Shown: positions 1 to 64,000, counted from the first letter of the stretch. The stretch is DNA of 64,000 nt from an uncultured Thermococci archaeon (GCA_964621955.1 CAZUMN010000002.1:4530-68529); one strand, 5' to 3'. Notes: a model not told the origin generated them from the sequence alone. Numbers and translations: made by a program.

Positions 1-68
1 CTGTCCAGGGTTTTTCAAACTCCATTAACTCACAACCAATTATGTTAATTATCTAAAATATTTAAGTC

Positions 69-758
69 TTATTGGATATTTCTGATAAGATCTACTATAT
101 TTGAGTTGGATTTATACTCTTTTAAAAGTGTCTTAATGAAATCTTCTTGAAAATCAAAAATCTCCTTTATTCTCTCCCTAACAAGGCAGTCTGATAGGAA
201 GCACATTGATAAAAAAGAGGTGACATTTTTTGGAGTATTTGAGAAATGGGCCTTTTCAAAATCAATTATGACGTTTTTTGTTCCGCAAATAATATGCTTT
301 CCGCCTTGAATTTGCCTGTGGTTTATTCCGGCTCTATCGAGAGCATTGCACTGTCTTGTGATATCAAAGATGTCCTCTCTATTGAACTTCCCCTCAATTA
401 ATAGATCCCCTTCTATATATTCCATTATGATGTAGTTATCATCATACCCGTATATCTTTGGTCCAACACCACATTCATTGGCCTTAACCAAATAATAAGC
501 TTCCTTCTTAAGAGATCCTTTCCTTTCAGAGTCAGACCTTTCAATTTTGATTGATACGTTTTTGTTTTCGTAACTTCCCAAAAAAATAATTGAGGTATTG
601 CCTTTGCCTATTGCCCGATCGGACCCAAGTTCAACTCTACCAAAAGAATAGATATTATCGACACCTTTTTCAAAAAGAGACTCTTTCAGCGCGGACGCCC
701 TCTCATGAGAAAACGTGGGGTAATCAATTGTCCTTATGTCGCTTAAGGTAGTTTCCAT
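69..758 (-). CDS. Small protein-kinase-like protein (archaeal predicted Ser/Thr kinase, RIO/Bud32-like fold)
   Basis: 229-aa ORF. It has a Gly-rich loop IGKGNTSIIF, a VSIKI lysine, an IMEYIEG hinge, and an HRQIQGGKHII...IIDFEKA...PKNVTS catalytic-like segment. It directly abuts the dCMP deaminase gene. Confidence 0.5.
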   Translation of the reverse strand: METTLSDIRTIDYPTFSHERASALKESLFEKGVDNIYSFGRVELGSDRAIGKGNTSIIFLGSYENKNVSIKIERSDSERKGSLKKEAYYLVKANECGVGPKIYGYDDNYIIMEYIEGDLLIEGKFNREDIFDITRQCNALDRAGINHRQIQGGKHIICGTKNVIIDFEKAHFSNTPKNVTSFLSMCFLSDCLVRERIKEIFDFQEDFIKTLLKEYKSNSNIVDLIRNIQ

Positions 759-1211
759 CTAATCAGTTAAGAGCAATTTTTTTACCCTGACACCGGCATC
801 CCTTATCATGCTCATTTTTATTTCATTGTCAAGGTCATAATCTCTTCCATAAACTATTTCTTTTACGCCTGCGTTTATTAGAATTTTTGTGCATGACATG
901 CAGGGAAAATGAGTCGAGTAAACAGTTGAATTTTCAGTTGAAACACCATGTATCGCAGCTTGAATTATTGTATTCTGTTCTGCATGAACGCCCCTGCATA
1001 AATGGGATTTCTCAAGAGAGCCAAGGGTCTGCCTAAGGCATGTTTCTTCTGAGCAGTGAGGGAGTCCTCTAGGAGCACCGTTGTAACCTGTAGATATGAT
1101 GTAGCCTTCCTTAACTAATACTGCCCCGACATGCTGTTTTATGCATGTAGACCGTTTCTTTACTAACTCTGCAATACTCATAAAATATGTGTCAATATCC
1201 ATCCTTGCCAT
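759..1211 (-). CDS. Deoxycytidylate (dCMP) deaminase
   Basis: Zinc-deaminase motifs HAEQN and PCMSCTKILINAGVKEIVY. The ORF-track start at 1247 is a TTG that overlaps the thyX stop. The ATG at 1211 (MARMDIDTY...) is more plausible. Confidence 0.85.
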   Translation of the reverse strand: MARMDIDTYFMSIAELVKKRSTCIKQHVGAVLVKEGYIISTGYNGAPRGLPHCSEETCLRQTLGSLEKSHLCRGVHAEQNTIIQAAIHGVSTENSTVYSTHFPCMSCTKILINAGVKEIVYGRDYDLDNEIKMSMIRDAGVRVKKLLLTD

Positions 1212-1224
1212 AAAAATCACACTA

Positions 1225-1944
1225 TTACTTAAAAAATTCTTTAACAATTATCCTTCTTTCATCAATATTTTTCCCTTCAAACAGTTTGTAACAATTACAA
1301 GAAGCTTTACCCTCTGTGCATATGCCCTCACTGATACATTTTGGTCCTGATGATTCAAATAATGCCGGCGAGACTTCAAGAACCTGATACAGCATTTCCC
1401 ACGCCATATCCCTAATTTCCCACTGTGCTCTGTTGCAACACCTGAGATTAAAGAAATGCAGTAACTCTCTTGCATTCATTGTCATTACAAGATTAGTTTT
1501 AATGGCGTTTGGGAGCACAAATCTTGCATCTTCAGGAGCTATTCCCAATTCAAGCAGTTTCTTATAACTCTCGCTATTATTATTAAGACTCTTATTGAAT
1601 ATATCTTCTGCAGCTTTATTCTTCTTAATCGAAGGGGGGGTAACAAATGGAACATCTTCCATCTTTACGTATCTCTGGCTCTGCTGAGTGAAAGAAGCTA
1701 TCCTGTGCCTTACTAATTGGTGGGAGCATGCCCTAGAAATGCCTTCTATAGAAAAAGTAAAACTTGCATGCTCTATAACTGAATAATGGCCATATCCAAC
1801 AACCCTCTGAATTCTCTTTTTTGCATTATCTGCGTCTATTTCACTCAACATATCAGAAGGAGTTCCTTCCTTCATTGATGTAAGGGCTGCAACAGCGCAC
1901 ACTTTTTCAGGGTTTTGGGTATGCTCTAAAAGAACAACTTTCAT
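1225..1944 (-). CDS. thyX: Flavin-dependent thymidylate synthase ThyX
   Basis: ThyX signature RHRIASFTQQSQRY. The track start at 1962 is TTG. The ATG at 1944 (MKVVLLEHT) is the likely start. The C-terminus has a Cys-rich tail, C-x5-C-x7-C-x-C. Confidence 0.9.
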   Translation of the reverse strand: MKVVLLEHTQNPEKVCAVAALTSMKEGTPSDMLSEIDADNAKKRIQRVVGYGHYSVIEHASFTFSIEGISRACSHQLVRHRIASFTQQSQRYVKMEDVPFVTPPSIKKNKAAEDIFNKSLNNNSESYKKLLELGIAPEDARFVLPNAIKTNLVMTMNARELLHFFNLRCCNRAQWEIRDMAWEMLYQVLEVSPALFESSGPKCISEGICTEGKASCNCYKLFEGKNIDERRIIVKEFFK

Positions 1945-2032
1945 TATACTGAATTGAGCCAAATATTATATAAGATTAAGCATTTATAATTGAATATCAA
2001 ATATTGACTATAACTTATAGTGCAATGGCAAA

Positions 2033-2047
2033 TATTGATTATCAATA
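2033..2047. promoter_or_regulatory. 15-bp perfect palindrome TATTGATTATCAATA; part of a repeated ATATTGATTATCA motif in the thyX / 87-aa-gene divergent intergenic region
   Basis: An identical 13-mer ATATTGATTATCA lies at 2032-2044 and 2178-2190. A 10/11 copy (ATATTGACTAT) lies at 2001-2011. The first two copies also share the preceding CAA. Confidence 0.35.
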
Positions 2048-2215
2048 GTTTCATACTATTTAAATAATACCATCAATAATTTGAAAGGTATTATGCCATT
2101 TTTGTTTATATTTTGTAATGATTTTGGAACATTGTTATATATTATCGATATCGAAAAGCTTATAAACTGGTAACTGTATATTGATTATCAGCTACTAAAG
2201 GATAGGTGAGGTATT

Positions 2216-2479
2216 ATGAAAATAGTCGAAAGAGGAATTGAAAGGCGCGAAGATAAGCCCTATACAGTTAGGATACTTGTCCAAAACCTTAACCTTGGTA
2301 CTATTAGCCCAGGAACAATTCCAGGGTCCGTAAATGTAAAAACTTACGACACAGATCTTGGAACTTACCTAGAGCTTTCTGGTGACACAAGGGACGTCAT
2401 AGAGTGCGAGGCAAGAATAGTAGAGATGGACAATACTATTAAGGTTAAAGACGTAAGAAAAGTATTTTCCGAAATTTAA
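2216..2479 (+). CDS. Hypothetical small protein (87 aa)
   Basis: ATG is preceded by the SD-like sequence GGATAGGTGAGG. No motif recognised. Confidence 0.45.
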   Translation: MKIVERGIERREDKPYTVRILVQNLNLGTISPGTIPGSVNVKTYDTDLGTYLELSGDTRDVIECEARIVEMDNTIKVKDVRKVFSEI

Positions 2480-2514
2480 TTTTTTATTTTAATAAAAAAA
2501 TCTTGAGGAGAACA

Positions 2515-4152
2515 ATGCTAGGAAGATACTCGAGGATTGCCATCTTATCAATATTCATATTGGTACTCATGGCACCATCAACTTGGGGCGCTACTAACAA
2601 AAATTTTCTCCTTGTAATTTCTAGTGTAAATGGAACTCCAATTGAAGATGCAGAAATCAGAATGTCATTACAATCTGATACAAACTATCAAAGGTCAGGA
2701 AACTCTAATTCGAGAGGAGAACTCCTTTTTGAGAATATAGCCGAAGGAACTTACTCAGTTACTATTGTAAAAAGTGGATTTGTCACTGTAATCGAAAATG
2801 TGGATATAACTCCAATTGACTCCAAAACATTTTATTTGAGGCATTCTGGATTCAAAATAATTTCCGGACAAGTTTACAAAGATTCAAATGACAACAAGAT
2901 CTTTGAGACAGGGGAACTTGGAATAGCTAATGCGACTGTGAAAGCCACAAACGTAACTACAAACGAAACATTTTCTGTTAATACAGATGAAAATGGACAA
3001 TTTAGGATTGAAATTCCTGATGCACAAAACTATAAAGTTGTAGTTTCTTATTCCACGTCGGAGTATGAAGTACCGAATACTGTAACTCCGATAGATACTG
3101 TTGATTATTCAACAACTGTTCCTCTAACCATAAAAGGAGAAGTTTACGGCAAGGTAACAACAGACGAGGGCAACCCCTTGTTCGGTATACAAGTTTTTCT
3201 CAAAGGAACAAGTGTAACTTATACTTCTACTGACCTTGGAGGATTCTTTAGATTCTCAGTTAAACCAGGAACTTATTTCGTAGAAGTTGAGTTCATGGAT
3301 TATGAGAAATATGCAACTGAACCTTTTAATCTTTTACAAGAAGAACAAAAAGAAGTTACAGTTGTTTTGTTAAAACAAAAAGGCACTCTTACTTATGAAA
3401 TTAAAACAGAAGACAGTATGGCTTTATCTGAAGTTGACGCTGAGATAATAAGGACAGGAAGTGGTGTATCAGTTGAAAAGCTTACTAAGGCCAACGGAAC
3501 AATGCAGCTCCCTCCTGGAGTTTATACCCTAAAAGCCGATGCAAAAGGATACGAACCCGCTGAAGTAAATTTTGAGATAACTAAAGCAGGAATTACAAAG
3601 TCACTGACATTAAAACAAGCAAACGGTGCAATAAAAGTTACACTAAAGGACTTACAAGGCAATCCAATAAGTGGAGTTTCTGTTCTTATTGATGGACAAC
3701 AAAAAGGTAGTTCTGATAACTCAGGTACAATAGTAATATCGGACCTTCCTCCAAAAGAATACCAAGTTACAGCCTCTTCGACTCTTTACGGAAAAGTAAC
3801 ACAGATTGTAAAAGTCGAAGGAGAGACTGAAAAAGAAATTAATTTAATCTTAGCATCAAATATCTTAATTCAAGCATTGCCCATTATAGTAATTGCCGCA
3901 TTTTTCATTATCATAGCTTTGTTAAAGATGAATGTGAAACATATTGGTCTTCCGAAAAAGACTTTAGAAAGGCCGCCACAAGAAAAGCCACTTATGCAGG
4001 AAGTACCACCTCAAGCGTATTACCAAGAAGTTGAACAAAGGCAAGATTTAGTAGAACCAATACCAGCGCCAATCAAAAAATCAAAGCTTAAGACAAAAAG
4101 ACCACTCAAAGGACTCCCAAAAAAACCTTCAAAAAATAAAGGAAATCCATAA
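2515..4152 (+). CDS. Cell-surface protein with repeated carboxypeptidase-regulatory-like/PEGA-type Ig-fold domains, a C-terminal TM helix and a Lys/Pro-rich tail
   Basis: AGGAG lies 4 nt upstream of the ATG at 2515 (track start 2503 is TTG). The N-terminal signal sequence is RIAILSIFILVLMAPSTWG. Repeated modules include GTYSVTIVKSGF, GTYFVEVEFMDYE, GVYTLKADAKGYEP and KEYQVTASSTLYG. The TM segment is ALPIIVIAAFFIIIALL. Confidence 0.7.
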   Translation: MLGRYSRIAILSIFILVLMAPSTWGATNKNFLLVISSVNGTPIEDAEIRMSLQSDTNYQRSGNSNSRGELLFENIAEGTYSVTIVKSGFVTVIENVDITPIDSKTFYLRHSGFKIISGQVYKDSNDNKIFETGELGIANATVKATNVTTNETFSVNTDENGQFRIEIPDAQNYKVVVSYSTSEYEVPNTVTPIDTVDYSTTVPLTIKGEVYGKVTTDEGNPLFGIQVFLKGTSVTYTSTDLGGFFRFSVKPGTYFVEVEFMDYEKYATEPFNLLQEEQKEVTVVLLKQKGTLTYEIKTEDSMALSEVDAEIIRTGSGVSVEKLTKANGTMQLPPGVYTLKADAKGYEPAEVNFEITKAGITKSLTLKQANGAIKVTLKDLQGNPISGVSVLIDGQQKGSSDNSGTIVISDLPPKEYQVTASSTLYGKVTQIVKVEGETEKEINLILASNILIQALPIIVIAAFFIIIALLKMNVKHIGLPKKTLERPPQEKPLMQEVPPQAYYQEVEQRQDLVEPIPAPIKKSKLKTKRPLKGLPKKPSKNKGNP

Positions 4153-4185
4153 GCTTTTTTAGGTTATACTTCTAATATTAATTAT

Positions 4186-5580
4186 ATGAAGAAAAAAATA
4201 GTTATCGTTGGAGCAGGGCCTGCGGGTCTCTTTTCTGCTTACAAGCTTTCTGATACTAATAAATTTGATATTATCATCCTAGATAAGGGTAGAGATGTCG
4301 ATAGCAGAAAATGCCCACTTGAGCGTACCGGCGAGTGCGATAACTGTAATCCATGTAATGTGTTATATGGAGCTGGTGGTTCAGGTTGCCTTTCAGATGG
4401 AATACTAAATCTAAGGCCAGATATAGGTGGAGATCTAGAAGCCCTTACTGGAAAAGCTGACAAGGCCATAAGTTTAGTGAACGAAGTTGATTCAATCTTC
4501 TTGGAGCACGGGGCGCCAGAAAAACTTTTTATCGGCGAAACAGAAATGATTGAGGATTTACAAAGAAAAGCCGAAGCCTCAGGAATTAAGTTTATCCAGA
4601 TTCCTCAAAGACACATAGGGAGCGACTACACCCCCGTAGTAATAAACTCGATTAAAAAATATCTCGAGAAAAAAGGGGTAAAATTTATCGTACTTGCTGA
4701 TGTCAACAAAATAGAAAAGGTAAAACAAGGATACACTACTACCTATATGCAAAAAAATACTTCACATAAAATTGACTCTGATTATGTCATTGCAGCCCCG
4801 GGAAGAGCCAGTTCTAGTTTTTTGATGTCACAAATCCAGGAGCTTGGTATCAAAGTAGACCATCAACCAATTGATATTGGAGTCAGGGTCGAAGTATCCA
4901 AAGTTGTAATGAAACCTGTAATTGAAGTAAATAGAGATCCAAAGTTCCACATCTATTCTAAGACTTATGATGATTTTGTAAGAACTTTTTGTACAAATCA
5001 CGAGGGATATGTGATGAAGGAGCAGTACGATGGATATGTCGGGGTAAATGGGCATTCAATGAGAGATATTAAATCTCAGAACAGTAACTTCGCTTTTCTT
5101 TCAAGGGTAACACTGACATCGCCTGTTGAAGATACAACATCATATGGGATATCCATTGCAAAGATTGCTACAGTTCTTGGAGGTGGAGAACCCCTCATTC
5201 AGAGATTTGGAGATTTAAGGAGAGGCAGAAGATCAACACCTGAAAGAATTAGAAGAAGCAACATAAAACCTACACTTCTTTCAGCAACACCTGGAGACAT
5301 AGCTATGGCATTACCTTATAGAATAGTTACAAATTTAATTGAATCACTTGAAAGGCTGGATAATGTACTCCCTGGAGTAGGGAGCGATTCAACACTTCTA
5401 TACGCTCCAGAAATTAAATTCTACGGGATAAGGGTAAAAGTGGATTCTTCAATGGAAACTAATATACCAAATCTTTTTGTCGCTGGCGATGGAGTCGGCC
5501 TTTCAAGGGATATAGTAAATTCGGCAGCTACTGGGTTCCTTGCAGCAGAAGGGATATTAAAGAAGGAGAGTAAATCTTGA
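4186..5580 (+). CDS. FAD-dependent dehydrogenase (uncharacterised COG2509-type)
   Basis: The N-terminal Rossmann motif is KIVIVGAGPAGLFSAYKL. The C-terminal motif is FVAGDGVGLSRDIVNSAATG. Length 464 aa. Confidence 0.7.
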   Translation: MKKKIVIVGAGPAGLFSAYKLSDTNKFDIIILDKGRDVDSRKCPLERTGECDNCNPCNVLYGAGGSGCLSDGILNLRPDIGGDLEALTGKADKAISLVNEVDSIFLEHGAPEKLFIGETEMIEDLQRKAEASGIKFIQIPQRHIGSDYTPVVINSIKKYLEKKGVKFIVLADVNKIEKVKQGYTTTYMQKNTSHKIDSDYVIAAPGRASSSFLMSQIQELGIKVDHQPIDIGVRVEVSKVVMKPVIEVNRDPKFHIYSKTYDDFVRTFCTNHEGYVMKEQYDGYVGVNGHSMRDIKSQNSNFAFLSRVTLTSPVEDTTSYGISIAKIATVLGGGEPLIQRFGDLRRGRRSTPERIRRSNIKPTLLSATPGDIAMALPYRIVTNLIESLERLDNVLPGVGSDSTLLYAPEIKFYGIRVKVDSSMETNIPNLFVAGDGVGLSRDIVNSAATGFLAAEGILKKESKS

Positions 5581-6383
5581 AAGACATCCAGTATATATTC
5601 ATGGATATCGATGGCGTCCTTTATAGAGGCAATCACACGATTAATGGGGCTAGGGAATTCATTGATTATTTAATTCAAGAAGAAATAAAATTTATTTGTG
5701 TCACTAACAATTCTGCCAAAACACCTGCTGACTATTCAAAAAGATTGAAGAGAATGGGGATAAACATTGGAGAGAACGAAATAATAAACTCCGGTGTCGC
5801 TACGGTAGAATTCCTAAAAGATACTTTTCTCAAAGAAAAAGATAATCTAAGTGCATATGTAGTTGGGGGTGAAGGTTTAGTATCCCTTATTGAAAAATCT
5901 GGAATAAGACTAGAAGATAAAAATCCTGATATTGTAGTAGTTGGGTGGGATATCACCTTCACCTACGAAAAGATGAAGAAAGCATCACTTGCAATCCAGA
6001 ATGGTGCAATATATATAGGTACAAATCCAGATTTAACTTACCCATCCCATGAAGGGATACTACCTGGCTGTGGTGCGATTTTAGCATCAATAACGGCCGC
6101 CAGTGGTGTTGAGCCTATAATAATCGGAAAGCCAAAAACTTTAATCATGGAAATGGCAGCTAAAAGGATTTCAGCAAAAAAAGAAAAAAGTTTGATGATT
6201 GGGGATAGGATTGACACAGATATTCTGGCTGGAAGAAACTTTGGAATTCAAACTGCAATTGTATTAAGTGGGGTCGCCGATAAATCAGAAATATCAAAAT
6301 CGCATATAAAGCCAGATTATGTCTTTGAAGATATGATGGATTTATACCTTAATTTAAAAAAATCTAGAAAGGTGCAAAAATGA
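5577..6383 (+). CDS. HAD-superfamily hydrolase, subfamily IIA (NagD-like sugar phosphatase)
   Basis: Motif I FMDIDGVLYRG, then VTNNS, then GDRIDTDILAG. The TTG start overlaps the upstream stop (cTTGA). Confidence 0.8.
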   Translation: MKDIQYIFMDIDGVLYRGNHTINGAREFIDYLIQEEIKFICVTNNSAKTPADYSKRLKRMGINIGENEIINSGVATVEFLKDTFLKEKDNLSAYVVGGEGLVSLIEKSGIRLEDKNPDIVVVGWDITFTYEKMKKASLAIQNGAIYIGTNPDLTYPSHEGILPGCGAILASITAASGVEPIIIGKPKTLIMEMAAKRISAKKEKSLMIGDRIDTDILAGRNFGIQTAIVLSGVADKSEISKSHIKPDYVFEDMMDLYLNLKKSRKVQK

Positions 6384-6871
6384 AAGGCAATAAATTTTTA
6401 GTTTTGTGTTTGGGACTGATTCTTTTATTACCGCTATGTCTTAACACTTCCCTTGACAACTGGAATACAAGCATAAAAGTTGCAAATCTGCGCTTGGCAA
6501 ATGGGATTGAATATTATAATATATCTTCAAACGCTTATTCAATTCAGGATATGGACAATGCCACAGTTTATGCAGATAAAGCTATACTGGAGTTTTCAAC
6601 AGCTATAACAGCACTTGAAAATGCGATGGGTGAAGCTCAGAACTCAAAGAAGGACTGGTTAATTCTATATACAAATTTCTACCTAAAAAAAGTTCAAGCT
6701 CTAAAAAATGCAGCAGTTGAGATTAAAATCTTGAAAGAGTACTATCTAAATGGGCAAGAAGATGGAATTATCCAGTCAATGAATAATATACAACAGTATG
6801 AAGATGAGTTCAAGATGTATGACCTCAAGATGGAGGACATAAAAAGAGATCACGTATCAGAGTTCCAGTAA
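6380..6871 (+). CDS. Hypothetical secreted/lipoprotein-like protein
   Basis: ATGA start/stop overlap with the upstream gene. The signal-like N-terminus is KFLVLCLGLILLLPLC. Confidence 0.5.
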   Translation: MKGNKFLVLCLGLILLLPLCLNTSLDNWNTSIKVANLRLANGIEYYNISSNAYSIQDMDNATVYADKAILEFSTAITALENAMGEAQNSKKDWLILYTNFYLKKVQALKNAAVEIKILKEYYLNGQEDGIIQSMNNIQQYEDEFKMYDLKMEDIKRDHVSEFQ

Positions 6872-7420
6872 CTATTCTCTTTTCTTTTCAACTATTTTTT
6901 CAGGATAGGTAAAGCAAGAGCCTCCAAGATGATTAATGAACTTTACCTTTTCAACATCAATACAATCATTGTAGTAATCCTTTTCAATTTCACAATGGAC
7001 TATCTCGCCAATAAAGAGATAGTGGTCACCGCACAGGAAGGAGTCAATGACCTTACACTCAAGAAAAGCAAAGCATTCTTTAATTGAAGGGGAAGCTATC
7101 TTTTTTCCTTTAACTTCTTTAAGTTTATACGCCTTAAATTTATCAACATTCCGTCCACTCTCAGAACCACACAATAAAACCTTGTCTAAAAGTTCAATTG
7201 AAGGGATATTAACTGTAAATTCTTTAGAATTTCCAATCAAAACGTGGGATAGTTTCTTCGTTGAGAGGGATATTGAGACAAGTGGCGGTGAATGTGAGAC
7301 AGGGCTTGTCCATGCTGCAGTAACGATATTGGACTTACCTTGGTATTTTGATGTGATCAAAACAAGAGGCCCAGGATTCAATAGCCTTAGACCTTTTAGG
7401 TTTTCTATTTTGGTCTTCAT
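6872..7420 (-). CDS. Flavin reductase-like FMN-binding protein (flavoredoxin family)
   Basis: LLNPGPLVLITSKYQGKSNIVTAAWTSPVSHSPPLVSISL is typical of the Flavin_Reduct domain. Confidence 0.75.
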   Translation of the reverse strand: MKTKIENLKGLRLLNPGPLVLITSKYQGKSNIVTAAWTSPVSHSPPLVSISLSTKKLSHVLIGNSKEFTVNIPSIELLDKVLLCGSESGRNVDKFKAYKLKEVKGKKIASPSIKECFAFLECKVIDSFLCGDHYLFIGEIVHCEIEKDYYNDCIDVEKVKFINHLGGSCFTYPEKIVEKKRE

Positions 7421-7902
7421 TCTACCTTGTATCCTATTTTTTCTAAAAGATCTCTTCGTTCTTTCTTCTCATATTTATCTTCAATCTTTTCAGCGGAAGT
7501 TCCATCAACGACTCCTATAACAGAAGTTCCCAGATTTGTTTTTGCTATAATTACTTGGAAAGGATTTTCGCTTGCACCATACACAGCGCAAACAGAAGGA
7601 TGTCCTTTTATGTTGTTCAAGACATTAATGGGGAAAGCACCCCGCATCATTATTACAAATACATGCCCAGCCCCTATCTTCAAGGCGGCATTGGCGGCAA
7701 GTTCTTTTAGGTGTTCATCGTTTCCTGCAACCCTTGTAAGCTTTGGTTTGGCTTCATTCATCGCAACACCAATTTTGATCCCTGAAACACAGGTTAGAAG
7801 AGTCCTTGCAAGATCATCTACAGTATATATAGAAAAGTTCCCCTGCCCAACTATAAACTCAACACCATCATCTTTCCTTATGTCAATAACATTCATTTCC
7901 AT
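7417..7902 (-). CDS. Adenosine-specific kinase family protein (PF04008/former DUF355)
   Basis: VGQGNFSIYTVDDL...GAGHVFVIMMRGAFPINVLNNIKGHPSVCAVYGASENP matches my recollection of this conserved archaeal family. Confidence 0.65.
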   Translation of the reverse strand: MEMNVIDIRKDDGVEFIVGQGNFSIYTVDDLARTLLTCVSGIKIGVAMNEAKPKLTRVAGNDEHLKELAANAALKIGAGHVFVIMMRGAFPINVLNNIKGHPSVCAVYGASENPFQVIIAKTNLGTSVIGVVDGTSAEKIEDKYEKKERRDLLEKIGYKVE

Positions 7903-7941
7903 AATATCACGCCTTATTTCAAGTTTTTAGATATTAAAGGT

Positions 7942-8595
7942 TTAGTCTATACATCTATTGAGAGCCTCGAAAGCAAGCACCATATCCTTCTCATCGACGA
8001 CAAATATAGTATCCATAAAACAGCTCATAGTTTCAATAACGTTTATCCCGACAGAGGAAAGATTTGATGATAGGTAGGACACAACTCCTGGTGTATCCCC
8101 AATGTCCTCGGGACTCTTAACAGATATTTCAACTAGATCTTTTGAAACTCTCAATACATTTTCTTTACCTATAAGATCTGTAACCTCCTCAAGATAATCT
8201 TCAAGTAAGATTAAGGTTATACCTTGGGAGCCTTGGATAATATTGATTAGATATCCTTCAGAAAGTGTCTTCTTTAGAACAGGCTCAAGTTTCAAGAAAA
8301 CATGCCATCCGGGCTTTAATGTTACAGTTGCGACTTTTGTCTTTATGTTGATCCTGCTTTTCTTTAGAATTAGCTTTATTTTTTTCTCAAGAAACTTTTT
8401 TTCTTTCTGCAGTTCTTCAGCATACCTTCTTGACGCTATAAGTACAGCAACCATGTTGTCTATTTTGTATTCGTCCATTATCATCCTTGAAAGAGCAGAA
8501 TAGTTGATTATTCCATACTTAAGACAGTCCATTATAGACGGGTGTGCACCTATGTATTCCCTAACTATCTCCGCTATACTTTTTTTGTCTGGCAC
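7942..8595 (-). CDS. ACT-domain-containing putative regulator of amino-acid metabolism (COG2150-like)
   Basis: GTG start. An N-terminal HTH-like segment is followed by C-terminal ACT-like repeats (GVVSYLSSNLSSVGINVIE). Confidence 0.5.
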   Translation of the reverse strand: MPDKKSIAEIVREYIGAHPSIMDCLKYGIINYSALSRMIMDEYKIDNMVAVLIASRRYAEELQKEKKFLEKKIKLILKKSRINIKTKVATVTLKPGWHVFLKLEPVLKKTLSEGYLINIIQGSQGITLILLEDYLEEVTDLIGKENVLRVSKDLVEISVKSPEDIGDTPGVVSYLSSNLSSVGINVIETMSCFMDTIFVVDEKDMVLAFEALNRCID

Positions 8596-8703
8596 AATTA
8601 TTATTTGTACGATACTATATTTAAATGTTCTGAATATACTAAGATTGACAACTTATGACAAAATACTTAAATCATGTGTATAATAACTATTTTAGATGTT
8701 TTT

Positions 8704-9051
8704 ATGTCCATAAAAAACCCAAAGACTCTCAGGGAAAAGACAAGATATGTCAGTTTTAAAATAGAGGGAGGGAAAGACTTTAAAAGAGAGGACCTAGTTA
8801 AAGCTATCTGGAATTCAGCCATTGATTTTTTAGGAGAGTTTGGCGCTTCTGAAATAGGTCTTTGGGTTAAGGAATATGACGATAGTAATAAGTGTGGCAT
8901 AATAGAAAGCAATATAAAATCATTACACAAAGCTATATTTATACTATCACTTACTAAATCTGTAGGTAAAGAAAAAGTTAATATACTGCCTCTTTGTGTA
9001 TCAGGGACTATAAAGGGGTTAGAAAAAAATATCAAGTCTAATGTTAATTAG
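8704..9051 (+). CDS. rnp2: RNase P protein component 2 (Pop5/Rpp14 homologue)
   Basis: PKTLREKTRYVSFKI...LGEFGASE...LCVSGTIKG resembles archaeal Pop5. The gene holds the canonical position upstream of psmA. The ATG at 8704 is preferred over 8674. Confidence 0.8.
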   Translation: MSIKNPKTLREKTRYVSFKIEGGKDFKREDLVKAIWNSAIDFLGEFGASEIGLWVKEYDDSNKCGIIESNIKSLHKAIFILSLTKSVGKEKVNILPLCVSGTIKGLEKNIKSNVN

Positions 9052-9068
9052 TTTATGGAGGTAAATAA

Positions 9069-9818
9069 ATGGCATTTGTTCCACCCGCATCTGGATATGA
9101 CCGGGCAATCACCGTTTTTAGTCCAGATGGAAGTTTGTATCAGGTTCAATACGCTGGCGAGGCTGTAAGAAGGGGAGCCACCGCTATAGGTATTAAATGT
9201 AATGAAGGAGTCGTCCTTTGTGTCGACAAGAGAATTCCTTCAAGGCTTGTTGAACCGGAATCATTTGAGAAGATATTTCAAATAGACGATCATCTTGCTG
9301 CAGCGACATCAGGAATAATAGCAGACGCAAGGATACTAGTCGATAGAGCTAGAATTGAAGCACAGATTCATACATTAAGCTATGATGAAAAGATGTCTGT
9401 CATGATGTTGGCAAAGAAGATCGGAGACTTAAAGCAGATGCACACACAGTATGGCGGATTAAGGCCATTTGGTGCTTCTTTGATTCTTGCAGGTATCAAT
9501 TCAGAAGGACCTCAGATATTTGTTACTGAGCCTTCAGGAGCGTATCTTGAATGGAAAGCAACAGCCATAGGCGCTGGAAGATCCGTTGCAATGGAGATAT
9601 TCGAAAAAGAATATTCCCCCGAAATATCAATTGAAGATGCAATTATACTTGCTTTGAGAGCCCTTAAAAAATCAATTGAGGGAGATTTAAGCAAGAGCAA
9701 TGTTGAAATGGCTGTAATAAGCATGGAAGATAAGAGATTTCAGAAAATGGATGAAGAGAAATTAAATCTCTATATAGAGAAAGTTAAAGCGATTAAGGAA
9801 GAGGAGGATAAGGAGTAG
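9069..9818 (+). CDS. psmA: Proteasome subunit alpha
   Basis: [21 protein letters not shown]-terminal signature; 249 aa. Confidence 0.95.
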
Positions 9819-9823
9819 ATTGT

Positions 9824-10516
9824 TTGATATCTCTAGATGATGCAGTTACTGCAAAATATAAGTACCAGGGTGAACATTTTGAGATCTTAGTCGATCCCAA
9901 AAAAGCCCAAGAATTTAAGGGAGGAAATGAAGTAGATGATTTCCTCGCCACAAATTTTATTTTTAAAGATGCCGACAAAGGAGATAAAGCGTCTCCAGAC
10001 TCTCTTAAAAAGGCATTTGGTACAGATAACGTTAATGAGATTTCAAAAATTATTCTTAAGAAAGGAGAAATACACCTTACTACCGATCAGAGAAGGGCAA
10101 TGATGGAAAACAAGAGAGCCCAGATTATTTCTTATATTTCAAGACATGCTATAAATCCTCAGACAGGACACCCACACCCACCACAAAGAATAGAAAATGC
10201 CTTAGAAGAAGCAAGGGTCCAAATAGATATGTACAAGAGAACTGAAGACCAGATTAAGCAGATAATTCATGTATTGGCCCCAATAATACCTATTAAGATT
10301 GAAAACAGGAGAATTGGAGTCAAAGTGCCTGCGGAGCATGCACCTAAAACAATGGGATTTGCAAAAAATCTTGGTACTATTATTAAAGAGGAATGGGGAA
10401 GAGATGGCTCTTGGATGTTTGTAATTGAAATACCAGCTGGATTACAAGACGACCTTTTCAGTAAGTTGAACAGCGCTACAAAAGGAAACGTTGAGACAAA
10501 GATAATGGATAAATGA
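9824..10516 (+). CDS. SBDS-family ribosome maturation protein (Sdo1)
   Basis: SLDDAVTAKYKYQGEHFEILVDPKKA is a typical SBDS N-terminus. TTG start. Conserved superoperon position. Confidence 0.9.
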   Translation: MISLDDAVTAKYKYQGEHFEILVDPKKAQEFKGGNEVDDFLATNFIFKDADKGDKASPDSLKKAFGTDNVNEISKIILKKGEIHLTTDQRRAMMENKRAQIISYISRHAINPQTGHPHPPQRIENALEEARVQIDMYKRTEDQIKQIIHVLAPIIPIKIENRRIGVKVPAEHAPKTMGFAKNLGTIIKEEWGRDGSWMFVIEIPAGLQDDLFSKLNSATKGNVETKIMDK

Positions 10517-10531
10517 TACGGAGAGATAACA

Positions 10532-11212
10532 TTGGAATTTTTAGTTAAGGATAGATCGATTGTCACGCCAGGTATGGCTATTGCAAAAGGGCCTTTTAGA
10601 TATGAATATGGGGTGGATAAATTTGAGGATACAATAATATCCTCTGTTTTAGGAATAGTCTATATTGAAAATGACGGCGTTAAGGTAGTTCCACTTGAAG
10701 GCAAATATATGCCAAAAAGGGGCGATGATGTAATTGGGACAGTTGTAAGCATAAATCCTCTAAGTTGGGATTTGGATATAAATGCCCCTTACATGGCCAA
10801 TCTTCATGTCCAGGATGCTTTGAGGTATGTCAAGGACACTTCAAATCTTGAGAGGATATTCAAAGTAGGCGATGTAATTTATGCAAATGTTAGAGATGTC
10901 GGAGAATCTTCAGACATTGTTTTACAGTCAAAGGAAAGACCTTACGGTAAAATGAAATGGGGGAGAGTTGTAAATATTCATGCTACAAGGGTCCCCAGAG
11001 TAATTGGTAAAAAAGGATCTATGATTAAGTTATTGAAACAAATGACCAAATGCGAGATTATGGTCGGACAGAATGGCAATATATGGATCAAGGGCGAGAG
11101 ACAAATGGAAGATATTGTTGAGAGAGCCATTCTTAAAATCGATAGAGAAGCCCATATACCAGGGCTAACAGACAGAATAAAAAAAATACTTGAAACTGAA
11201 TTATCAAGATAA
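10532..11212 (+). CDS. rrp4: Exosome complex RNA-binding subunit Rrp4 (S1 + KH)
   Basis: S1 region GDDVIGTVVSINPLSWDLDI. KH region VIGKKGSMIKLL. Synteny with rrp41/rrp42. Confidence 0.9.
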   Translation: MEFLVKDRSIVTPGMAIAKGPFRYEYGVDKFEDTIISSVLGIVYIENDGVKVVPLEGKYMPKRGDDVIGTVVSINPLSWDLDINAPYMANLHVQDALRYVKDTSNLERIFKVGDVIYANVRDVGESSDIVLQSKERPYGKMKWGRVVNIHATRVPRVIGKKGSMIKLLKQMTKCEIMVGQNGNIWIKGERQMEDIVERAILKIDREAHIPGLTDRIKKILETELSR

Positions 11213-11227
11213 TATTAGGTGTTATAT

Positions 11228-11956
11228 ATGGAGAAAGACATAAAGTTCTTTACTAATGGCAAGAGAATCGATGGAAGAGCCGTCGATGAATTGAGAAACA
11301 TAAAGATAGAAGTTGGAGTTTTTAAAAGAGCGGATGGCTCATCTTATATTGAATGGGGCGGAAATAAGATTTATTGTGCCGTTTATGGCCCAAGAGAAGC
11401 TTACCCCAGATTTCTTCAAAAGTCAGACAGGGCCATATTAAAGTGCAGATACAACATGGCTTCTTTCGCAGTTGAAGAGAGAAAAAGACCTGGCCCAAGC
11501 AGAAGGGGAGTAGAAATAGGTAAAGTAACACAAGGTGCATTAGAACCTGCTTTGTTATTAGAAAATTTCCCAAAATGCATGGTTGAGGTTAATATTGAAG
11601 TTATCCAAGCAGATGCTGGAACAAGATGTGCAGGAATAACTGCTGCATCAGTGGCACTTGCCAATGCAGGAATACCTATGAAAGAATTGGTACCCGCATG
11701 CGCAGCTGGAAAAGTTGACGATAAGATTGTGTTGGATCTCTGTAAAGAAGAGGATAACTACGGTCAAGCAGATTTACCATTGGCACTTCTTCCAAGAAGA
11801 AACGAGTTCAGTCTTTTACAGATGGACGGAGACCTATCCGAAGAGCAGCTTGAAGAGGCTTTAGACCTCGGTAGGAAAGGATGTCTTGAAGTATATGAAA
11901 TTCAAAAGGAAGCGCTAAAGAAAAAATATGTAACGGAGGATGTGGCAAATGAGTAG
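11228..11956 (+). CDS. rrp41: Exosome complex exonuclease Rrp41 (RNase PH domain)
   Basis: [19 protein letters not shown]...[13 protein letters not shown]...[19 protein letters not shown]. Confidence 0.92.
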
Positions 11957-12749
11957 TGTTCTTTCAGATATTAAGAAAGAGTATATGATAAGCCTCTTGA
12001 AGAACGATAAGCGTGAGGATGGAAGAGGCCTTAATGACATGAGAGATCTAAAGGTCGATCTTGGAATTGTAAACAAAGCTGAAGGTTCATGCTACGTTCA
12101 AATTGGAGACACAAAAGTAATTGCTGGAGTAAAGTGTGAGACCGGAGCACCATTTCCTGACACCCCCAATCAAGGAGTTTTTACAACTAATGCAGAATTA
12201 ATTCCAATGGCATCCCCTGACTTTGAGGCAGGCCCACCAAGGGAAGATGCGATAGAACTTGCAAGAATAGTTGACAGAGGAATCAGGGAATCAGGCGCCA
12301 TTGACTTCCAAAAATTAGTCATTAAAGAAGGAGAGCTTGTCAGGGTCTTGTTTGTTGATATCCATATAATGGATTACAATGGAAACCTATTTGACGCAGC
12401 TGGAATTGCAGCAATAGGAGCTCTTTACAATACTAAAATGGCAGTATTAGACGAAGAAGGAAAGAAAACAGAAGAACTAATGCCGTTACCAATGAAAAAA
12501 ATCCCTGTACCCTGTACATATGCAAAAATAGCAGATTCAATCTTATATGATCCTTCAATGGAAGAGGAAAGTGTAATGGATTCAAGAATTACTGCTACAA
12601 CTGAAGACAGTGGAAGAATATCCGCAATGCAGAAAGGGGACGTAGGAAGCTTTAAAAAAGAGGAGATTTTAGACATCGTCAGACGATCAAAGGTGAGGGG
12701 CGACGAAGTTAGGGCCCTTCTAAAAGAAAAATTCTCTGAAATGAGGTGA
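11940..12749 (+). CDS. rrp42: Exosome complex subunit Rrp42 (RNase PH-like)
   Basis: [18 protein letters not shown]...[14 protein letters not shown]. Its start overlaps the rrp41 end. Confidence 0.9.
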
Positions 12750-12754
12750 TGTTC

Positions 12755-13009
12755 ATGGCAGTTTCAAATAAGTCAAGCAGTGCAGGAAGATTTGGGCCAA
12801 GATATGGTAGAAAAATTAGAGTTAAAATCTCTAACATTGAAGCCCAGATGAGACAGAAACATAAATGTCCACAGTGTGGAAGAAAATCTGTAAAAAGAAT
12901 AAACACTGCAATATGGCAATGCTCAAAGTGTGATACTACTTTTGCCGGAGGCACATATCTTCCAGATACGCCTGTGGGAAGAGTTTCACAGAAGGCAGCT
13001 GTAAAGTAG
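12755..13009 (+). CDS. rpl37ae: Ribosomal protein L37Ae (eL43)
   Basis: [13 protein letters not shown]...CPQCG...[15 protein letters not shown] zinc ribbon. GAGGTGAT + 4 nt + ATG at 12755 (track start 12746 is GTG). Confidence 0.92.
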
Positions 13010-13020
13010 GAAGTGAATAG

Positions 13021-13161
13021 TTGTATAAATGTATTGAATGTAAAAGAGTACTCACCCCTACGGAACTTGATGATATAAGGGGGATTAAATGCCCCTACTG
13101 TGGTAACAGGATATTCATCAAGATGAGGCCTGAATTGGCAAAGACAGTGCAAGCACGTTAA
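13021..13161 (+). CDS. rpoP: DNA-directed RNA polymerase subunit P (Rpo12/RpoP), 46 aa; absent from the ORF track
   Basis: My own translation gives (TTG)[45 protein letters not shown]. It has a CxxC...CxxC zinc ribbon. An in-frame TAG lies immediately upstream, and GGAAGTGA lies upstream of the start. This is the canonical position between L37Ae and the Brix gene. Confidence 0.8.
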
Positions 13162-13162
13162 T

Positions 13163-13675
13163 ATGATGCTTATCTCAACTTCTAGGAGGCCATCAACTAG
13201 GACTAGGTCCTTTGTTAAAGAGCTACTAGGAGTTATACCCCTTTCTTTTCAAGTTACAAGGGGTAAAAAATCTATTGAAGAGTTAAAGGATATTGCTGTT
13301 CTTAAAGGCTGCAGAAGATTGATGATAGTTGAATCAAAGGATGGAAATCCTTCTGCACTTTCTTTTATGCATATTGACAAGAAAGACTGGAAATGGCTAG
13401 GTGTTATAGATATTACAGTATCCCTCAGAAGGGAAATGAAAATAAATCATAAGCTAGTGTCATTTGATGATGATTTACCTCTTTTAATAAAAGGCGAAAA
13501 GGATGACTCTTTTGACTTTGTCAAAGAGATGTTCTTCTGCAATGATTATGATGAGAATATAGAAGGCTCTGTTCTTTTATGGAATGGCGGATTTATCAAC
13601 TTCATAAGAGATGAAGTTTCTGACCTTCCAATCGGCCCCAAAATTAATGTATTAAAATGGAAGCGTTTAATCTGA
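13163..13675 (+). CDS. Brix-domain ribosome biogenesis protein (Imp4-like)
   Basis: MLISTSRRPSTRTRSFVKEL is a typical archaeal Brix N-terminus. Conserved superoperon position. Confidence 0.85.
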   Translation: MMLISTSRRPSTRTRSFVKELLGVIPLSFQVTRGKKSIEELKDIAVLKGCRRLMIVESKDGNPSALSFMHIDKKDWKWLGVIDITVSLRREMKINHKLVSFDDDLPLLIKGEKDDSFDFVKEMFFCNDYDENIEGSVLLWNGGFINFIRDEVSDLPIGPKINVLKWKRLI

Positions 13676-14079
13676 TGTCAGTAACTAAAAATAAATCTAG
13701 AGGGGTCCGAGCTGAATATGAAGTCAAGAAATTTCTTCTTGAGAATGGTTATTTTGTCTTCAGCAAAAGAGTAAGCCAGAGTGGCCCTGACATAATAGCA
13801 ATAAAAGGCGAAAAGACAATAGTAATGGAGGTCAAAAACACCAAACTTTCAAGCATCAAAATCAAAAACTCACAGATTAAATCGCTTTTAGACACAGCCG
13901 CTGAAATATCCAAGAAGACCGTTCTTTCTCCAAAAACAGTCCTTGGGGTAAAATTTTCTTCAAAAGAGGGTGGTTGGACCTTTATTTCAATTGAAAATCA
14001 GATTTATGAAGATAAAATTATAAAAAAACAACATGAAAATCTATTAGAATTAAGCAAAGGCTTAAAAAGTTTTATTTAA
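13657..14079 (+). CDS. hjc: Holliday junction resolvase Hjc-like nuclease
   Basis: The PD-(D/E)xK arrangement is GVRAEYEV...GPDIIAIKG...VMEVKNTK, as in archaeal Hjc. Confidence 0.7.
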   Translation: MEAFNLMSVTKNKSRGVRAEYEVKKFLLENGYFVFSKRVSQSGPDIIAIKGEKTIVMEVKNTKLSSIKIKNSQIKSLLDTAAEISKKTVLSPKTVLGVKFSSKEGGWTFISIENQIYEDKIIKKQHENLLELSKGLKSFI

Positions 14080-14103
14080 CAAATAGAGAAAAGAGAGGGT
14101 TAG

Positions 14104-14415
14104 ATGCAAGGAGAATCAAATACATTTTATTCAAAAGGATCTAAAAAATTCAAGCAAAAAATATATTCTAAAAAAACTAAAAAATTGAACATGGGAAGAG
14201 TTTCAGACTTTAAATGGGATTTAAATCAAGTATTAAACAAAATGCCTGAAGATAAAGCCGGTCTTATTCGTGGGCCATTATATGCCAAAGCTTCAAAGAT
14301 AGGTTTTGACGAGGCTAAACAGTTCTTAAAGGACAAGGAAGATGAAGGGTTAATAGACACGGATATCGCGTTAGATATTCTCCGAGTTCTTTCTAAATAC
14401 TCAAAATTTAGATAA
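14104..14415 (+). CDS. Hypothetical protein (103 aa, basic N-terminus)
   Basis: ATG is preceded by GAGAGGGT. No motif recognised. Confidence 0.4.
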   Translation: MQGESNTFYSKGSKKFKQKIYSKKTKKLNMGRVSDFKWDLNQVLNKMPEDKAGLIRGPLYAKASKIGFDEAKQFLKDKEDEGLIDTDIALDILRVLSKYSKFR

Positions 14416-14533
14416 TCTTTTCTCTGATACTTTAATATGCCAATTCTAGATGGATTTAACATTTTTAAAGTAATAAATTTATATTCTGTTTATCATTAGA
14501 CTAGAATATACCAGGTATGGGTCTACTGATAAA

Positions 14534-15007
14534 ATGTCTTACAATCCAAAAAAAGATTACTATGAAATGATCGGGGGTATAACACCTTCATCTAACTTAA
14601 GGGAGATTAAGAAGGCTTACAGGAAAAAAGCCTTAGAGTATCACCCGGATAGGAATCCAGGAAAAGAAGACTTGGTAAAAAATAAGTTTCTCGAATTAAA
14701 AGAGATTTATGAAACACTCATTGACAAAGAGAAAAAAGCAGAGTATGATAAATATAGGGAGAAATTTTTATCAGCTAATAAACCTCTAAATTATGAAGGT
14801 CGTCCTGGATGGACCTATACAACAAATGTTGATGTTGACTCTTTAGGTCTTGACCCAATCCCGAGAACTTTTGTGAAGAGCAGACCTTACGTAGTATATG
14901 ATTATGCAAAAAATTCAAAGCAAGGTTATATCAGGATCATTATCTACTCGGCCATGTTCATAATGGTTTTAGTCACTATATACATGCTGAGCCTTCTTAG
15001 CCAATAA
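14534..15007 (+). CDS. J-domain (DnaJ-like) protein with C-terminal TM anchor
   Basis: DYYEMIG...EIKKAYRKKALEYHPDRNPG carries the HPD motif. The C-terminal TM segment is IIIYSAMFIMVLVTIYMLSLL. Confidence 0.8.
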   Translation: MSYNPKKDYYEMIGGITPSSNLREIKKAYRKKALEYHPDRNPGKEDLVKNKFLELKEIYETLIDKEKKAEYDKYREKFLSANKPLNYEGRPGWTYTTNVDVDSLGLDPIPRTFVKSRPYVVYDYAKNSKQGYIRIIIYSAMFIMVLVTIYMLSLLSQ

Positions 15008-15851
15008 GAGCCTTCTTTTCTATATACTTTTCGATCATCTTCGCATTCAACAAGGCCAGTTTCAAGCTTATCAGGGTTTTTTCTGCGGCAATCCTCTTCA
15101 AGATTTCAGTTGCATTTGGATCTGGGGATATTCTCTGAAGGCCGGAAAGGAAATCAGGAGAATTCAATTTAGAGAGGGTCGCAGCAATATCCTCTTCTTT
15201 AAATCTGCCCTTCTTTGGTATTATATCTTCTACAAGTCCGTCAAGAGATTCCATATCGAATTTATCGGACATGTAGTCATAGATTTTATTATTGAAAGAT
15301 TCCCTCATGGACAGAAGAAGCATCGCTATATCAAAATCTTCTGTAAGCTCTTCAACTTCCATTCTCTTGACGCATTTCCAGCCACTATAGTTACCGAGAA
15401 AATGGACCATCTCCTTGCCAGAAACGACCGTGCCCCCCTTGTCTTCAATAGGTTTCTGCCCGAGATACTTATCAAGGACATCTGGCGTAAGCCTTTCAAT
15501 CCCTAATTTTTCTAAGACCATTTCAGTAAGTATCCCTTTTGCAATATCTTTTGCTTCCTTAATATTCGCAATTTCTGATAATTTCTTTGTCGTCGTGGGG
15601 GATTTCGCCTTGTAAAGGGCGCCAGAAATAGTTTTTTCATCCTTTATTATTGTGTCAACTATACCCTGGATAAAATTTAGATCAAAACCCTGCCCTAAAT
15701 ACTGAAGGATCTTTTCATTAAATGACTCTCTTATAGAGAGTAATAATCGTGCAATATCAAGTTTCTCTTTTCCATCAAGGGACTCAAAACCTTTGTAGCA
15801 CTTCCACCCCTTGTAGTTACCGATAAACTCAACTCTTTCTGGCAACGCCAC
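14997..15851 (-). CDS. Hypothetical protein made of two tandem copies of a domain of roughly 65 aa or more
   Basis: FIGNYKGWKCYK...LDIARLLLSIRESFNEKI is repeated as FLGNYSGWKCVK...FDIAMLLLSMRESFNNKI. GGTGAT + 3 nt + GTG start. Confidence 0.6.
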   Translation of the reverse strand: MALPERVEFIGNYKGWKCYKGFESLDGKEKLDIARLLLSIRESFNEKILQYLGQGFDLNFIQGIVDTIIKDEKTISGALYKAKSPTTTKKLSEIANIKEAKDIAKGILTEMVLEKLGIERLTPDVLDKYLGQKPIEDKGGTVVSGKEMVHFLGNYSGWKCVKRMEVEELTEDFDIAMLLLSMRESFNNKIYDYMSDKFDMESLDGLVEDIIPKKGRFKEEDIAATLSKLNSPDFLSGLQRISPDPNATEILKRIAAEKTLISLKLALLNAKMIEKYIEKKALIG

Positions 15852-15962
15852 TATATCACCTTAGATTTTATTGCGCTCTGGATACTTAAAAGCGTTTACG
15901 AATATATTATAACTATTAACATCAAGTATAAAAACTAAGCCATTTAAAGGATAATTGGTAAG

Positions 15963-16874
15963 ATGAGGATAGCTTTCATAGGGTCAGGAGCCATAGGTAG
16001 TCTTTTTGGAGGGGTTCTAAAAAAAAGTGGTGCAGAGGTCTTACTGATTGGAAGGCAAAATCATGTAGACGCCATAAATAAAAATGGACTTTTTATTTCT
16101 GGTATTGATGAATTTAACGTTAGGATAAGTGCATCTTCTAATCCACTTGACGCACAAGGATCAGACCTCCTTGTTATTACAACTAAGGCGTATGACACAA
16201 AAAAAGCGCTCGAAGATATCATTCCGATTTTAAATGATAATACAAAAGTGATGTCGCTCCAAAATGGGGCGGGAAACATTGAAGAGATCTCTAGACTAGT
16301 AGACAAACAAAATATCATTGGGGCAGTAACAAGCATGGGCGCATTTCTTGAAAAGCCAGGCAGGGTGCAGTTCAGGGGAAAAGGAACTACCTTAATTGGT
16401 GCGATATCAGAAGAAAACAAGAATGCGAAAGAAATAGTCAGAATATTTAACAGTGCCGGAATTAAGGCTGAGCTTACAAATGACATAAAGAGTGAGATAT
16501 GGTCAAAAGTAATTATTAACTCGGCCATCAATAACCTTGCTTCAATTCTTGATGGCGAAAATGGAATCCTTCTGGATGAAAATCTTATTGAGATTGTAAA
16601 AGAAATCACAGCAGAAGGAAAGACAATTCTCCAAAAAGAAGGGATAGATATTTCTGATGACATTTTTGAAAAGACAGTAGAAGTCATTAAAAATACCTCT
16701 AAGAACATTAACTCAACCCTCTCAGATCTTAGAAAAGGAAAAAGGACAGAGATCGATTACATCTCCGGTAAGATTATTGAGCTTGGGGATAAATTAAATA
16801 TGCCCTCACCTTACAATAAGGCACTTTTTACCATGATAAAATATAAAGAGAATAAATTAATACAAAAATCCTAA
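15963..16874 (+). CDS. panE: 2-dehydropantoate 2-reductase (ketopantoate reductase, ApbA/PanE family)
   Basis: MRIAFIGSGAIGSLFGG Rossmann motif, then ...TKAYD...EIWSKVIINSAINNL...STLSDLRKGKRTEIDYISG. Confidence 0.85.
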   Translation: MRIAFIGSGAIGSLFGGVLKKSGAEVLLIGRQNHVDAINKNGLFISGIDEFNVRISASSNPLDAQGSDLLVITTKAYDTKKALEDIIPILNDNTKVMSLQNGAGNIEEISRLVDKQNIIGAVTSMGAFLEKPGRVQFRGKGTTLIGAISEENKNAKEIVRIFNSAGIKAELTNDIKSEIWSKVIINSAINNLASILDGENGILLDENLIEIVKEITAEGKTILQKEGIDISDDIFEKTVEVIKNTSKNINSTLSDLRKGKRTEIDYISGKIIELGDKLNMPSPYNKALFTMIKYKENKLIQKS

Positions 16875-17004
16875 TAACCTATATAAGTCTTGGATTTTAA
16901 TTAATATTGTGAATACTTTATCAATGATTTTTAGATTAATTATCGAATAGACCAATAGAAAAGTATTTTAATATTCACGAAATAAAACGTTAATAGGTGT
17001 TTTG

Positions 17005-18051
17005 ATGGAAGATGACGTATCCCTCATAATGTCGAAATTGATGGAAAAGGGTTATACGGAAGCTCAAATTAAAGAGAAAATAAGAATAAAAAAAGAATCT
17101 TTAATGTACGATATAACAACAAAAGGAATCCTTTCTATAATCGCTTCCGAAGAAGGGATAGCCCTACCTGGGAAGGAAGACCTAAAGATCGATACACTGA
17201 AAGAGGGAATGAAAGACGTTAATGTCTTGGGACGAGTTTCAAGAAAGTATGCCCCAAAGGAGTTTACAAGGGACGATGGGTCTCAAGGGGTAGTCCTTAA
17301 TGTCATAGTTTCGGATAAGACTGGAGAAATTCCCGTCGTATTCTGGGATGAGAACGCTGTCAAATGTTCTGAAACAGTGAACAGAGGGGACATCATAAAG
17401 ATAATCGCTGGGCAGGTTAAAGGCGGAATGAAAGGCCCCCAGCTTTTTATTACTTCAAAAACTAAGGTAATTATTAATCCTGAAGGGATTGATGAATCAT
17501 CTTTACCTGATACATCTACTATTAAATCCTTAAAATATGAGAGAACGATGGTATCCGAATTAAACCCCGGTGACAAATTCAAGGAAATTAGGGGAACGAT
17601 AGCCAAACTTTACTCTGTATTCTTTTATGACGGATGCCCCACATGTTTTAAAAAGATGGATGCACCCCAGAAAGGGTTCTGCAAACACTGTAAGTTAGAG
17701 GTATCCCCGATAAAAGTTGTCATACTGGATATAGGGATAGACGATTCAACAGGATATATCAGAGCTTCATTTTTCAAAGACAAGGCCGAGAAAGTATTGG
17801 GCGTAACTGCTGATCAAATTCATCAGGGCGTAAAAAGCTATCTTGAAAAAGGTTTTAATTTTAAAAATGCAGGTGAGGCTTACCTATCTGACAATCATTA
17901 CAATTTATTGGGAAAAGAAGTATTAATCTCTGGAAACGTTGCAGAAAATGAGTATATTGGAAATGTATTCCAGGCGCATAATTTATTTGATTTTGATTTA
18001 GAAGAAGAGATAGAGATGGTATTAGAGAACATAGGAAAGGAGATGCAATGA
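17005..18051 (+). CDS. Replication protein A large subunit (RPA41-like; OB folds + zinc finger)
   Basis: OB-fold region DVNVLGRVSRK...VVLNVIVSDKTGEIPVVFWDENA. Zn ribbon CPTCFKK...CKHCK. First gene of a three-gene RPA41/14/32-type operon. Confidence 0.7.
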   Translation: MEDDVSLIMSKLMEKGYTEAQIKEKIRIKKESLMYDITTKGILSIIASEEGIALPGKEDLKIDTLKEGMKDVNVLGRVSRKYAPKEFTRDDGSQGVVLNVIVSDKTGEIPVVFWDENAVKCSETVNRGDIIKIIAGQVKGGMKGPQLFITSKTKVIINPEGIDESSLPDTSTIKSLKYERTMVSELNPGDKFKEIRGTIAKLYSVFFYDGCPTCFKKMDAPQKGFCKHCKLEVSPIKVVILDIGIDDSTGYIRASFFKDKAEKVLGVTADQIHQGVKSYLEKGFNFKNAGEAYLSDNHYNLLGKEVLISGNVAENEYIGNVFQAHNLFDFDLEEEIEMVLENIGKEMQ

Positions 18052-18359
18052 AGCAAAATTACTCTATTGAGAAAGAGATACGCGAAATCAAAGGAGATGA
18101 GACTTTAGTTTCCTTCATAGGCATAGTTGTATCTATAGACCCCTCCACCTATATGCTGATCGTAGACGATGGAACAGGGGCGGTAAGTGTTTCATCAGAT
18201 AATCTGTATGACATGGAAAAAATTCTAAGAGTTATAGGAAGCCCCTACAAGGAAGGCGGACAGGTAATTGTGGACTCTGATATCATTCAAGATTTTACAG
18301 ATTTCAATCTTGACCTTTTTAGAAAAGTCCAGCAAATTGAAAAGGAGGTCTACCAATGA
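18048..18359 (+). CDS. RPA small subunit (RPA14-like OB-fold protein)
   Basis: 103 aa. ATGA overlap with the upstream gene. The OB-like core is VSFIGIVVSIDPSTYMLIVDDGTGAVSV. Assigned mainly by operon context. Confidence 0.55.
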   Translation: MKQNYSIEKEIREIKGDETLVSFIGIVVSIDPSTYMLIVDDGTGAVSVSSDNLYDMEKILRVIGSPYKEGGQVIVDSDIIQDFTDFNLDLFRKVQQIEKEVYQ

Positions 18360-19123
18360 AGAAGAGGATGCCATCTTCAAGACTTTCTCTGGCCGAGATT
18401 CACAAAGGTTATTTTGTAAAACCAGAGGATGATTTTGCAACTAATTATGTCATTACCCAAGACGGATTAAAGGTTTACAGGCTAAAAGGTGTCGCAACTA
18501 TAATGGCGGAGCCCAGGTTATCAGAGGATGGTACTTACGGCTCTGTTTTCTTAGACGATGGAACACAGAGCATAGTTGCCCTTGCATTTAGGGAGAATAC
18601 CAAACTTCTAATGTCAATTAAGAAAGGGGACCTTGTCCAGTTCATTGCAAAATTAAGTGAGTGGCAGGGTAAAAAGCAACTCAATCTTGAAGTATTATCT
18701 GTAGTTTCCCCGAACACGTTGACCCTTCACAGGGCTGAATCTGTCCTTGCTGCAATCAGGCAGAAGAAATATTTCAAAATAGCCCAGAAGATATATGACG
18801 AAGAAAAGAATGTGAGAAAGGCAATGGACCGTGCCAAGAAAGAGGGAATAAATCCTGACCTAATAGATGCCATCGAGGAGCTTAATTACCTAGTGGAAAA
18901 TGCGGAAGAAAGCCGTATCTTTGATTCTGACACAGCAATTGAATCAAGGGTAATGGAGGCTCTAGATAAGCTTGATGAGGGGGATGGTGTGGTCCTTGAC
19001 CTCATACTTTACGAGCTAAAGGATGATTATCTAGCAGATGACATTGATAACGCTGTAAGGGAACTCCTCTCAAGGGGAGACCTCTATGAGCCCAGGGTGA
19101 ACTACTTTAAGAAGGCCATCTGA
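18356..19123 (+). CDS. RPA middle subunit (RPA32-like; OB fold + C-terminal winged helix)
   Basis: ATGA overlap with the upstream gene. OB core LKGVATIMAEPRLSEDGTYGSVFLDDGTQSIVALAF. The acidic C-terminal wH-like domain is DAVRELLSRGDLYEP. Confidence 0.6.
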   Translation: MKKRMPSSRLSLAEIHKGYFVKPEDDFATNYVITQDGLKVYRLKGVATIMAEPRLSEDGTYGSVFLDDGTQSIVALAFRENTKLLMSIKKGDLVQFIAKLSEWQGKKQLNLEVLSVVSPNTLTLHRAESVLAAIRQKKYFKIAQKIYDEEKNVRKAMDRAKKEGINPDLIDAIEELNYLVENAEESRIFDSDTAIESRVMEALDKLDEGDGVVLDLILYELKDDYLADDIDNAVRELLSRGDLYEPRVNYFKKAI

Positions 19124-19135
19124 AGGGGGCTTAGT

Positions 19136-19675
19136 ATTAGGAGATACCAGATAGGAGTTATTGGCTCTGCAAGCGGTGGCATAGGAAGTGATGTTAGACT
19201 TGCTGCAAGAGAGCTTGGAAGGGCAATTGCAAAAAACAATCTGGTACTTTTTTCAGGAGCATGTCCTGGACTGCCACATGAAGCTACAATTGGGGCAAAA
19301 GAATCTGGCGGAACAACAGTTGGAGTGTCCCCTGCAATAAATTTCAAAGAGCATGTTGAAGATTATAAATATCCGTCTGATGTTTTTGATTCTCTCATAT
19401 TCACTGGTTCTGGGTACAAAGGAAGAAATGTTACCCTTGTCAGAAGCTGTGATGCAGTTATTTCAGTCCAGGGAATGATTGGCACACTAAATGAGCTCAC
19501 AATAGCATATGATGAAAAAAAGATTGTTGGATTATTATTAGGGACTGGCGGCGCATCTGATCTTTTCTTAGATGTCTTAAGAAAAATGGGGAAGTCTCAT
19601 GATAATGTCCTATCTTCAGATGACCCTAATATCCTAGTTGAAAAAATAATTGAAGCGTTAGAGATCCTTCAGTGA
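19136..19675 (+). CDS. TIGR00725-family (LOG/SLOG-like Rossmann) protein; 5' end lacks any canonical start codon
   Basis: The in-frame translation from 19124 reads RGLSIRRYQIGVIGSASGGIGSDVRLAARELGRAIAKNNLVLFSGACPGLPHEATIGAKESGGTTVGVSP.... This is the conserved N-terminal nucleotide-binding core. The first ATG/GTG/TTG is a GTG at 19325. Candidate starts are ATT at 19136 and ATA at 19151, behind GGGGG/AGGAGA. Confidence 0.6.
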   Translation: MRRYQIGVIGSASGGIGSDVRLAARELGRAIAKNNLVLFSGACPGLPHEATIGAKESGGTTVGVSPAINFKEHVEDYKYPSDVFDSLIFTGSGYKGRNVTLVRSCDAVISVQGMIGTLNELTIAYDEKKIVGLLLGTGGASDLFLDVLRKMGKSHDNVLSSDDPNILVEKIIEALEILQ

Positions 19676-20470
19676 TAATAATCTTTCTAAATACTCTTTT
19701 TTTAGTTCCATCCCGAATTGATCGCCTTCCCTGTGATAGTCAGAACCTGCTGTTGGGATTAGAGAGTATTTTTCTGCAAGTTTCAGGTATTTTGACTCTT
19801 CTTCTTTAGTGTGCTTTGAGTAGTAGACTTCAAGCCCTCCAAGACCGATATCAGATAAATAAGCTATGAAGTTTTCAAGATCTTCATCTTCTAAAAAAGT
19901 ATACTTTGGGTGGGCAAGTACGGGAACACCTTTGTATTTTTTAATTAATTCAATGGCCTTTCTAATATCTGGCCTTACTTTTGGTACATAGCAAGGCTTA
20001 TCGTTTCCAATGTATTTTTCAAATGCTTCAGCGAAAGTAGACACATAACCTTTTTTCACCATTAGGTCTGCAATATGGGGTCTGCCAATGTTTCCATCTG
20101 CGCTAGCTTTTAGCTCTTCCATCGTTATTTCAAAGCCTGAATTTCCCAATTTCTTTAGCATTTTTTGATTTCTTTCTTCTCTTGAATTTTTCAGTTTGTT
20201 TACAAAGCTCTGAAACTTTAGATCTTTATAATCTACGAAATAGCCAAGCATATGAACCTGTTTCTCGTGTTTTGCGCTGATTTCAAGGGCAGGTATTAGT
20301 CTTACCCCTTTTTCATTTGCAGCTTTCATACCTTCTGGTATTCCATCAATCGTGTCGTGGTCTGCAATAGCTATTGTGCTTAATCCATTTTCTTTAGCCT
20401 TGGCTATGATATCTATCGGTGAGAGCAGTCCATCTGATGCAGTTGTGTGAACATGTAAATCTACTTTCAT
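19658..20470 (-). CDS. PHP-domain metal-dependent phosphoesterase (TrpH/YciV-like)
   Basis: MKVDLHVHTTASDGLLSP...IADHDT...AHP...GSDYH motifs. Confidence 0.85.
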   Translation of the reverse strand: MKVDLHVHTTASDGLLSPIDIIAKAKENGLSTIAIADHDTIDGIPEGMKAANEKGVRLIPALEISAKHEKQVHMLGYFVDYKDLKFQSFVNKLKNSREERNQKMLKKLGNSGFEITMEELKASADGNIGRPHIADLMVKKGYVSTFAEAFEKYIGNDKPCYVPKVRPDIRKAIELIKKYKGVPVLAHPKYTFLEDEDLENFIAYLSDIGLGGLEVYYSKHTKEEESKYLKLAEKYSLIPTAGSDYHREGDQFGMELKKEYLERLLSLKDL

Positions 20471-20614
20471 TAAAAAAAAGAAATATAATTAATTTAAATG
20501 ACTTTCTGATTTAGTAATTTAATAAAAACTTATTTAATTGAAAGTGAAAATAATGGCCTAAGAGGGGATTAGATTAATATTATTTTATCTCTATTAACGC
20601 TCATTGTTGGATTT

Positions 20615-21799
20615 TTGATTGGGGTTACTATAGTTAAATTCTTGACAGTCCATCAGAGTAAGATTAGGGCATACGCTATGTTGTTATTTTCTGAATTTAT
20701 TATTTTCATCTTTCTTATTTATTTTAATTTAAGTAGATTAGAGCTTGTTTTTCTAGGGTTGTGTTTCCTTTCTATTTTAGTTGGGTATTATGTAATGGCT
20801 GTTAAAATACTTTCAACGAAGGATCATAGGCATGTTCCAGAAATTACTAGGAAAAAAGGGGATAAAGGCAAAGGACATATCGCCATAATTTATTTTACAC
20901 ATGGGGAGCCTGAAGATTATAATCCAATAGGGTGGATTAATCAGTTTAGAGAGTTTGACGAGCAGAAGATTAAGTTTATCCCATTTTTGATTAGGCCAAT
21001 TTTTCTTTATATGTTAAGGAAAAAGTATATCCATGTTGGTTTTAGCCAGCATAAGAAAATGCACACAAAGATGGTGAAATCGCTTGAAGAGAGATTTAGA
21101 AAAGAAGGAGATAAGAAGACTAAATTTTACCTATCATTTTTAGAGGATGAGCCAAGGCCAGACGCTGCGGTTATCACTGCATTAAATGACGGAGCAAGTA
21201 GAATAATAGTAAGTGAGGTATTCTTAACTATTTCAAATCATACAGCTGAAGGCGAAGAGTTAGTTAGAAAAATTAATTTTGATGATTACGGAGTTTCAAT
21301 TGCATTTACAGGTCCACTGTGGGATTCAAGGATATTACAGAGTATGTTTGTTGAAAGAGTAAACAAACACATAGGGGAAACCGATAAGAAAAAAGTTGGA
21401 GTCTTACTTGTGGGGCATGGACAGCCGAAGGAGTGGGATATGGAATGGCCGACTGAAACAGAGCAGGAGATAAAATTTAGAAAAGATGTTTTAGAATTAT
21501 TTGTTAAAGATGGATATGACCGAAAGAATCTTGATCTTGCTTGGATGGAGTTTAGAGAGCCTTGCACATCAGAGGCTGTTCAAAAATTAGTACAAAATGG
21601 AGTAGAGAAGATATTTTACTTTTCAGCTGCAATTAGTGCCGATAGCATTCACAGCATGTGTGATCTGCCTGAACTTATTTCTAAGTGTGGCATACCCAAT
21701 AACATTGAAGTTATTAATCTTGGAGCTTGGAATGATGACCCGATTGTGATTGAGGCAATTATGGAGAAGATTGGTGGGGTTAGGTTTAAAATAATATGA
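20615..21799 (+). CDS. Class II chelatase / ferrochelatase-like protein with N-terminal membrane anchor
   Basis: IAIIYFTHGEPEDYNP...IPFLIRPIFLYMLRKKY...VGVLLVGHGQPKEW resemble ferrochelatase/CbiX motifs. TM helices lie at the N-terminus. The start is uncertain (TTG at 20615; an in-frame ATT at 20573 follows GAGGGGAT). Confidence 0.45.
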   Translation: MIGVTIVKFLTVHQSKIRAYAMLLFSEFIIFIFLIYFNLSRLELVFLGLCFLSILVGYYVMAVKILSTKDHRHVPEITRKKGDKGKGHIAIIYFTHGEPEDYNPIGWINQFREFDEQKIKFIPFLIRPIFLYMLRKKYIHVGFSQHKKMHTKMVKSLEERFRKEGDKKTKFYLSFLEDEPRPDAAVITALNDGASRIIVSEVFLTISNHTAEGEELVRKINFDDYGVSIAFTGPLWDSRILQSMFVERVNKHIGETDKKKVGVLLVGHGQPKEWDMEWPTETEQEIKFRKDVLELFVKDGYDRKNLDLAWMEFREPCTSEAVQKLVQNGVEKIFYFSAAISADSIHSMCDLPELISKCGIPNNIEVINLGAWNDDPIVIEAIMEKIGGVRFKII

Positions 21800-21825
21800 T
21801 ATTTCAATATATTTTCTTTTCATTT

Positions 21826-22803
21826 TTAATCCATTTTGACATAATTATCTAACTTGTAAAGAGGTTGATTACACTTGATCTTACTACAATAAATATGATC
21901 TGGTAATTTTATTGTTATTTTATTCCCAAAATCTGTATCTTTTACTGTAGTATATGTTTTTATATTTCCCTTTTCTACTTTAAAATCAATGGAATCATAG
22001 TTGTAATTCTCATCAAATATTATTATTTTTAAATAGTCTCCGATTTTTATAATTTTATTCTCGTGGCACCTAATTCCGATTACATTATTCTTGGGAAAAG
22101 AATTTATTATTCTACCTATACTTTTAGGTTCGTTTGTATCTTTAAACCAGTCTCTATACATTTTATTTACGGCAAAAGAATATCCTTTATTGTTTTTAAT
22201 AAACCCATCAGGAGTTAAGAACCTTAACGTACTAATTCCATACTTAGAATCTTTTAATAATTCATTCAAATTTTTGGCTCTACGAGATTCACTTATAAAA
22301 CCCCCATCACAAGTAAGAAAATAATCACATTTGCACATAATAGCAGATACCAGCATTAAGATATCTTTTCCACTTATTCTAGTTTTTCTAAATGCGTGTT
22401 CTACAGACTGAAAAAAATCAATACATTCTTTATCCATGCAATTGTAATTACTAAAAGTAAATTTACTAATTTCTTCTAAACAATTATCTAGCTCCCTTTC
22501 TATTTCTTTCATCAGGGAAGGATTTTTTTGTATATGATATGAATCTTTATTTTTAGAGAATAATCCCTCTTTAATCAATTCTTTGATTATAACTTCTGTT
22601 CTAATATATTCTAATATTTCCCATTGAACAAAATCTGATATATACATTTGTATATGCTCATGTTTAGAAATATCAATCAGAAATTCTTTAATTGGATTTG
22701 GCTGTTTTTTTTCAAGCGCTGAAATTATTATGTTAGTGTCTACAAATATTTTTAGATAAAGATCCTCTAAAGCTAATGTTTTATCAATCAAGTAATCACT
22801 CAA
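21826..22803 (-). CDS. PIN-domain nuclease with additional C-terminal beta-rich domain (candidate effector)
   Basis: PIN acidic signature: IFVDTNIIISA (D22), WEILEY (E62/E65), GKDILMLVSA (D147), YFLTCDGGF (D166). About 150 aa lie C-terminal to the PIN domain, with a beta-barrel-like pattern VIGIRCHENKIIKIGDYLKIIIF. The TTG start overlaps the ATPase stop by 8 nt. Confidence 0.65.
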   Translation of the reverse strand: MSDYLIDKTLALEDLYLKIFVDTNIIISALEKKQPNPIKEFLIDISKHEHIQMYISDFVQWEILEYIRTEVIIKELIKEGLFSKNKDSYHIQKNPSLMKEIERELDNCLEEISKFTFSNYNCMDKECIDFFQSVEHAFRKTRISGKDILMLVSAIMCKCDYFLTCDGGFISESRRAKNLNELLKDSKYGISTLRFLTPDGFIKNNKGYSFAVNKMYRDWFKDTNEPKSIGRIINSFPKNNVIGIRCHENKIIKIGDYLKIIIFDENYNYDSIDFKVEKGNIKTYTTVKDTDFGNKITIKLPDHIYCSKIKCNQPLYKLDNYVKMD

Positions 22804-24061
22804 GATTTTTTGGTAAATTTTCTTCTTTTATATATTCAGTAGGATATGACATTCTTTGTTCTTCAACAAGTCTGTGTGCAATTCTTATGAAACTTCTATA
22901 GTTACCCTTAGAAATAAATAAGATTTTCTTAATTAGGTCTTCAGTGAAAGGGAAATAGTCATCTTTATCTATAGCTTGAACTAAATAATTTTTGATTAGT
23001 TCCTTAGCTTTTTTTTCGTCTAATCTTTCTAATTCAATAGAGTATGTTGTTAATCTATCATACAATGGTACTGACTCTTCTTTAATTCTCTTAAGTGCAT
23101 CGCTAGTTAGGGATACTATTACGGCCCAATTACTCTCACTATTAATCAGAGTATTAAGAGTTAGTAAATAATTAGTTAGTTGTATTCCTTTTAATTTACT
23201 TACATCTTCAAATTCATCAATAAAGACATATAACATATCGTAATTATTTTTCTTTAAAATTTTGACTATACTTTTAAGAAATTGAACTTCTTTTTTTTCC
23301 AAATCACGACTATTAATATATCCTGCAAGGGCTTCCCAATTTAAAATTACTTTTTTATCTGGAAATATAAGATATAGATATCTATCTACTAGCACTTCAT
23401 CAGGAACTATTTCCTTTTTTATAATATCTCGACTATTTTCTTGAAGTTTTTTGAGATCTCCTCCAAGTTCGTTAAATTTATTTAAAAATTCTAAGGGATT
23501 AGAACGAATAGGCTCATCAAATAGTTCTTTCCAATCATTATTTTCGATATATTTGTACATTCCACTAATATATTCTTTTTTAAAATCTTCAATTTTTACC
23601 TTTTTTAAGGAAGTTATGATTATATTCCAAATATATTTTCTTAAAGAATCAAATTCAATCAGTTCTATTATTTTATGAATGACTTTTTGAGGGGATTCGT
23701 CTGGTCTGTCTATATAAACAGTTAAAGCTGAATATTCAATTACATCTGAGTTATTTAGACTATTTATTATATATTCAATATGTTTCATCGTATGAGTTTT
23801 TCCCATACCATAATCTCCAATAATTGTAAGCCCTGCATATTCTCCAAAAGATTCATCATTTCTTTTTAGATAAGTTGACATAATATATTTTTTTATTAAT
23901 TCATTTGTTATTTCATCTAAAGGGGGCATCTTAGGGTCTTTTGCAATTGCAGCAGGAGGAAAAGGATTTATTTTTAATCGATCATTTTTGTCAAATATTT
24001 CTTTTTCAATTTTCTTTATTTGTGATTCTAAAGTTTCAATTGAATTTTTAGTTTTTTTCAT
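22796..24061 (-). CDS. ORC/Cdc6-like AAA+ P-loop ATPase
   Basis: N-terminal NPFPP. Walker A GDYGMGKTH (nt 23795-23818). Walker B LYVFIDEFED. Sensor-2-like SKGNYRSFIRIAHRL. The ATG overlaps the upstream gene's stop by 14 nt. Confidence 0.75.
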   Translation of the reverse strand: MKKTKNSIETLESQIKKIEKEIFDKNDRLKINPFPPAAIAKDPKMPPLDEITNELIKKYIMSTYLKRNDESFGEYAGLTIIGDYGMGKTHTMKHIEYIINSLNNSDVIEYSALTVYIDRPDESPQKVIHKIIELIEFDSLRKYIWNIIITSLKKVKIEDFKKEYISGMYKYIENNDWKELFDEPIRSNPLEFLNKFNELGGDLKKLQENSRDIIKKEIVPDEVLVDRYLYLIFPDKKVILNWEALAGYINSRDLEKKEVQFLKSIVKILKKNNYDMLYVFIDEFEDVSKLKGIQLTNYLLTLNTLINSESNWAVIVSLTSDALKRIKEESVPLYDRLTTYSIELERLDEKKAKELIKNYLVQAIDKDDYFPFTEDLIKKILFISKGNYRSFIRIAHRLVEEQRMSYPTEYIKEENLPKNLE

Positions 24062-25157
24062 TATTATTCCCTTCTTTTTTAATAATAATATAGCTTCTAT
24101 AGAATCCTTCTAGTTTTATAAAGCTATTCTCATAATAATTAGGATTATATCTTGATTTTCTTATATTTGATCCATAAGTCATTACTTGTAAAGAAGCTCT
24201 TTCCAATGAAAAATTAGAAAAATTATCATTGTGTAATTTAATTATTAAATTCTTCATATCCTCTAAAGAGCAATAATACTTTCTTACTAAATAATATAAT
24301 AATTGGGGTATCCATATAATTTTCTTATTTTCTAAATCATTAAAAAAAATATCATAAATTGATTTCTTTAAATCTTCTAAATTAATGTCATTATATCCTG
24401 CTCTAATTGGGTAATACATAATCCATGTATTACCATCGAAACTATATTCTGGAAATATTGCTACACTGTCAATTAAACCTAATTCTTTAAACCATTGCGG
24501 TAAAATATACGTAACTAATCTTGTATAATCATTTGGTTTTTGGTATGGTATTCTCCATTTTTTAGAATCAATTTCTCGTATAATAATTTCTCTTGCTTTT
24601 TTTTTCGGTTCAATTTTTGAATTAATTAAAATTGGTTTAGAATCATTTTTAAAATCATTCTCCTCAAAACTATCTATTGTCGGATATTTTTCCCAATCAA
24701 GGAACCACCATAGAAATTCTTTTGCTTTCTTATAATCTAGTACTATCTTACGTAAAGCTTTTATTTCATTTTCTTTAAGATAAGGAGATTCAGAATTTGC
24801 CAAAAATTCTCTACCTAGATTTTCAGATATTATTATCTCTTTCTCAATATTATGGGAAATTAAGTCTGCATAGAAATATTTGTTTTCATATTTTATTAAT
24901 TTTAAATATCTCGCAGCATGAACATATTCTAATTTTAATCTATCTTTTACTTTAGAATTAGGATACACCCATTTCCTTTTAGGGGGGGGGATAATATTAT
25001 TGTCCATATATTGATATAATTCTTTTTCTGATATTCTAATTTTAAAAACACAATAAACAAAAATATCTCTTATTGTTCTAATATTATAAGCATTTAAGAA
25101 TCCCCATTTTTGTTCTTTGTCACATGAAAAAGGTAAAGAAGGTAAAGTGTTCTCCAT
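24048..25157 (-). CDS. Orphan protein of unknown function (369 aa), W/Y/K/N-rich
   Basis: ATG lies 2 nt after the MTase stop, with GAGG inside the MTase 3' end. I recognise no catalytic or nucleotide-binding motif. The gene contains a C9 tract at codons 57-60 (codon 57 contributes 1 nt; the three Pro codons are 58-60). Confidence 0.6.
   Translation of the reverse strand: MENTLPSLPFSCDKEQKWGFLNAYNIRTIRDIFVYCVFKIRISEKELYQYMDNNIIPPPKRKWVYPNSKVKDRLKLEYVHAARYLKLIKYENKYFYADLISHNIEKEIIISENLGREFLANSESPYLKENEIKALRKIVLDYKKAKEFLWWFLDWEKYPTIDSFEENDFKNDSKPILINSKIEPKKKAREIIIREIDSKKWRIPYQKPNDYTRLVTYILPQWFKELGLIDSVAIFPEYSFDGNTWIMYYPIRAGYNDINLEDLKKSIYDIFFNDLENKKIIWIPQLLYYLVRKYYCSLEDMKNLIIKLHNDNFSNFSLERASLQVMTYGSNIRKSRYNPNYYENSFIKLEGFYRSYIIIKKEGNNNEKN
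24982..24990 (-). repeat. G9 (coding-strand C9) homopolymer inside the orphan gene
   Basis: The plus strand reads a-ggggggggg-a. The coding strand reads atC CCC CCC CCt, encoding I-P-P-P. It sits in a gene that is otherwise roughly 20-25% GC. Confidence 0.9.
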
Positions 25158-25159
25158 AA

Positions 25160-26515
25160 CTATTTCCTCAAAATTAATAAACTTTCTCTTAATCTAATAG
25201 CATGTCTATATTTTAAAGAGTTCCATTTAGTTCCTCTTTCCCTTAAAGGTTTTATTGAATAGCTTGAAAATCCAAGCCCTAACGCAATTTCTGCTAAGTA
25301 AGTATCTGTTGGAATATGGACCCCATAGGGTGCAGAATCTCCAATTATTATAAATGATAAAGAATCTTTTTTAAGTATTCTAAATAATTCTTTAAAGACA
25401 TAGTACATATCTTTAAAATACAATAAAGTAAGATAATCAAAACTTTTTTTAGAAGTTTTTCTTTTTTCTATTTCTGACCTTATTTCAACACTTTTAGATA
25501 CTATTTCTTCACATATATTTGGGATATAATTGTACATTTCATTTCCTAATATTTCTTCATATTTAGATTTATTTAACTTACTATCATTATTGTAATATGT
25601 TGTTGAAGAAGTAACTGATACTTTTCTTATTTTTTCCGTTATTTCTCTACAATTTTGAGCGTATTTCCAAAAATATAAAAATACTTTCAAAGATTCCCCA
25701 TAATCAAAATTATTTAAATAAGGTGGCGAGGTAAAAATATAATCAACAAATTCTTTTCGGATATTAGTATTTTTACATCTACTATCATGTAAGAAAATAT
25801 TTCTGTTTTCATTTTTGTTAATATATTGGGATGATTTTAGCATATCTTCACATATCAAATTTATATTTTTTTGAAATTCATAAATTGGGTTCCTAGGAGT
25901 TTTAGTCTTTGTCCAAGATACATAGGGTACATTTATACTGACTGAAGCAGAATTAGTCAAACTTCTTGTTAAAGCCATAAACAATATGCCTCTTAAATAG
26001 TCATTTGTGCATGTTTGATTAATTATTTCTCGGATATATGTCAACTTCTTTAAATTATTTAATGGAAAACATTTTTTTAATATTGGGTTTTCATTGTCTA
26101 TCCTTTGTAAATCCCAATTTTTGGATACTTCGTTTATTATTCTCTTACTAAATTCTTCGATTTCATTTACATTATTTAAATAATTTAGAGAATTGACTTT
26201 GATATAACATATATCGTATAAAAATTTATTAATCTCGTTTCCCCAAACGTCAAATCCTAATTCTTTTCCAACAATAGCAGTAGTGCCTGAACCTATAAAA
26301 GGGTCAAATATTATTGAATCATTTTGCACATTAAAAAAATTTAAAGTTTCTTTAACAAACAAATTCGAAAATCCTGCTAAAAACGGGAACCATCTATGTA
26401 TTGGAGATTTATTATTGTCAAAATTTGTTGCAAATCTATTTAGATTTCCATTTTGATCTAAATATTTAGAATAATTACTTACATTAGTATCAATATCTAT
26501 CACTGGTCTTGACAT
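25160..26515 (-). CDS. Amino (N4-cytosine or N6-adenine) DNA methyltransferase, AdoMet motif first and then catalytic SPPY
   Basis: Motif I FDPFIGSGTTAIVG (aa 70-83; the core DPFIGSGTT, aa 71-79, is nt 26279-26305). Motif IV TSPPY (SPPY = aa 263-266, nt 25718-25729). About 185 aa lie between the two motifs. The N-terminal segment is IHRWFPFLAGFS. Confidence 0.8.
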   Translation of the reverse strand: MSRPVIDIDTNVSNYSKYLDQNGNLNRFATNFDNNKSPIHRWFPFLAGFSNLFVKETLNFFNVQNDSIIFDPFIGSGTTAIVGKELGFDVWGNEINKFLYDICYIKVNSLNYLNNVNEIEEFSKRIINEVSKNWDLQRIDNENPILKKCFPLNNLKKLTYIREIINQTCTNDYLRGILFMALTRSLTNSASVSINVPYVSWTKTKTPRNPIYEFQKNINLICEDMLKSSQYINKNENRNIFLHDSRCKNTNIRKEFVDYIFTSPPYLNNFDYGESLKVFLYFWKYAQNCREITEKIRKVSVTSSTTYYNNDSKLNKSKYEEILGNEMYNYIPNICEEIVSKSVEIRSEIEKRKTSKKSFDYLTLLYFKDMYYVFKELFRILKKDSLSFIIIGDSAPYGVHIPTDTYLAEIALGLGFSSYSIKPLRERGTKWNSLKYRHAIRLRESLLILRK

Positions 26516-26538
26516 TATGTTCTCATTGTTTTTTCTTT

Positions 26539-26546
26539 TTATATAA
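26539..26546 (-). promoter_or_regulatory. Candidate archaeal TATA box (TTATATAA) for the island operon
   Basis: TTATATAA spans -24 to -31 relative to the A of the MTase ATG (26515). No SD lies in between, which suggests a leaderless or very short-leader mRNA. Confidence 0.35.
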
Positions 26547-26822
26547 TTATTGATGGAATTTGTAATTATTAATCTTGAAAGATAATAAATAATAATTTCT
26601 TTTACATTAATTCGATAATAATGAAATAATTTATAATAATTTGTTAGTTATTTAGAAAAATATTAATTTAATATTCGCATCCTCTTTTAATTATCCGTAT
26701 ATTACCTACTCGATTTTTAAATATATTTTACCCACTAATATTTCATTTCGAATATTCTACTATCAATACCCATCTAGATAATAGTCGAAACTCTTTTATT
26801 GTTAATAAATATTAATTCAGAT

Positions 26823-27233
26823 ATGAAAACAAGAATGTTTGTTATCGCTGATACCTCATCATTAACTCCTCAAACAGTAATCAACTATATTGTAAGCCTT
26901 GGAAAGACTTTGAATATCAAAGATACATGTTATGGCATCATGGTAGAGGGGGATGACGATGTTGTTGAGAATATCACACTAAAGGTAAGGGAAAAATTTA
27001 ATGCTGATATATTCTCAAAGCACAGAGCTTACCCAATAGGAGATGAAAGAAGATGCAGGGCCACAAGGGGTGGTGGAGCAAGACCTGGGTATTATTTTCT
27101 TCAAGAAGAGTACAAATTATTGCCTCTTATCTCTAATGTATTGAAAAAAGGAAGATTTAAAACTATAGATAAAAAGAAGAAAAAACCTGTTGATGTAGAT
27201 ATACTGAAGAAAGCTATTAAAGAGATGGTGTAA
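26823..27233 (+). CDS. Methanogenesis marker protein 6-like (assignment by size and order in the Mmp cluster)
   Basis: About 136 aa from the ATG at 26823. It contains ...[15 protein letters not shown].... First gene of a tightly packed five-gene cluster that contains a BadF/BcrAD-type ATPase. Confidence 0.45.
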
Positions 27234-27235
27234 AG

Positions 27236-27670
27236 ATGAAAATTTTTATTTATCCCCCAAACAGCATGATATTGCAGGACTTAGTCGAGAGATTCGGGCA
27301 CACTCCACTTGCTCTTGCAAAAGAGATAGAAAGGAGAGTAAATGATCCAGAACTTGACTCCCCACCAATGAATATAACAGACATAGATGTAAAAATAGGA
27401 TTAAAGTACGCAGCAATTGAAGTTCCATCAGGTGTCAGGGGCAGGCTTGCGATGTTTGGGCCATTAATTGACGAGGCAGAAGCTGCTATTATTGTCAATA
27501 ACTTTCCATCTACATTTGGGTGCATGGCATGTGCCAGAACAAATGAGCTTACTATTTATTTGATCAAACAGAGGAGAGTTCCAACACTGGAGCTTGATTA
27601 TCCTACAAATGAGGAAGAAGTGGAAGATTTTATTGCAAGAATTAAAAATTTCCTGGAGGGCTTAAAATGA
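27236..27670 (+). CDS. Methanogenesis marker protein 5-like
   Basis: [22 protein letters not shown]... is the N-terminus as I recall it for Mmp5. There is a 2-nt gap to the upstream gene and an ATGA overlap with the downstream gene. Confidence 0.5.
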
Positions 27671-28884
27671 TTAAGATAGCTCAGCTTTCATGTGGTAATG
27701 ATTACAGCGGCATACAAAAAGAAATTGAAAAGGCCGCAGAAACAGTCGGCGCCAAGATAGTATTTCCTGATGTTGACATTGATTTTGATGAGGCAATAGA
27801 AGATTTTGGATTCAATCCAGTAAGCCCTGGATTAAAACTAATGGTTGCAAGGGCAAAAGCATTGGCAGATAAAACATTTGAAGCAGATGCTGTATTGATA
27901 GCTACATGCTTTAGATGTGCAGAAGGTGCTTTAATCAGAAATGAACTAAGGAGATACCTCCAGAAGCACACAAAACTTCCAGTCGTCATGTATTCGTTCA
28001 CTGAAAATACAAAGGCAAGCGTTCTTCTAATAAGAATGGAAGCATTAGTTACAATAGTAAAAAGAAAGGATCTATTGGCCAGAGAAAGGCAAGTCGGGAT
28101 CACAATGGGCCTTGACTCAGGATCAGCTACAACAAAGGCAGTCATAATGCAGGACAATCAAATTGTTTCTAAGTTCTGGCATCCAACTTTGGGGGTGCTT
28201 GAATCAGCTGAGAAGGCGGTAGCTGAAGCGCTCAAGATAGCCAAGATGGAGTTTAAAGATATAGAGTCAATAGGTACAACAGGGTACGGCAGATATATTC
28301 TTGGAGAGCATTTCAAAGCTAAACTTGTCCAGGAAGAAGTAACTGTAAACTCCAAAGGCGCAGTTTTCCTTGCCAACAAACAGAAAGGGGAAGCTACAAT
28401 CCTTGATATCGGTGGAATGGATAACAAAGCAGTAACAGTTATGGACGGTATACCTGATAGCTTTACAATGGGTGGAATATGTGCAGGTGCTTCAGGGAGA
28501 TTCCTTGAAACTGCAGCAAAGAGGCTTGGTCTTGAAATAGCCGAATTTGGAGACCTTGCGGCAAAGGGAGAGCTTCACAAAGTGCCAATGAACAGTTATT
28601 GTACAGTCTTTGGTATCCAGGGATTAGTCTCTGCGCTAGCAGAAGGTTACACTAAAGAAGATGTGGCAGCCGCAGCATGCAGGAGCGTTGCCGAGCAGAT
28701 TTATCAGCAGCAGCTTCAGGAAATTGATGTAAGGTTTCCAGTGATTCAAGTAGGCGGTACCTCACTTCTAAAAGGACTTGTAAGGGCAGTTGGCGATATT
28801 CTAAAGACAGAACCTTTAGTTCCAGAAAATTCCCAGTACATCGGTGCAGTTGGCGGGGCCTTACTCTGCTCAGGATTTATCTAA
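27667..28884 (+). CDS. Methanogenesis marker protein 15-like (BadF/BadG/BcrA/BcrD-type ATPase domain)
   Basis: ASKHA/BcrAD motifs [26 protein letters not shown] and [17 protein letters not shown]. An extra N-terminal domain of about 140 aa is present. Confidence 0.7.
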
Positions 28885-28897
28885 AGGGGATTAGATA

Positions 28898-29440
28898 ATG
28901 GAAATAATTGTTGAAGGTCTGCCAGAAAAAGAATCCCAAGGTTATGTCGCTTTGATAAATGACATAATGAGGGAATTTGAGATAAGACGGAGTATAGAAA
29001 AGGTATACTTCTATGGCGATACCGAAAATTTTGTATTTATTACATCAATTAGGATAAAAAAAGTTCTTGAACCTTTGAGGATAGAAGACGTTGCCATCTA
29101 CAGTACAGAAAAAGAGATCCTGTCTGTTGAGGACGAGTTTTACGTTCCAAAGATATTATCACTGTTATGGGCAATTTCAAAGGAAGGGATAGAGCAGGCC
29201 GATAGAACTGAGATCAAAATCCCGGCTAGTATATTCAATAAGATAAAATCTGAAGTCGTCTACTACCCTACAGAGGATTTGAAGAAAAACGTTCAGGAAG
29301 CAATCAATAGGGTATTACCTGAGGCCGCTAGAATCAAATACATCCTCTCGGCAGAAAAGACTATCACAGTCGCATCAAGCGAAAATGCACTTTCAGAAGA
29401 AAGCAAAAAGCTTGCTCAAAAGTTTCATGAGAGGGATTAG
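28898..29440 (+). CDS. Methanogenesis marker protein 17-like
   Basis: 180 aa. The position after the Mmp15-like gene matches the Mmp17 position in the conserved cluster. There is no independent motif. Confidence 0.45.
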   Translation: MEIIVEGLPEKESQGYVALINDIMREFEIRRSIEKVYFYGDTENFVFITSIRIKKVLEPLRIEDVAIYSTEKEILSVEDEFYVPKILSLLWAISKEGIEQADRTEIKIPASIFNKIKSEVVYYPTEDLKKNVQEAINRVLPEAARIKYILSAEKTITVASSENALSEESKKLAQKFHERD

Positions 29441-29450
29441 GTGAGAATCA

Positions 29451-30368
29451 ATGTTTAAGATGGCATTATTCGAGGGTGGACTTCACAGGGCTGATGAGTT
29501 AGAAGATCTTGTAGACGATCTTGGGGGATTTTTAATCCAGAAAAATGTAACTCAAATTGATATTACTCTAATCATTTCTGTGCCTGCTGAGGATTATGAA
29601 CTTGTCGTGAAAAAAGCAAAGGATCTAAGGGGAAAAATTGTAGAAGTCCCGCTTGCAGGCTCAGAAGTCACAATTGTAGCTCCTTCACTTGGAAAGCACC
29701 ACCTGCCCCACCCAGTGTGTGATATATCAGAATACATCAGAAGGAACGGTGCTGTGACAAATGTCATGGGGCTTGCAAGGGGTGTAGGGCAACGAATCAA
29801 TCAGATAACTGCCACAGAGAAAGGGATGATTGAAGAGGCCGATGTTGCGGTCTACTCACTTGGAAACTTCAGCAGGTGCCTTATGAAAAAGACCCATCTT
29901 TTCATGGATATTGATATACCTGTAGTTGTTCTCGGGGGACCAGAGCAGTTCAATATTGAAGGCCTTGATTATTATGTGGGTGGTATTGGGAGAAGGAGCC
30001 AGAGATTGAGGCAGAAGTTTGACCTTGACATATTTGATGTCATGGTCGGTGAAATCTCAAAGGCGGTAGAAAAAAGGAGAAGGGAAATAGATGAAGACCC
30101 CCTGATACTAGAGCCAATATATCTTAAGAAGATTTTAGAAGAAAATGTCGAAGGCATAGACAAGATTATTTCTCCGATTCCCATAGTGCTTAATGTAGAC
30201 GGCGTCAAGGTAAAGATGCCATTTGCTCAGTTTAAGGAAAAGATAAAGAACGTTGAATTTGACGGCAGGAAGATAGAAGAGTACGCCAATATTTACCAGT
30301 CACCCTACACCGGATTTACAATACTAAAGATTTTTACAAAATCCTATTTTGACTCCCTAAAAAAATAA
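29451..30368 (+). CDS. Methanogenesis marker protein 7-like
   Basis: 305 aa. The N-terminus is ALFEGGLHRADELEDLVDDLGGFLIQ. It is the last gene of the cluster. Confidence 0.5.
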   Translation: MFKMALFEGGLHRADELEDLVDDLGGFLIQKNVTQIDITLIISVPAEDYELVVKKAKDLRGKIVEVPLAGSEVTIVAPSLGKHHLPHPVCDISEYIRRNGAVTNVMGLARGVGQRINQITATEKGMIEEADVAVYSLGNFSRCLMKKTHLFMDIDIPVVVLGGPEQFNIEGLDYYVGGIGRRSQRLRQKFDLDIFDVMVGEISKAVEKRRREIDEDPLILEPIYLKKILEENVEGIDKIISPIPIVLNVDGVKVKMPFAQFKEKIKNVEFDGRKIEEYANIYQSPYTGFTILKIFTKSYFDSLKK

Positions 30369-30376
30369 TCTAATAA

Positions 30377-31765
30377 TTATTTCCATTTTTTCTTAAGATA
30401 GTAAAAATAGCCTATAATTAGAGGAGTTCCAAACCCGCCGTATGCCAAGAGATTCATAGTTCTTGAAGGCAATAATCCAACTATGCCCTCAAAGATCATC
30501 ATCAATAGAAATATGGCTATTGACAACAAGACAAACCTTTTGTCAGGGAAAAACGTAACTTTTAAGCTTTTGACTATCAAGGCCATACCTATTATGCAAG
30601 ATACCATAGTTGCAAAGGCTGCGCCGTTTATATCATACCTTGGTATGAGCAGGTAGTTTAGGATTACATTTATTATAGCTATGAGCACCGTTATCTTCAT
30701 AGGGGTCCACTGTTTGCCCATAGCCTGAAGGGAAGTTGAGGCGATATAGAATATCGAGTAGAATAACATGGCAATTGACAAAAGTTTTAGTACCCATTCC
30801 CCTTCATTAACCCCAAAGAGGAAATATATTATTGGATTTGAAAATGCAAAAAGAGAAAGTGCAACTGGGAGCGTAACATTAAAGGATGCTTTAAGTGAAA
30901 CTAGAATGCTATTAATCCCTTCCTTTTCTATTGATTTTAATTTTGATAGCTCAGGCAGCAATACTGCAGAAAGGGCAATTGCAAACGAGGGAACAATACC
31001 TGCCGTTGGCGAAGCCATACCATAAATCCCAACAGTCTTCGGTCCGAAGAAGTGGGCCAGAATGTAAATATCTGCATTGAAGAGTAGCACAAGGCTCAAA
31101 GAGAATATTGAGACTGGAACTGCAAATACTAAGATTTTCTTAAACTCCTTGAAATTCTCACTCTTTACAGTTAGTTTGACGCCGCTCTTTAGAACTAGCA
31201 AAAATGATACTATTATTCCGATTAAATATCCCCCCACAAGTGCCGCCGACGCACCTGAAACTCTGAAGATGTAAGAAAGTGGCACTGAAAGCAAAAAGTA
31301 AGAGAATGAAAGAGCAAATATTGAAGCTGCCATGTAATTTACTTTTTTGACTCCAAGCAAGATTCCTGTAAACACTGAAAATAAAACACCAAGCGGTATC
31401 ACGAGGAGGATTATCTTAAGGGGTGTATCTATCCCATCTCTTATGTCGGAAGAGTAAAAACTCATTATAACTGGGGATAAAACAAAGAGCAAGATAAATA
31501 GGGCAATTCCGATAGGCACAAAAAACAGAGAAGATGAAATTTTCTCATTCTTATTTTCCGCATCGTAAATTGATGTGAATCTTGATACAGAAGGTGCAAT
31601 CCCAAATGATGAAAGAACAAGTATCATTGACTGGAAAGGCATAATTGCAGAGAGCAGCCCATATTCTGTGAGAAGGAGTATATTAGCGGTGAAAAGGGTG
31701 AAGAGATAATTTGCGACTCGTGAAAATGTATTTGCAATGAGAAGCATCAGGGATTTCTTAATCAT
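30377..31765 (-). CDS. Polysaccharide/oligosaccharide flippase (MOP/Wzx-type polysaccharide biosynthesis protein)
   Basis: 462 aa and polytopic, with about 12-14 TM helices. The N-terminal region is LLIANTFSRVANYLFTLFTANIL. Confidence 0.65.
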   Translation of the reverse strand: MIKKSLMLLIANTFSRVANYLFTLFTANILLLTEYGLLSAIMPFQSMILVLSSFGIAPSVSRFTSIYDAENKNEKISSSLFFVPIGIALFILLFVLSPVIMSFYSSDIRDGIDTPLKIILLVIPLGVLFSVFTGILLGVKKVNYMAASIFALSFSYFLLSVPLSYIFRVSGASAALVGGYLIGIIVSFLLVLKSGVKLTVKSENFKEFKKILVFAVPVSIFSLSLVLLFNADIYILAHFFGPKTVGIYGMASPTAGIVPSFAIALSAVLLPELSKLKSIEKEGINSILVSLKASFNVTLPVALSLFAFSNPIIYFLFGVNEGEWVLKLLSIAMLFYSIFYIASTSLQAMGKQWTPMKITVLIAIINVILNYLLIPRYDINGAAFATMVSCIIGMALIVKSLKVTFFPDKRFVLLSIAIFLLMMIFEGIVGLLPSRTMNLLAYGGFGTPLIIGYFYYLKKKWK

Positions 31766-31805
31766 ATAACTTTATGACTAAAGCTCTATCTTTTATCTCT
31801 TTTGT

Positions 31806-32771
31806 TTATTCTTTCAACTTTTCCCCAAGCTTTATGATGTTTGTCCTTCCCTTCTCTTCCTTTTCTATTAGCTTTCTCTTGAGTAGTTTATCCAAGACTC
31901 TTGACAGAGTTGGCTTTGAGAAGAAGGTGGTCTGCTCAAATAGTTTGGCCTGTGTCATTGAGCCGCCGTTGTCTGATATTATCTTTAAGATTCTTGATTC
32001 TCTTGGATCCAGCACATTTAGTGCTACATCTATCTTGCTGTGGCCCCTCTTTCTAGTAATTAAGAGGATTGCGATTAATCCAAAGAAGACAATGGCAGTT
32101 GACATCAAGATATACATTGCGGGGTTACTCTGTGGCTCTTCTATTGGGGGAGTTTGATCTTTAATCTGCCTTAGGACTGCGTGCTTTTCATCATAATTGG
32201 CGTTAAAAGTAAATTTTTCCCCTTCCTTTACCTCTTCCTTGTACCAGACAACAGAAACTTTATTGTCTACTGATTCAAATCTTGAAGGCGTTGGAAGAAA
32301 CTCAGACAGTACTGGGATACCTTTTTCAAAGTTAAACGCCATCTTCAGGTATCTGATATCGCAGGGGGACTCAAAAGGAAAACTCAAAACATATGAATCA
32401 TTTTTTGTAATTAGATCATTTGCATCATACTCGATTATGACAAGTATCTTCTCACCAAGCTTTATGCTGCTGTTGAAATAAAACTTGACAAATGATTCCT
32501 TGCCTATTGGTGAAGAGGACGACTCAAGAACATTTCCAGCTTCATCAACTATCTTTAAGTTGTTCACTCTGCCTGGGACGTAAAGTGAAAATCCGTTAAA
32601 ATCCGGCAATCCTAGATTTAGGAATATCATTCTAATAGTGACGTGTTCAGATTTTTCATATACATCAACGTCTATTGTGCATCCCATGCAGGCAAAATCT
32701 TCCTGAGCTTGTATGGGAATTTGGCACGATATTCCCATAATAATTAATAAAATTATAATTAATTTTTTCAT
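31806..32771 (-). CDS. Membrane-anchored winged-helix (MarR/TrmB-like) regulator with extracytoplasmic N-terminal domain
   Basis: Signal peptide MKKLIIILLIIMGIS. TM segment MYILMSTAIVFFGLIAILLI. C-terminal wHTH ILKIISDNGGSMTQAKLFEQTTFFSKPTLSRVLDKLLKRKLIEKEEKGRTN. GGTGG + 4 nt + ATG at 32771. Confidence 0.65.
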   Translation of the reverse strand: MKKLIIILLIIMGISCQIPIQAQEDFACMGCTIDVDVYEKSEHVTIRMIFLNLGLPDFNGFSLYVPGRVNNLKIVDEAGNVLESSSSPIGKESFVKFYFNSSIKLGEKILVIIEYDANDLITKNDSYVLSFPFESPCDIRYLKMAFNFEKGIPVLSEFLPTPSRFESVDNKVSVVWYKEEVKEGEKFTFNANYDEKHAVLRQIKDQTPPIEEPQSNPAMYILMSTAIVFFGLIAILLITRKRGHSKIDVALNVLDPRESRILKIISDNGGSMTQAKLFEQTTFFSKPTLSRVLDKLLKRKLIEKEEKGRTNIIKLGEKLKE

Positions 32772-32788
32772 AAGGCCACCATTCATCC

Positions 32789-33169
32789 ATGCCGGATGTA
32801 TATATTACAATTAATTGGCTATTATTTAAGATTTTTCCCAACCAAAAGAAAAGGCTTTTAAATTTTTGGGTATTTTTTGTAACAATGGTGCTTTATATAC
32901 TCAAGTGGGTCGTGGGCATGATTGTTCTGGCCGTGGGCCTGTTATTTGGATTGTCCATAGCCCTCAATGCAAAATCTACAGATGTATACATGATTTCAGG
33001 AGCTACAATGATTGCCATATCATTCATGATTGTTGGCGGTAATATCTTCTTAATGGGATCGTCAGATATGAAAAAGAAGAAAGAAATAAAGAAGAATAAA
33101 GAGCTTTTGTCAAAGGCCGAAGTCCTTTCTTCGAAAAAGAGGATAGATTCATACAGGAACATCAGATGA
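32789..33169 (+). CDS. Hypothetical small membrane protein
   Basis: Two predicted TM helices and a Lys-rich tail. The start is uncertain, there is no strong SD, and the gene may be shorter. Confidence 0.3.
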   Translation: MPDVYITINWLLFKIFPNQKKRLLNFWVFFVTMVLYILKWVVGMIVLAVGLLFGLSIALNAKSTDVYMISGATMIAISFMIVGGNIFLMGSSDMKKKKEIKKNKELLSKAEVLSSKKRIDSYRNIR

Positions 33170-34001
33170 GTTCAATCCCATATATCTCTTCAATTAGGTA
33201 TCTGTGTATATAATCAATATCTTCCTTTGATAGAATTCCTTTCTCAAACAGTTTCTTAGTAGTTTTAGGGACAGTTTTAGGGCCAACAACAGCACCCGGT
33301 CTCTCGTTATCATCAATATAGTCTGTTTCCATCAAAAATCGCCGTCCTTCTTCACAAGCCTTCATGATATTCTTCTCTCTTGCAATAATTGATGGATAAA
33401 TCCCGATCTTCTCGCAGACAGAAACCATTGGCGGTGAAAAATGCTTGATTATTTTTACTGGGTCTCCGTGTTTTTTTACTAGCTCTCCCAGTTCTATAAA
33501 CTTATTCTCATCAAATGTTTCAGTGTGAAGCTGCACGGGGCATTTTAATCTCTTTGAAACCTTTAACACTTCGATTAGAAATTGATTTGAAATATCTGTA
33601 ATCTCTTTTTCCACATCATAATGCGGTCTTCCGACTTCCCCTATGCCAAATGCCAAGCCATCAGAAATTCTTTTTTCAATTTCATTTAGGGCTTCCAAAG
33701 CTATTTCAAATGCTTTCTCTTTCCCAAAGTCGAGTATAAGATGATGAAATTCTGCAGGGTGCAGCCCTATTATGGGATAGGACTTTGCATCAGTTTCCTT
33801 GTTTATTTTATTAGAAAGTTCAATTACGTAATCATAGGCCTTCCCAAAGTCTTTGCCAGTTTTTACTTTAGTTCCGGAGTCATAAGCAGTTTTATAGACA
33901 AGCATGAAATGTGTGCCACCTGCTGACGAAAATTCCCTAACGGCATCAAGCCCCATACCTCTCAGGGGGTCAATATGCATGTGGTTATCAGTTATGAACA
34001 T
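33162..34001 (-). CDS. TatD-related metal-dependent hydrolase (TIM-barrel)
   Basis: The N-terminal segment MFITDNHMHIDP carries the HxH motif (HMH). Later motifs are ...GIGEVGRPHY...VQLHTE... Confidence 0.7.
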   Translation of the reverse strand: MFITDNHMHIDPLRGMGLDAVREFSSAGGTHFMLVYKTAYDSGTKVKTGKDFGKAYDYVIELSNKINKETDAKSYPIIGLHPAEFHHLILDFGKEKAFEIALEALNEIEKRISDGLAFGIGEVGRPHYDVEKEITDISNQFLIEVLKVSKRLKCPVQLHTETFDENKFIELGELVKKHGDPVKIIKHFSPPMVSVCEKIGIYPSIIAREKNIMKACEEGRRFLMETDYIDDNERPGAVVGPKTVPKTTKKLFEKGILSKEDIDYIHRYLIEEIYGIELI

Positions 34002-34048
34002 TAAAATAATTTGAGCTGGACTATTATTAATAGTTTTGCAATTCTTCC

Positions 34049-34402
34049 CTAGACGGGAAATAATATTTTATCCCCTGGCTTGATATTATGTTTCTTTATA
34101 GAGCCTTGTGGCATCTCAATAAAGTATTTTGCTTTACCTTTGTGCCCCGTGTGGAATGAGAAAGATTTTACATTTTCCTTTGTATCTATGACTTCAAATT
34201 TAGAGTTAATCCATAAAACATCAATTGAGAAAAAAACAAACATCATTGTTATTGCGGCTTTCCTTTCCTTACCCAGAACAAAGATATATGCTTCGTTTGA
34301 TTCAGATATATCTTTTCTAAACATCAGCCCTCTAGATAGTTCAAAAAAGTTTCTTTGATAGGTCAGCTTACCAAAAATTTGTGATAGGTCATGAGAAGGC
34401 AT
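34049..34402 (-). CDS. DUF192-family protein
   Basis: SRGLMFRK...MMFVFFSIDVLWINSKFEVID...AKYFIEMPQGSIKKHNIKPGDKI follows the DUF192 pattern. Confidence 0.65.
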   Translation of the reverse strand: MPSHDLSQIFGKLTYQRNFFELSRGLMFRKDISESNEAYIFVLGKERKAAITMMFVFFSIDVLWINSKFEVIDTKENVKSFSFHTGHKGKAKYFIEMPQGSIKKHNIKPGDKILFPV

Positions 34403-34604
34403 TATACAGACTACGGAGGCCCAATTAAAAAAGTATCTAAATTCACAGAAAGATTTATAAATAGTAACACGTTTATATATATTAGTGTTACTGGCATATA
34501 GTATTCCGCCATATAGAGCTTAATAAATCTATATGGCCTTTTTATCTCAAATATTTTTTAGGCTACATATAAAACTTTTTAAATCAATACTAACTCCTTT
34601 CATT

Positions 34605-35132
34605 ATGGAACAAATGAAAGAATTCCTTCTCGTGACTACTCCCACAGCTAGGCAGTTTGACGGGATATGGGAAGTAGAATGGGCATTGGAAGGAGAGATC
34701 TTTGAAATTAAAAAAACGAAGTTCAAGGGAGTTCTCCTTGTAAAGTGCAAGAATGCCAGAAAAGCCGCCGAGATGCTAAGGGATTATGAAACAAGTGCCA
34801 TCCACCGAGTGTTGCCATTTGACAGGTATATCAACACGGACATGAATCTGATAACAGTTGAAGCAACTGATGTTGCAGTGCCTAAGATCTTCAAAAGTGA
34901 CACCTTTGCCGTGAGGTGCAAGAAAAGGGGCAAGGCCAACTTCAAGTCACAGGATCTTGAAAGAGAAATCGGTGCAAAAATCGTTGAAGCAACAGGTGCA
35001 AAGGTAAATCTTGAAGACCCCGATATAAAGGTCATCATTCAGGTAATTGATAAAAAAACAGGTATTTCAGTTTTAAAAAGAGAAGAGATTATTAGAAAAG
35101 ATGTCCTTGAAGAAGACGCAGATTCGTTCTAA
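34605..35132 (+). CDS. THUMP-domain RNA-binding protein
   Basis: TFAVRCKKRGKANFKSQDLEREIGAKIVEATGAKVNLEDPDIKVIIQVIDKKTGISV. The ATG at 34605 is preferred over 34533. Confidence 0.7.
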   Translation: MEQMKEFLLVTTPTARQFDGIWEVEWALEGEIFEIKKTKFKGVLLVKCKNARKAAEMLRDYETSAIHRVLPFDRYINTDMNLITVEATDVAVPKIFKSDTFAVRCKKRGKANFKSQDLEREIGAKIVEATGAKVNLEDPDIKVIIQVIDKKTGISVLKREEIIRKDVLEEDADSF

Positions 35133-35416
35133 AGCAATTTTTTCTTTAATCCCTTAACATCTTTACTTATACTGCCTATCGCTTCAAGAAGCACATCTTT
35201 TGGTGATACTGTGCCGTCTGTATTAATTATGAACATTGGTCTTTTTCGATCAAGAAGAGGATGGTCAATTCTGTAAGCTGCCACCTTCACTTTTTTATTT
35301 TGTAACAATTCCTCTCTTAATATGTTGCATAATGTATGGTCTTCACCAATAATCCTAAACTCTAGGAAACTACCTTCACTTTTAATTACTTCTATATCCA
35401 AATTAACCACCTGCAT
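35129..35416 (-). CDS. rpoL: DNA-directed RNA polymerase subunit L (Rpo11)
   Basis: LEFRIIGEDHTLCNILREELLQNKKVKVAAYRIDHPL. Confidence 0.88.
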   Translation of the reverse strand: MQVVNLDIEVIKSEGSFLEFRIIGEDHTLCNILREELLQNKKVKVAAYRIDHPLLDRKRPMFIINTDGTVSPKDVLLEAIGSISKDVKGLKKKLL

Positions 35417-35993
35417 ACTCTCTTAGATATGAAAGAGCATCATCATAGCTTATATTTAAAGATACCGTTTCTGTATCGTTAAAAATCTTTTCGTCTATTC
35501 CTACACTCAAAAGCTCTGAAGACAACATCTCATATTCAATTGCAACTCTCACGATGATTTCTGTCACCGGTTTTGATACTCCGCCCAGATCTTCTAATAG
35601 GTAGGATATCTCTCTTGCAGCATTGGCAGCAACTGAAACGTGTGCTGTAGAAACTACATTCTCCTTTTCTACTTCAAATGAGTATCCCTTGTCAATTAGG
35701 ACCGCTTTAAGAAGTTTTACAGGAACAGTTGTGCCAGCTATCTTAGAAATGCTATCTAGGTTGTAGGAGAAAATCCCCTTTTCTTCCTTGATTTCTTTTT
35801 CCTTTATCTCTTCTAAGAAACTTTTAATTGAATAGACTAAATCCCCCATACTGCCGGGATTTAAAACTTTAACCTTTAACGTATCATCTGCTACATTAAA
35901 AGATATATCTTCAAATTTAGAAAGAAAACGGGCAATTTCAACTTTTTGATTGCCCTTAATTTTAAAACTTAAGACTCTTGTTTTTCTTTTCAT
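35403..35993 (-). CDS. Conserved hypothetical protein of the Csl4-RpoL operon
   Basis: 196 aa. It overlaps the rpoL start and lies 4 nt after csl4. No motif recognised. Confidence 0.5.
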   Translation of the reverse strand: MKRKTRVLSFKIKGNQKVEIARFLSKFEDISFNVADDTLKVKVLNPGSMGDLVYSIKSFLEEIKEKEIKEEKGIFSYNLDSISKIAGTTVPVKLLKAVLIDKGYSFEVEKENVVSTAHVSVAANAAREISYLLEDLGGVSKPVTEIIVRVAIEYEMLSSELLSVGIDEKIFNDTETVSLNISYDDALSYLREYAGG

Positions 35994-35997
35994 CTTA

Positions 35998-36597
35998 TCA
36001 TAATTTAGCTTTCAAATAATCGTCTGCTGTCTTTCTTGTTTCTTTTGAACCACAGTATTTGCACTCAAGATTTCCTTCAAGATTTCCATCCTTATTCTCA
36101 AGAGTTTTCTTGCAAACGCCGCAAACAGCTCTGATTACGCCAAGTGAATCTTCCGCAGTTGAAAGTCTTATTGAATCGCCCTGAGTATCTACAACTCTGG
36201 CCCTAACAATATCTCCATTTCTAAACTCTGTGGAGATTGTTTTTACATACTTTTTGTCAGTCTGCGAAACATATATCCTAGCTTTTGTATTGGCTGAAAG
36301 CTTTTTGTCTGCATGTCCCTCTAATGCAAGAAGGTCCACGTAAACCATTTGTGGTTTAACTGATACTATCTCTCCGTAGACGATATCTCCTTCTTTTAGC
36401 TGAGGCAAAACATTTGTTCTTGAAATAACACTTGCACTTCTTCTTGTCATGTCAAGGTCTAAGTTTCCTACCATTGTGGCATATATCTTTCCATTCTCTT
36501 CATATGCCCCTTCTCCTGGTAAAAATTCTTCGGCAACACCTATGTAGTCACCTGGTATAACAAATTCTCTTTTAGTCTCTACATTCGCTTCCATCAT
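35998..36597 (-). CDS. csl4: Exosome complex RNA-binding subunit Csl4 (S1 + zinc ribbon)
   Basis: FVIPGDYIGVAEEFLPGEGAYEENGKIYA, S1 core GDIVYGEIVSVKPQMVYVDL, and a C-terminal CGVCKK...CKYCG ribbon. Confidence 0.85.
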   Translation of the reverse strand: MMEANVETKREFVIPGDYIGVAEEFLPGEGAYEENGKIYATMVGNLDLDMTRRSASVISRTNVLPQLKEGDIVYGEIVSVKPQMVYVDLLALEGHADKKLSANTKARIYVSQTDKKYVKTISTEFRNGDIVRARVVDTQGDSIRLSTAEDSLGVIRAVCGVCKKTLENKDGNLEGNLECKYCGSKETRKTADDYLKAKL

Positions 36598-37216
36598 AAC
36601 ACCTCATGAATCTATAAAGTTCAACTTCAATCAGTACTTTTCTTTTCTTATGGACTTCAAACATCGCTTTTATTGGAAAATTGAAACTCTCCTTCTCCAC
36701 CAGTTCAAAACTGTTTTCCAACGCAACATTCCTTATGAAATCATAGTTCCCTTTCTTGTGCAAGGAATACACAACATCTCCTATTTCAAAGGCCTTTTTC
36801 AAAAATTTGGTATCCATATTCCTCTTTTTTGTACCAAAAGGCGGGTTTTGAACAATAGTGTCCCCTCGCAGGAGGACGTTTAAAACGTCACCATCCTTTA
36901 TCTCGTATTCTCCTAAGATTTGATTACTTTTTAAAGTTAATGTTTCTAAATTATCGTTTAGAATCTCTATTGCCCTCTTATCTTTCTCTACAAAATATAC
37001 TTTTTTGGCCCCTAATAATAGAGATGCTATACCAAGCCGGCCTGTACCAGCGCCAAGGTCAATTACAGTCTTTCCTTCTACATCCCCTCTGTGGTAGGCA
37101 AATAAGACAATTTCAGCAGCAATGTCACCTGGAGTGGTGTACTGCTCCTCAAACATATCAGGGTCTTCCATCTCCTTTAGATTTGAAAGAAAGATTTCAA
37201 GCTGTTTTTTTCTCAC
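36572..37216 (-). CDS. METTL5-like N6-adenine RNA methyltransferase (COG2263)
   Basis: Motif I VIDLGAGTGRLG. Motif IV IVQNPPFGT. GTG at 37216 (MRKKQLEIFLS) is the likely start, since the track start at 37234 is TTG. Confidence 0.8.
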   Translation of the reverse strand: MRKKQLEIFLSNLKEMEDPDMFEEQYTTPGDIAAEIVLFAYHRGDVEGKTVIDLGAGTGRLGIASLLLGAKKVYFVEKDKRAIEILNDNLETLTLKSNQILGEYEIKDGDVLNVLLRGDTIVQNPPFGTKKRNMDTKFLKKAFEIGDVVYSLHKKGNYDFIRNVALENSFELVEKESFNFPIKAMFEVHKKRKVLIEVELYRFMRCYDGSECRD

Positions 37217-37230
37217 AAAAAGTAAAAATA

Positions 37231-37740
37231 TCAAAGGTATAAAAATCCTACCTTTGATTGAAGAAACTGTTTTAATCCTTTATTTCTCATTAGTATTTCC
37301 ATCAATACGGCTAGTATGATAATTTCAGCAAAAGCCTTCACCAATATAGTGTATACAACAGGTAATGGAAGTCCATATGGAACTTTTAATACTGCAAGTG
37401 TCAGGTACGTTAAGAATGCCTCAGGGAGGTATCCAGCAAAAACTGCTATACCAGGTCTTGTCTTTTTGGAAAGGATAGCAACAAAAATACCCGTTAAGGC
37501 TTTAAAAGGAGGTACAAAAAAATTCCCAAAAGTTATTCCCGGCCATATGCCGACTATAAATCCAGTTATACCTCCAAATATCGGACCTAATAATATAGCA
37601 GCAAGAACTGTACCGATGTGGGACAGATCAAGATAAACATTTGGTACCGGTGTTGGAATAAGTAGTATTGTTCCAAATAGAATTCCTAAAGCTGCAAAAA
37701 TTGCTGTGAAGGCGATATTCTTTGAACTATTAGCTTTCAG
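37231..37740 (-). CDS. Polytopic membrane protein, ECF-transporter S-component-like; no canonical start codon (possible CTG start or frameshifted gene)
   Basis: My own translation of the minus strand gives LKANSSKNIAFTAIFAALGILFGTILLIPTPVPNVYLDLSHIGTVLAAILLGPIFGGITGFIVG...EILMRNKGLKQFLQSKVGFLYL*. It is a 169-codon open frame bounded by an upstream TAA. GGTGAT (37744-37749) lies 3 nt before the CTG (37738-37740). TTTATATA lies at 37771-37778. The gene is missing from the ORF track. Confidence 0.55.
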   Translation of the reverse strand: MKANSSKNIAFTAIFAALGILFGTILLIPTPVPNVYLDLSHIGTVLAAILLGPIFGGITGFIVGIWPGITFGNFFVPPFKALTGIFVAILSKKTRPGIAVFAGYLPEAFLTYLTLAVLKVPYGLPLPVVYTILVKAFAEIIILAVLMEILMRNKGLKQFLQSKVGFLYL

Positions 37741-37806
37741 CGAATCACCAAAAAAAGTAAATTAAAATGATATATAAACATTTGGGTAGATACTCAAAAA
37801 TGGGTA

Positions 37807-39498
37807 TCACATCTCTTCTGGAGCTTTTATTCCAAGAAGCCCTAAAGCATTATTCAGTACTATCTTTGTTGCTTTAACAAGGGATGCCCTGAACTCTTTG
37901 TTTGTTTCGGCATTTAAAACATGGCATTCATGATAAAACTCGTTGAAGCATTTGGCAACATCATAGACATAATTAGAAACAAAGTCCGGCCTGTAATCGA
38001 TTGATGCCCTCTCAACAACTTCGGGAAATTCTGAGAGTAAAGAGACGAGCTTATACTCCTTTTCATTAAGGTCTTCTATTTCAAATTCAGAGTTATAATC
38101 GTCAATCTTATCTAGAATACTCGATGCCCTTGCGTGAGCATACTGGATATACGGTGCAGTGTCACCTTCAAAGTCCAAAGCTTTTTTCCAGTTGAAGATG
38201 ATTCTCTTGTTATTATCCTTCATCATGCTGTACTTCAAAGCACCCATAGTCACTATTTCAGATATGCTTTCTGCATTTGTGATGTTTCTTTCCCTAACTT
38301 GATTTAGCGCCTCTTTTTTCACAACATCCTTTAATTCTGAATACAGTACAACATTCCCTTCTCTAGAGGACATCTTGCCCTCTTCAAGCATGACAAGTTC
38401 ATATGAGAGATGATAGCATTTTTTTGCCTGACTGAATCCCATAAGCTCCAATGTTTTGAAAAGTTGTTTAAAGTAGAATTTTTGCTCACTCCCAACAACA
38501 TATAAAGATCGGTCAATTTTAAAATCCTGAAACTTTCTCTCTGCAAGTGCAAGGTCTTTTGTCGAGTAAAGAGCTGTACCATCACTTCTCAATATGACAA
38601 ATTCATCAAGGCCATATTTCGCTAGATCAACTATGACAGCACCTTCCTTGTTTTTTGCAATACCTTTGTCCAAAAGTTCACGTGCTATTTTGGTGCCTTC
38701 ATCCTTCACTTCACTTTCATATAGGAAGATATCAAAGTTAACCCCAAGCTCTTGATAAATCCTGTTGAACTCTTCGAGGCTCCATTCTCTTGTCATATTC
38801 CAGACATCCATAGTCCGTTTGTCCTCGTCATAGAGATTCTTTAATACGACTTTGTACTCTTCCTGATACTCTTCGGATTCTTTGAGTTTATTGTCAGATT
38901 CAGAGTAGACTTTTCCAAGAAAATCTCCTTTATTGTGTTCTGGTATGACCCCATCATAGAACTTCATGTATCCCCATAAGCACTTGGCAACGTGGGCTCC
39001 GACATCACCTATGTAGTTGGCTCTTACAGTTTCATATCCGGAGAATTCCATGATATTTGCCAGAGCATCTCCAAGGCAGACGTTTCTTAGATGGCCTATA
39101 TGGAAAGATTTGTGGGTATTTGGCTGGGAGTATTCAACCATTACCTTCTCTTTCTTTTTTTCTCCTTTTCCGTAGTTGCCATCTTCAAGAGTTATTATCT
39201 CAACTGTTTTTTTTGAGAAATAATTTCTATCAAAAAAGAAGTTTATGTAACCTCCAGAGGTTTCTGCTCTTGCCACCCCTTCTGGAAGGACAATATTTTC
39301 TGCAATATCCTTTGCAATCTGGATGGGGTTCTTTTTTAGTTTTTTTGCAAGTTCAAAGGATAGCGGTGTTGCAATATCGCCCAGTTTAAAATCAGGTGGT
39401 CTTGAAAAAACTATCCCATAGTCATGTTCCAAACCAACAGCTTTCCTTATTGAGTTTTCCAACTCTTTCTTCAAATTTTTGAGCAATATCGTCCCCAC
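37807..39498 (-). CDS. argS: Arginyl-tRNA synthetase
   Basis: The class I HIGH motif is SQPNTHKSFHIGHLRN. A DALR-type C-terminal anticodon-binding region is present. 563 aa. GTG start. Confidence 0.88.
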   Translation of the reverse strand: MGTILLKNLKKELENSIRKAVGLEHDYGIVFSRPPDFKLGDIATPLSFELAKKLKKNPIQIAKDIAENIVLPEGVARAETSGGYINFFFDRNYFSKKTVEIITLEDGNYGKGEKKKEKVMVEYSQPNTHKSFHIGHLRNVCLGDALANIMEFSGYETVRANYIGDVGAHVAKCLWGYMKFYDGVIPEHNKGDFLGKVYSESDNKLKESEEYQEEYKVVLKNLYDEDKRTMDVWNMTREWSLEEFNRIYQELGVNFDIFLYESEVKDEGTKIARELLDKGIAKNKEGAVIVDLAKYGLDEFVILRSDGTALYSTKDLALAERKFQDFKIDRSLYVVGSEQKFYFKQLFKTLELMGFSQAKKCYHLSYELVMLEEGKMSSREGNVVLYSELKDVVKKEALNQVRERNITNAESISEIVTMGALKYSMMKDNNKRIIFNWKKALDFEGDTAPYIQYAHARASSILDKIDDYNSEFEIEDLNEKEYKLVSLLSEFPEVVERASIDYRPDFVSNYVYDVAKCFNEFYHECHVLNAETNKEFRASLVKATKIVLNNALGLLGIKAPEEM

Positions 39499-39540
39499 AG
39501 CAAAACTAAGTAGAATCTTTTTATCGTTTTTGGTTAAAAA

Positions 39541-40122
39541 TTAAAAATTTAAGAATATCTTTGAAGTGGCTTCTCCCCCTCCAATATTAATATTTAGAAA
39601 CGGGATATTCCCGTCATTTAGAACATAATAGATTACAACTGCGTTTATTATCAAAAGAACGATAACTAAGATAATGAAAAACAGTTTTTTCTTAGAGATA
39701 CTCATTCTTTTTTTTGGCATTTCTCTTCTTCTAAGTGTTCTACCTTTTTCAACCATTGGACTCATAGGTGGCACGTCTCTAGGTTGAGAGGAATCTTCTG
39801 GGTAGAAATCACCTTTCATCCTTTCTGGAATGTCCTCTTCAGTTATGCCCTGTTTTTCAAAACTCTCCTCCACAGGAGACATCTGTTCATCACTTTTCTG
39901 CTCAATATCTACCTCTTCAATAAAGACATCCTTGTTTTCATCTTTTCTAAATATCTCGGCTGGCTTTCCCAGTCTAACATGCGCAATATTTAGAACTCTG
40001 CCACAGTTTGGGCAGGGCTGCTCATCAATACACGTGAAATGAAAGGTCATGTTACAGTAACTGCAGTAACACATCTCGAGATTATCCTTTATTCTTTTGC
40101 TGCAAATGCCACAAGTTTCCAT
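39541..40122 (-). CDS. Membrane-anchored protein with N-terminal C4HC3 (PHD/RING-variant-like) zinc finger
   Basis: The spacing is C4-x2-C7-x12-C20-x2-C23-x4-H28-x2-C31-x5-C37-x2-C40. An acidic linker follows. The C-terminal TM segment is LFFIILVIVLLIINAVVIYYVL. Confidence 0.5.
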   Translation of the reverse strand: METCGICSKRIKDNLEMCYCSYCNMTFHFTCIDEQPCPNCGRVLNIAHVRLGKPAEIFRKDENKDVFIEEVDIEQKSDEQMSPVEESFEKQGITEEDIPERMKGDFYPEDSSQPRDVPPMSPMVEKGRTLRRREMPKKRMSISKKKLFFIILVIVLLIINAVVIYYVLNDGNIPFLNINIGGGEATSKIFLNF

Positions 40123-40233
40123 GATTATTATTTATTTTTTAAATATAAAAAGTTTAGCGTGTGTATTTCATCACCCCTTGCGAATTAACCATAAATCATT
40201 TATATTGAGAAAAATTAAATCATATCAGATAAG

Positions 40234-41076
40234 ATGAAAACAAAAGAACCTTTGGATGAATTGACGATTAATGATTTGAAAAAAAAATCGAACAAAATTA
40301 GAAAACATATAATTGAAATGATTTATTCTGCCAAGTCCGGCCACCCGGGTGGATCTCTATCTTCTGCAGATATTGTAACATCGCTATATTTCCACATAAT
40401 GAATCATGACCCTAAAAATCCTTCATGGCCTGGAAGGGATAGATTCATTTTAAGTAAGGGCCATGCATGTCCTTCTTTATATTCTGCTCTTGCTGAGTCA
40501 GGATATTTTGACGTCAGCGAGTTAAAGAATTTGAGAAAGCCTGAGTGCCTTCTCCAGGGCCATCCATGCACAAAGACCCCAGGGATTGAGATTTCAACTG
40601 GCTCGTTAGGCCAGGGGCTATCAATTGCCACAGGGATTGCATTGGGATTGAGGCTTGATGGAAGCAGTTCTAGGGTGTTTGCATTGCTCGGTGATGGGGA
40701 GCTTCAGTCGGGGCAGGTCTGGGAAGCCATGATGGCAGCCCCTAAATTTAAACTTGGAAACCTCACTGCAATAATTGATAGGAATATGCTGCAGATAGAT
40801 GGACCTACAGAAAAGGTCATGGCGCTTGAGCCATTAAAAGACAAGCTTAAAGCATTCAACTGGCAAGTTTACGAGATTGATGGGCACAACATCCGGGAAA
40901 TAATTGAAACTATTAACGAAGGATTAAAGATCACAGATAAACCGAAGGTTATTATTGCGCATACTGTCAAAGGAAAAGGCGTGTCATTTATGGAAAACAA
41001 TGTATCGTTCCACGGTAAATCACCAACAGATGAGGAATTTAAGATAGCTATGAGAGACCTGGAGGCTATGTCATGA
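40234..41076 (+). CDS. tkt: Transketolase, N-terminal (TPP-binding) subunit
   Basis: SAKSGHPGGSLSSADI...LSKGHACPSLY...GSLGQGLS...GDGELQSGQVWEA. Confidence 0.92.
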   Translation: MKTKEPLDELTINDLKKKSNKIRKHIIEMIYSAKSGHPGGSLSSADIVTSLYFHIMNHDPKNPSWPGRDRFILSKGHACPSLYSALAESGYFDVSELKNLRKPECLLQGHPCTKTPGIEISTGSLGQGLSIATGIALGLRLDGSSSRVFALLGDGELQSGQVWEAMMAAPKFKLGNLTAIIDRNMLQIDGPTEKVMALEPLKDKLKAFNWQVYEIDGHNIREIIETINEGLKITDKPKVIIAHTVKGKGVSFMENNVSFHGKSPTDEEFKIAMRDLEAMS

Positions 41077-42014
41077 CGGGCTTTGGAGTTCCAAGGGATG
41101 CATACGGAGAAGTACTCTCCGAGCTTGGAGAGACAAGAAAGGATTTAGTAGTGCTTGATGCTGATCTATCCTCATCGACAAAAACATCTTCATTTGGAAA
41201 GAAGTTCCCTGACAGGTTTTTTAATATCGGTATAGCTGAACAGAACATGATAGGAATTGCCGCAGGGCTTGCCACCACAGGAAAGACTGTTTTTGCTTCA
41301 TCATTTGCAATGTTTGCAGTTGGTAGAGTATACGATCAGATAAGGCAATCTGTTGCATACCCTAAGACGAACGTGAAGATTGTTGCAACTCACGCAGGTA
41401 TTACAGTTGGGGAAGATGGTGTATCGCACCAGATGATTGAGGATATTTCACTCATGTGTGCACTTCCAAACATGAAGGTCATGGTGCCCGCAGATACATT
41501 TGAGACTAGGAAGACAATAAGGGAAATCTCTTTAGAAAAAGGCCCAACATATGTAAGACTTGGGAGGAGCAAAGTTCCAAACGTATTTGAAAGTGAAGAT
41601 GAGATTAAGCTAGGAAAGGCCACGACATTATTGGACGGGGATGATGTCACAATAATAGCATCTGGTGTAATGGTATCAAAATCACTTGAAGCCGCAGAGA
41701 AACTTCAGAAGGAAGGTATTTCTGCTGGTGTATTAAATCTAAGCACCTTAAAACCAATTGACAGGCAAAGCATCATTAAAGCTGGGAAAAAAACAGGGTG
41801 CGTTGTCACAGCTGAAGAGCATAATATCTATATCGGTATGGGTGCACTTGTTTCATCAATTCTTTCTGAAGAATATCCAGTCCCAGTCTTACGATGCGGA
41901 ATAAAGGATACATTTGCCCAAAGCGGGGACTATGAACTTTTGATGCAGATATATAATCTTACATCAGATGAAATATATAAACTGTCAAAAAACGTTATAA
42001 CAATGAGAAGATAA
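41073..42014 (+). CDS. tkt: Transketolase, C-terminal (pyrimidine-binding) subunit
   Basis: ATGA overlap with the upstream gene. [19 protein letters not shown]...[15 protein letters not shown]. Confidence 0.92.
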
Positions 42015-42039
42015 TTATAATTATTATAGAGGAGATAAA

Positions 42040-42693
42040 ATGAAGTTTTTTTTGGATACTGCAAATATTGAACAGATAAGGGAAGCTGCGAGTCTGGGAT
42101 TAATTGAAGGGGTAACAACTAATCCCTCGCTAATTTCCAAGGAAAAGAAACCTTTCAAGGATATAATCTTAGAGATATGTAAAATTGTCGATGGGCCAAT
42201 ATCAGCTGAAGTTACATGCTCTGATTACAAAGGAATGGTTGAAGAAGCGCTGAAATTATCGGACATTCATAAGAATATTGTTATAAAAGTTCCAATTACA
42301 AAGGAAGGATTAAAGGCAGTGAAGGAGCTATCTGGGCAAGGTGTAAGGACTAATGTCACACTTATCTTTTCTGCAACTCAGGCACTTTTGGCTGCAAAGG
42401 CAGGCGCATCATATGTATCTCCTTTTGTGGGGAGACTTGACGATATTTCAAATGATGGCATGAATCTTATCGCAGAGATCCAGCAGATATACAGGAACTA
42501 TTCTTTTGAAACTGAAGTCATAATTGCAAGCATCAGACATCCAATACACGTATTGCAGGCAGCTCTAATGGGCGCAGACATTGCAACTGTACCTTTTGAT
42601 GTTTTGATGAAACTTATCAAACACCCTCTAACTGATATTGGTATTGAAAAGTTCATGTGTGACTGGAAAAAGGTAGAGCATAAGGAGATTTAA
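42040..42693 (+). CDS. Transaldolase / fructose-6-phosphate aldolase (short TalC/Fsa type)
   Basis: [16 protein letters not shown]...GVTTNPSL...IKVP...SPFVGRLDD. Confidence 0.9.
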
Positions 42694-42697
42694 CATC

Positions 42698-43369
42698 ATG
42701 GCAAAACTTGCACCTTCCATTCTTTCTGCTGATTTCTCTAGGCTAGGAGATGACATAATGGAAGCAGAAAATTCAGGTGCAGATTTAATCCATGTTGATG
42801 TGATGGATGGTCATTTTGTTCCAAATATTACCATAGGGCCACTAGTAGTTGATGCAGTTTCAAAGATTACTACTCTGCCGATAGATGTCCATCTAATGAT
42901 TGAAAATCCATCCGACTATGTTGAACTCTTCTCTAAATCTCTTAACAAAAAAAGCAGGGACACTTCTCTTGATTACATCTCTTTTCATATTGAAGCATCC
43001 TACCACCCACACAGACTTTTGAACAAAATCAGAGAGCTTAATGTAAAATCAGGGGTAGCCTTGAATCCATCAACTCCTGTAAACACTATCACTCATCTTT
43101 TGGACTCAATGGATCTACTTATTTTAATGACTGTAAATCCTGGATTTGGCGGACAAAGTTTTATTGAAACAATGCTGCCAAAGATCAAAGAAGCAAAGAA
43201 ACTAGTAAAGGGTAGCGATATAGAGATTTTAGTAGATGGCGGTGTCACTGAAAAAAATATTAAGAAGATCAGAGATGCTGGTGCAGATATACTTGTAGCA
43301 GGCTCAGCAGTGTTCAATAAAAAAGACAGTATTAAAAATAATATTATTCGACTAAAGGCTCTGGTCTAG
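42698..43369 (+). CDS. rpe: Ribulose-phosphate 3-epimerase
   Basis: LAPSILSADFSRLGDDI...HVDVMDGHFVPNITIGP...DVHLM...MTVNPGFGGQ. Confidence 0.92.
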   Translation: MAKLAPSILSADFSRLGDDIMEAENSGADLIHVDVMDGHFVPNITIGPLVVDAVSKITTLPIDVHLMIENPSDYVELFSKSLNKKSRDTSLDYISFHIEASYHPHRLLNKIRELNVKSGVALNPSTPVNTITHLLDSMDLLILMTVNPGFGGQSFIETMLPKIKEAKKLVKGSDIEILVDGGVTEKNIKKIRDAGADILVAGSAVFNKKDSIKNNIIRLKALV

Positions 43370-43802
43370 AAAGCTCATACTCTAGAAGTTCCTTTAACTT
43401 TTCTTTATTTCTAGCCTTTTTTAATATTTCAACACAGAGCTTTCTTTTTAGGGCAAAATATTTCTCATAGGCCTTTTCATCTTCGTATTTAGTTGATAGG
43501 GCTATGTCTCTCCCGCCCATACACCCACTTCTCCTCATACAGCAGTAAGAAAGTGATTTGAAACAGACAAGCTCACTATCCCACTCATGCTCTTTTGAGA
43601 ACTTATCTTTTATCTCAATATATTCTTCCTTTGTGATTCCAAGCTCTTCTAAAGCTCTAGGAAGGCCGCATTTAAATGAAAATGTTAAAGGGTATCCGGG
43701 GTGACAGCAGAATGCAATTGCTCTTAGATCTCCGCCATAGCATATGGGGACGGGTGCAAACTTCCATCCAGGGACCATTCTAGTGTTGTTTGGATTAATC
43801 AT
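43344..43802 (-). CDS. Cysteine-rich hypothetical protein (9 Cys; probable metal or Fe-S binding)
   Basis: Cys-containing segments are ICYGG, FCCHPG, KCG, VCF, YCCMRRSGCMGG and LCV. The gene converges on the rpe 3' end with a 26-nt overlap. Confidence 0.5.
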   Translation of the reverse strand: MINPNNTRMVPGWKFAPVPICYGGDLRAIAFCCHPGYPLTFSFKCGLPRALEELGITKEEYIEIKDKFSKEHEWDSELVCFKSLSYCCMRRSGCMGGRDIALSTKYEDEKAYEKYFALKRKLCVEILKKARNKEKLKELLEYELSRPEPLVE

Positions 43803-43865
43803 TAAAAGAAGGGTTGATAAGAAGTTTATAAGTTTTTGTTTTAAAAAATAAAAAGAAAAATAAAA

Positions 43866-44915
43866 TTAATTTTTTGCTGTTATTACTTTCCAGTTGTTTT
43901 TAACTGCGTAATAGATTGCCCCGAATCCAAGACTTCCTACTACTAGGCCAACAAAGAATCCAAGGACAGGTATCAGCTTTAGAATTGCCAGTATTACGAA
44001 ACCTATTACGAATATACCTATCTCGCTTGTATTAATGTTTAGTCTCTTAGTAACAAAGTTCCCTGTGCAGTACGAAACGAATAGTCCAGAGGTCATTAAA
44101 GCCATTATGAAGAACATTCCAAGTATTGCCGCAATTGGTAGACCAATTACTGTAACTGCGAGTATTACTCCGACAATTACTGTAGCAATAATCAATAGGA
44201 ATCCAATTATAGTTCTTACTATCGAGTCCTTTTCCACTTCTTTTTCGATTGTGAAGAATAGTTTTGGGAAGAGGTGGATTAATAATATTCCAAGAACTAG
44301 CATTCCTATGGCGCAAAGTATTGAAAGTATAGCACCTAAAGATCTCATACCTTTGGAAAAATCTTCTCCTGCAGTACTCTTTTGGTAGTTGAATGTGCCT
44401 ACATTTCCTTTTTCAATTAACTGTTCTGCGGATAGATTGAGTTCCCCATTGATTGTACCTTGATTATCAAATCCGCCTGTGCTAATGTATGCATATCTCT
44501 CAACAACTGAAGTTGAGTATATCTTGACGTTCCCAGCAGCGGCTATGATTTTATCAGTGTTTCCTTTGATTGCTAGATCTCCGCAACCTGCCAATATCTT
44601 TCCAGTTTTCCCTGAAACAGTAGCCTGCCCTGCACCAAGAATAAGTCCGCCAGTGATTTCACCATTTACTGTGACATTTCCCCCGACAACGTATGCGTCA
44701 CCAGTAACATTCCCATTTACAATTACCTGCCCTCCAGCAGCAAATAGATCTCCATTAATATTACCATTCACCGTAACTTGATCACCAGACACAAAGAGGT
44801 CATCATTGACATCATTATCAATAGTGACAACCTTTTGGTCGTCTACATTTTGCGCAGCATATACACTTGGTAATAACAACGCAAGCAATAATAGAACTGT
44901 GATTATCTTTTTCAT
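43866..44915 (-). CDS. Membrane protein with secreted beta-helix (bactofilin-like repeat) ectodomain and polytopic C-terminal half
   Basis: GGTGAT + 4 nt + ATG at 44915. Signal peptide MKKIITVLLLLALLLPSVYA. Repeats DLFVSGDQVTVNGNINGDLFAAGGQVIVNGNVTGDAYVVGGNVTVNGEITG. About 4 C-terminal TM helices. Confidence 0.6.
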   Translation of the reverse strand: MKKIITVLLLLALLLPSVYAAQNVDDQKVVTIDNDVNDDLFVSGDQVTVNGNINGDLFAAGGQVIVNGNVTGDAYVVGGNVTVNGEITGGLILGAGQATVSGKTGKILAGCGDLAIKGNTDKIIAAAGNVKIYSTSVVERYAYISTGGFDNQGTINGELNLSAEQLIEKGNVGTFNYQKSTAGEDFSKGMRSLGAILSILCAIGMLVLGILLIHLFPKLFFTIEKEVEKDSIVRTIIGFLLIIATVIVGVILAVTVIGLPIAAILGMFFIMALMTSGLFVSYCTGNFVTKRLNINTSEIGIFVIGFVILAILKLIPVLGFFVGLVVGSLGFGAIYYAVKNNWKVITAKN

Positions 44916-45094
44916 GTTTATCACCGCCTCAAATTATAATAATTGATTTATATGGTTTACTTAAATATTTTACATAGTAATATATTTTCACAATAGATGC
45001 TCCAATCTCTAAAACAATCAAAACCTTTATAAATAAATGATAGAGTTTAATAGTAGCACGAATATTCAATTCGTATTACTAGGGGGCGATTATT

Positions 45095-46054
45095 ATAAAG
45101 AAAATAATAGTATCTATTTTTATTTTAGCATTGATTTTATCCTCAATGCCTACCTTCTCTTCTGCAGAAAAAATAAAGGTAATTTGTACGACAACTACAA
45201 TGAAATACTTTGTACAAGAGGTCGGTGGCGCCAGAGTAGATGCAATAGCTCTGGTACAGCCTGGGATATGTCCAGATCATTTTGACGTAAGACCCAGCAC
45301 TGTGTCTGAGATAAATACGGCATCACTTGTAGTTTACCACGGCATTGAGCCTTGGCTTGATAGTATGATAAATGCATCGGAAAATACAAATATCAAAAAA
45401 CTTATGCTTCAGGGCGCCTGGGGAACACCACCTCTTGCCAAAGCAAAAATTAATTCAATTAAGGATGCACTGATAGAGATAGATCCAAAGAACAAATCTT
45501 TCTATGAGAAAAATGCGGCAGAAGTTTCTCAAGAATTAGACGCACTTAACGAAAAAATAATGACAGAAGCAAAAGAAGTTGGAACTTCAGATTACAAGGC
45601 AATAGTAATGGCATGGCAAAAACCTTTCTCAGAATGGATAGGGCTAGAAGTTGTTGAAATATACCCGCCACCTGAAACATTATCAGTCCAGACTGTTCAA
45701 AATCTTGTTGTCAAAGGAAAGGATGAGAAGGTCGCATTTGTCATTGACAACCTTCAGAGCGGAACTACTCTCGGTGCACAAATGGCCGATGAAATCGGTG
45801 GGAGGCACTTAGTTTTCTCTAATTATCCTGAAGCAATCCCAGGTACAGATACAATAGCAGAAATGATCCAATACAACGCAGACCAGTTATTTGGATCAAT
45901 AAAACAGGCTCAAAACGAATCAAAAGAGATAGCTCAGCTCAAATCAGACATTTCTTCAATTTCAAATCAACTAGTTATATTCAAAGGGATATCTGTAATA
46001 TTGTTAATTATAACAATAGCTTTAGGGGCAATGCTCTACAAGAGAAAAAATTAA
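45095..46054 (+). CDS. ZnuA/TroA-like metal ABC-transporter substrate-binding protein with C-terminal TM anchor; probable non-canonical start
   Basis: KVICTTTTMKYFVQEVGG...VQPGICPDHFDVRPS...VYHGIEPWLD. The track start is TTG at 45131, which truncates the signal peptide. The in-frame upstream sequence reads (ATT ATT ATA) KKIIVSIFILALILSS after GGGGGCGAT. The stop bounding the frame is at 45080-45082. Confidence 0.65.
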   Translation: MKKIIVSIFILALILSSMPTFSSAEKIKVICTTTTMKYFVQEVGGARVDAIALVQPGICPDHFDVRPSTVSEINTASLVVYHGIEPWLDSMINASENTNIKKLMLQGAWGTPPLAKAKINSIKDALIEIDPKNKSFYEKNAAEVSQELDALNEKIMTEAKEVGTSDYKAIVMAWQKPFSEWIGLEVVEIYPPPETLSVQTVQNLVVKGKDEKVAFVIDNLQSGTTLGAQMADEIGGRHLVFSNYPEAIPGTDTIAEMIQYNADQLFGSIKQAQNESKEIAQLKSDISSISNQLVIFKGISVILLIITIALGAMLYKRKN

Positions 46055-46067
46055 TTTTTTATTTTTT
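46055..46067 (+). terminator. Oligo-T tract (T6-A-T6) directly after the stop; candidate archaeal intrinsic terminator
   Basis: taa-TTTTTTATTTTTT. Confidence 0.35.
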
Positions 46068-46120
46068 AAAATCCGAATTATTTAAATATATGATCTTCAT
46101 TATCTATTTTGGTGGTAAAT

Positions 46121-46474
46121 ATGAAGAAGATTTTGATTGCTATACCTATACTATTGCTAATATTCTCTCTAGGATGTACAAGCAATGCGGCAATTACAAT
46201 GAAATTTCAGCCAATGCAGTGTGAGGCAACACCGTGGGAAAAATGGTATGCTGAAGGTGGCATACAGTTTATCAAAGCTCCAACAGACAGTGAGCTCATA
46301 ATTGCATACTACAGCAATGTTCACAAGATAGAACTTACTGAAGTCAAGAAGGTAGAATCGGGTAATGCAGTATGCGAAGCATGCAATGTTTGCCCAACAA
46401 GTTACTATTTTTCTGCAAAAGTCAAAAATTCTGATTCAGCTAAGATGACAGAATCAAAATGGATAAAAATTTAA
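46121..46474 (+). CDS. Hypothetical lipoprotein-like protein
   Basis: GGTGGT + 4 nt + ATG. MKKILIAIPILLLIFSLGC is a lipobox-like signal. Confidence 0.5.
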   Translation: MKKILIAIPILLLIFSLGCTSNAAITMKFQPMQCEATPWEKWYAEGGIQFIKAPTDSELIIAYYSNVHKIELTEVKKVESGNAVCEACNVCPTSYYFSAKVKNSDSAKMTESKWIKI

Positions 46475-46538
46475 TTATTCTTTTCTTTTTATAAAAAAAT
46501 TAGTTACTATTTATAAGGCAATTAATCTATGTGATTTT

Positions 46539-47621
46539 GTGAAAATCACAGTCATTGGGGCTGGCCCGGCGGGGCTATTAGCTTCTCATTTACTTAAAAA
46601 AGCAGGACATGAAATCAGCATAATTGAAGAACATAAAATAATTGGAAGGCCTGTTTCATGCTCTGGATTGATTGGGAAAGATTATTTTGATCACTTTGAC
46701 AATTTCAATTTTAAAACATCAATACTAAACCGAATTGACGGTGCTATAGTAAATTTTGGGAACGATTCATTTGAACTTAAAAGAAAAGGCGTATCTTACG
46801 TAGTTGATAGGTCGGCGTTTGACCAAACACTTTCAAAAGGTCTTGAAGTTTCTTTAGATGAAAGGTTTCAATCATTTGATAGGAACAAAGAAAAGATTTC
46901 CATAAAGACAAACAAGAGGAAATTTAACACCGATTTGCTTATCGGCTCAGATGGGCCTTCATCTAGAGTCAGGGCTCAAGAATTTGATTACAAGCTAAGA
47001 TACTACAAAGGGTATCAGGTAAGGATTAAAGCTGATTTGGATCTAAATAATTTTGTTCAAGTTTATTTAGAAAAACCTTTTTTCACTTGGATTATCCCAG
47101 AAGGTGGTGGGATATACAGGATGGGCACTGTTTCAGACAATCCTAAAGAAACCCTTAGGAAGTTTATGTTCGAGAAAAGCATCAAAGGAGAGATAATTGA
47201 AGTTCAGGCCGGCGTGATACCTGTAGGCAGGGGAGATGTCTACAAAGATAGAGTATTCCTCTTAGGCGATGCAGCGTGTCAGGTGAAGCCTTTATCAGGC
47301 GGCGGTGTGTACTACGGGGCTTTAGCTTCAGAGTCCCTAGCTAAATCAATAATATCGGGTAAATACAATGATTATCCCTTAATGTGTAACAAATTAATAG
47401 GAAAGGAAATATCCTGGGGTTTATTCATGAGAAAGATCTATGAAAATCTAAGTGAAAAGGAACTAAACAAGATATTTGATTTTCTCAGATCAAAAAAACA
47501 AATCCTTAATGAAAGTGGAAGTTTTGATGAACATTCTAAGACTATTTTTTCCTTGATAAAAGACCATAATATCCTATCTTTTTTACCTGTTTTATTAAGG
47601 GCATATATCAGAAGTCTCTAA
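46539..47621 (+). CDS. Geranylgeranyl reductase-family FAD-dependent oxidoreductase
   Basis: MKITVIGAGPAGLLASHLL...GSDGPSSRVR...LLGDAACQVKPLSGGGVYYG. Confidence 0.8.
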   Translation: MKITVIGAGPAGLLASHLLKKAGHEISIIEEHKIIGRPVSCSGLIGKDYFDHFDNFNFKTSILNRIDGAIVNFGNDSFELKRKGVSYVVDRSAFDQTLSKGLEVSLDERFQSFDRNKEKISIKTNKRKFNTDLLIGSDGPSSRVRAQEFDYKLRYYKGYQVRIKADLDLNNFVQVYLEKPFFTWIIPEGGGIYRMGTVSDNPKETLRKFMFEKSIKGEIIEVQAGVIPVGRGDVYKDRVFLLGDAACQVKPLSGGGVYYGALASESLAKSIISGKYNDYPLMCNKLIGKEISWGLFMRKIYENLSEKELNKIFDFLRSKKQILNESGSFDEHSKTIFSLIKDHNILSFLPVLLRAYIRSL

Positions 47622-47653
47622 AACCTTTTAAACAATCTATATTCATTTGTGAC

Positions 47654-48832
47654 ATGAAATACATAGTGGTGTGCGGAGACGGAATGGCAGACTATCCTTT
47701 AGAAGATAAAGGAAACAAAACAGTTCTTGAGCTTTCTGAAATCCCAAATATCAACATGATTGCAAAGGAAGGTGCCATGGGGGAATTAAAAACAGTGCCC
47801 AATGGATTTGAAGCAGGTTCTGACGTTGCAAATCTTTCAATTCTAGGCTACGACCCTAAACAGTACTATACCGGCAGAGGACCTCTCGAGGCATATAGCA
47901 TTGGCATTGAACTCGAAGAAGGCGATATAGCATTTAGATGCAATATTATAACAGAGGAAAACGGAATTATAAAAGATTATTCTTCAGGCCACATCACAAC
48001 ACCCGAATCAACAGACCTCATAAAAAAAGTTTCTAAATCATTTGATATAGGGAAATTTTATCCTGGAGTAAGTTACAGACATCTATTTGTCTATAAAGGA
48101 GATAATAGCTTTGTCTGCACACCTCCGCATGATGTAGTTGGGCAAAAAGTATCTGATAATCTAATCAAAGGTAAAAATGCAGATGTACTGAACAAGATGA
48201 TGCTTGACTCCAAAAAGATATTAATGGAGCACCCTGTCAACAAAAAAAGAATATCTGAGGGTAAGAACCCAGGAAACATGTTATGGCTTTGGGGCCAGGG
48301 CAAGAAGATACCCATGGAGCCATTTTCCCAGAAATTTGGGATGAAGGGCGGCGTAATCTCTGCTGTTGATCTAATAAAAGGGATAGGATACGGTGCAAAA
48401 ATGAAGGTCATCGATGTCCCTGGCGTAACAGGATTCATCGATACAAACTATGAAGGGAAAGCAGATTATGCTGTAAAAGCCCTAGATGATATTGACTTTA
48501 TCTATATACATGTTGAAGCGCCAGACGAAGCAGGGCACTCCGGAGACCTTGAAATGAAGATCAAAGCAATTGAAGACCTTGACAAAAGAGTTGTCGGAAG
48601 ACTTCTAAATAAACTTGATGGAAAAGGCTTTGGCTATAACATAAGTATAGTAGCGGATCACCCGACACCTATTAAGCTAAAGACACACGTGTCAGACCCA
48701 GTACCGTTTGCAGTTTACTCAGAAAAAATTCAGAAAGACAAGACATCTTGTTACAGTGAAAAAGAAGCAAAAAAAGGTAGATTCGGCTTAATCAACGGAA
48801 GTGAATTTATAGGACTTTTAAAGAAACAATAA
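47654..48832 (+). CDS. apgM: Cofactor-independent phosphoglycerate mutase, archaeal type
   Basis: MKYIVVCGDGMADYP...GSDVANLSILGYDP...HVEAPDEAGHSGD...ADHPTP. Confidence 0.88.
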   Translation: MKYIVVCGDGMADYPLEDKGNKTVLELSEIPNINMIAKEGAMGELKTVPNGFEAGSDVANLSILGYDPKQYYTGRGPLEAYSIGIELEEGDIAFRCNIITEENGIIKDYSSGHITTPESTDLIKKVSKSFDIGKFYPGVSYRHLFVYKGDNSFVCTPPHDVVGQKVSDNLIKGKNADVLNKMMLDSKKILMEHPVNKKRISEGKNPGNMLWLWGQGKKIPMEPFSQKFGMKGGVISAVDLIKGIGYGAKMKVIDVPGVTGFIDTNYEGKADYAVKALDDIDFIYIHVEAPDEAGHSGDLEMKIKAIEDLDKRVVGRLLNKLDGKGFGYNISIVADHPTPIKLKTHVSDPVPFAVYSEKIQKDKTSCYSEKEAKKGRFGLINGSEFIGLLKKQ

Positions 48833-50155
48833 TTACTTTTTTGTTTCTTTTTTGCTTTCTTTAGATTTGTCACTTTCTTTTCTAATAGAAGCCCTAACCA
48901 TCTGGATAACAGAGCTATTTATCTGGTATTTCCCCTTTTCACTTGTCAAAATACCCATTGCAACTAGCTCTTCCAGTTTAGTATACTGCTTTGTCACTGA
49001 CTCTTGGGTGTCCTTTGCAAGCTGGATGTATGTTACTGGTCCTCCGCCATACTTTTCAATTATTATTCTAACATCTTCCCTTAAATCTGAAGGAACTCTT
49101 CTGATGTATTCTTCAACTGATGATGGCCCAGTTAAAACCTTTGCAAGATACCTGTCATCTATAAATTCCACAAAGTTATCCCTTGTGGCTGTAAACAATG
49201 TTGTGTGGAGGAGCTTTAGCAGTTCCCTTGGATTTCCCTTTGCCATGCTGTTTGCAAGAACTATGGCGCTTTCCTCAAACGGGTAAAGTGGATTAATTAT
49301 TGATTTTCTCCTGTTGTACTCAAGTCTCTTCTGGACAAGTTTTATTGCCCTCTCATCAGAGAGAGGTTCTGAGAACAGTTCATTATGGAGTCTTGCTACA
49401 AAGGCAGGATTAATTTCCCTTATCCTCTCATAAGCATTATTGGTGCAGGCCATGATAAAGACGCTTGATTCAGGCATGTTGCTGATGAATTCCCTCAAGA
49501 ATTCAAAGAAAAGAATAAGGTCAGTATTTGAAGCCGTCAGGATGTTTTCCATTTCGTCAACTATGAGCGCAGACCTCTTGTATTCTCCTAAATAATCTAT
49601 TAACTGATTTCCAATGTCTTGGGAATTATAATTTGCCCTTGTAAGTTCAGAATCTTCGTATTCTTCTACAACGGGCGCAGCTTTTTCTCCTCTTGAGAAG
49701 AATCTCTTTATTTTCTGGAAAAATGAAAGGTTTTCTTCTTGATAGGGCTCTGCATAAGCTTCTCCCCCAAGCTCAGACTCTTCAGCAACTTCTTCAAGAG
49801 GTTGTTGGGCTTCATCTTCATAATCAGAAAAATATGAGAATATATCAAGTGTTGTTTTAATAATATCATTTGAGTCAATCTTTTGGTAGATTGACATTCC
49901 TCCGGACTCTTGTATGAGTTTATGGACTCCTTTTAATCTCTGAGTTTTTCCTGATCCCAAAGGCCCAACAAGTGAAAGTGCTATCCCTGAATTTTCTCCA
50001 ATTACATCAGAAAGAATATCTGCAATACGAGAATCTATCTCTTGAGAAACATGAATCTTTTCGATATCCCTTATAGCCTCAGATGATAGATCTGTAAAGG
50101 GGTTTTTTTCTAGTCCAAATCTCTCATATGAGGAAGAAACATCTATCTTAAACAT
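48833..50155 (-). CDS. ORC/Cdc6-like AAA+ ATPase with acidic insertion and C-terminal winged helix
   Basis: N-terminal NPFTD. Walker A GPLGSGKTQ. Walker B ALIVDEMEN. Sensor-2-like AKGNPRELLKLLH. C-terminal wH GGPVTYIQLAKDT...LEELVAMGIL. The motif order is the same as in the island ATPase. Confidence 0.65.
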   Translation of the reverse strand: MFKIDVSSSYERFGLEKNPFTDLSSEAIRDIEKIHVSQEIDSRIADILSDVIGENSGIALSLVGPLGSGKTQRLKGVHKLIQESGGMSIYQKIDSNDIIKTTLDIFSYFSDYEDEAQQPLEEVAEESELGGEAYAEPYQEENLSFFQKIKRFFSRGEKAAPVVEEYEDSELTRANYNSQDIGNQLIDYLGEYKRSALIVDEMENILTASNTDLILFFEFLREFISNMPESSVFIMACTNNAYERIREINPAFVARLHNELFSEPLSDERAIKLVQKRLEYNRRKSIINPLYPFEESAIVLANSMAKGNPRELLKLLHTTLFTATRDNFVEFIDDRYLAKVLTGPSSVEEYIRRVPSDLREDVRIIIEKYGGGPVTYIQLAKDTQESVTKQYTKLEELVAMGILTSEKGKYQINSSVIQMVRASIRKESDKSKESKKETKK

Positions 50156-50300
50156 AAGTATCCCATTATTACAGTTATTTATTAAAGATTACCATCTTTA
50201 TACATAAGTTTGATTTATATTAAAAAATAATAATGTAAAAAACTATTTAAAGATTTCGGTAATCGTCTTTTTCTCCTTTATCTAATAAATATTTCAGTTT

Positions 50301-50861
50301 ATGGAAAAAGTTATAAGTAATTTTATACTCTTTTTATTAATGGCTTCTATAGAAACCCTCTTATCTCAGTATTGGATGATAATATTTTCAGCATTAATTG
50401 TATTATTAGTGTTACTAATTTTCCTTGTTAGATTTATTTCCAAGAAGAAAAAGGGTCAATCGGGAATTCCTGAGCATAAAGCAAAAGAAAAAACATCTAT
50501 CTTTAACATTGGCAAAGAAAAGACATCTGAATCAGAGGTAAAAAAGGAAGAACCAATAACACAAAAATATGACGTATCTCCCATAAATATCCCAGAAGCA
50601 GTTGAAACACCAAAAGTTCAAGAGCGAAGAAAGATTAATACTTGGGCTGACTTTGTCATTGAAATCGATAATTTGACAAATAGTCTCGTAGACGCTAAAG
50701 CTCATGAATACTTCAAGATGAGCCAGATGTATCGGGATTTAACTAGATTCTATTTTGATAATATACAAAACCCCAACATTGGAAAAGCTGACATGGACGA
50801 CGCTTGGAAAAAACTTGAAGCGTGTTACAGCAGAATTCAAAAACTTTTAGAAAATATTTAG
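50301..50861 (+). CDS. Hypothetical membrane protein
   Basis: The N-terminal TM segment is MIIFSALIVLLVLLIFLV. No motif recognised. Confidence 0.45.
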   Translation: MEKVISNFILFLLMASIETLLSQYWMIIFSALIVLLVLLIFLVRFISKKKKGQSGIPEHKAKEKTSIFNIGKEKTSESEVKKEEPITQKYDVSPINIPEAVETPKVQERRKINTWADFVIEIDNLTNSLVDAKAHEYFKMSQMYRDLTRFYFDNIQNPNIGKADMDDAWKKLEACYSRIQKLLENI

Positions 50862-50869
50862 GTGTTTTA

Positions 50870-52732
50870 ATGAATAAAAAAATATTGGCAATTTTTTTGC
50901 TTAGCATACTATTCACTGGTTTGTTGCCAGTTTTATTATCACAAGAAGATGGAAAATCTATTACAATTAAGGTACCGGCAGTTAAAAGGACAGATGCTGG
51001 GCTAGAGGGTGCAGTTTTTGATGCCACAGTTCTAGTAAAACCTGGTACTGGAAGGGTCTTTGTTGATACCTGGCCACTTTCTGAACTTGATACACAGGCT
51101 TCTTGCAGATTTGCTTCTGTAGTTGCTTCAGACATACTAAAGGTACCACATTCAAAATACGATTATTTTTATACAATTAGGGCAGATTCACCCATAATTG
51201 GTGGTCCTTCGGCCGGAGCGGCACTTACTATAGCCACTATAGCCTCAATTAAAGGGCTTGATATAGATCCAGAGGTCATGATGACCGGTATGATCAATCC
51301 TGACGGTACTGTAGGCCCTGTTGGGGGTATATTGGAGAAAATAATGGGTGCAAATGCGAAAGGAATAAAGGTATTCCTTATACCAAGTGGCCAATCTGTC
51401 ATCCAAATAATTGAAGAGGATAAAATTGATACTGTTAACGTAATTGAGCATGCAAAGAGTCGTTGGGGGATTACTGTCATTGAAGTTGACGATGCAGTAG
51501 ATGCACTATGGTATTTTACAGGGTATAGGATAAAAGAGGATGAGCCTCCCGCTAACGTTGTTGTAAATACTGATTTTGTCAAATCACGAGCACTTTCTGA
51601 GTTTGTCGTGGTAGAGAAACTTTCTATGACTACAAGCCATAAACTAAATTCTGAAACTATAGGTTACAGAGAATATCAAACACTAAATGATTTCTTAACT
51701 CGGGCAAATTCAAATATGGAAAAAGCTAAAGAAAATCTTTCCGAAAAGAGATATTACAGTGCCATGAGCAATATCTTTAATGCTAAAATACAGTTGAACT
51801 ATATTAGCGACTCAATAGATGTTATGGTAAATAAGGATTCAACTATTGTCAAAAATAAGATTGAAGCAGCCCAAAAAGAATTAGAAGAAGCAAATCAACT
51901 AATAACAAATGAATCGGCAAATATCCGAGGTATTACTTCATTTGAATGTCTTGCGGCATCTGAAAAAAGAGCCATTGAAGCTGAGAATTTAATAGCAGAT
52001 GCTTGGAAAAATTTCTACAATCAAAAATATTACGATGCTATTTACTATGCAAACTTTGCCCAAGAAAGAGCAAAAACTGCAAAATTGTGGATGGATGTAA
52101 GCAAGGAAAATTCCAAAGGGGAAACTATAATTGACGAATCACATATAAAGTACAATGCAAGCCAGAGAATTGAGGACGCAAGACTAAGTCTTGTTTACGC
52201 ACAAACTTTAATTGGTCAAAATACATTGCTTACCCAAAGTGCTGAGTTACTCACAGCAGCTGAAAATGAATATGAAAAAGGAAAATACGCAGCCGCTATT
52301 TTTGATGCCATTGACAGCAAGGTGAGATCTAGTGTTTCAATTGAACTATGGTCTTCAGGAGAAGAAGTCATAAAAGAAAGACTCGAAAGGGCAAAACAAC
52401 AAGCTGGAGGAGCAATCTATCTTGCAAGAAAAGATGGTGGGGAGCCTTTAATGGCTGAAAGTTACTTTGAATATGCCTCTACATTTGAAGAATCTGATAA
52501 GATAGGCTCAATAATTCTTTATAAATACTCTAAAGGTGTGGCATTTGCACTTAGATTCTTAGAACCTCTAGAAGAAGCGTCTCCTCAACAAGAAGTACAA
52601 ATTGAAAAATCTTCAACTGTCACAACAACTAAATCCTATGCTTATGTGGGATACTTTATTGGGGGATTGTTAATAGGTTTAATAATTGGCGGGATAGCCA
52701 TATTTTATACAAAAAGAGGAATTTATAAATAA
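50870..52732 (+). CDS. Secreted/membrane-anchored S16 (Lon-type proteolytic domain) serine peptidase with large helical C-terminal region
   Basis: Signal peptide MNKKILAIFLLSILF. Lon_C-like IIGGPSAGAALTIATIASIKGLDIDPEVMMTGMINPDGTVGPVGGILEKIMGANAKGIKVFLIP. C-terminal TM segment YFIGGLLIGLIIGGIAIFY. The ATG at 50870 is preferred over the GTG at 50822. Confidence 0.7.
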   Translation: MNKKILAIFLLSILFTGLLPVLLSQEDGKSITIKVPAVKRTDAGLEGAVFDATVLVKPGTGRVFVDTWPLSELDTQASCRFASVVASDILKVPHSKYDYFYTIRADSPIIGGPSAGAALTIATIASIKGLDIDPEVMMTGMINPDGTVGPVGGILEKIMGANAKGIKVFLIPSGQSVIQIIEEDKIDTVNVIEHAKSRWGITVIEVDDAVDALWYFTGYRIKEDEPPANVVVNTDFVKSRALSEFVVVEKLSMTTSHKLNSETIGYREYQTLNDFLTRANSNMEKAKENLSEKRYYSAMSNIFNAKIQLNYISDSIDVMVNKDSTIVKNKIEAAQKELEEANQLITNESANIRGITSFECLAASEKRAIEAENLIADAWKNFYNQKYYDAIYYANFAQERAKTAKLWMDVSKENSKGETIIDESHIKYNASQRIEDARLSLVYAQTLIGQNTLLTQSAELLTAAENEYEKGKYAAAIFDAIDSKVRSSVSIELWSSGEEVIKERLERAKQQAGGAIYLARKDGGEPLMAESYFEYASTFEESDKIGSIILYKYSKGVAFALRFLEPLEEASPQQEVQIEKSSTVTTTKSYAYVGYFIGGLLIGLIIGGIAIFYTKRGIYK

Positions 52733-52742
52733 AAAATATTAT

Positions 52743-53858
52743 TTAAAATTCTATTCCTCTATCTTTTGTTCTTATTGTTCCTTCTAGGGTTACGCCGCCA
52801 CCTATCTTTATTGAGCCTCTGTATTCTATTCCTTCGATGATATGTGTTCCATCCATTAAAGTAACTGAACCATCTGAAAGAATCTTGCTAACATTACAAT
52901 TGTGACCTATTGTAACATTTCCTTTTGCTTTGATTGTCTTCGCATCGCTGTTGGCACCTAACACGACATCTCCATCTGAAACTACATCTTTCATTACTTT
53001 GCTGTTCTCGCCAATTGAAACATTTCCATTTGCTTCAAGTTTTGTTTTAATTATAGCTTCACTGCCTAAGAATACGTCTCCGCCAGCAATAAATTCGCCG
53101 CCAATTTTTATCCTTTCTCCACCTTTAATGTCACCGGTGGTTTTGATTGAAACAGGTATGACGCTACCGTTTGAAATAAAAGCATTGCCTGCAAAAATCT
53201 CTTCCCTGATTTCGGCTTCTTCACCCATTATTAGGGATCCGTCACATTTTACAGCTCCCTGGACAGTGGTCCTATCGCCAAGTGTAACATTCTTTCCGGC
53301 TATTATATCTCCTTTAATAAGGGCATCGTTCTCAATCTTTACGTTCTCTTTAGTTTTCAGTCCACCCTTTACAATTACGCCTTCACTTATTTCAATGTCC
53401 TTCTCAAAGGCATCCAAAACTATTACTTTACCTCTTTCTGTTTCTTCCATCTGCCTGTTGAGTTCTTCGTTTATTGATTTTACCCTTTCTAGTTCTCTCT
53501 GAACATCTTCGATTAACTCTTCTTTTTGTCTTATCTCAATGATTTCCTTTGATCTCTCGTTGTTTAATTCGCCTTTGTATTTGTCTCTTTCCTCACTTAT
53601 CTCTTTTATGACATCGTGAGTTCTTTCTTCAACTTCCCTATATTTATCTTCAGCTTCTTTTAGTTTACCCATGAAGTCCTGATTTTCTCTGGTAATCTTT
53701 TCGAATTTTTCTTTGATGATCTCTATGTTTTCGTATTCTTCTTCATAAACCTTAAGTTGCATCTTGAGAGCCCTGTTTTCCTTTTCAATTTCTTCTATAT
53801 TCTGCGTGAGTATATTCAATTTTTCATCTTTTTCACTACTACCACCAAAAAGGCCCAT
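52743..53858 (-). CDS. Coiled-coil protein with C-terminal bactofilin-like beta-helix repeats (putative polymer-forming cytoskeletal protein)
   Basis: The N-terminal 140 aa are an E/K/R-rich heptad-like coiled coil. The C-terminal repeats are GDIIAGKNVTLGDRTTVQGAVKCDGSLIMGEEAEI...GDVFLGSEAII...GNVSIGENSKV. Confidence 0.55.
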   Translation of the reverse strand: MGLFGGSSEKDEKLNILTQNIEEIEKENRALKMQLKVYEEEYENIEIIKEKFEKITRENQDFMGKLKEAEDKYREVEERTHDVIKEISEERDKYKGELNNERSKEIIEIRQKEELIEDVQRELERVKSINEELNRQMEETERGKVIVLDAFEKDIEISEGVIVKGGLKTKENVKIENDALIKGDIIAGKNVTLGDRTTVQGAVKCDGSLIMGEEAEIREEIFAGNAFISNGSVIPVSIKTTGDIKGGERIKIGGEFIAGGDVFLGSEAIIKTKLEANGNVSIGENSKVMKDVVSDGDVVLGANSDAKTIKAKGNVTIGHNCNVSKILSDGSVTLMDGTHIIEGIEYRGSIKIGGGVTLEGTIRTKDRGIEF

Positions 53859-53921
53859 TTAAACTCCTCCTAATATATAATAAAATGCCGATAAGCAGTA
53901 TATATATCTTTTTATTTAAAT

Positions 53922-54320
53922 CTATTTCTCATATAATTCTAATAGTATACCATGAGTGCTTTTAGGGTGTACAAAAGCCATTTTAGACCCACCTGCGCCT
54001 TTTCTTGGAGTTTCGTCAATAAGTTTTACTCCTTTTTCTTTCATAAATCCTATGCTTTTTTCTATATTATCAACTAAAATCGCAATGTGGTGTATCCCTT
54101 CTCCTCTTTTTTCTATAAATTTTGCAACTGGCCCATCTGGCGAAGTTGGTTCCAAAAGTTCAAAATGAACTCCCCCTATATCAAGGAATCCAACCTTGAC
54201 TTTCTGCTCACTGACTTCTTCTATATTGTCCACTTTTAATCCAAGAGCATCTTCATAAAAACTCAATGACTCTTCTAAATTATTCACGGCTATCCCGATA
54301 TGGTCTATTTTTTTTATCAT
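53922..54320 (-). CDS. mce: Methylmalonyl-CoA epimerase (VOC/glyoxalase fold)
   Basis: [23 protein letters not shown]...HFELLEP...[17 protein letters not shown]... Confidence 0.85.
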
Positions 54321-54329
54321 TAAAGCACC

Positions 54330-55292
54330 TCAAATAAACTTTTTTAATCGCGGAATTAATTCTTCAATAATCATGTAAGGGTCTTTTTCTTTATTTGCTA
54401 TCTTTTTAGCAAGTTCTTCCATTTCTTTTTCACTTATAGTATTGTACAGATTTTTAATAAATAGATTCTGAAGTATATTCACTAATTCTGTTTTACCTCT
54501 AATTATCCTCTTTTGCTCGTGGTGCCCTGATTCAATTAAGTACTTATGATGATTTTTTATTGATTCATAAAGGTCATTTGTGCCATCATCTTTATTCCCA
54601 AATGTTTTTATTATGGGCGGGGCCCATCTCCCTTTTTTCTCTGAAAGTTCTAGCATCATTCTGATTTCTATTATACATTTCTCAACGCCCTCGATGTCAG
54701 CCTTATTGACGGCAAATATGTCACCTATTTCCATGATTCCTGCTTTCAGCGTTTGGACGCTATCCCCCATACTTGGGACAGAAACAACAACAACTGTATC
54801 GGCTACCTTAACAATATCAACTTCTACCTGCCCTGCACCAACTGTTTCAATTATAATCACATCTTTTCCGAAGGCGTCAAGTGCTTTGATTGTATTACCG
54901 GTCGCTTCGGAAAGCCCTCCAAGATTCCCCCTAGTTGCCATACTTCTAATAAATACATCTTTGTCGGTATAGTGTCTTTTCATTCTTATTCTGTCTCCAA
55001 GAATCGCCCCTCCTGTGAAAGGGCTCGTAGGGTCAATAGCAATAACCCCTACTTTAAGGCCATCATTTCTGTAACAGGATACTAACTTATCAACAATACT
55101 ACTCTTACCTGAACCGGGGGGTCCAGTTATCCCTACAATATGGGCATTGCCAGTCAAATTATGTATTTGAGGAATAATATAAGCAGAAGAAGAGGAATCA
55201 TTTTCCATTAATGTAATAATCTTCCCAAGTGCCCTTCTTTCTCCTGAGCTCATGCGTTTTATTAGTTCATCAAATGAGTTCATTTTAGGCAC
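54330..55292 (-). CDS. meaB: Methylmalonyl-CoA mutase-associated GTPase MeaB/ArgK
   Basis: GITGPPGSGKSS...IAIDPTSPFTGGAILGDRIRM...ETVGAGQ...NKAD. Confidence 0.9.
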   Translation of the reverse strand: MPKMNSFDELIKRMSSGERRALGKIITLMENDSSSSAYIIPQIHNLTGNAHIVGITGPPGSGKSSIVDKLVSCYRNDGLKVGVIAIDPTSPFTGGAILGDRIRMKRHYTDKDVFIRSMATRGNLGGLSEATGNTIKALDAFGKDVIIIETVGAGQVEVDIVKVADTVVVVSVPSMGDSVQTLKAGIMEIGDIFAVNKADIEGVEKCIIEIRMMLELSEKKGRWAPPIIKTFGNKDDGTNDLYESIKNHHKYLIESGHHEQKRIIRGKTELVNILQNLFIKNLYNTISEKEMEELAKKIANKEKDPYMIIEELIPRLKKFI

Positions 55293-55304
55293 TCTTTATT
55301 ATAT

Positions 55305-55703
55305 TTATTTATTAGTCATTTCTTTTATGTAAGTGACAATTTTCTCAGTACTCGTTCCAGGCCCAAATATTTTCTTAACCCCAATATCTGTAAGGTAAGT
55401 CATGTCGTCCTCAGGGATAATGCCTCCGCCAAAAATAGGAATATCTTCTGCACCCTCTTTCTTTAGAAGGTCTATTACTTTTTTAAACAGGTGGTTATGC
55501 GCCCCCGATAAAATACTGAGTCCTATGGCATCCACATCCTCTTGTAAAGCTGTTTCCACTATGCTTTCAGGAGTCTGCCTGAGTCCAGTATAGATTACTT
55601 CCATTCCTGCATCTCTCAAAGCCCTAGCAACTACCTTCGCCCCTCTATCATGGCCGTCAAGTCCTGGCTTTGCTATCAATATCCTTAACTTTTTTTCTGG
55701 CAA
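55305..55703 (-). CDS. Methylmalonyl-CoA mutase, small B12-binding subunit
   Basis: [35 protein letters not shown] contains the DxHxxG B12 motif. TTG start after GGGGGG. Confidence 0.88.
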
Positions 55704-56113
55704 TAAAAGCCCCCCATTTTCCTATAAATATAATCTTAAAATAGTTTTCGGTTAGCATCCTTCTATTATAGGATCATTATATTATATGGGTTTAAATTTA
55801 ATTATATCAAAAAAGATTAATTAATATATTTACTCTTCATCGTAGTCTTCTTCAGGAATGAAGAGAGGCTGCTCATCGTCTCTGTCCTCAACGGGAAAGT
55901 TAATCTGTGGTTCAATTATGTGTATTCCTCCATTTAATTTAAAACAACTGGCCGTATCTTTTACTCGTCCAGAAAAATAGTATTATCAGGGATATATAAG
56001 ACTTATCTATAATATTTTAATAGTATTACCTGTTCTAATTTCTACTTTAAAGGTATTATTGCCAAATATTTGATTCTCATAAGACTTATAAGTGCTAAAA
56101 AAAATTTGTTCTT

Positions 56114-56578
56114 ATGAAAACACTTGTTGTTTACTATTCTAGGTCAGGGAGTACTAAGAAAATCGCAGAAGAGATTTCTAGTAAGATGAATTGTGACATC
56201 GAGGAAATAATAGATAATAAAAACAGGAAAGGAATAATAGGATGGCTAAAGTCGGGGAGAGATGCTCGTTCTAAAAACTTAACTACTATCCGAGAAATGC
56301 AAAAAGATCTGGAAAAATATGATCTTATTGCTATTGGAACTCCAATCTGGGCTGCATTCATGGTCCCTGCAGTTAGAACCTTTATTAATGAAAACAAGGG
56401 TAAGTTCAAGAATGTGGCATTCTTTTGCACTTGCGGTAGTTCTGGCGATGCCAAGGCATTTGGGGATATGGAGGATTATATTGGGATTACCCCCTTGGCG
56501 AAATTAACTATTACAAGGAAAGAACTAATAGGTGACCATGAAGACAAATTAAAAGTGTTTATCAAAGGGATAAAATAA
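56114..56578 (+). CDS. Flavodoxin-family protein
   Basis: MKTLVVYYSRSGSTKKIAEEI...IGTPIWA. Confidence 0.75.
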   Translation: MKTLVVYYSRSGSTKKIAEEISSKMNCDIEEIIDNKNRKGIIGWLKSGRDARSKNLTTIREMQKDLEKYDLIAIGTPIWAAFMVPAVRTFINENKGKFKNVAFFCTCGSSGDAKAFGDMEDYIGITPLAKLTITRKELIGDHEDKLKVFIKGIK

Positions 56579-56583
56579 ATATT

Positions 56584-57582
56584 TTAATTTTTTAATATTA
56601 AATAGTTGATGGTAAGCTCTGAAATGTCCCCGGAGTATTCACCTGTTCTCCTAATACTTTCAACGATATATACTACTGGAATAGCTTCAATTCCCAGATT
56701 TAAAACCTTGTTATTTATCTCTTCGCATTTTTCCAGTAATTTATCCACTGCATCAATATTATCATTAGCCTTTTTGATATTCTTTTTGAAATGGGATTCA
56801 AAACTCTTTGAGAAGATATCTAAGGCTAGAGTGCTTGCTGATTCTATATCTTGAATTATATCTGGATTGAGTTTGTCTATTACTTTTAGAACATTCTCGC
56901 CAAGGATAGATGCATGGTCCCCAATTCTTTCTAGGATCCTGCTTATCAAAAAGAAATAACTTGCTTCCTCCTGGCTCAAGCCCATTTTTTTTGAGAGCAG
57001 TACGTCAGTGAGGATTACATTATATTGGTGGGTGGCAAGCCAGTAGAGTCTATCAACTTCAAAATCCCTTGAAACAACGTTTTGGGCTAATTCTTTGTTG
57101 TTAGTTTTTAGTGATTTAATCGCATCCTTGTGCATGCTTTCAACAAGGGAATACATCCTCTTAACAGTCTTTTCAAAAGGCATTTCCATCGGGCTTAATA
57201 GATCTTTCACAACGAAAAGATTTGGCTCTTCATCAACAATCTCAGGGCCTATCGCAATTTGTGTAAACATTCGAATTGCTTCTCTAATCTGGGGGGGCAT
57301 TGTCTCATTGGACCTTATAGCAATATCAGAGTAACCCATAACATAAGCACCAACTAGAAGTCTGAATAGAAAGGTTTTATCAGTATCAGAATCAACAATA
57401 AATTCCTTTTCCTTTCTTTTTTTCTCAATTACTTTGTCCGGTGTTACAAGCAGAGTTCCATCCTTTTGGACTATTAGGCCAAGTGAATCATTCTTCTTTA
57501 TGTTTAATGATTTAATCCACTCTTTAGGTAATGTAATAACAAAAGAAGAGCCACCTGTAATCTGAACCTTTCTTATTTCCAT
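56584..57582 (-). CDS. AbrB/SpoVT-domain + tandem PhoU-domain regulator (archaeal phosphate-uptake regulator type)
   Basis: The N-terminal segment is RKVQITGGSSFVITLPKEWIKSLNIKKNDSLGLIV. Two PhoU-like helical repeats follow, with ISRILERIGDHASILGE. Confidence 0.75.
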   Translation of the reverse strand: MEIRKVQITGGSSFVITLPKEWIKSLNIKKNDSLGLIVQKDGTLLVTPDKVIEKKRKEKEFIVDSDTDKTFLFRLLVGAYVMGYSDIAIRSNETMPPQIREAIRMFTQIAIGPEIVDEEPNLFVVKDLLSPMEMPFEKTVKRMYSLVESMHKDAIKSLKTNNKELAQNVVSRDFEVDRLYWLATHQYNVILTDVLLSKKMGLSQEEASYFFLISRILERIGDHASILGENVLKVIDKLNPDIIQDIESASTLALDIFSKSFESHFKKNIKKANDNIDAVDKLLEKCEEINNKVLNLGIEAIPVVYIVESIRRTGEYSGDISELTINYLILKN

Positions 57583-57635
57583 TTAATCGATTTATAGATT
57601 TCTAGTTATTATATAAATATTTCTGTATAATTAAT

Positions 57636-57691
57636 ATAGTATATATAGAGGTATTGAGATAATATTTTGATATGTATCCTTATATACTATA
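57636..57691. promoter_or_regulatory. 11-bp perfect inverted repeat (TATAGTATATA ... TATATACTATA, 34-bp spacer) in the divergent phoU-like/pstS intergenic region
   Basis: The arms lie at 57636-57646 and 57681-57691, and the right arm is about 50 bp upstream of the pstS ATG. The region is AT-rich, so a chance match is possible. Confidence 0.3.
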
Positions 57692-57742
57692 AGTCGAGAA
57701 GTATTATAAGAGATCTAAAGTTAATTAATTCGGTGATATACC

Positions 57743-58768
57743 ATGGATGGAAAAAGAATGGGAATATTTGGATTAGTGATGGCCGTTATTGTTTTCGGTA
57801 TGGTCTTTTCCGGCTGTACTCAAAACACATCAACGCAATCAAATGTTAAACTCAGCCAGACAGGTTCGAGCACAGTTCTACCTTTAGCAATCGCTTGGGC
57901 AGAACAATTTGAAGGTGCACAGATATCTGTTTCTGGTGGGGGATCAAGCCACGGATTGAACTCCTTACTTAAAGGAGAGGCAGATTTAGGCGATGCAAGC
58001 AGGCTAATGAAAAGTTCAGACTACAAGAGCGTAGGCTGTGATGAAACATTAGTCAACCCAGATGGTACTGCAACAGCAGCTTGTAGTGGTGTTCTTCCAA
58101 CAAAATGGATTGTAGCATACGATGTATTGGCAGTAGTAGTTAACAACGAGAATACATGGGCAACTGAACTTACATACGACCAGCTTTACAAGATTTTCAC
58201 AAACGATAGTCCTGCAGTATACTGGGATGAAGTTCCTGGATTAAAAGAGAAAGGTGCTCCACACGCAAAGATAACAATTTATGCACCTGACGAAGCAAGT
58301 GGAACATACGACTACTTCTTTGAAAGCATCATTAAAGATTGGGGAAAAGCAACTCAAGTTGCAAAGACAAGACTCGAGTTGGGCGATGGAGTATACAACC
58401 CAAGCGCAGACGATAACGTTATCCTCGATGCAATAAAATCAAACAAATATGCAATAGGTTACTTTGGATACGCATACATAATTGAAAATCCTGGTCAATT
58501 AAAAATTGTAAAGATTGCTAAGAAATCTGGAGATGAATTTGTAGAAGCATCAATTGAAAATGTAGCAAAATATCCAATGGCAAGACCCTTGCACATATAC
58601 ACAAACGGTGTACCAAACAATTCAACAGATAAGGGAAAAGCTATAAATGCTTACCTCAAGTACATTCTAAGTGAAGAAGGACAAACTGTCGTACCCCAAG
58701 TTGGATACGTCAAGGTATCCTTAGTTGATCCAAAAATAATACCAGCACAACTTGCAAAACTAAGCTAA
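57743..58768 (+). CDS. pstS: Phosphate ABC transporter substrate-binding protein PstS
   Basis: GGTGAT + 5 nt + ATG. TGSSTVLPLAIAWAEQF...VSGGGSSHGLNSLLKGEADLGDASR. An N-terminal anchor and Cys (FSGC) are present. Confidence 0.9.
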   Translation: MDGKRMGIFGLVMAVIVFGMVFSGCTQNTSTQSNVKLSQTGSSTVLPLAIAWAEQFEGAQISVSGGGSSHGLNSLLKGEADLGDASRLMKSSDYKSVGCDETLVNPDGTATAACSGVLPTKWIVAYDVLAVVVNNENTWATELTYDQLYKIFTNDSPAVYWDEVPGLKEKGAPHAKITIYAPDEASGTYDYFFESIIKDWGKATQVAKTRLELGDGVYNPSADDNVILDAIKSNKYAIGYFGYAYIIENPGQLKIVKIAKKSGDEFVEASIENVAKYPMARPLHIYTNGVPNNSTDKGKAINAYLKYILSEEGQTVVPQVGYVKVSLVDPKIIPAQLAKLS

Positions 58769-58780
58769 GAGTGGCCCCGT

Positions 58781-60679
58781 ATGTTAGGTAAATCCAATAG
58801 AGCATACTTCAATGGAAATAATCCATTTCACAAAAAGGTGGATTTAAGAGAAACATTGATAGTAAAACTGATATTTATTGCGGCAAGCCTTGCAATAGTT
58901 GTCAGCCTAGCTATATTATACACATTGGTTAATGGCTCTATTGACTTTTTTTTAAGTCCCAAAGTGAGCATTCTTCAGTTTTTCACAGGTACAAAATGGA
59001 CGCCTAATGGAACAGATCCAAGTTTTGGTATACTTCCTTTACTCTCAGGCACAATTCTAGTTGCTGGAGGGTCTATTTTAATTGCAACTCCGCTTGGCGT
59101 TGGGGCTGCAGTATATCTTACCCAATTTGCAAATAAAAAAATTAGTTCTATAGCTAAACCAATTATCGAACTATTGGCTGGCATACCCTCAATAGTATAC
59201 GGATTCTTTGCCCTTATAGTAATTAGTCCAATTTTAAGAGAGTATTTCGGGGCCAGTTATTTTAACGCTGCTAGTGCAATTATTGTAATGTCAGTAATGA
59301 TCCTTCCAATAATTGTTAGTGTTTCAGATGACTCTATGAGGGCCGTCCCTAGGGAATTGAAAGAAGGAAGTCTTGCAATAGGGGCAACAAAATGGGAAAC
59401 AGCAATAAAAGTTGTAATGCCAGCTGCTTCAAGTGGTATAATTGCTTCAATACTACTTGGTTTAGCAAGAGCTTTGGGGGAGACAATGGTTGTGGCATTG
59501 GCTGCTGGAAATGTAGCAAGGCTCACTCTAAATCCCTTAAGCCAAGTTCAAACTATGACTGCTTATATAGCGCAAGTAGCAACTGGGGATATACCTCCTG
59601 GATTAGCTGTTAGTGCAGCATTTGCAATCGGTCTTGTATTATTTGCAATTACATATATTATCAATTATATTGCAGGACTTGTCGTTTTAAGAATTCAAAA
59701 TGCAGGTGGAACAGCTTCAAAGAACAAGAAAAAAATAAATATAATAAATATTCAGAAAAGAAAATCAAATATAAAATTAATTTCTTCTCAAAATAATAAT
59801 CTGGAAATCAAAAAAATTGAATCAGAAAATACCTTAGGATTTAGGCATAAAATCGGTAAACTAGGCATAGCTTCAGTTGGGCTTTGTCTAGTATTTGCAG
59901 TAGTCTTCTTAGGTTTTTTAATGTTCTCTATCCTAGAGCAAGGATTATCTGGAATTAATCTTAATTTCTTAACATCATACCCAAGTTCTATTCCTGCCAT
60001 AGCAGGAATATATCCTGTTATTCTTGGATCAATTTATCTTGTTGGATTATCCATGATTTTCTCTTTACCTGTAAGTGTTGGAGCTGCGGTATACTTAACT
60101 GAATTTGCAAAAGACAACGCCTACACAAGGATTTTAAGAAGACTAATACAAAACTTGGCTGGAGTCCCATCAATAGTATTTGGTTTAGTTGGATTGACTG
60201 TATTTGTCCGTATCTTTGGATTTGGAACTAGTGTTTTGTCCGGTAGTTTGACTTTATCATTGATGATTATGCCAATTATAATAGTTACTACAGAAGAAGC
60301 TCTAAAGGGTATACCAAAATCATTTAGGGAGGCAGCAAGAGGGCTTGGGGCTACAAAATGGCAGACAGTTAGACATCATGTAATACCCTACGCATTACCA
60401 GGAACACTAACAGGTTCAATACTAGCGCTCTCTAGGGCAATAGGTGAAACTGCCCCTATTTTGTTCATAGCATCAGTGTTTGCTAAAACTGCTCCAGATA
60501 GTATCTTTGATGGATTCTTGGCTTTGCCAGTTACAATATTTTTCTGGACAAGGCACCCTAAAGTACAGTTCCAAAATCTTGCTGCAAGTACTATAATAAT
60601 ATTATTGATAATTTTATTCACAATGAATCTCTTGGCTATAATTATACGTCAGCGTTCACAAGCCAATAGAGATTGGTAG
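58781..60679 (+). CDS. pstCA: Fused phosphate ABC transporter permease PstC-PstA (single 632-aa ORF)
   Basis: Two MetI-type permease modules are present, each with its own EAA loop: EGSLAIGATKWETAIKVVMP and EAARGLGATKWQTVRHHVIP. They are joined by a Lys/Asn-rich, very AT-rich linker (about nt 59700-59830). Confidence 0.85.
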   Translation: MLGKSNRAYFNGNNPFHKKVDLRETLIVKLIFIAASLAIVVSLAILYTLVNGSIDFFLSPKVSILQFFTGTKWTPNGTDPSFGILPLLSGTILVAGGSILIATPLGVGAAVYLTQFANKKISSIAKPIIELLAGIPSIVYGFFALIVISPILREYFGASYFNAASAIIVMSVMILPIIVSVSDDSMRAVPRELKEGSLAIGATKWETAIKVVMPAASSGIIASILLGLARALGETMVVALAAGNVARLTLNPLSQVQTMTAYIAQVATGDIPPGLAVSAAFAIGLVLFAITYIINYIAGLVVLRIQNAGGTASKNKKKINIINIQKRKSNIKLISSQNNNLEIKKIESENTLGFRHKIGKLGIASVGLCLVFAVVFLGFLMFSILEQGLSGINLNFLTSYPSSIPAIAGIYPVILGSIYLVGLSMIFSLPVSVGAAVYLTEFAKDNAYTRILRRLIQNLAGVPSIVFGLVGLTVFVRIFGFGTSVLSGSLTLSLMIMPIIIVTTEEALKGIPKSFREAARGLGATKWQTVRHHVIPYALPGTLTGSILALSRAIGETAPILFIASVFAKTAPDSIFDGFLALPVTIFFWTRHPKVQFQNLAASTIIILLIILFTMNLLAIIIRQRSQANRDW

Positions 60680-60709
60680 AAATGATATTAAATTGTTTGG
60701 TGATAATGG

Positions 60710-61486
60710 ATGGAATCAAAAGAAAAAAATGATAATGGAGCATTGGTAATATCAAATTTGAATGTTTATTATTCTGATATGCTTGCAGTCAATAAAGTTT
60801 CATTGGACATACCGAAAAACAAGGTAACAGCTTTCATTGGGCCTAGTGGCTGTGGGAAAAGCACGTTGCTTAGAGCACTTAATCGTATGAATGAGGAAAT
60901 CGATGGCTGTAGAATGGAAGGTGAAGTAATTTGGAAAGGAATGAATATACTTGACCCAAAAGTTGACCCTGTGGCCTTAAGAAGTAAAATTGGCATGGTC
61001 TTCCAGAAACCAAATCCATTTCCCCGATCTATATATGATAATATCGCATACGGTCCAAAAATTCACGGTATTAAAAATAAAAAAGACCTTGACAATATCG
61101 TTGAAAAAAGTCTAAAAGATGCAGCGCTGTGGGACGAAGTTTGTGAAAGATTAACTGAATCGGCAATGGGATTATCCGGAGGGCAACAACAGAGGCTTTG
61201 TATTGCAAGAGCTCTAGCTATTCAGCCAGACATAATTTTAATGGACGAGCCATGTTCTGCATTAGATCCTATAGCAACAACAAAAATAGAAGATTTAATT
61301 GACGAATTAAAGAAAAAATATACTGTCGTGATTGTTACACACAATATGCAACAGGCAGCCAGAATAAGTGATTATACGGGTTTAATGTATTTGGGAAAAC
61401 TCATAGAATTTGGGAAAACTCAAGAGATATTTGAAAATCCTAAAGAGGAATTAACTGAAAAATATATAATGGGAAGATTTGGATAG
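60710..61486 (+). CDS. pstB: Phosphate ABC transporter ATP-binding protein PstB
   Basis: Walker [10 protein letters not shown]. Signature [14 protein letters not shown]. Walker B ILMDEP. Confidence 0.93.
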
Positions 61487-62147
61487 GTTGAGAAAAATGA
61501 GAGAAAAATTTGTTGAAGAATTAAATCAGCTTAAATCTGATGTAGTTGAAATGTCAAATCTCTCCAAAGAAATGTTAAAAGAGTCACTTGATGCCCTTAA
61601 AACTTCAGATATTACTATTGCAGAAAAAGTAATCAGTCAAAGGAGAGATATTAGAGAATTTGATTACAAAATTGAAGACGATGCACAAAGGTTAATAGTT
61701 TTGTATCAACCAGTTGCCAGAGATTTAAGAGCCATAATATCTACCTTGAAGATGAATACATATCTTACAAGGATTGGTATATACTCTAAGGATATATCAA
61801 AGGATATAAGGGAGATATCATTTAATAAAGAATTTCCTAGATTAAAAACTGTGTGTGTCATGGGCGATATAGTTTTAGGCATGTTAGAGGATGTAATCAA
61901 GGCGTATGAAACTGAGGATTTGACTATAATTGACGATATGTGGAAAAGAGATGACACAGTAGACGATCTTTTTCATACAATATTGCGTGAATGCATATCT
62001 TACATGATTGAGAATCCTAAAAGTATAAGTTACTATACCCATTACATGCTAATTGGGAGATACCTCGAAAGATGCGGGGATCATGTCTGTAAGATTTCAG
62101 AAAAAATACATTATATGGTCACAGGAGAAAGAATCATAATCAAATAA
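61479..62147 (+). CDS. phoU: Phosphate signalling/uptake regulator PhoU
   Basis: Tandem PhoU repeats are present, ending in [19 protein letters not shown]. The start is either TTG at 61479 or ATG at 61497. Confidence 0.85.
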
Positions 62148-62196
62148 TTAGTTAAACGAAAATCTTATAAGCGATGTATTTAAAGATGGACTTATT

Positions 62197-62274
62197 GGGG
62201 TCGTGGGGTAGCTTGGCCTATCCTTCGAGCTTTGGGAGCTTGGGACCTGAGTTCAAATCTCAGCGACCCCACCA
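62197..62274 (+). tRNA. tRNA-Pro: tRNA-Pro (anticodon UGG), with genomically encoded 3' CCA
   Basis: Hand-folded. Acceptor stem GGGGTCG/CGACCCC. D arm GGGT...TCCT, with a 13:22 mismatch. Anticodon stem CGAGC/GCTTG, with loop TT-TGG-GA (anticodon at 62233-62235). T arm CTGAG-TTCAAAT-CTCAG. Discriminator A, then CCA. Confidence 0.9.
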
Positions 62275-62424
62275 TTTACTTCTTTTATTTCTATTTTGGC
62301 ATAATTAACACTTTGATTTATTTTTAATTATTGCTCCACCGAAAATCTTAAATATCAAACATTAGAAGAAAAAAATAAATTATTACAAGACATATGTCAA
62401 GATTTTTATTAAAAAGGTGTTTAA

Positions 62425-63759
62425 ATGTTTGAGAAACTGGTAGACTATGCCAAGGTAAATAACCAAATTACTCCTGAACTTTATCCTAAATTTGATGTCA
62501 AAAGAGGATTGAGGAATGAAGACGGGAGCGGGGTATTAGTTGGACTTACTAAAATATCCGATGTAACAGGTTATGAAAAAAAAGATGGAGTTTTTACACC
62601 ATTAGAAGGTAGACTTGCATATAGGGGCATAAAAATTGAGGACATAGTAGATGCCATATCCAAAGAAAATAGACATGGATTTGAAGAAATCATTTTCCTT
62701 CTTCTCTTTGGAAAATTGCCTACATGGGAAGAGCTAGAGTACTTCAATGAATTAATGGTCAGTAACAGAGATCTAGCTGTCAATTTCACTAACGATGTAA
62801 TACTTCACTTCCCAAGTAACGATATAATGAACAAACTTGCAAGGAGCGTCTTAGTTCTTTATGCTCTGGATAAAAAAGCAGACGATATAAGTATAGACAA
62901 TGTTTTGAGGCAAAGCGTTGGGTTAATAGCTAAATTCCCATCAATTGTTGCATACGCTTACCATGCCAGAAGACATTATTTCAAAGGTAAGGACCTAATA
63001 CTCAGAAATCATAATCCAGATTATTCAACAGCAGAAAATTTTCTTTACATGCTGAGAGAAGATGGGAATTTTACTAAGCTCGAAGCTGATACACTTGACA
63101 TTCTTTTAATTCTTCACGCTGAGCACGGAGGAGGTAATAACTCGTCATTCACAGTTCATGTAGTTACTTCGTCCGGAACTGACACCTATTCTGCTATATC
63201 TGCGGGGATTGGATCTCTAAAAGGCCCACTACACGGCGGTGCAAATAAAAGCGTCATGGCAATGATGAAGGATATCAAAGATAACGTCAGAGAGTGGGAA
63301 GATGAAGAAGAGGTAAAAGATTACCTAAAAAAAATCCTTGAAAGAAAGGCTTTCGATGGGATGGGTGTACTTTATGGGCTCGGGCATGCAATTTACACTA
63401 AGTCAGATCCAAGAACAGTTATTCTAAAGACAAAAGCAAGGGAGCTTGCAAAGGATAAGAAGAGAATGGACGAATTTAAGTTGTATGAGCTTATAGAACA
63501 TGTGGGGCCTGAGGTATTTTATGAAGTAAAGAAATCTAACAAAGTAATAACTGCAAACGTTGATTTCTATTCCGGATTTGTGTACCACTGCCTTGACATA
63601 CCTAAAGAGATGTATACACCTTTATTTGCAATGGGAAGAATTCCTGGGTGGTGTGCCCACAGAATTGAAGAACTTATATCGGGCAAGAAGATAATTAGGC
63701 CAGCATACGCACACGTCGGTGAATTTATTCCATACACTGAAATAGACAAGAGGATTTAA
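62425..63759 (+). CDS. Citrate synthase
   Basis: LLILHAEHGGGNNSSFT...LKGPLHGGAN...VLYGLGHAIYTKSDPR...ANVDFYSG. Confidence 0.88.
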   Translation: MFEKLVDYAKVNNQITPELYPKFDVKRGLRNEDGSGVLVGLTKISDVTGYEKKDGVFTPLEGRLAYRGIKIEDIVDAISKENRHGFEEIIFLLLFGKLPTWEELEYFNELMVSNRDLAVNFTNDVILHFPSNDIMNKLARSVLVLYALDKKADDISIDNVLRQSVGLIAKFPSIVAYAYHARRHYFKGKDLILRNHNPDYSTAENFLYMLREDGNFTKLEADTLDILLILHAEHGGGNNSSFTVHVVTSSGTDTYSAISAGIGSLKGPLHGGANKSVMAMMKDIKDNVREWEDEEEVKDYLKKILERKAFDGMGVLYGLGHAIYTKSDPRTVILKTKARELAKDKKRMDEFKLYELIEHVGPEVFYEVKKSNKVITANVDFYSGFVYHCLDIPKEMYTPLFAMGRIPGWCAHRIEELISGKKIIRPAYAHVGEFIPYTEIDKRI

Positions 63760-63788
63760 AATCCTCATAATTATATTTTTTAAATATT

Positions 63789-64000
63789 CTAAAGGTGGAA
63801 CCTTACACACTTTATTTCTGTCATCTCTTCAACAGCATATTTTGGCCCTTCCCTGCCATATCCAGAGCCCTTTAATCCACCGTAAGGCATTAAATCAATC
63901 CTGAAAGTTGGGACATCATTGATCATGACCCCTCCCACCTCTAGATTGTCAATCGCATAGTATGCATTCCTGAGATTTTCAGTAAAAACACCTGCCTGTA
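63789..64000 (-). CDS. Aldehyde dehydrogenase family protein, C-terminal fragment (5' end beyond the window)
   Basis: My own translation gives ...[69 protein letters not shown]. This carries the ALDH C-terminal PYGG.K.SG.GREG motif. The stop is at 63789-63791. Confidence 0.8.

Follow-up and report, generated by a model that had tools for sequence, protein, structure and literature searches.

MANTIS/Gao_RL is a BREX-related defence system ('BR type 2') that consists of MtsA, MtsB, MtsC and MtsD. Its AAA+ ATPase and a small cofactor are required for loading of the methyltransferase and for triggering of the nuclease, while recognition of the restriction site comes from the methyltransferase (bioRxiv 10.64898/2026.09.23.753747). 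PIN domains are absent from the core components of BREX (PMC12839542). In HEC-03, an ATPase is paired with a VapC-like PIN protein; both genes are needed, and the pair defends against phage (bioRxiv 10.1101/2024.01.29.577857).

Here, a four-gene cassette encoding a DNA methyltransferase (MTase), an orphan protein, an AAA+ ATPase and a PIN effector is compared with these systems. It is located in a stretch of 64,000 nt from an uncultured Thermococci archaeon (the window). Profile libraries and papers were searched, and none names the MTase-orphan-ATPase-PIN combination. We favour, with moderate confidence, the reading that the cassette is a horizontally mobile, methylation-based defence system that is restriction-modification (R-M)-like in logic and related to BREX through its ATPase. 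In this reading it represents a new variant of methylation-based defence. The first-pass annotation had proposed a methylation-linked defence system, and this candidacy stands: no search outcome refuted it, and both mobility and genomic context speak for it. The defence function itself is a step further, which we infer from gene content, context and precedents.

Gene organization and insertion site

The features of the locus are listed in Table 1. The four minus-strand genes with their coupling-type junctions were reproduced as first described, including reading frames, coordinates, the gap and both overlaps. The MTase and orphan genes are separated by 2 nt (TAG-TT-ATG), the orphan and ATPase reading frames share 14 nt, and an 8-nt stretch inside cTTGAGTGA belongs to both the ATPase and the PIN gene. 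Gene order and junctions show a single tightly coupled unit of predicted transcription and translation. With 325-451 codons at 25% GC and dozens of homologues each, the reading frames lie far beyond chance. The true start of the PIN gene is ambiguous between two TTG codons, the second of which lies four codons downstream, yields 321 aa and is the choice of the database gene caller. In the upstream spacer, the TATA-like TTATATAAAAA is centred ~27 nt before the MTase ATG. TTATATAAAAA may represent an archaeal promoter from which a leaderless transcript starts, a chance match being conceivable in such AT-rich DNA.

Table 1 Features of the cassette and its borders (positions in the window)
Feature	Position	Strand	Description
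Direct repeat, left copy	21798..21815		imperfect 18 nt, 16/18 matching, repeat family D12
PIN effector gene	21826..22803	minus	325 aa, TTG start
AAA+ ATPase gene	22796..24061	minus	421 aa
Orphan protein gene	24048..25157	minus	369 aa
DNA methyltransferase (MTase)	25160..26515	minus	451 aa
Upstream spacer of operon	26516..26798	minus	AT-rich, 19% GC
Direct repeat, right copy	26712..26729		same D12 repeat, brackets island

The cassette occupies a 5-kb low-GC block with sharp composition edges near 21,800 and 26,800. The GC content is 0.24-0.26 per cassette gene and 0.19 in the spacer, compared to 0.38-0.39 in the flanks. A compositionally foreign island amid housekeeping sequence, as suspected at first reading, is thereby confirmed (25% GC in the block vs. 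~38% in the flanks). The flanks carry housekeeping genes, namely RPA, a CfbA-like gene and a methanogenesis marker operon, and no defence island. In close relatives of the methanogen host, the position of the cassette is an empty site or is taken by ordinary genes, and the flanks of these cassette-free relatives are 93-99% identical at the protein level. The cassette is therefore not part of the housekeeping complement, and the block is, judged from these relatives, an insertion specific to one host strain. The contig of a sibling strain (L017) is uninformative on the insertion, as it breaks off 41 bp short of the MTase start. The direct repeat around the island resembles the empty-site spacer of two relatives (L019 and L022). 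The repeat pair is a possible insertion scar, although suggestive only, the DNA being AT-rich. Neither a tRNA gene nor an integrase was found at the island borders.

The four proteins

All motifs first quoted for MTase, ATPase and PIN were recovered, and the catalytic motifs do not vary among homologues. The MTase of the window matches PF01555 in Pfam (4e-13) and, over its full length (residues 27-440), MTase_II in PADLOC (PDLC03306, 7.4e-43). Its profile matches are generic Type II MTase models only. The N-terminal motif I (FDPFIGSGTT) is followed by a variable region and motif IV (TSPPY), an order that differs by permutation from the beta-class Pfam model. Motif IV is invariant as TSPPYLNN[FL]DYGE among eight cassette MTases, and residues ~101-240, between motifs I and IV, are poorly conserved in the conservation profile. 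These residues form a putative target-recognition region. The SPPY motif suggests N4-cytosine as the product, N6-adenine being less likely.

The orphan protein has 43 homologue clusters, none of which is annotated. Searches of the protein and all 42 family members against Pfam, NCBIfam and PADLOC gave nothing credible, and the family profile has no match among PDB sequences. Its AF2 model is confident (pLDDT 90, pTM 0.88). Foldseek comparison of this model with PDB and BFVD returned no match at E<=1e-3 and no nuclease fold; the weak top matches are winged-helix modules. The lack of a recognizable motif thus extends to sequence profiles, PDB sequences and structures, none of which assigns a family. 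As modelled, the orphan is a new fold made of winged-helix-like modules, and a role as a DNA-binding adaptor or ATPase co-factor is proposed. A family that folds confidently without structural or sequence relatives is a candidate for a new DNA-binding or adaptor module.

The ATPase has 83 homologue clusters, most of them with PF10923 (BrxC_BrxD). Residues invariant in the family are G85, G87 and K88 of Walker A, D282-E285 of Walker B, the arginine finger R336 and R389 of sensor 2. Pfam matches are Bac_DnaA, AAA_22 and BrxC_BrxD, the L007 homologue is faintly ORC-CDC6-like, and the best PDB match of the family profile is the AAA+ protein TnsC (1e-4). The ORC/Cdc6-like character recognized initially is upheld by these residues and profiles, which indicate a standalone ORC/Cdc6-clade AAA+ ATPase, distantly BrxD/mad8-like. 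The C-terminal winged-helix domain of Orc1/Cdc6 is absent. The best PADLOC match of the window protein is mad8 (8e-5, 20 bits), and its match to BrxD has E=0.016 (family best 6.5e-7); BrxD, mad8 and PF10923 are all sub-threshold. Among 35 relatives, BrxD is matched weakly in 31, mad8 in 17 and BrxC weakly in three. With the NCBIfam BrxD equivalog NF033438, the score is 12.9 bits (E=0.042), far short of the 350-bit cut-off, and orthology to BrxD was rejected on these grounds. By profile similarity, the ATPase falls within the BrxC/BrxD superfamily, which places the kinship with BREX at the level of one component. Weak matches to HEC-02A, an ABC ATPase that shares the P-loop only, were rejected as meaningless.

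As a side observation, a haloarchaeal BrxD-like ATPase is located in a 7-deazaguanine cluster, which hints that BrxD-like ATPases may be general partners of DNA-modification enzymes. The gene upstream of it was considered as a homologue of the orphan and rejected (probability 4.7%).

The PIN effector consists of a VapC-like PIN domain (~17-200) and an all-beta barrel (~230-318; AF2 model pLDDT 87). PF01850 is matched in 22/22 family members, and residues D22, N24, E62, D147 and D166 are invariant. With four conserved acidic residues (D22, E62, D147 and D166) and the PIN alpha/beta fold, the protein belongs to the PIN superfamily. Foldseek relates the N-terminal domain to VapC and FitB (TM 0.6-0.75 on target) as well as PcrIIC1, and the C-terminal domain to EF-Tu domain II, the U32 C-terminal domain (4he6, TM 0.75) and the F1 N-terminal barrel. 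The extra C-terminal domain noticed at the outset is hence an EF-Tu-domain-II-like beta-barrel in the AF2 model. An exhaustive HMMER search found only 32 representatives of the family among 1.84 billion proteins, and a word-indexed search recovered the query alone. A VAPB_antitox match in one of 22 relatives is at chance level.

VapC-like PINs are normally RNases. Combined with a barrel that resembles EF-Tu domain II and the U32 C-terminal domain, this fold suggests that RNA is cut and growth arrested. All known methylation-based systems, in contrast, follow a logic that points to DNA as the substrate, and we know of no such system with an RNase as its primary effector. RNA is, by a narrow edge, the likelier substrate.

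Distribution, proposed mechanism and competing explanations

Further copies of the cassette occur in Bacteroidota, Elusimicrobia, Zixibacteria, a Deltaproteobacterium, archaea and many metagenomes. For the synteny analysis, 15 loci were fetched from unrelated taxa. The orphan-ATPase-PIN trio is found in every complete locus and represents the constant core; all four genes are found in 11 complete loci, so the operon is syntenic well beyond the window. One further locus (L010) contains the MTase and orphan genes, followed by the contig end. A cognate MTase (36-51% identity) is present with the trio in 12/15 loci, usually just 0-15 nt from the orphan gene, and diverges roughly in step with the other cassette genes. 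Exceptions that count against the favoured reading are L012, where a different MTase lies next door, and L015, an incomplete contig; in both, the trio lacks the cognate MTase. The housekeeping flanks in the window, the sub-threshold link of the ATPase to BrxD and the usual role of VapC-like PINs as RNases also count against it. A divergent subfamily (L008 and L009, ATPase 29% identical) keeps all four genes. In L029 (ATPase 25% identical), at least an orphan-like gene and the ATPase are encoded, and the third gene is cut by the contig end. The MTase of Emticicia is convergent to the trio, an arrangement with separate M and R modules, as is usual in R-M systems. The gene neighbourhoods show the four genes travelling together between phyla.

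Frequent neighbours are GmrSD, HEPN/AbiV, BREX-related genes, Cas1, integrases and recombinases. The individual loci are flanked by GmrSD, HEPN_AbiV, DUF2971 and an integrase (L007), a PglX-like MTase, a PLD-SNF2 helicase and a serine recombinase (L002), GmrSD_N, a DUF1156 MTase and an integrase (L003), Cas1 (L005 and L014), EVE, RE_CfrBI and Mrr_N (L012), or HNH and HEPN (L013). A scan of species-representative genomes found two loci among 185,579, a rarity that may be overstated by the narrow peptide patterns. With 43, 83 and 32 clusters, the families of the orphan, the ATPase and the PIN protein are all small, consistent with their existing solely as cassette parts.

In the proposed mechanism, the MTase would label a short sequence motif in host DNA as self. 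Since the only strongly variable stretch of the cassette lies between motifs I and IV of the MTase, the orphan being evenly conserved, the MTase probably also supplies site recognition to the restriction arm, by analogy with Mod, PglX and MtsC in their systems. The orphan, with its winged-helix-like modules, would combine with the ORC/Cdc6-clade AAA+ ATPase into a DNA-bound switch that depends on ATP, loads or regulates the MTase and senses unmethylated sites. MtsA/MtsB of MANTIS and BrxC of BREX serve as the analogues here. On unmethylated invader DNA, the orphan-ATPase complex would license the PIN-barrel nuclease, the only nuclease of the cassette. If active, the cassette (~4.7 kb, no helicase) would be among the smallest ATPase-dependent methylation-based immune systems, and the first such system with a PIN nuclease as sole effector, spanning the archaea-bacteria divide. 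It would serve as a minimal model for a question raised by BREX and MANTIS, namely how ORC/Cdc6-type ATPases link self-methylation to non-self restriction. More tentatively, it might be the first methylation-gated RNA-targeting defence, in which the switch reads unmethylated DNA and the barrel steers PIN to tRNA or rRNA, leading to growth arrest instead of restriction. In that case, the orphan would establish a new fold family of adaptors for the methylation state of DNA.

An alternative that we consider unlikely is that the trio works independently of methylation, as an abortive-infection or toxin-type module sensing a phage protein or DNA structure, with the MTase as a separate passenger, e.g. 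an anti-restriction or orphan enzyme. The trios of L012 and L015, the occasional location of the MTase on the opposite strand and the RNase-like PIN fold would fit such a module, and HEC-03 defends with just an ATPase and a VapC-like PIN (bioRxiv 10.1101/2024.01.29.577857). However, one MTase family accompanies the trio in 12 of the 15 loci and is retained in the divergent L008 and L009, a linkage whose steadiness across phyla is unexpected of a passenger.

Orc1/Cdc6 and MTase genes are frequent on archaeal mobile elements, and R-M-like modules can behave selfishly. The cassette could accordingly be viewed as a selfish addiction or maintenance module, or as the replication-initiation remnant of an integrated plasmid or virus. 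The ORC/Cdc6 clade of the ATPase, a winged-helix orphan as origin binder, the MTase and the insertion of the cassette alone, possibly between direct repeats, are in line with this view. It is nevertheless improbable: integrase, Rep, capsid and partition genes are absent from the island, the ATPase lacks the Orc1/Cdc6 C-terminal winged helix, and an intact nuclease is always part of the cassette, which also occurs in bacteria, where no ORC-type initiators are used. Moreover, searches of 2.9 million viral contigs (IMG/VR) with the orphan and ATPase profiles, of a phage collection with the ATPase and of 72,556 plasmids with the orphan recovered no copy. A host epigenetic or RNA-processing function outside genetic conflict, such as a regulatory MTase with an RNA-maturation nuclease, would suit the housekeeping flanks and the fact that PIN domains act in RNA maturation too, but is very improbable given the cassette-free relatives with nearly identical flanks, the foreign base composition and the patchy, rare phyletic spread.

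Comparison with known systems

The claim of the first-pass annotation that no named system fits is supported: the orphan and PIN proteins have no PADLOC match, the ATPase is sub-threshold and the MTase is generic Type II. Domain scans of the four proteins also corroborate the absence of a helicase, PglZ, PLD and type I/III R or S subunits. MADS, Ambrosia and DefensePredictor DS-3 and DS-5 were rejected as identities, their compositions being different. MADS is likewise a methylation-associated defence, and its mad8 is the best PADLOC match of the window ATPase. It is, however, an eight-gene operon (mad1-mad8) with mad6, mad7 and mad8 mandatory, whereas the cassette has four genes; mad6 and mad7 have no match in the cassette, and the marginal mad8 is the only mad model matched. 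VapBC has a small VapB-type antitoxin gene directly upstream of a ~130-aa PIN toxin, in contrast to the 421-aa ATPase encoded upstream of the 325-aa PIN-barrel protein here. HEC-03 shares the coupling of an NTPase sensor with a VapC-like PIN effector. Its ATPase is of the ABC type and not AAA+, it has neither an MTase nor a winged-helix partner, and its models gave zero matches to PIN and ATPase family members.

As in Type II R-M systems, a full-length MTase matches REBASE-derived Type II profiles, and as in Type II and Type III systems, MTase and restriction module occur in either orientation, are mobile and are found in defence islands. Unlike Type II systems, the cassette encodes no PD-(D/E)xK, HNH, GIY-YIG, PLD or half-pipe endonuclease; its only nuclease is the VapC-like PIN, to our knowledge a fold not employed by any known restriction enzyme. 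Unlike Type III systems, it lacks an SF2 Res subunit, and its restriction arm would comprise three proteins, among them the AAA+ ATPase and the VapC-like PIN. Helicase, ResIII and HsdS domains, which mark Type I and Type III systems, were not found in the cassette with Pfam and PADLOC.

BREX, especially type 2/Pgl with BrxD, resembles the cassette in self-marking by methylation and in an ATPase of the PF10923 BrxC_BrxD superfamily. It differs in PglZ, BrxC, PglX, PglW and the BrxHI helicase, which the cassette lacks; in Pfam and PADLOC scans of the four proteins, PglZ was not found and PglX gave only a 23-bit local match.

Compared to MANTIS, the sizes and families of the parts differ. MtsA, a DUF499 protein, is large and multidomain, whereas the cassette ATPase is a BrxD-like standalone protein of 421 aa. 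MtsB is a DUF3870 protein, and the orphan is outside every Pfam family. MtsC, an adenine MTase with DPPY, has ~900 aa, in contrast to 451 aa and SPPY here. In MtsD, a PLD nuclease is joined to an SF2 helicase, whereas the cassette effector is a PIN with a beta-barrel and a helicase is missing altogether. Accordingly, Pfam detects no DUF499, DUF3870, PLD or helicase domain in the four proteins, and the 42 orphan relatives are Pfam-negative. The overall plan, however, is alike: four parts comprising an ORC/Cdc6-clade AAA+ ATPase, a small cofactor without known domain or structural homologue, an MTase of alpha-type order with a central recognition region, and a nuclease effector. By this analogy, the nearest known systems in logic are the BREX-related ones, especially MANTIS/Gao_RL.

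A conserved four-gene cassette

The cassette comprises four minus-strand genes encoding a methyltransferase (MTase), an orphan protein, an ATPase and a PIN nuclease. The open reading frames and coordinates proposed in the first-pass annotation agree exactly with the ORF list, every motif it quoted is found in the proteins, and the junctions it described recur in the junction sequences: a 2-nt gap (TAG-TT-ATG) separates the MTase and orphan genes, the orphan and ATPase genes share 14 nt, and the ATPase and PIN genes share 8 nt at cTTGAGTGA. The database's gene caller chose an alternative PIN start, a TTG four codons further downstream, that yields a 321-aa product. The cassette genes are probably co-translated. 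The compositionally foreign island noted at first pass is equally evident, with a GC content of 24-26% per cassette gene and 19% in the upstream spacer versus 38-39% in the flanks; the low-GC block has sharp boundaries near 21,800 and 26,800.

Features of the cassette, its surroundings and related loci (positions are those of the window or of the fetched locus)
Feature	Locus	Position	Strand	Remarks
MTase gene	window	25160-26515	-	451 aa
Orphan gene	window	24048-25157	-	369 aa
ATPase gene	window	22796-24061	-	421 aa
PIN gene	window	21826-22803	-	325 aa, TTG start
Imperfect 18-nt direct repeat	window	21798-21815 and 26712-26729		brackets the island
Second AAA+ ATPase gene	window	48833-50155	-	440 aa
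Neighbours of second ATPase	window	50301-50861 and 50822-52732	+	membrane proteins
Trio	L012	7891-14707		without cognate MTase
277-aa protein gene	L015	2059-2892		two positions upstream of trio
Lone Cas1 gene	L005	5572-6579		immediately upstream of cassette MTase
Lone Cas1 gene	L014	6413-7519		immediately upstream of cassette MTase
BrxD-like ATPase gene	L016	7947-9098		plasmid
Cassette neighbours	L007			GmrSD, HEPN_AbiV, DUF2971, UvrD, integrase
Cassette neighbours	L002			PglX-like MTase, PLD-SNF2 helicase, serine recombinase
Cassette neighbours	L003			GmrSD_N, DUF1156 MTase, integrase
Trio neighbours	L012			EVE, RE_CfrBI/MTase, Mrr_N
Cassette neighbours	L013			HNH, HEPN

For the gene-neighbourhood comparison suggested in the same annotation, contexts were fetched via orphan and ATPase homologues, and all four window proteins were scored against 15 loci. 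The orphan, ATPase and PIN genes (the trio) occur together and in this order in all loci that are not cut by a contig end. A cognate MTase (36-51% identity) is found in 12 of the 15 loci, usually immediately upstream; in Emticicia (Bacteroidota), it is convergent on the opposite strand. A divergent subfamily (L008 and L009) retains the complete four-gene architecture with an ATPase of 29% identity, an orphan recognisable by profile only (probability 97%) and PIN as the fourth gene (probability 97%). In a still remoter locus, L029 (ATPase 25% identical), an orphan-like gene is located upstream of the ATPase. Named hosts of cassette-related loci include a Deltaproteobacterium, Omnitrophica, Nanoarchaeota, Desulfofervidus, Emticicia, Zixibacteria and Elusimicrobia, in addition to the methanogen of the window. 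The four genes are inherited together, and the catalytic sites of the methylase, the AAA+ ATPase and the PIN nuclease are all intact; the cassette is rare and spread over bacteria and archaea.

The cognate MTase is missing from two trio-bearing loci, L012 and L015. In L012, a 298-aa EVE-domain protein is encoded on the upstream side of the trio, and a convergent RE_CfrBI endonuclease together with an N6_N4 MTase fused to HEAT repeats on the downstream side; genes for phage capsid and cement proteins are found at a distance of a few kb. This neighbouring MTase might replace the missing one. The N-terminus of the 277-aa L015 protein weakly resembles a PadR-type winged helix; the C-terminal half, without a Pfam MTase match, appears by eye to be class I SAM-methyltransferase-like.

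Component proteins

The MTase matches PF01555 (4e-13), and a Type II MTase model derived from REBASE covers it end to end (7e-43). Motif I (FDPFIGSGTT) is located N-terminally and motif IV (TSPPYLNN[FL]DYGE) is invariant in the eight cassette MTases compared; the order is therefore motif I, variable region, motif IV, a permutation of that in the beta-class Pfam model. The SPPY motif is typical of N4-cytosine MTases, and the cassette enzyme may belong to this type, judging from its sequence. Pairwise identity is only 0.17-0.26 over residues ~101-240, which lie between motifs I and IV and form the only markedly variable stretch of the cassette; the orphan is conserved evenly.

The initial reading of the other three proteins, namely an orphan without recognisable motif, an ORC/Cdc6-like ATPase and a PIN nuclease with an extra C-terminal domain, was borne out. 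Orphan homologues form 43 clusters (38-58% identity), none of them annotated; family members match no Pfam, PADLOC or NCBIfam model, and the family profile has no match among PDB sequences. AlphaFold predicts the structure with confidence (pLDDT 90, pTM 0.88). Foldseek searches against PDB and BFVD returned nothing at E<=1e-3, and the weak top matches are all winged-helix modules (PadR, Stn1, Nse/MAGE, Hel308, the FokI recognition domain and linker histone). We read the orphan as a putative new multi-winged-helix protein, probably without enzymatic activity.

The window ATPase has only sub-threshold matches, to DnaA, BrxC_BrxD and AAA_22 and, in PADLOC, to mad8 (8e-5) and BrxD (0.016). Its homologues form 83 clusters, the majority with PF10923; among its relatives, 31 of 35 match PADLOC BrxD weakly and 17 of 35 match mad8. 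The best solved relative of the family profile is the AAA+ protein TnsC (1e-4). No variation is seen at Walker A, Walker B, R336 or R389. The protein is a standalone ORC/Cdc6-clade AAA+ ATPase within the BrxC/BrxD superfamily. It is not a BrxD orthologue, as it reaches only 12.9 bits against the NCBIfam BrxD equivalog (cut-off 350).

The window encodes a second AAA+ ATPase with host-like GC content (AAA_22, 2.8e-6). In hhalign it proves a relative of the cassette ATPase over the Walker B-to-lid region (probability 97.8%, E=6.6e-13), and the two have similar KNPF motifs at their N-termini. Its gene is divergently paired with those for a small membrane protein and for a membrane protein of 636 aa with a Lon_C (S16 protease) domain, an arrangement that, by sequence, appears reminiscent of BrxC/BrxL. 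A further, BrxD-like ATPase, a 'BREX system ATP-binding' protein, is encoded on a Natronorubrum aibiense plasmid (L016; NZ_CP045489.1, 55400-72488) and is 21% identical to the cassette ATPase across 91% of the latter. Its cluster contains two tRNA-guanine-transglycosylase (DpdA-like) genes, a DUF6884 gene and a queuosine-precursor transporter, again in the order DNA-modification enzyme, 299-aa protein and ATPase; the 299-aa protein has no relationship to the cassette orphan.

An exhaustive HMMER search of 1.84 billion proteins found just 32 representatives of the PIN protein family. All 22 aligned relatives match PF01850, and D22, N24, E62, D147 and D166 are invariant. The model (pLDDT 87) has two domains: an N-terminal domain similar to VapC/FitB/PcrIIC1 and a C-terminal beta-barrel like EF-Tu domain II and the F1-ATPase N-terminal barrel, which also resembles the U32 C-terminal domain 4he6 (TM 0.75, rmsd 2.5 Å). 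Protein P0154 (483 aa) contains four separate matches to barrel residues ~247-299; the barrel thus also occurs as a tandem-repeated independent module. The modelled fold would favour an RNA substrate, since the relatives are VapC-type RNases and the barrel resembles tRNA-binding domains and domains from RNA-modifying enzymes. By analogy, the logic of all known methylation-based systems would favour DNA.

Insertion site and genomic neighborhood

The cassette is bordered on one side by a CfbA-like gene and on the other by the methanogenesis marker 6/5/15/17/7 operon, in line with the housekeeping surroundings described earlier. The spacer between the CfbA-like and marker 6 genes (window 21800-26800) is a variable spot among close relatives. 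The two flanking genes are ~65 bp apart in L019 and L022, an empty site, while L020, L021 and L027 carry a UbiA-type prenyltransferase gene. L018, which shares 93-99% identity with the window in its flanking proteins, carries OsmC-like and UbiA genes with host-like GC (0.34). Unlike these metagenomic relatives, the window has the 5-kb cassette at 25% GC; the island is an insertion. The direct repeat bracketing it resembles the empty-site spacer, although in such AT-rich DNA this is no more than suggestive. Neither an integrase gene nor a tRNA gene borders the island.

Elsewhere, cassette neighbours are frequently defence or mobility genes (L002, L003, L005, L007, L012-L014). In the related contigs L005 and L014, no cas genes other than the lone Cas1 gene are present in the 8-10 kb shown. 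Cassette copies were found neither in IMG/VR nor in the phage collection, and a search of plasmids for the orphan was likewise negative.

Comparison with named systems and proposed mechanism

The defining features of all named systems tested are absent from the cassette, in keeping with the mismatch (no helicase, PglZ or PLD) pointed out in the first-pass annotation. PglZ, BrxC and PglX of BREX are missing, as are DUF499, DUF3870, PLD and helicase of MANTIS. MADS consists of eight genes, of which mad6, mad7 and mad8 are mandatory, and the cassette does not qualify. Unlike Type I, II and III R-M systems, it contains neither a helicase nor an endonuclease fold known from restriction enzymes. HEC-03 has an ABC ATPase, whereas that of the cassette is AAA+, and the antitoxin gene of VapBC is missing. 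In a 2026 BREX survey, BrxD is a Type-2 BREX component with the BrxHI helicase as partner, and PIN domains are listed only as occasional accessory RNases (PMC12839542). Searches of full-text literature yielded no description of a cassette of MTase, winged-helix protein, BrxD-like ATPase and PIN, although very recent naming is possible. Two components, the orphan and the PIN-barrel effector, are of new or unassigned type.

In the proposed mechanism, the MTase would mark self DNA. Because the variable stretch is confined to the MTase and the orphan is evenly conserved, the MTase is proposed to supply site recognition for the restriction arm as well. The orphan and the ATPase would form an ATP-dependent, DNA-bound loader or switch, with the PIN-barrel protein as putative effector. 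The closest analogue is MANTIS/Gao_RL, in which loading of an alpha-order MTase requires an ORC/Cdc6-clade AAA+ ATPase together with a small cofactor whose fold is not known, and the complex with the loaded MTase triggers a nuclease (bioRxiv 10.64898/2026.09.23.753747). The cassette may parallel this system, with ATPase and partner protein loading the MTase and a nuclease as effector. The undescribed methylation-linked defence system suggested at first pass is supported as a candidate, and the most apt description of the cassette is that of a new compact methylation-based, ORC/Cdc6-ATPase-dependent (BREX-related) candidate defence system.
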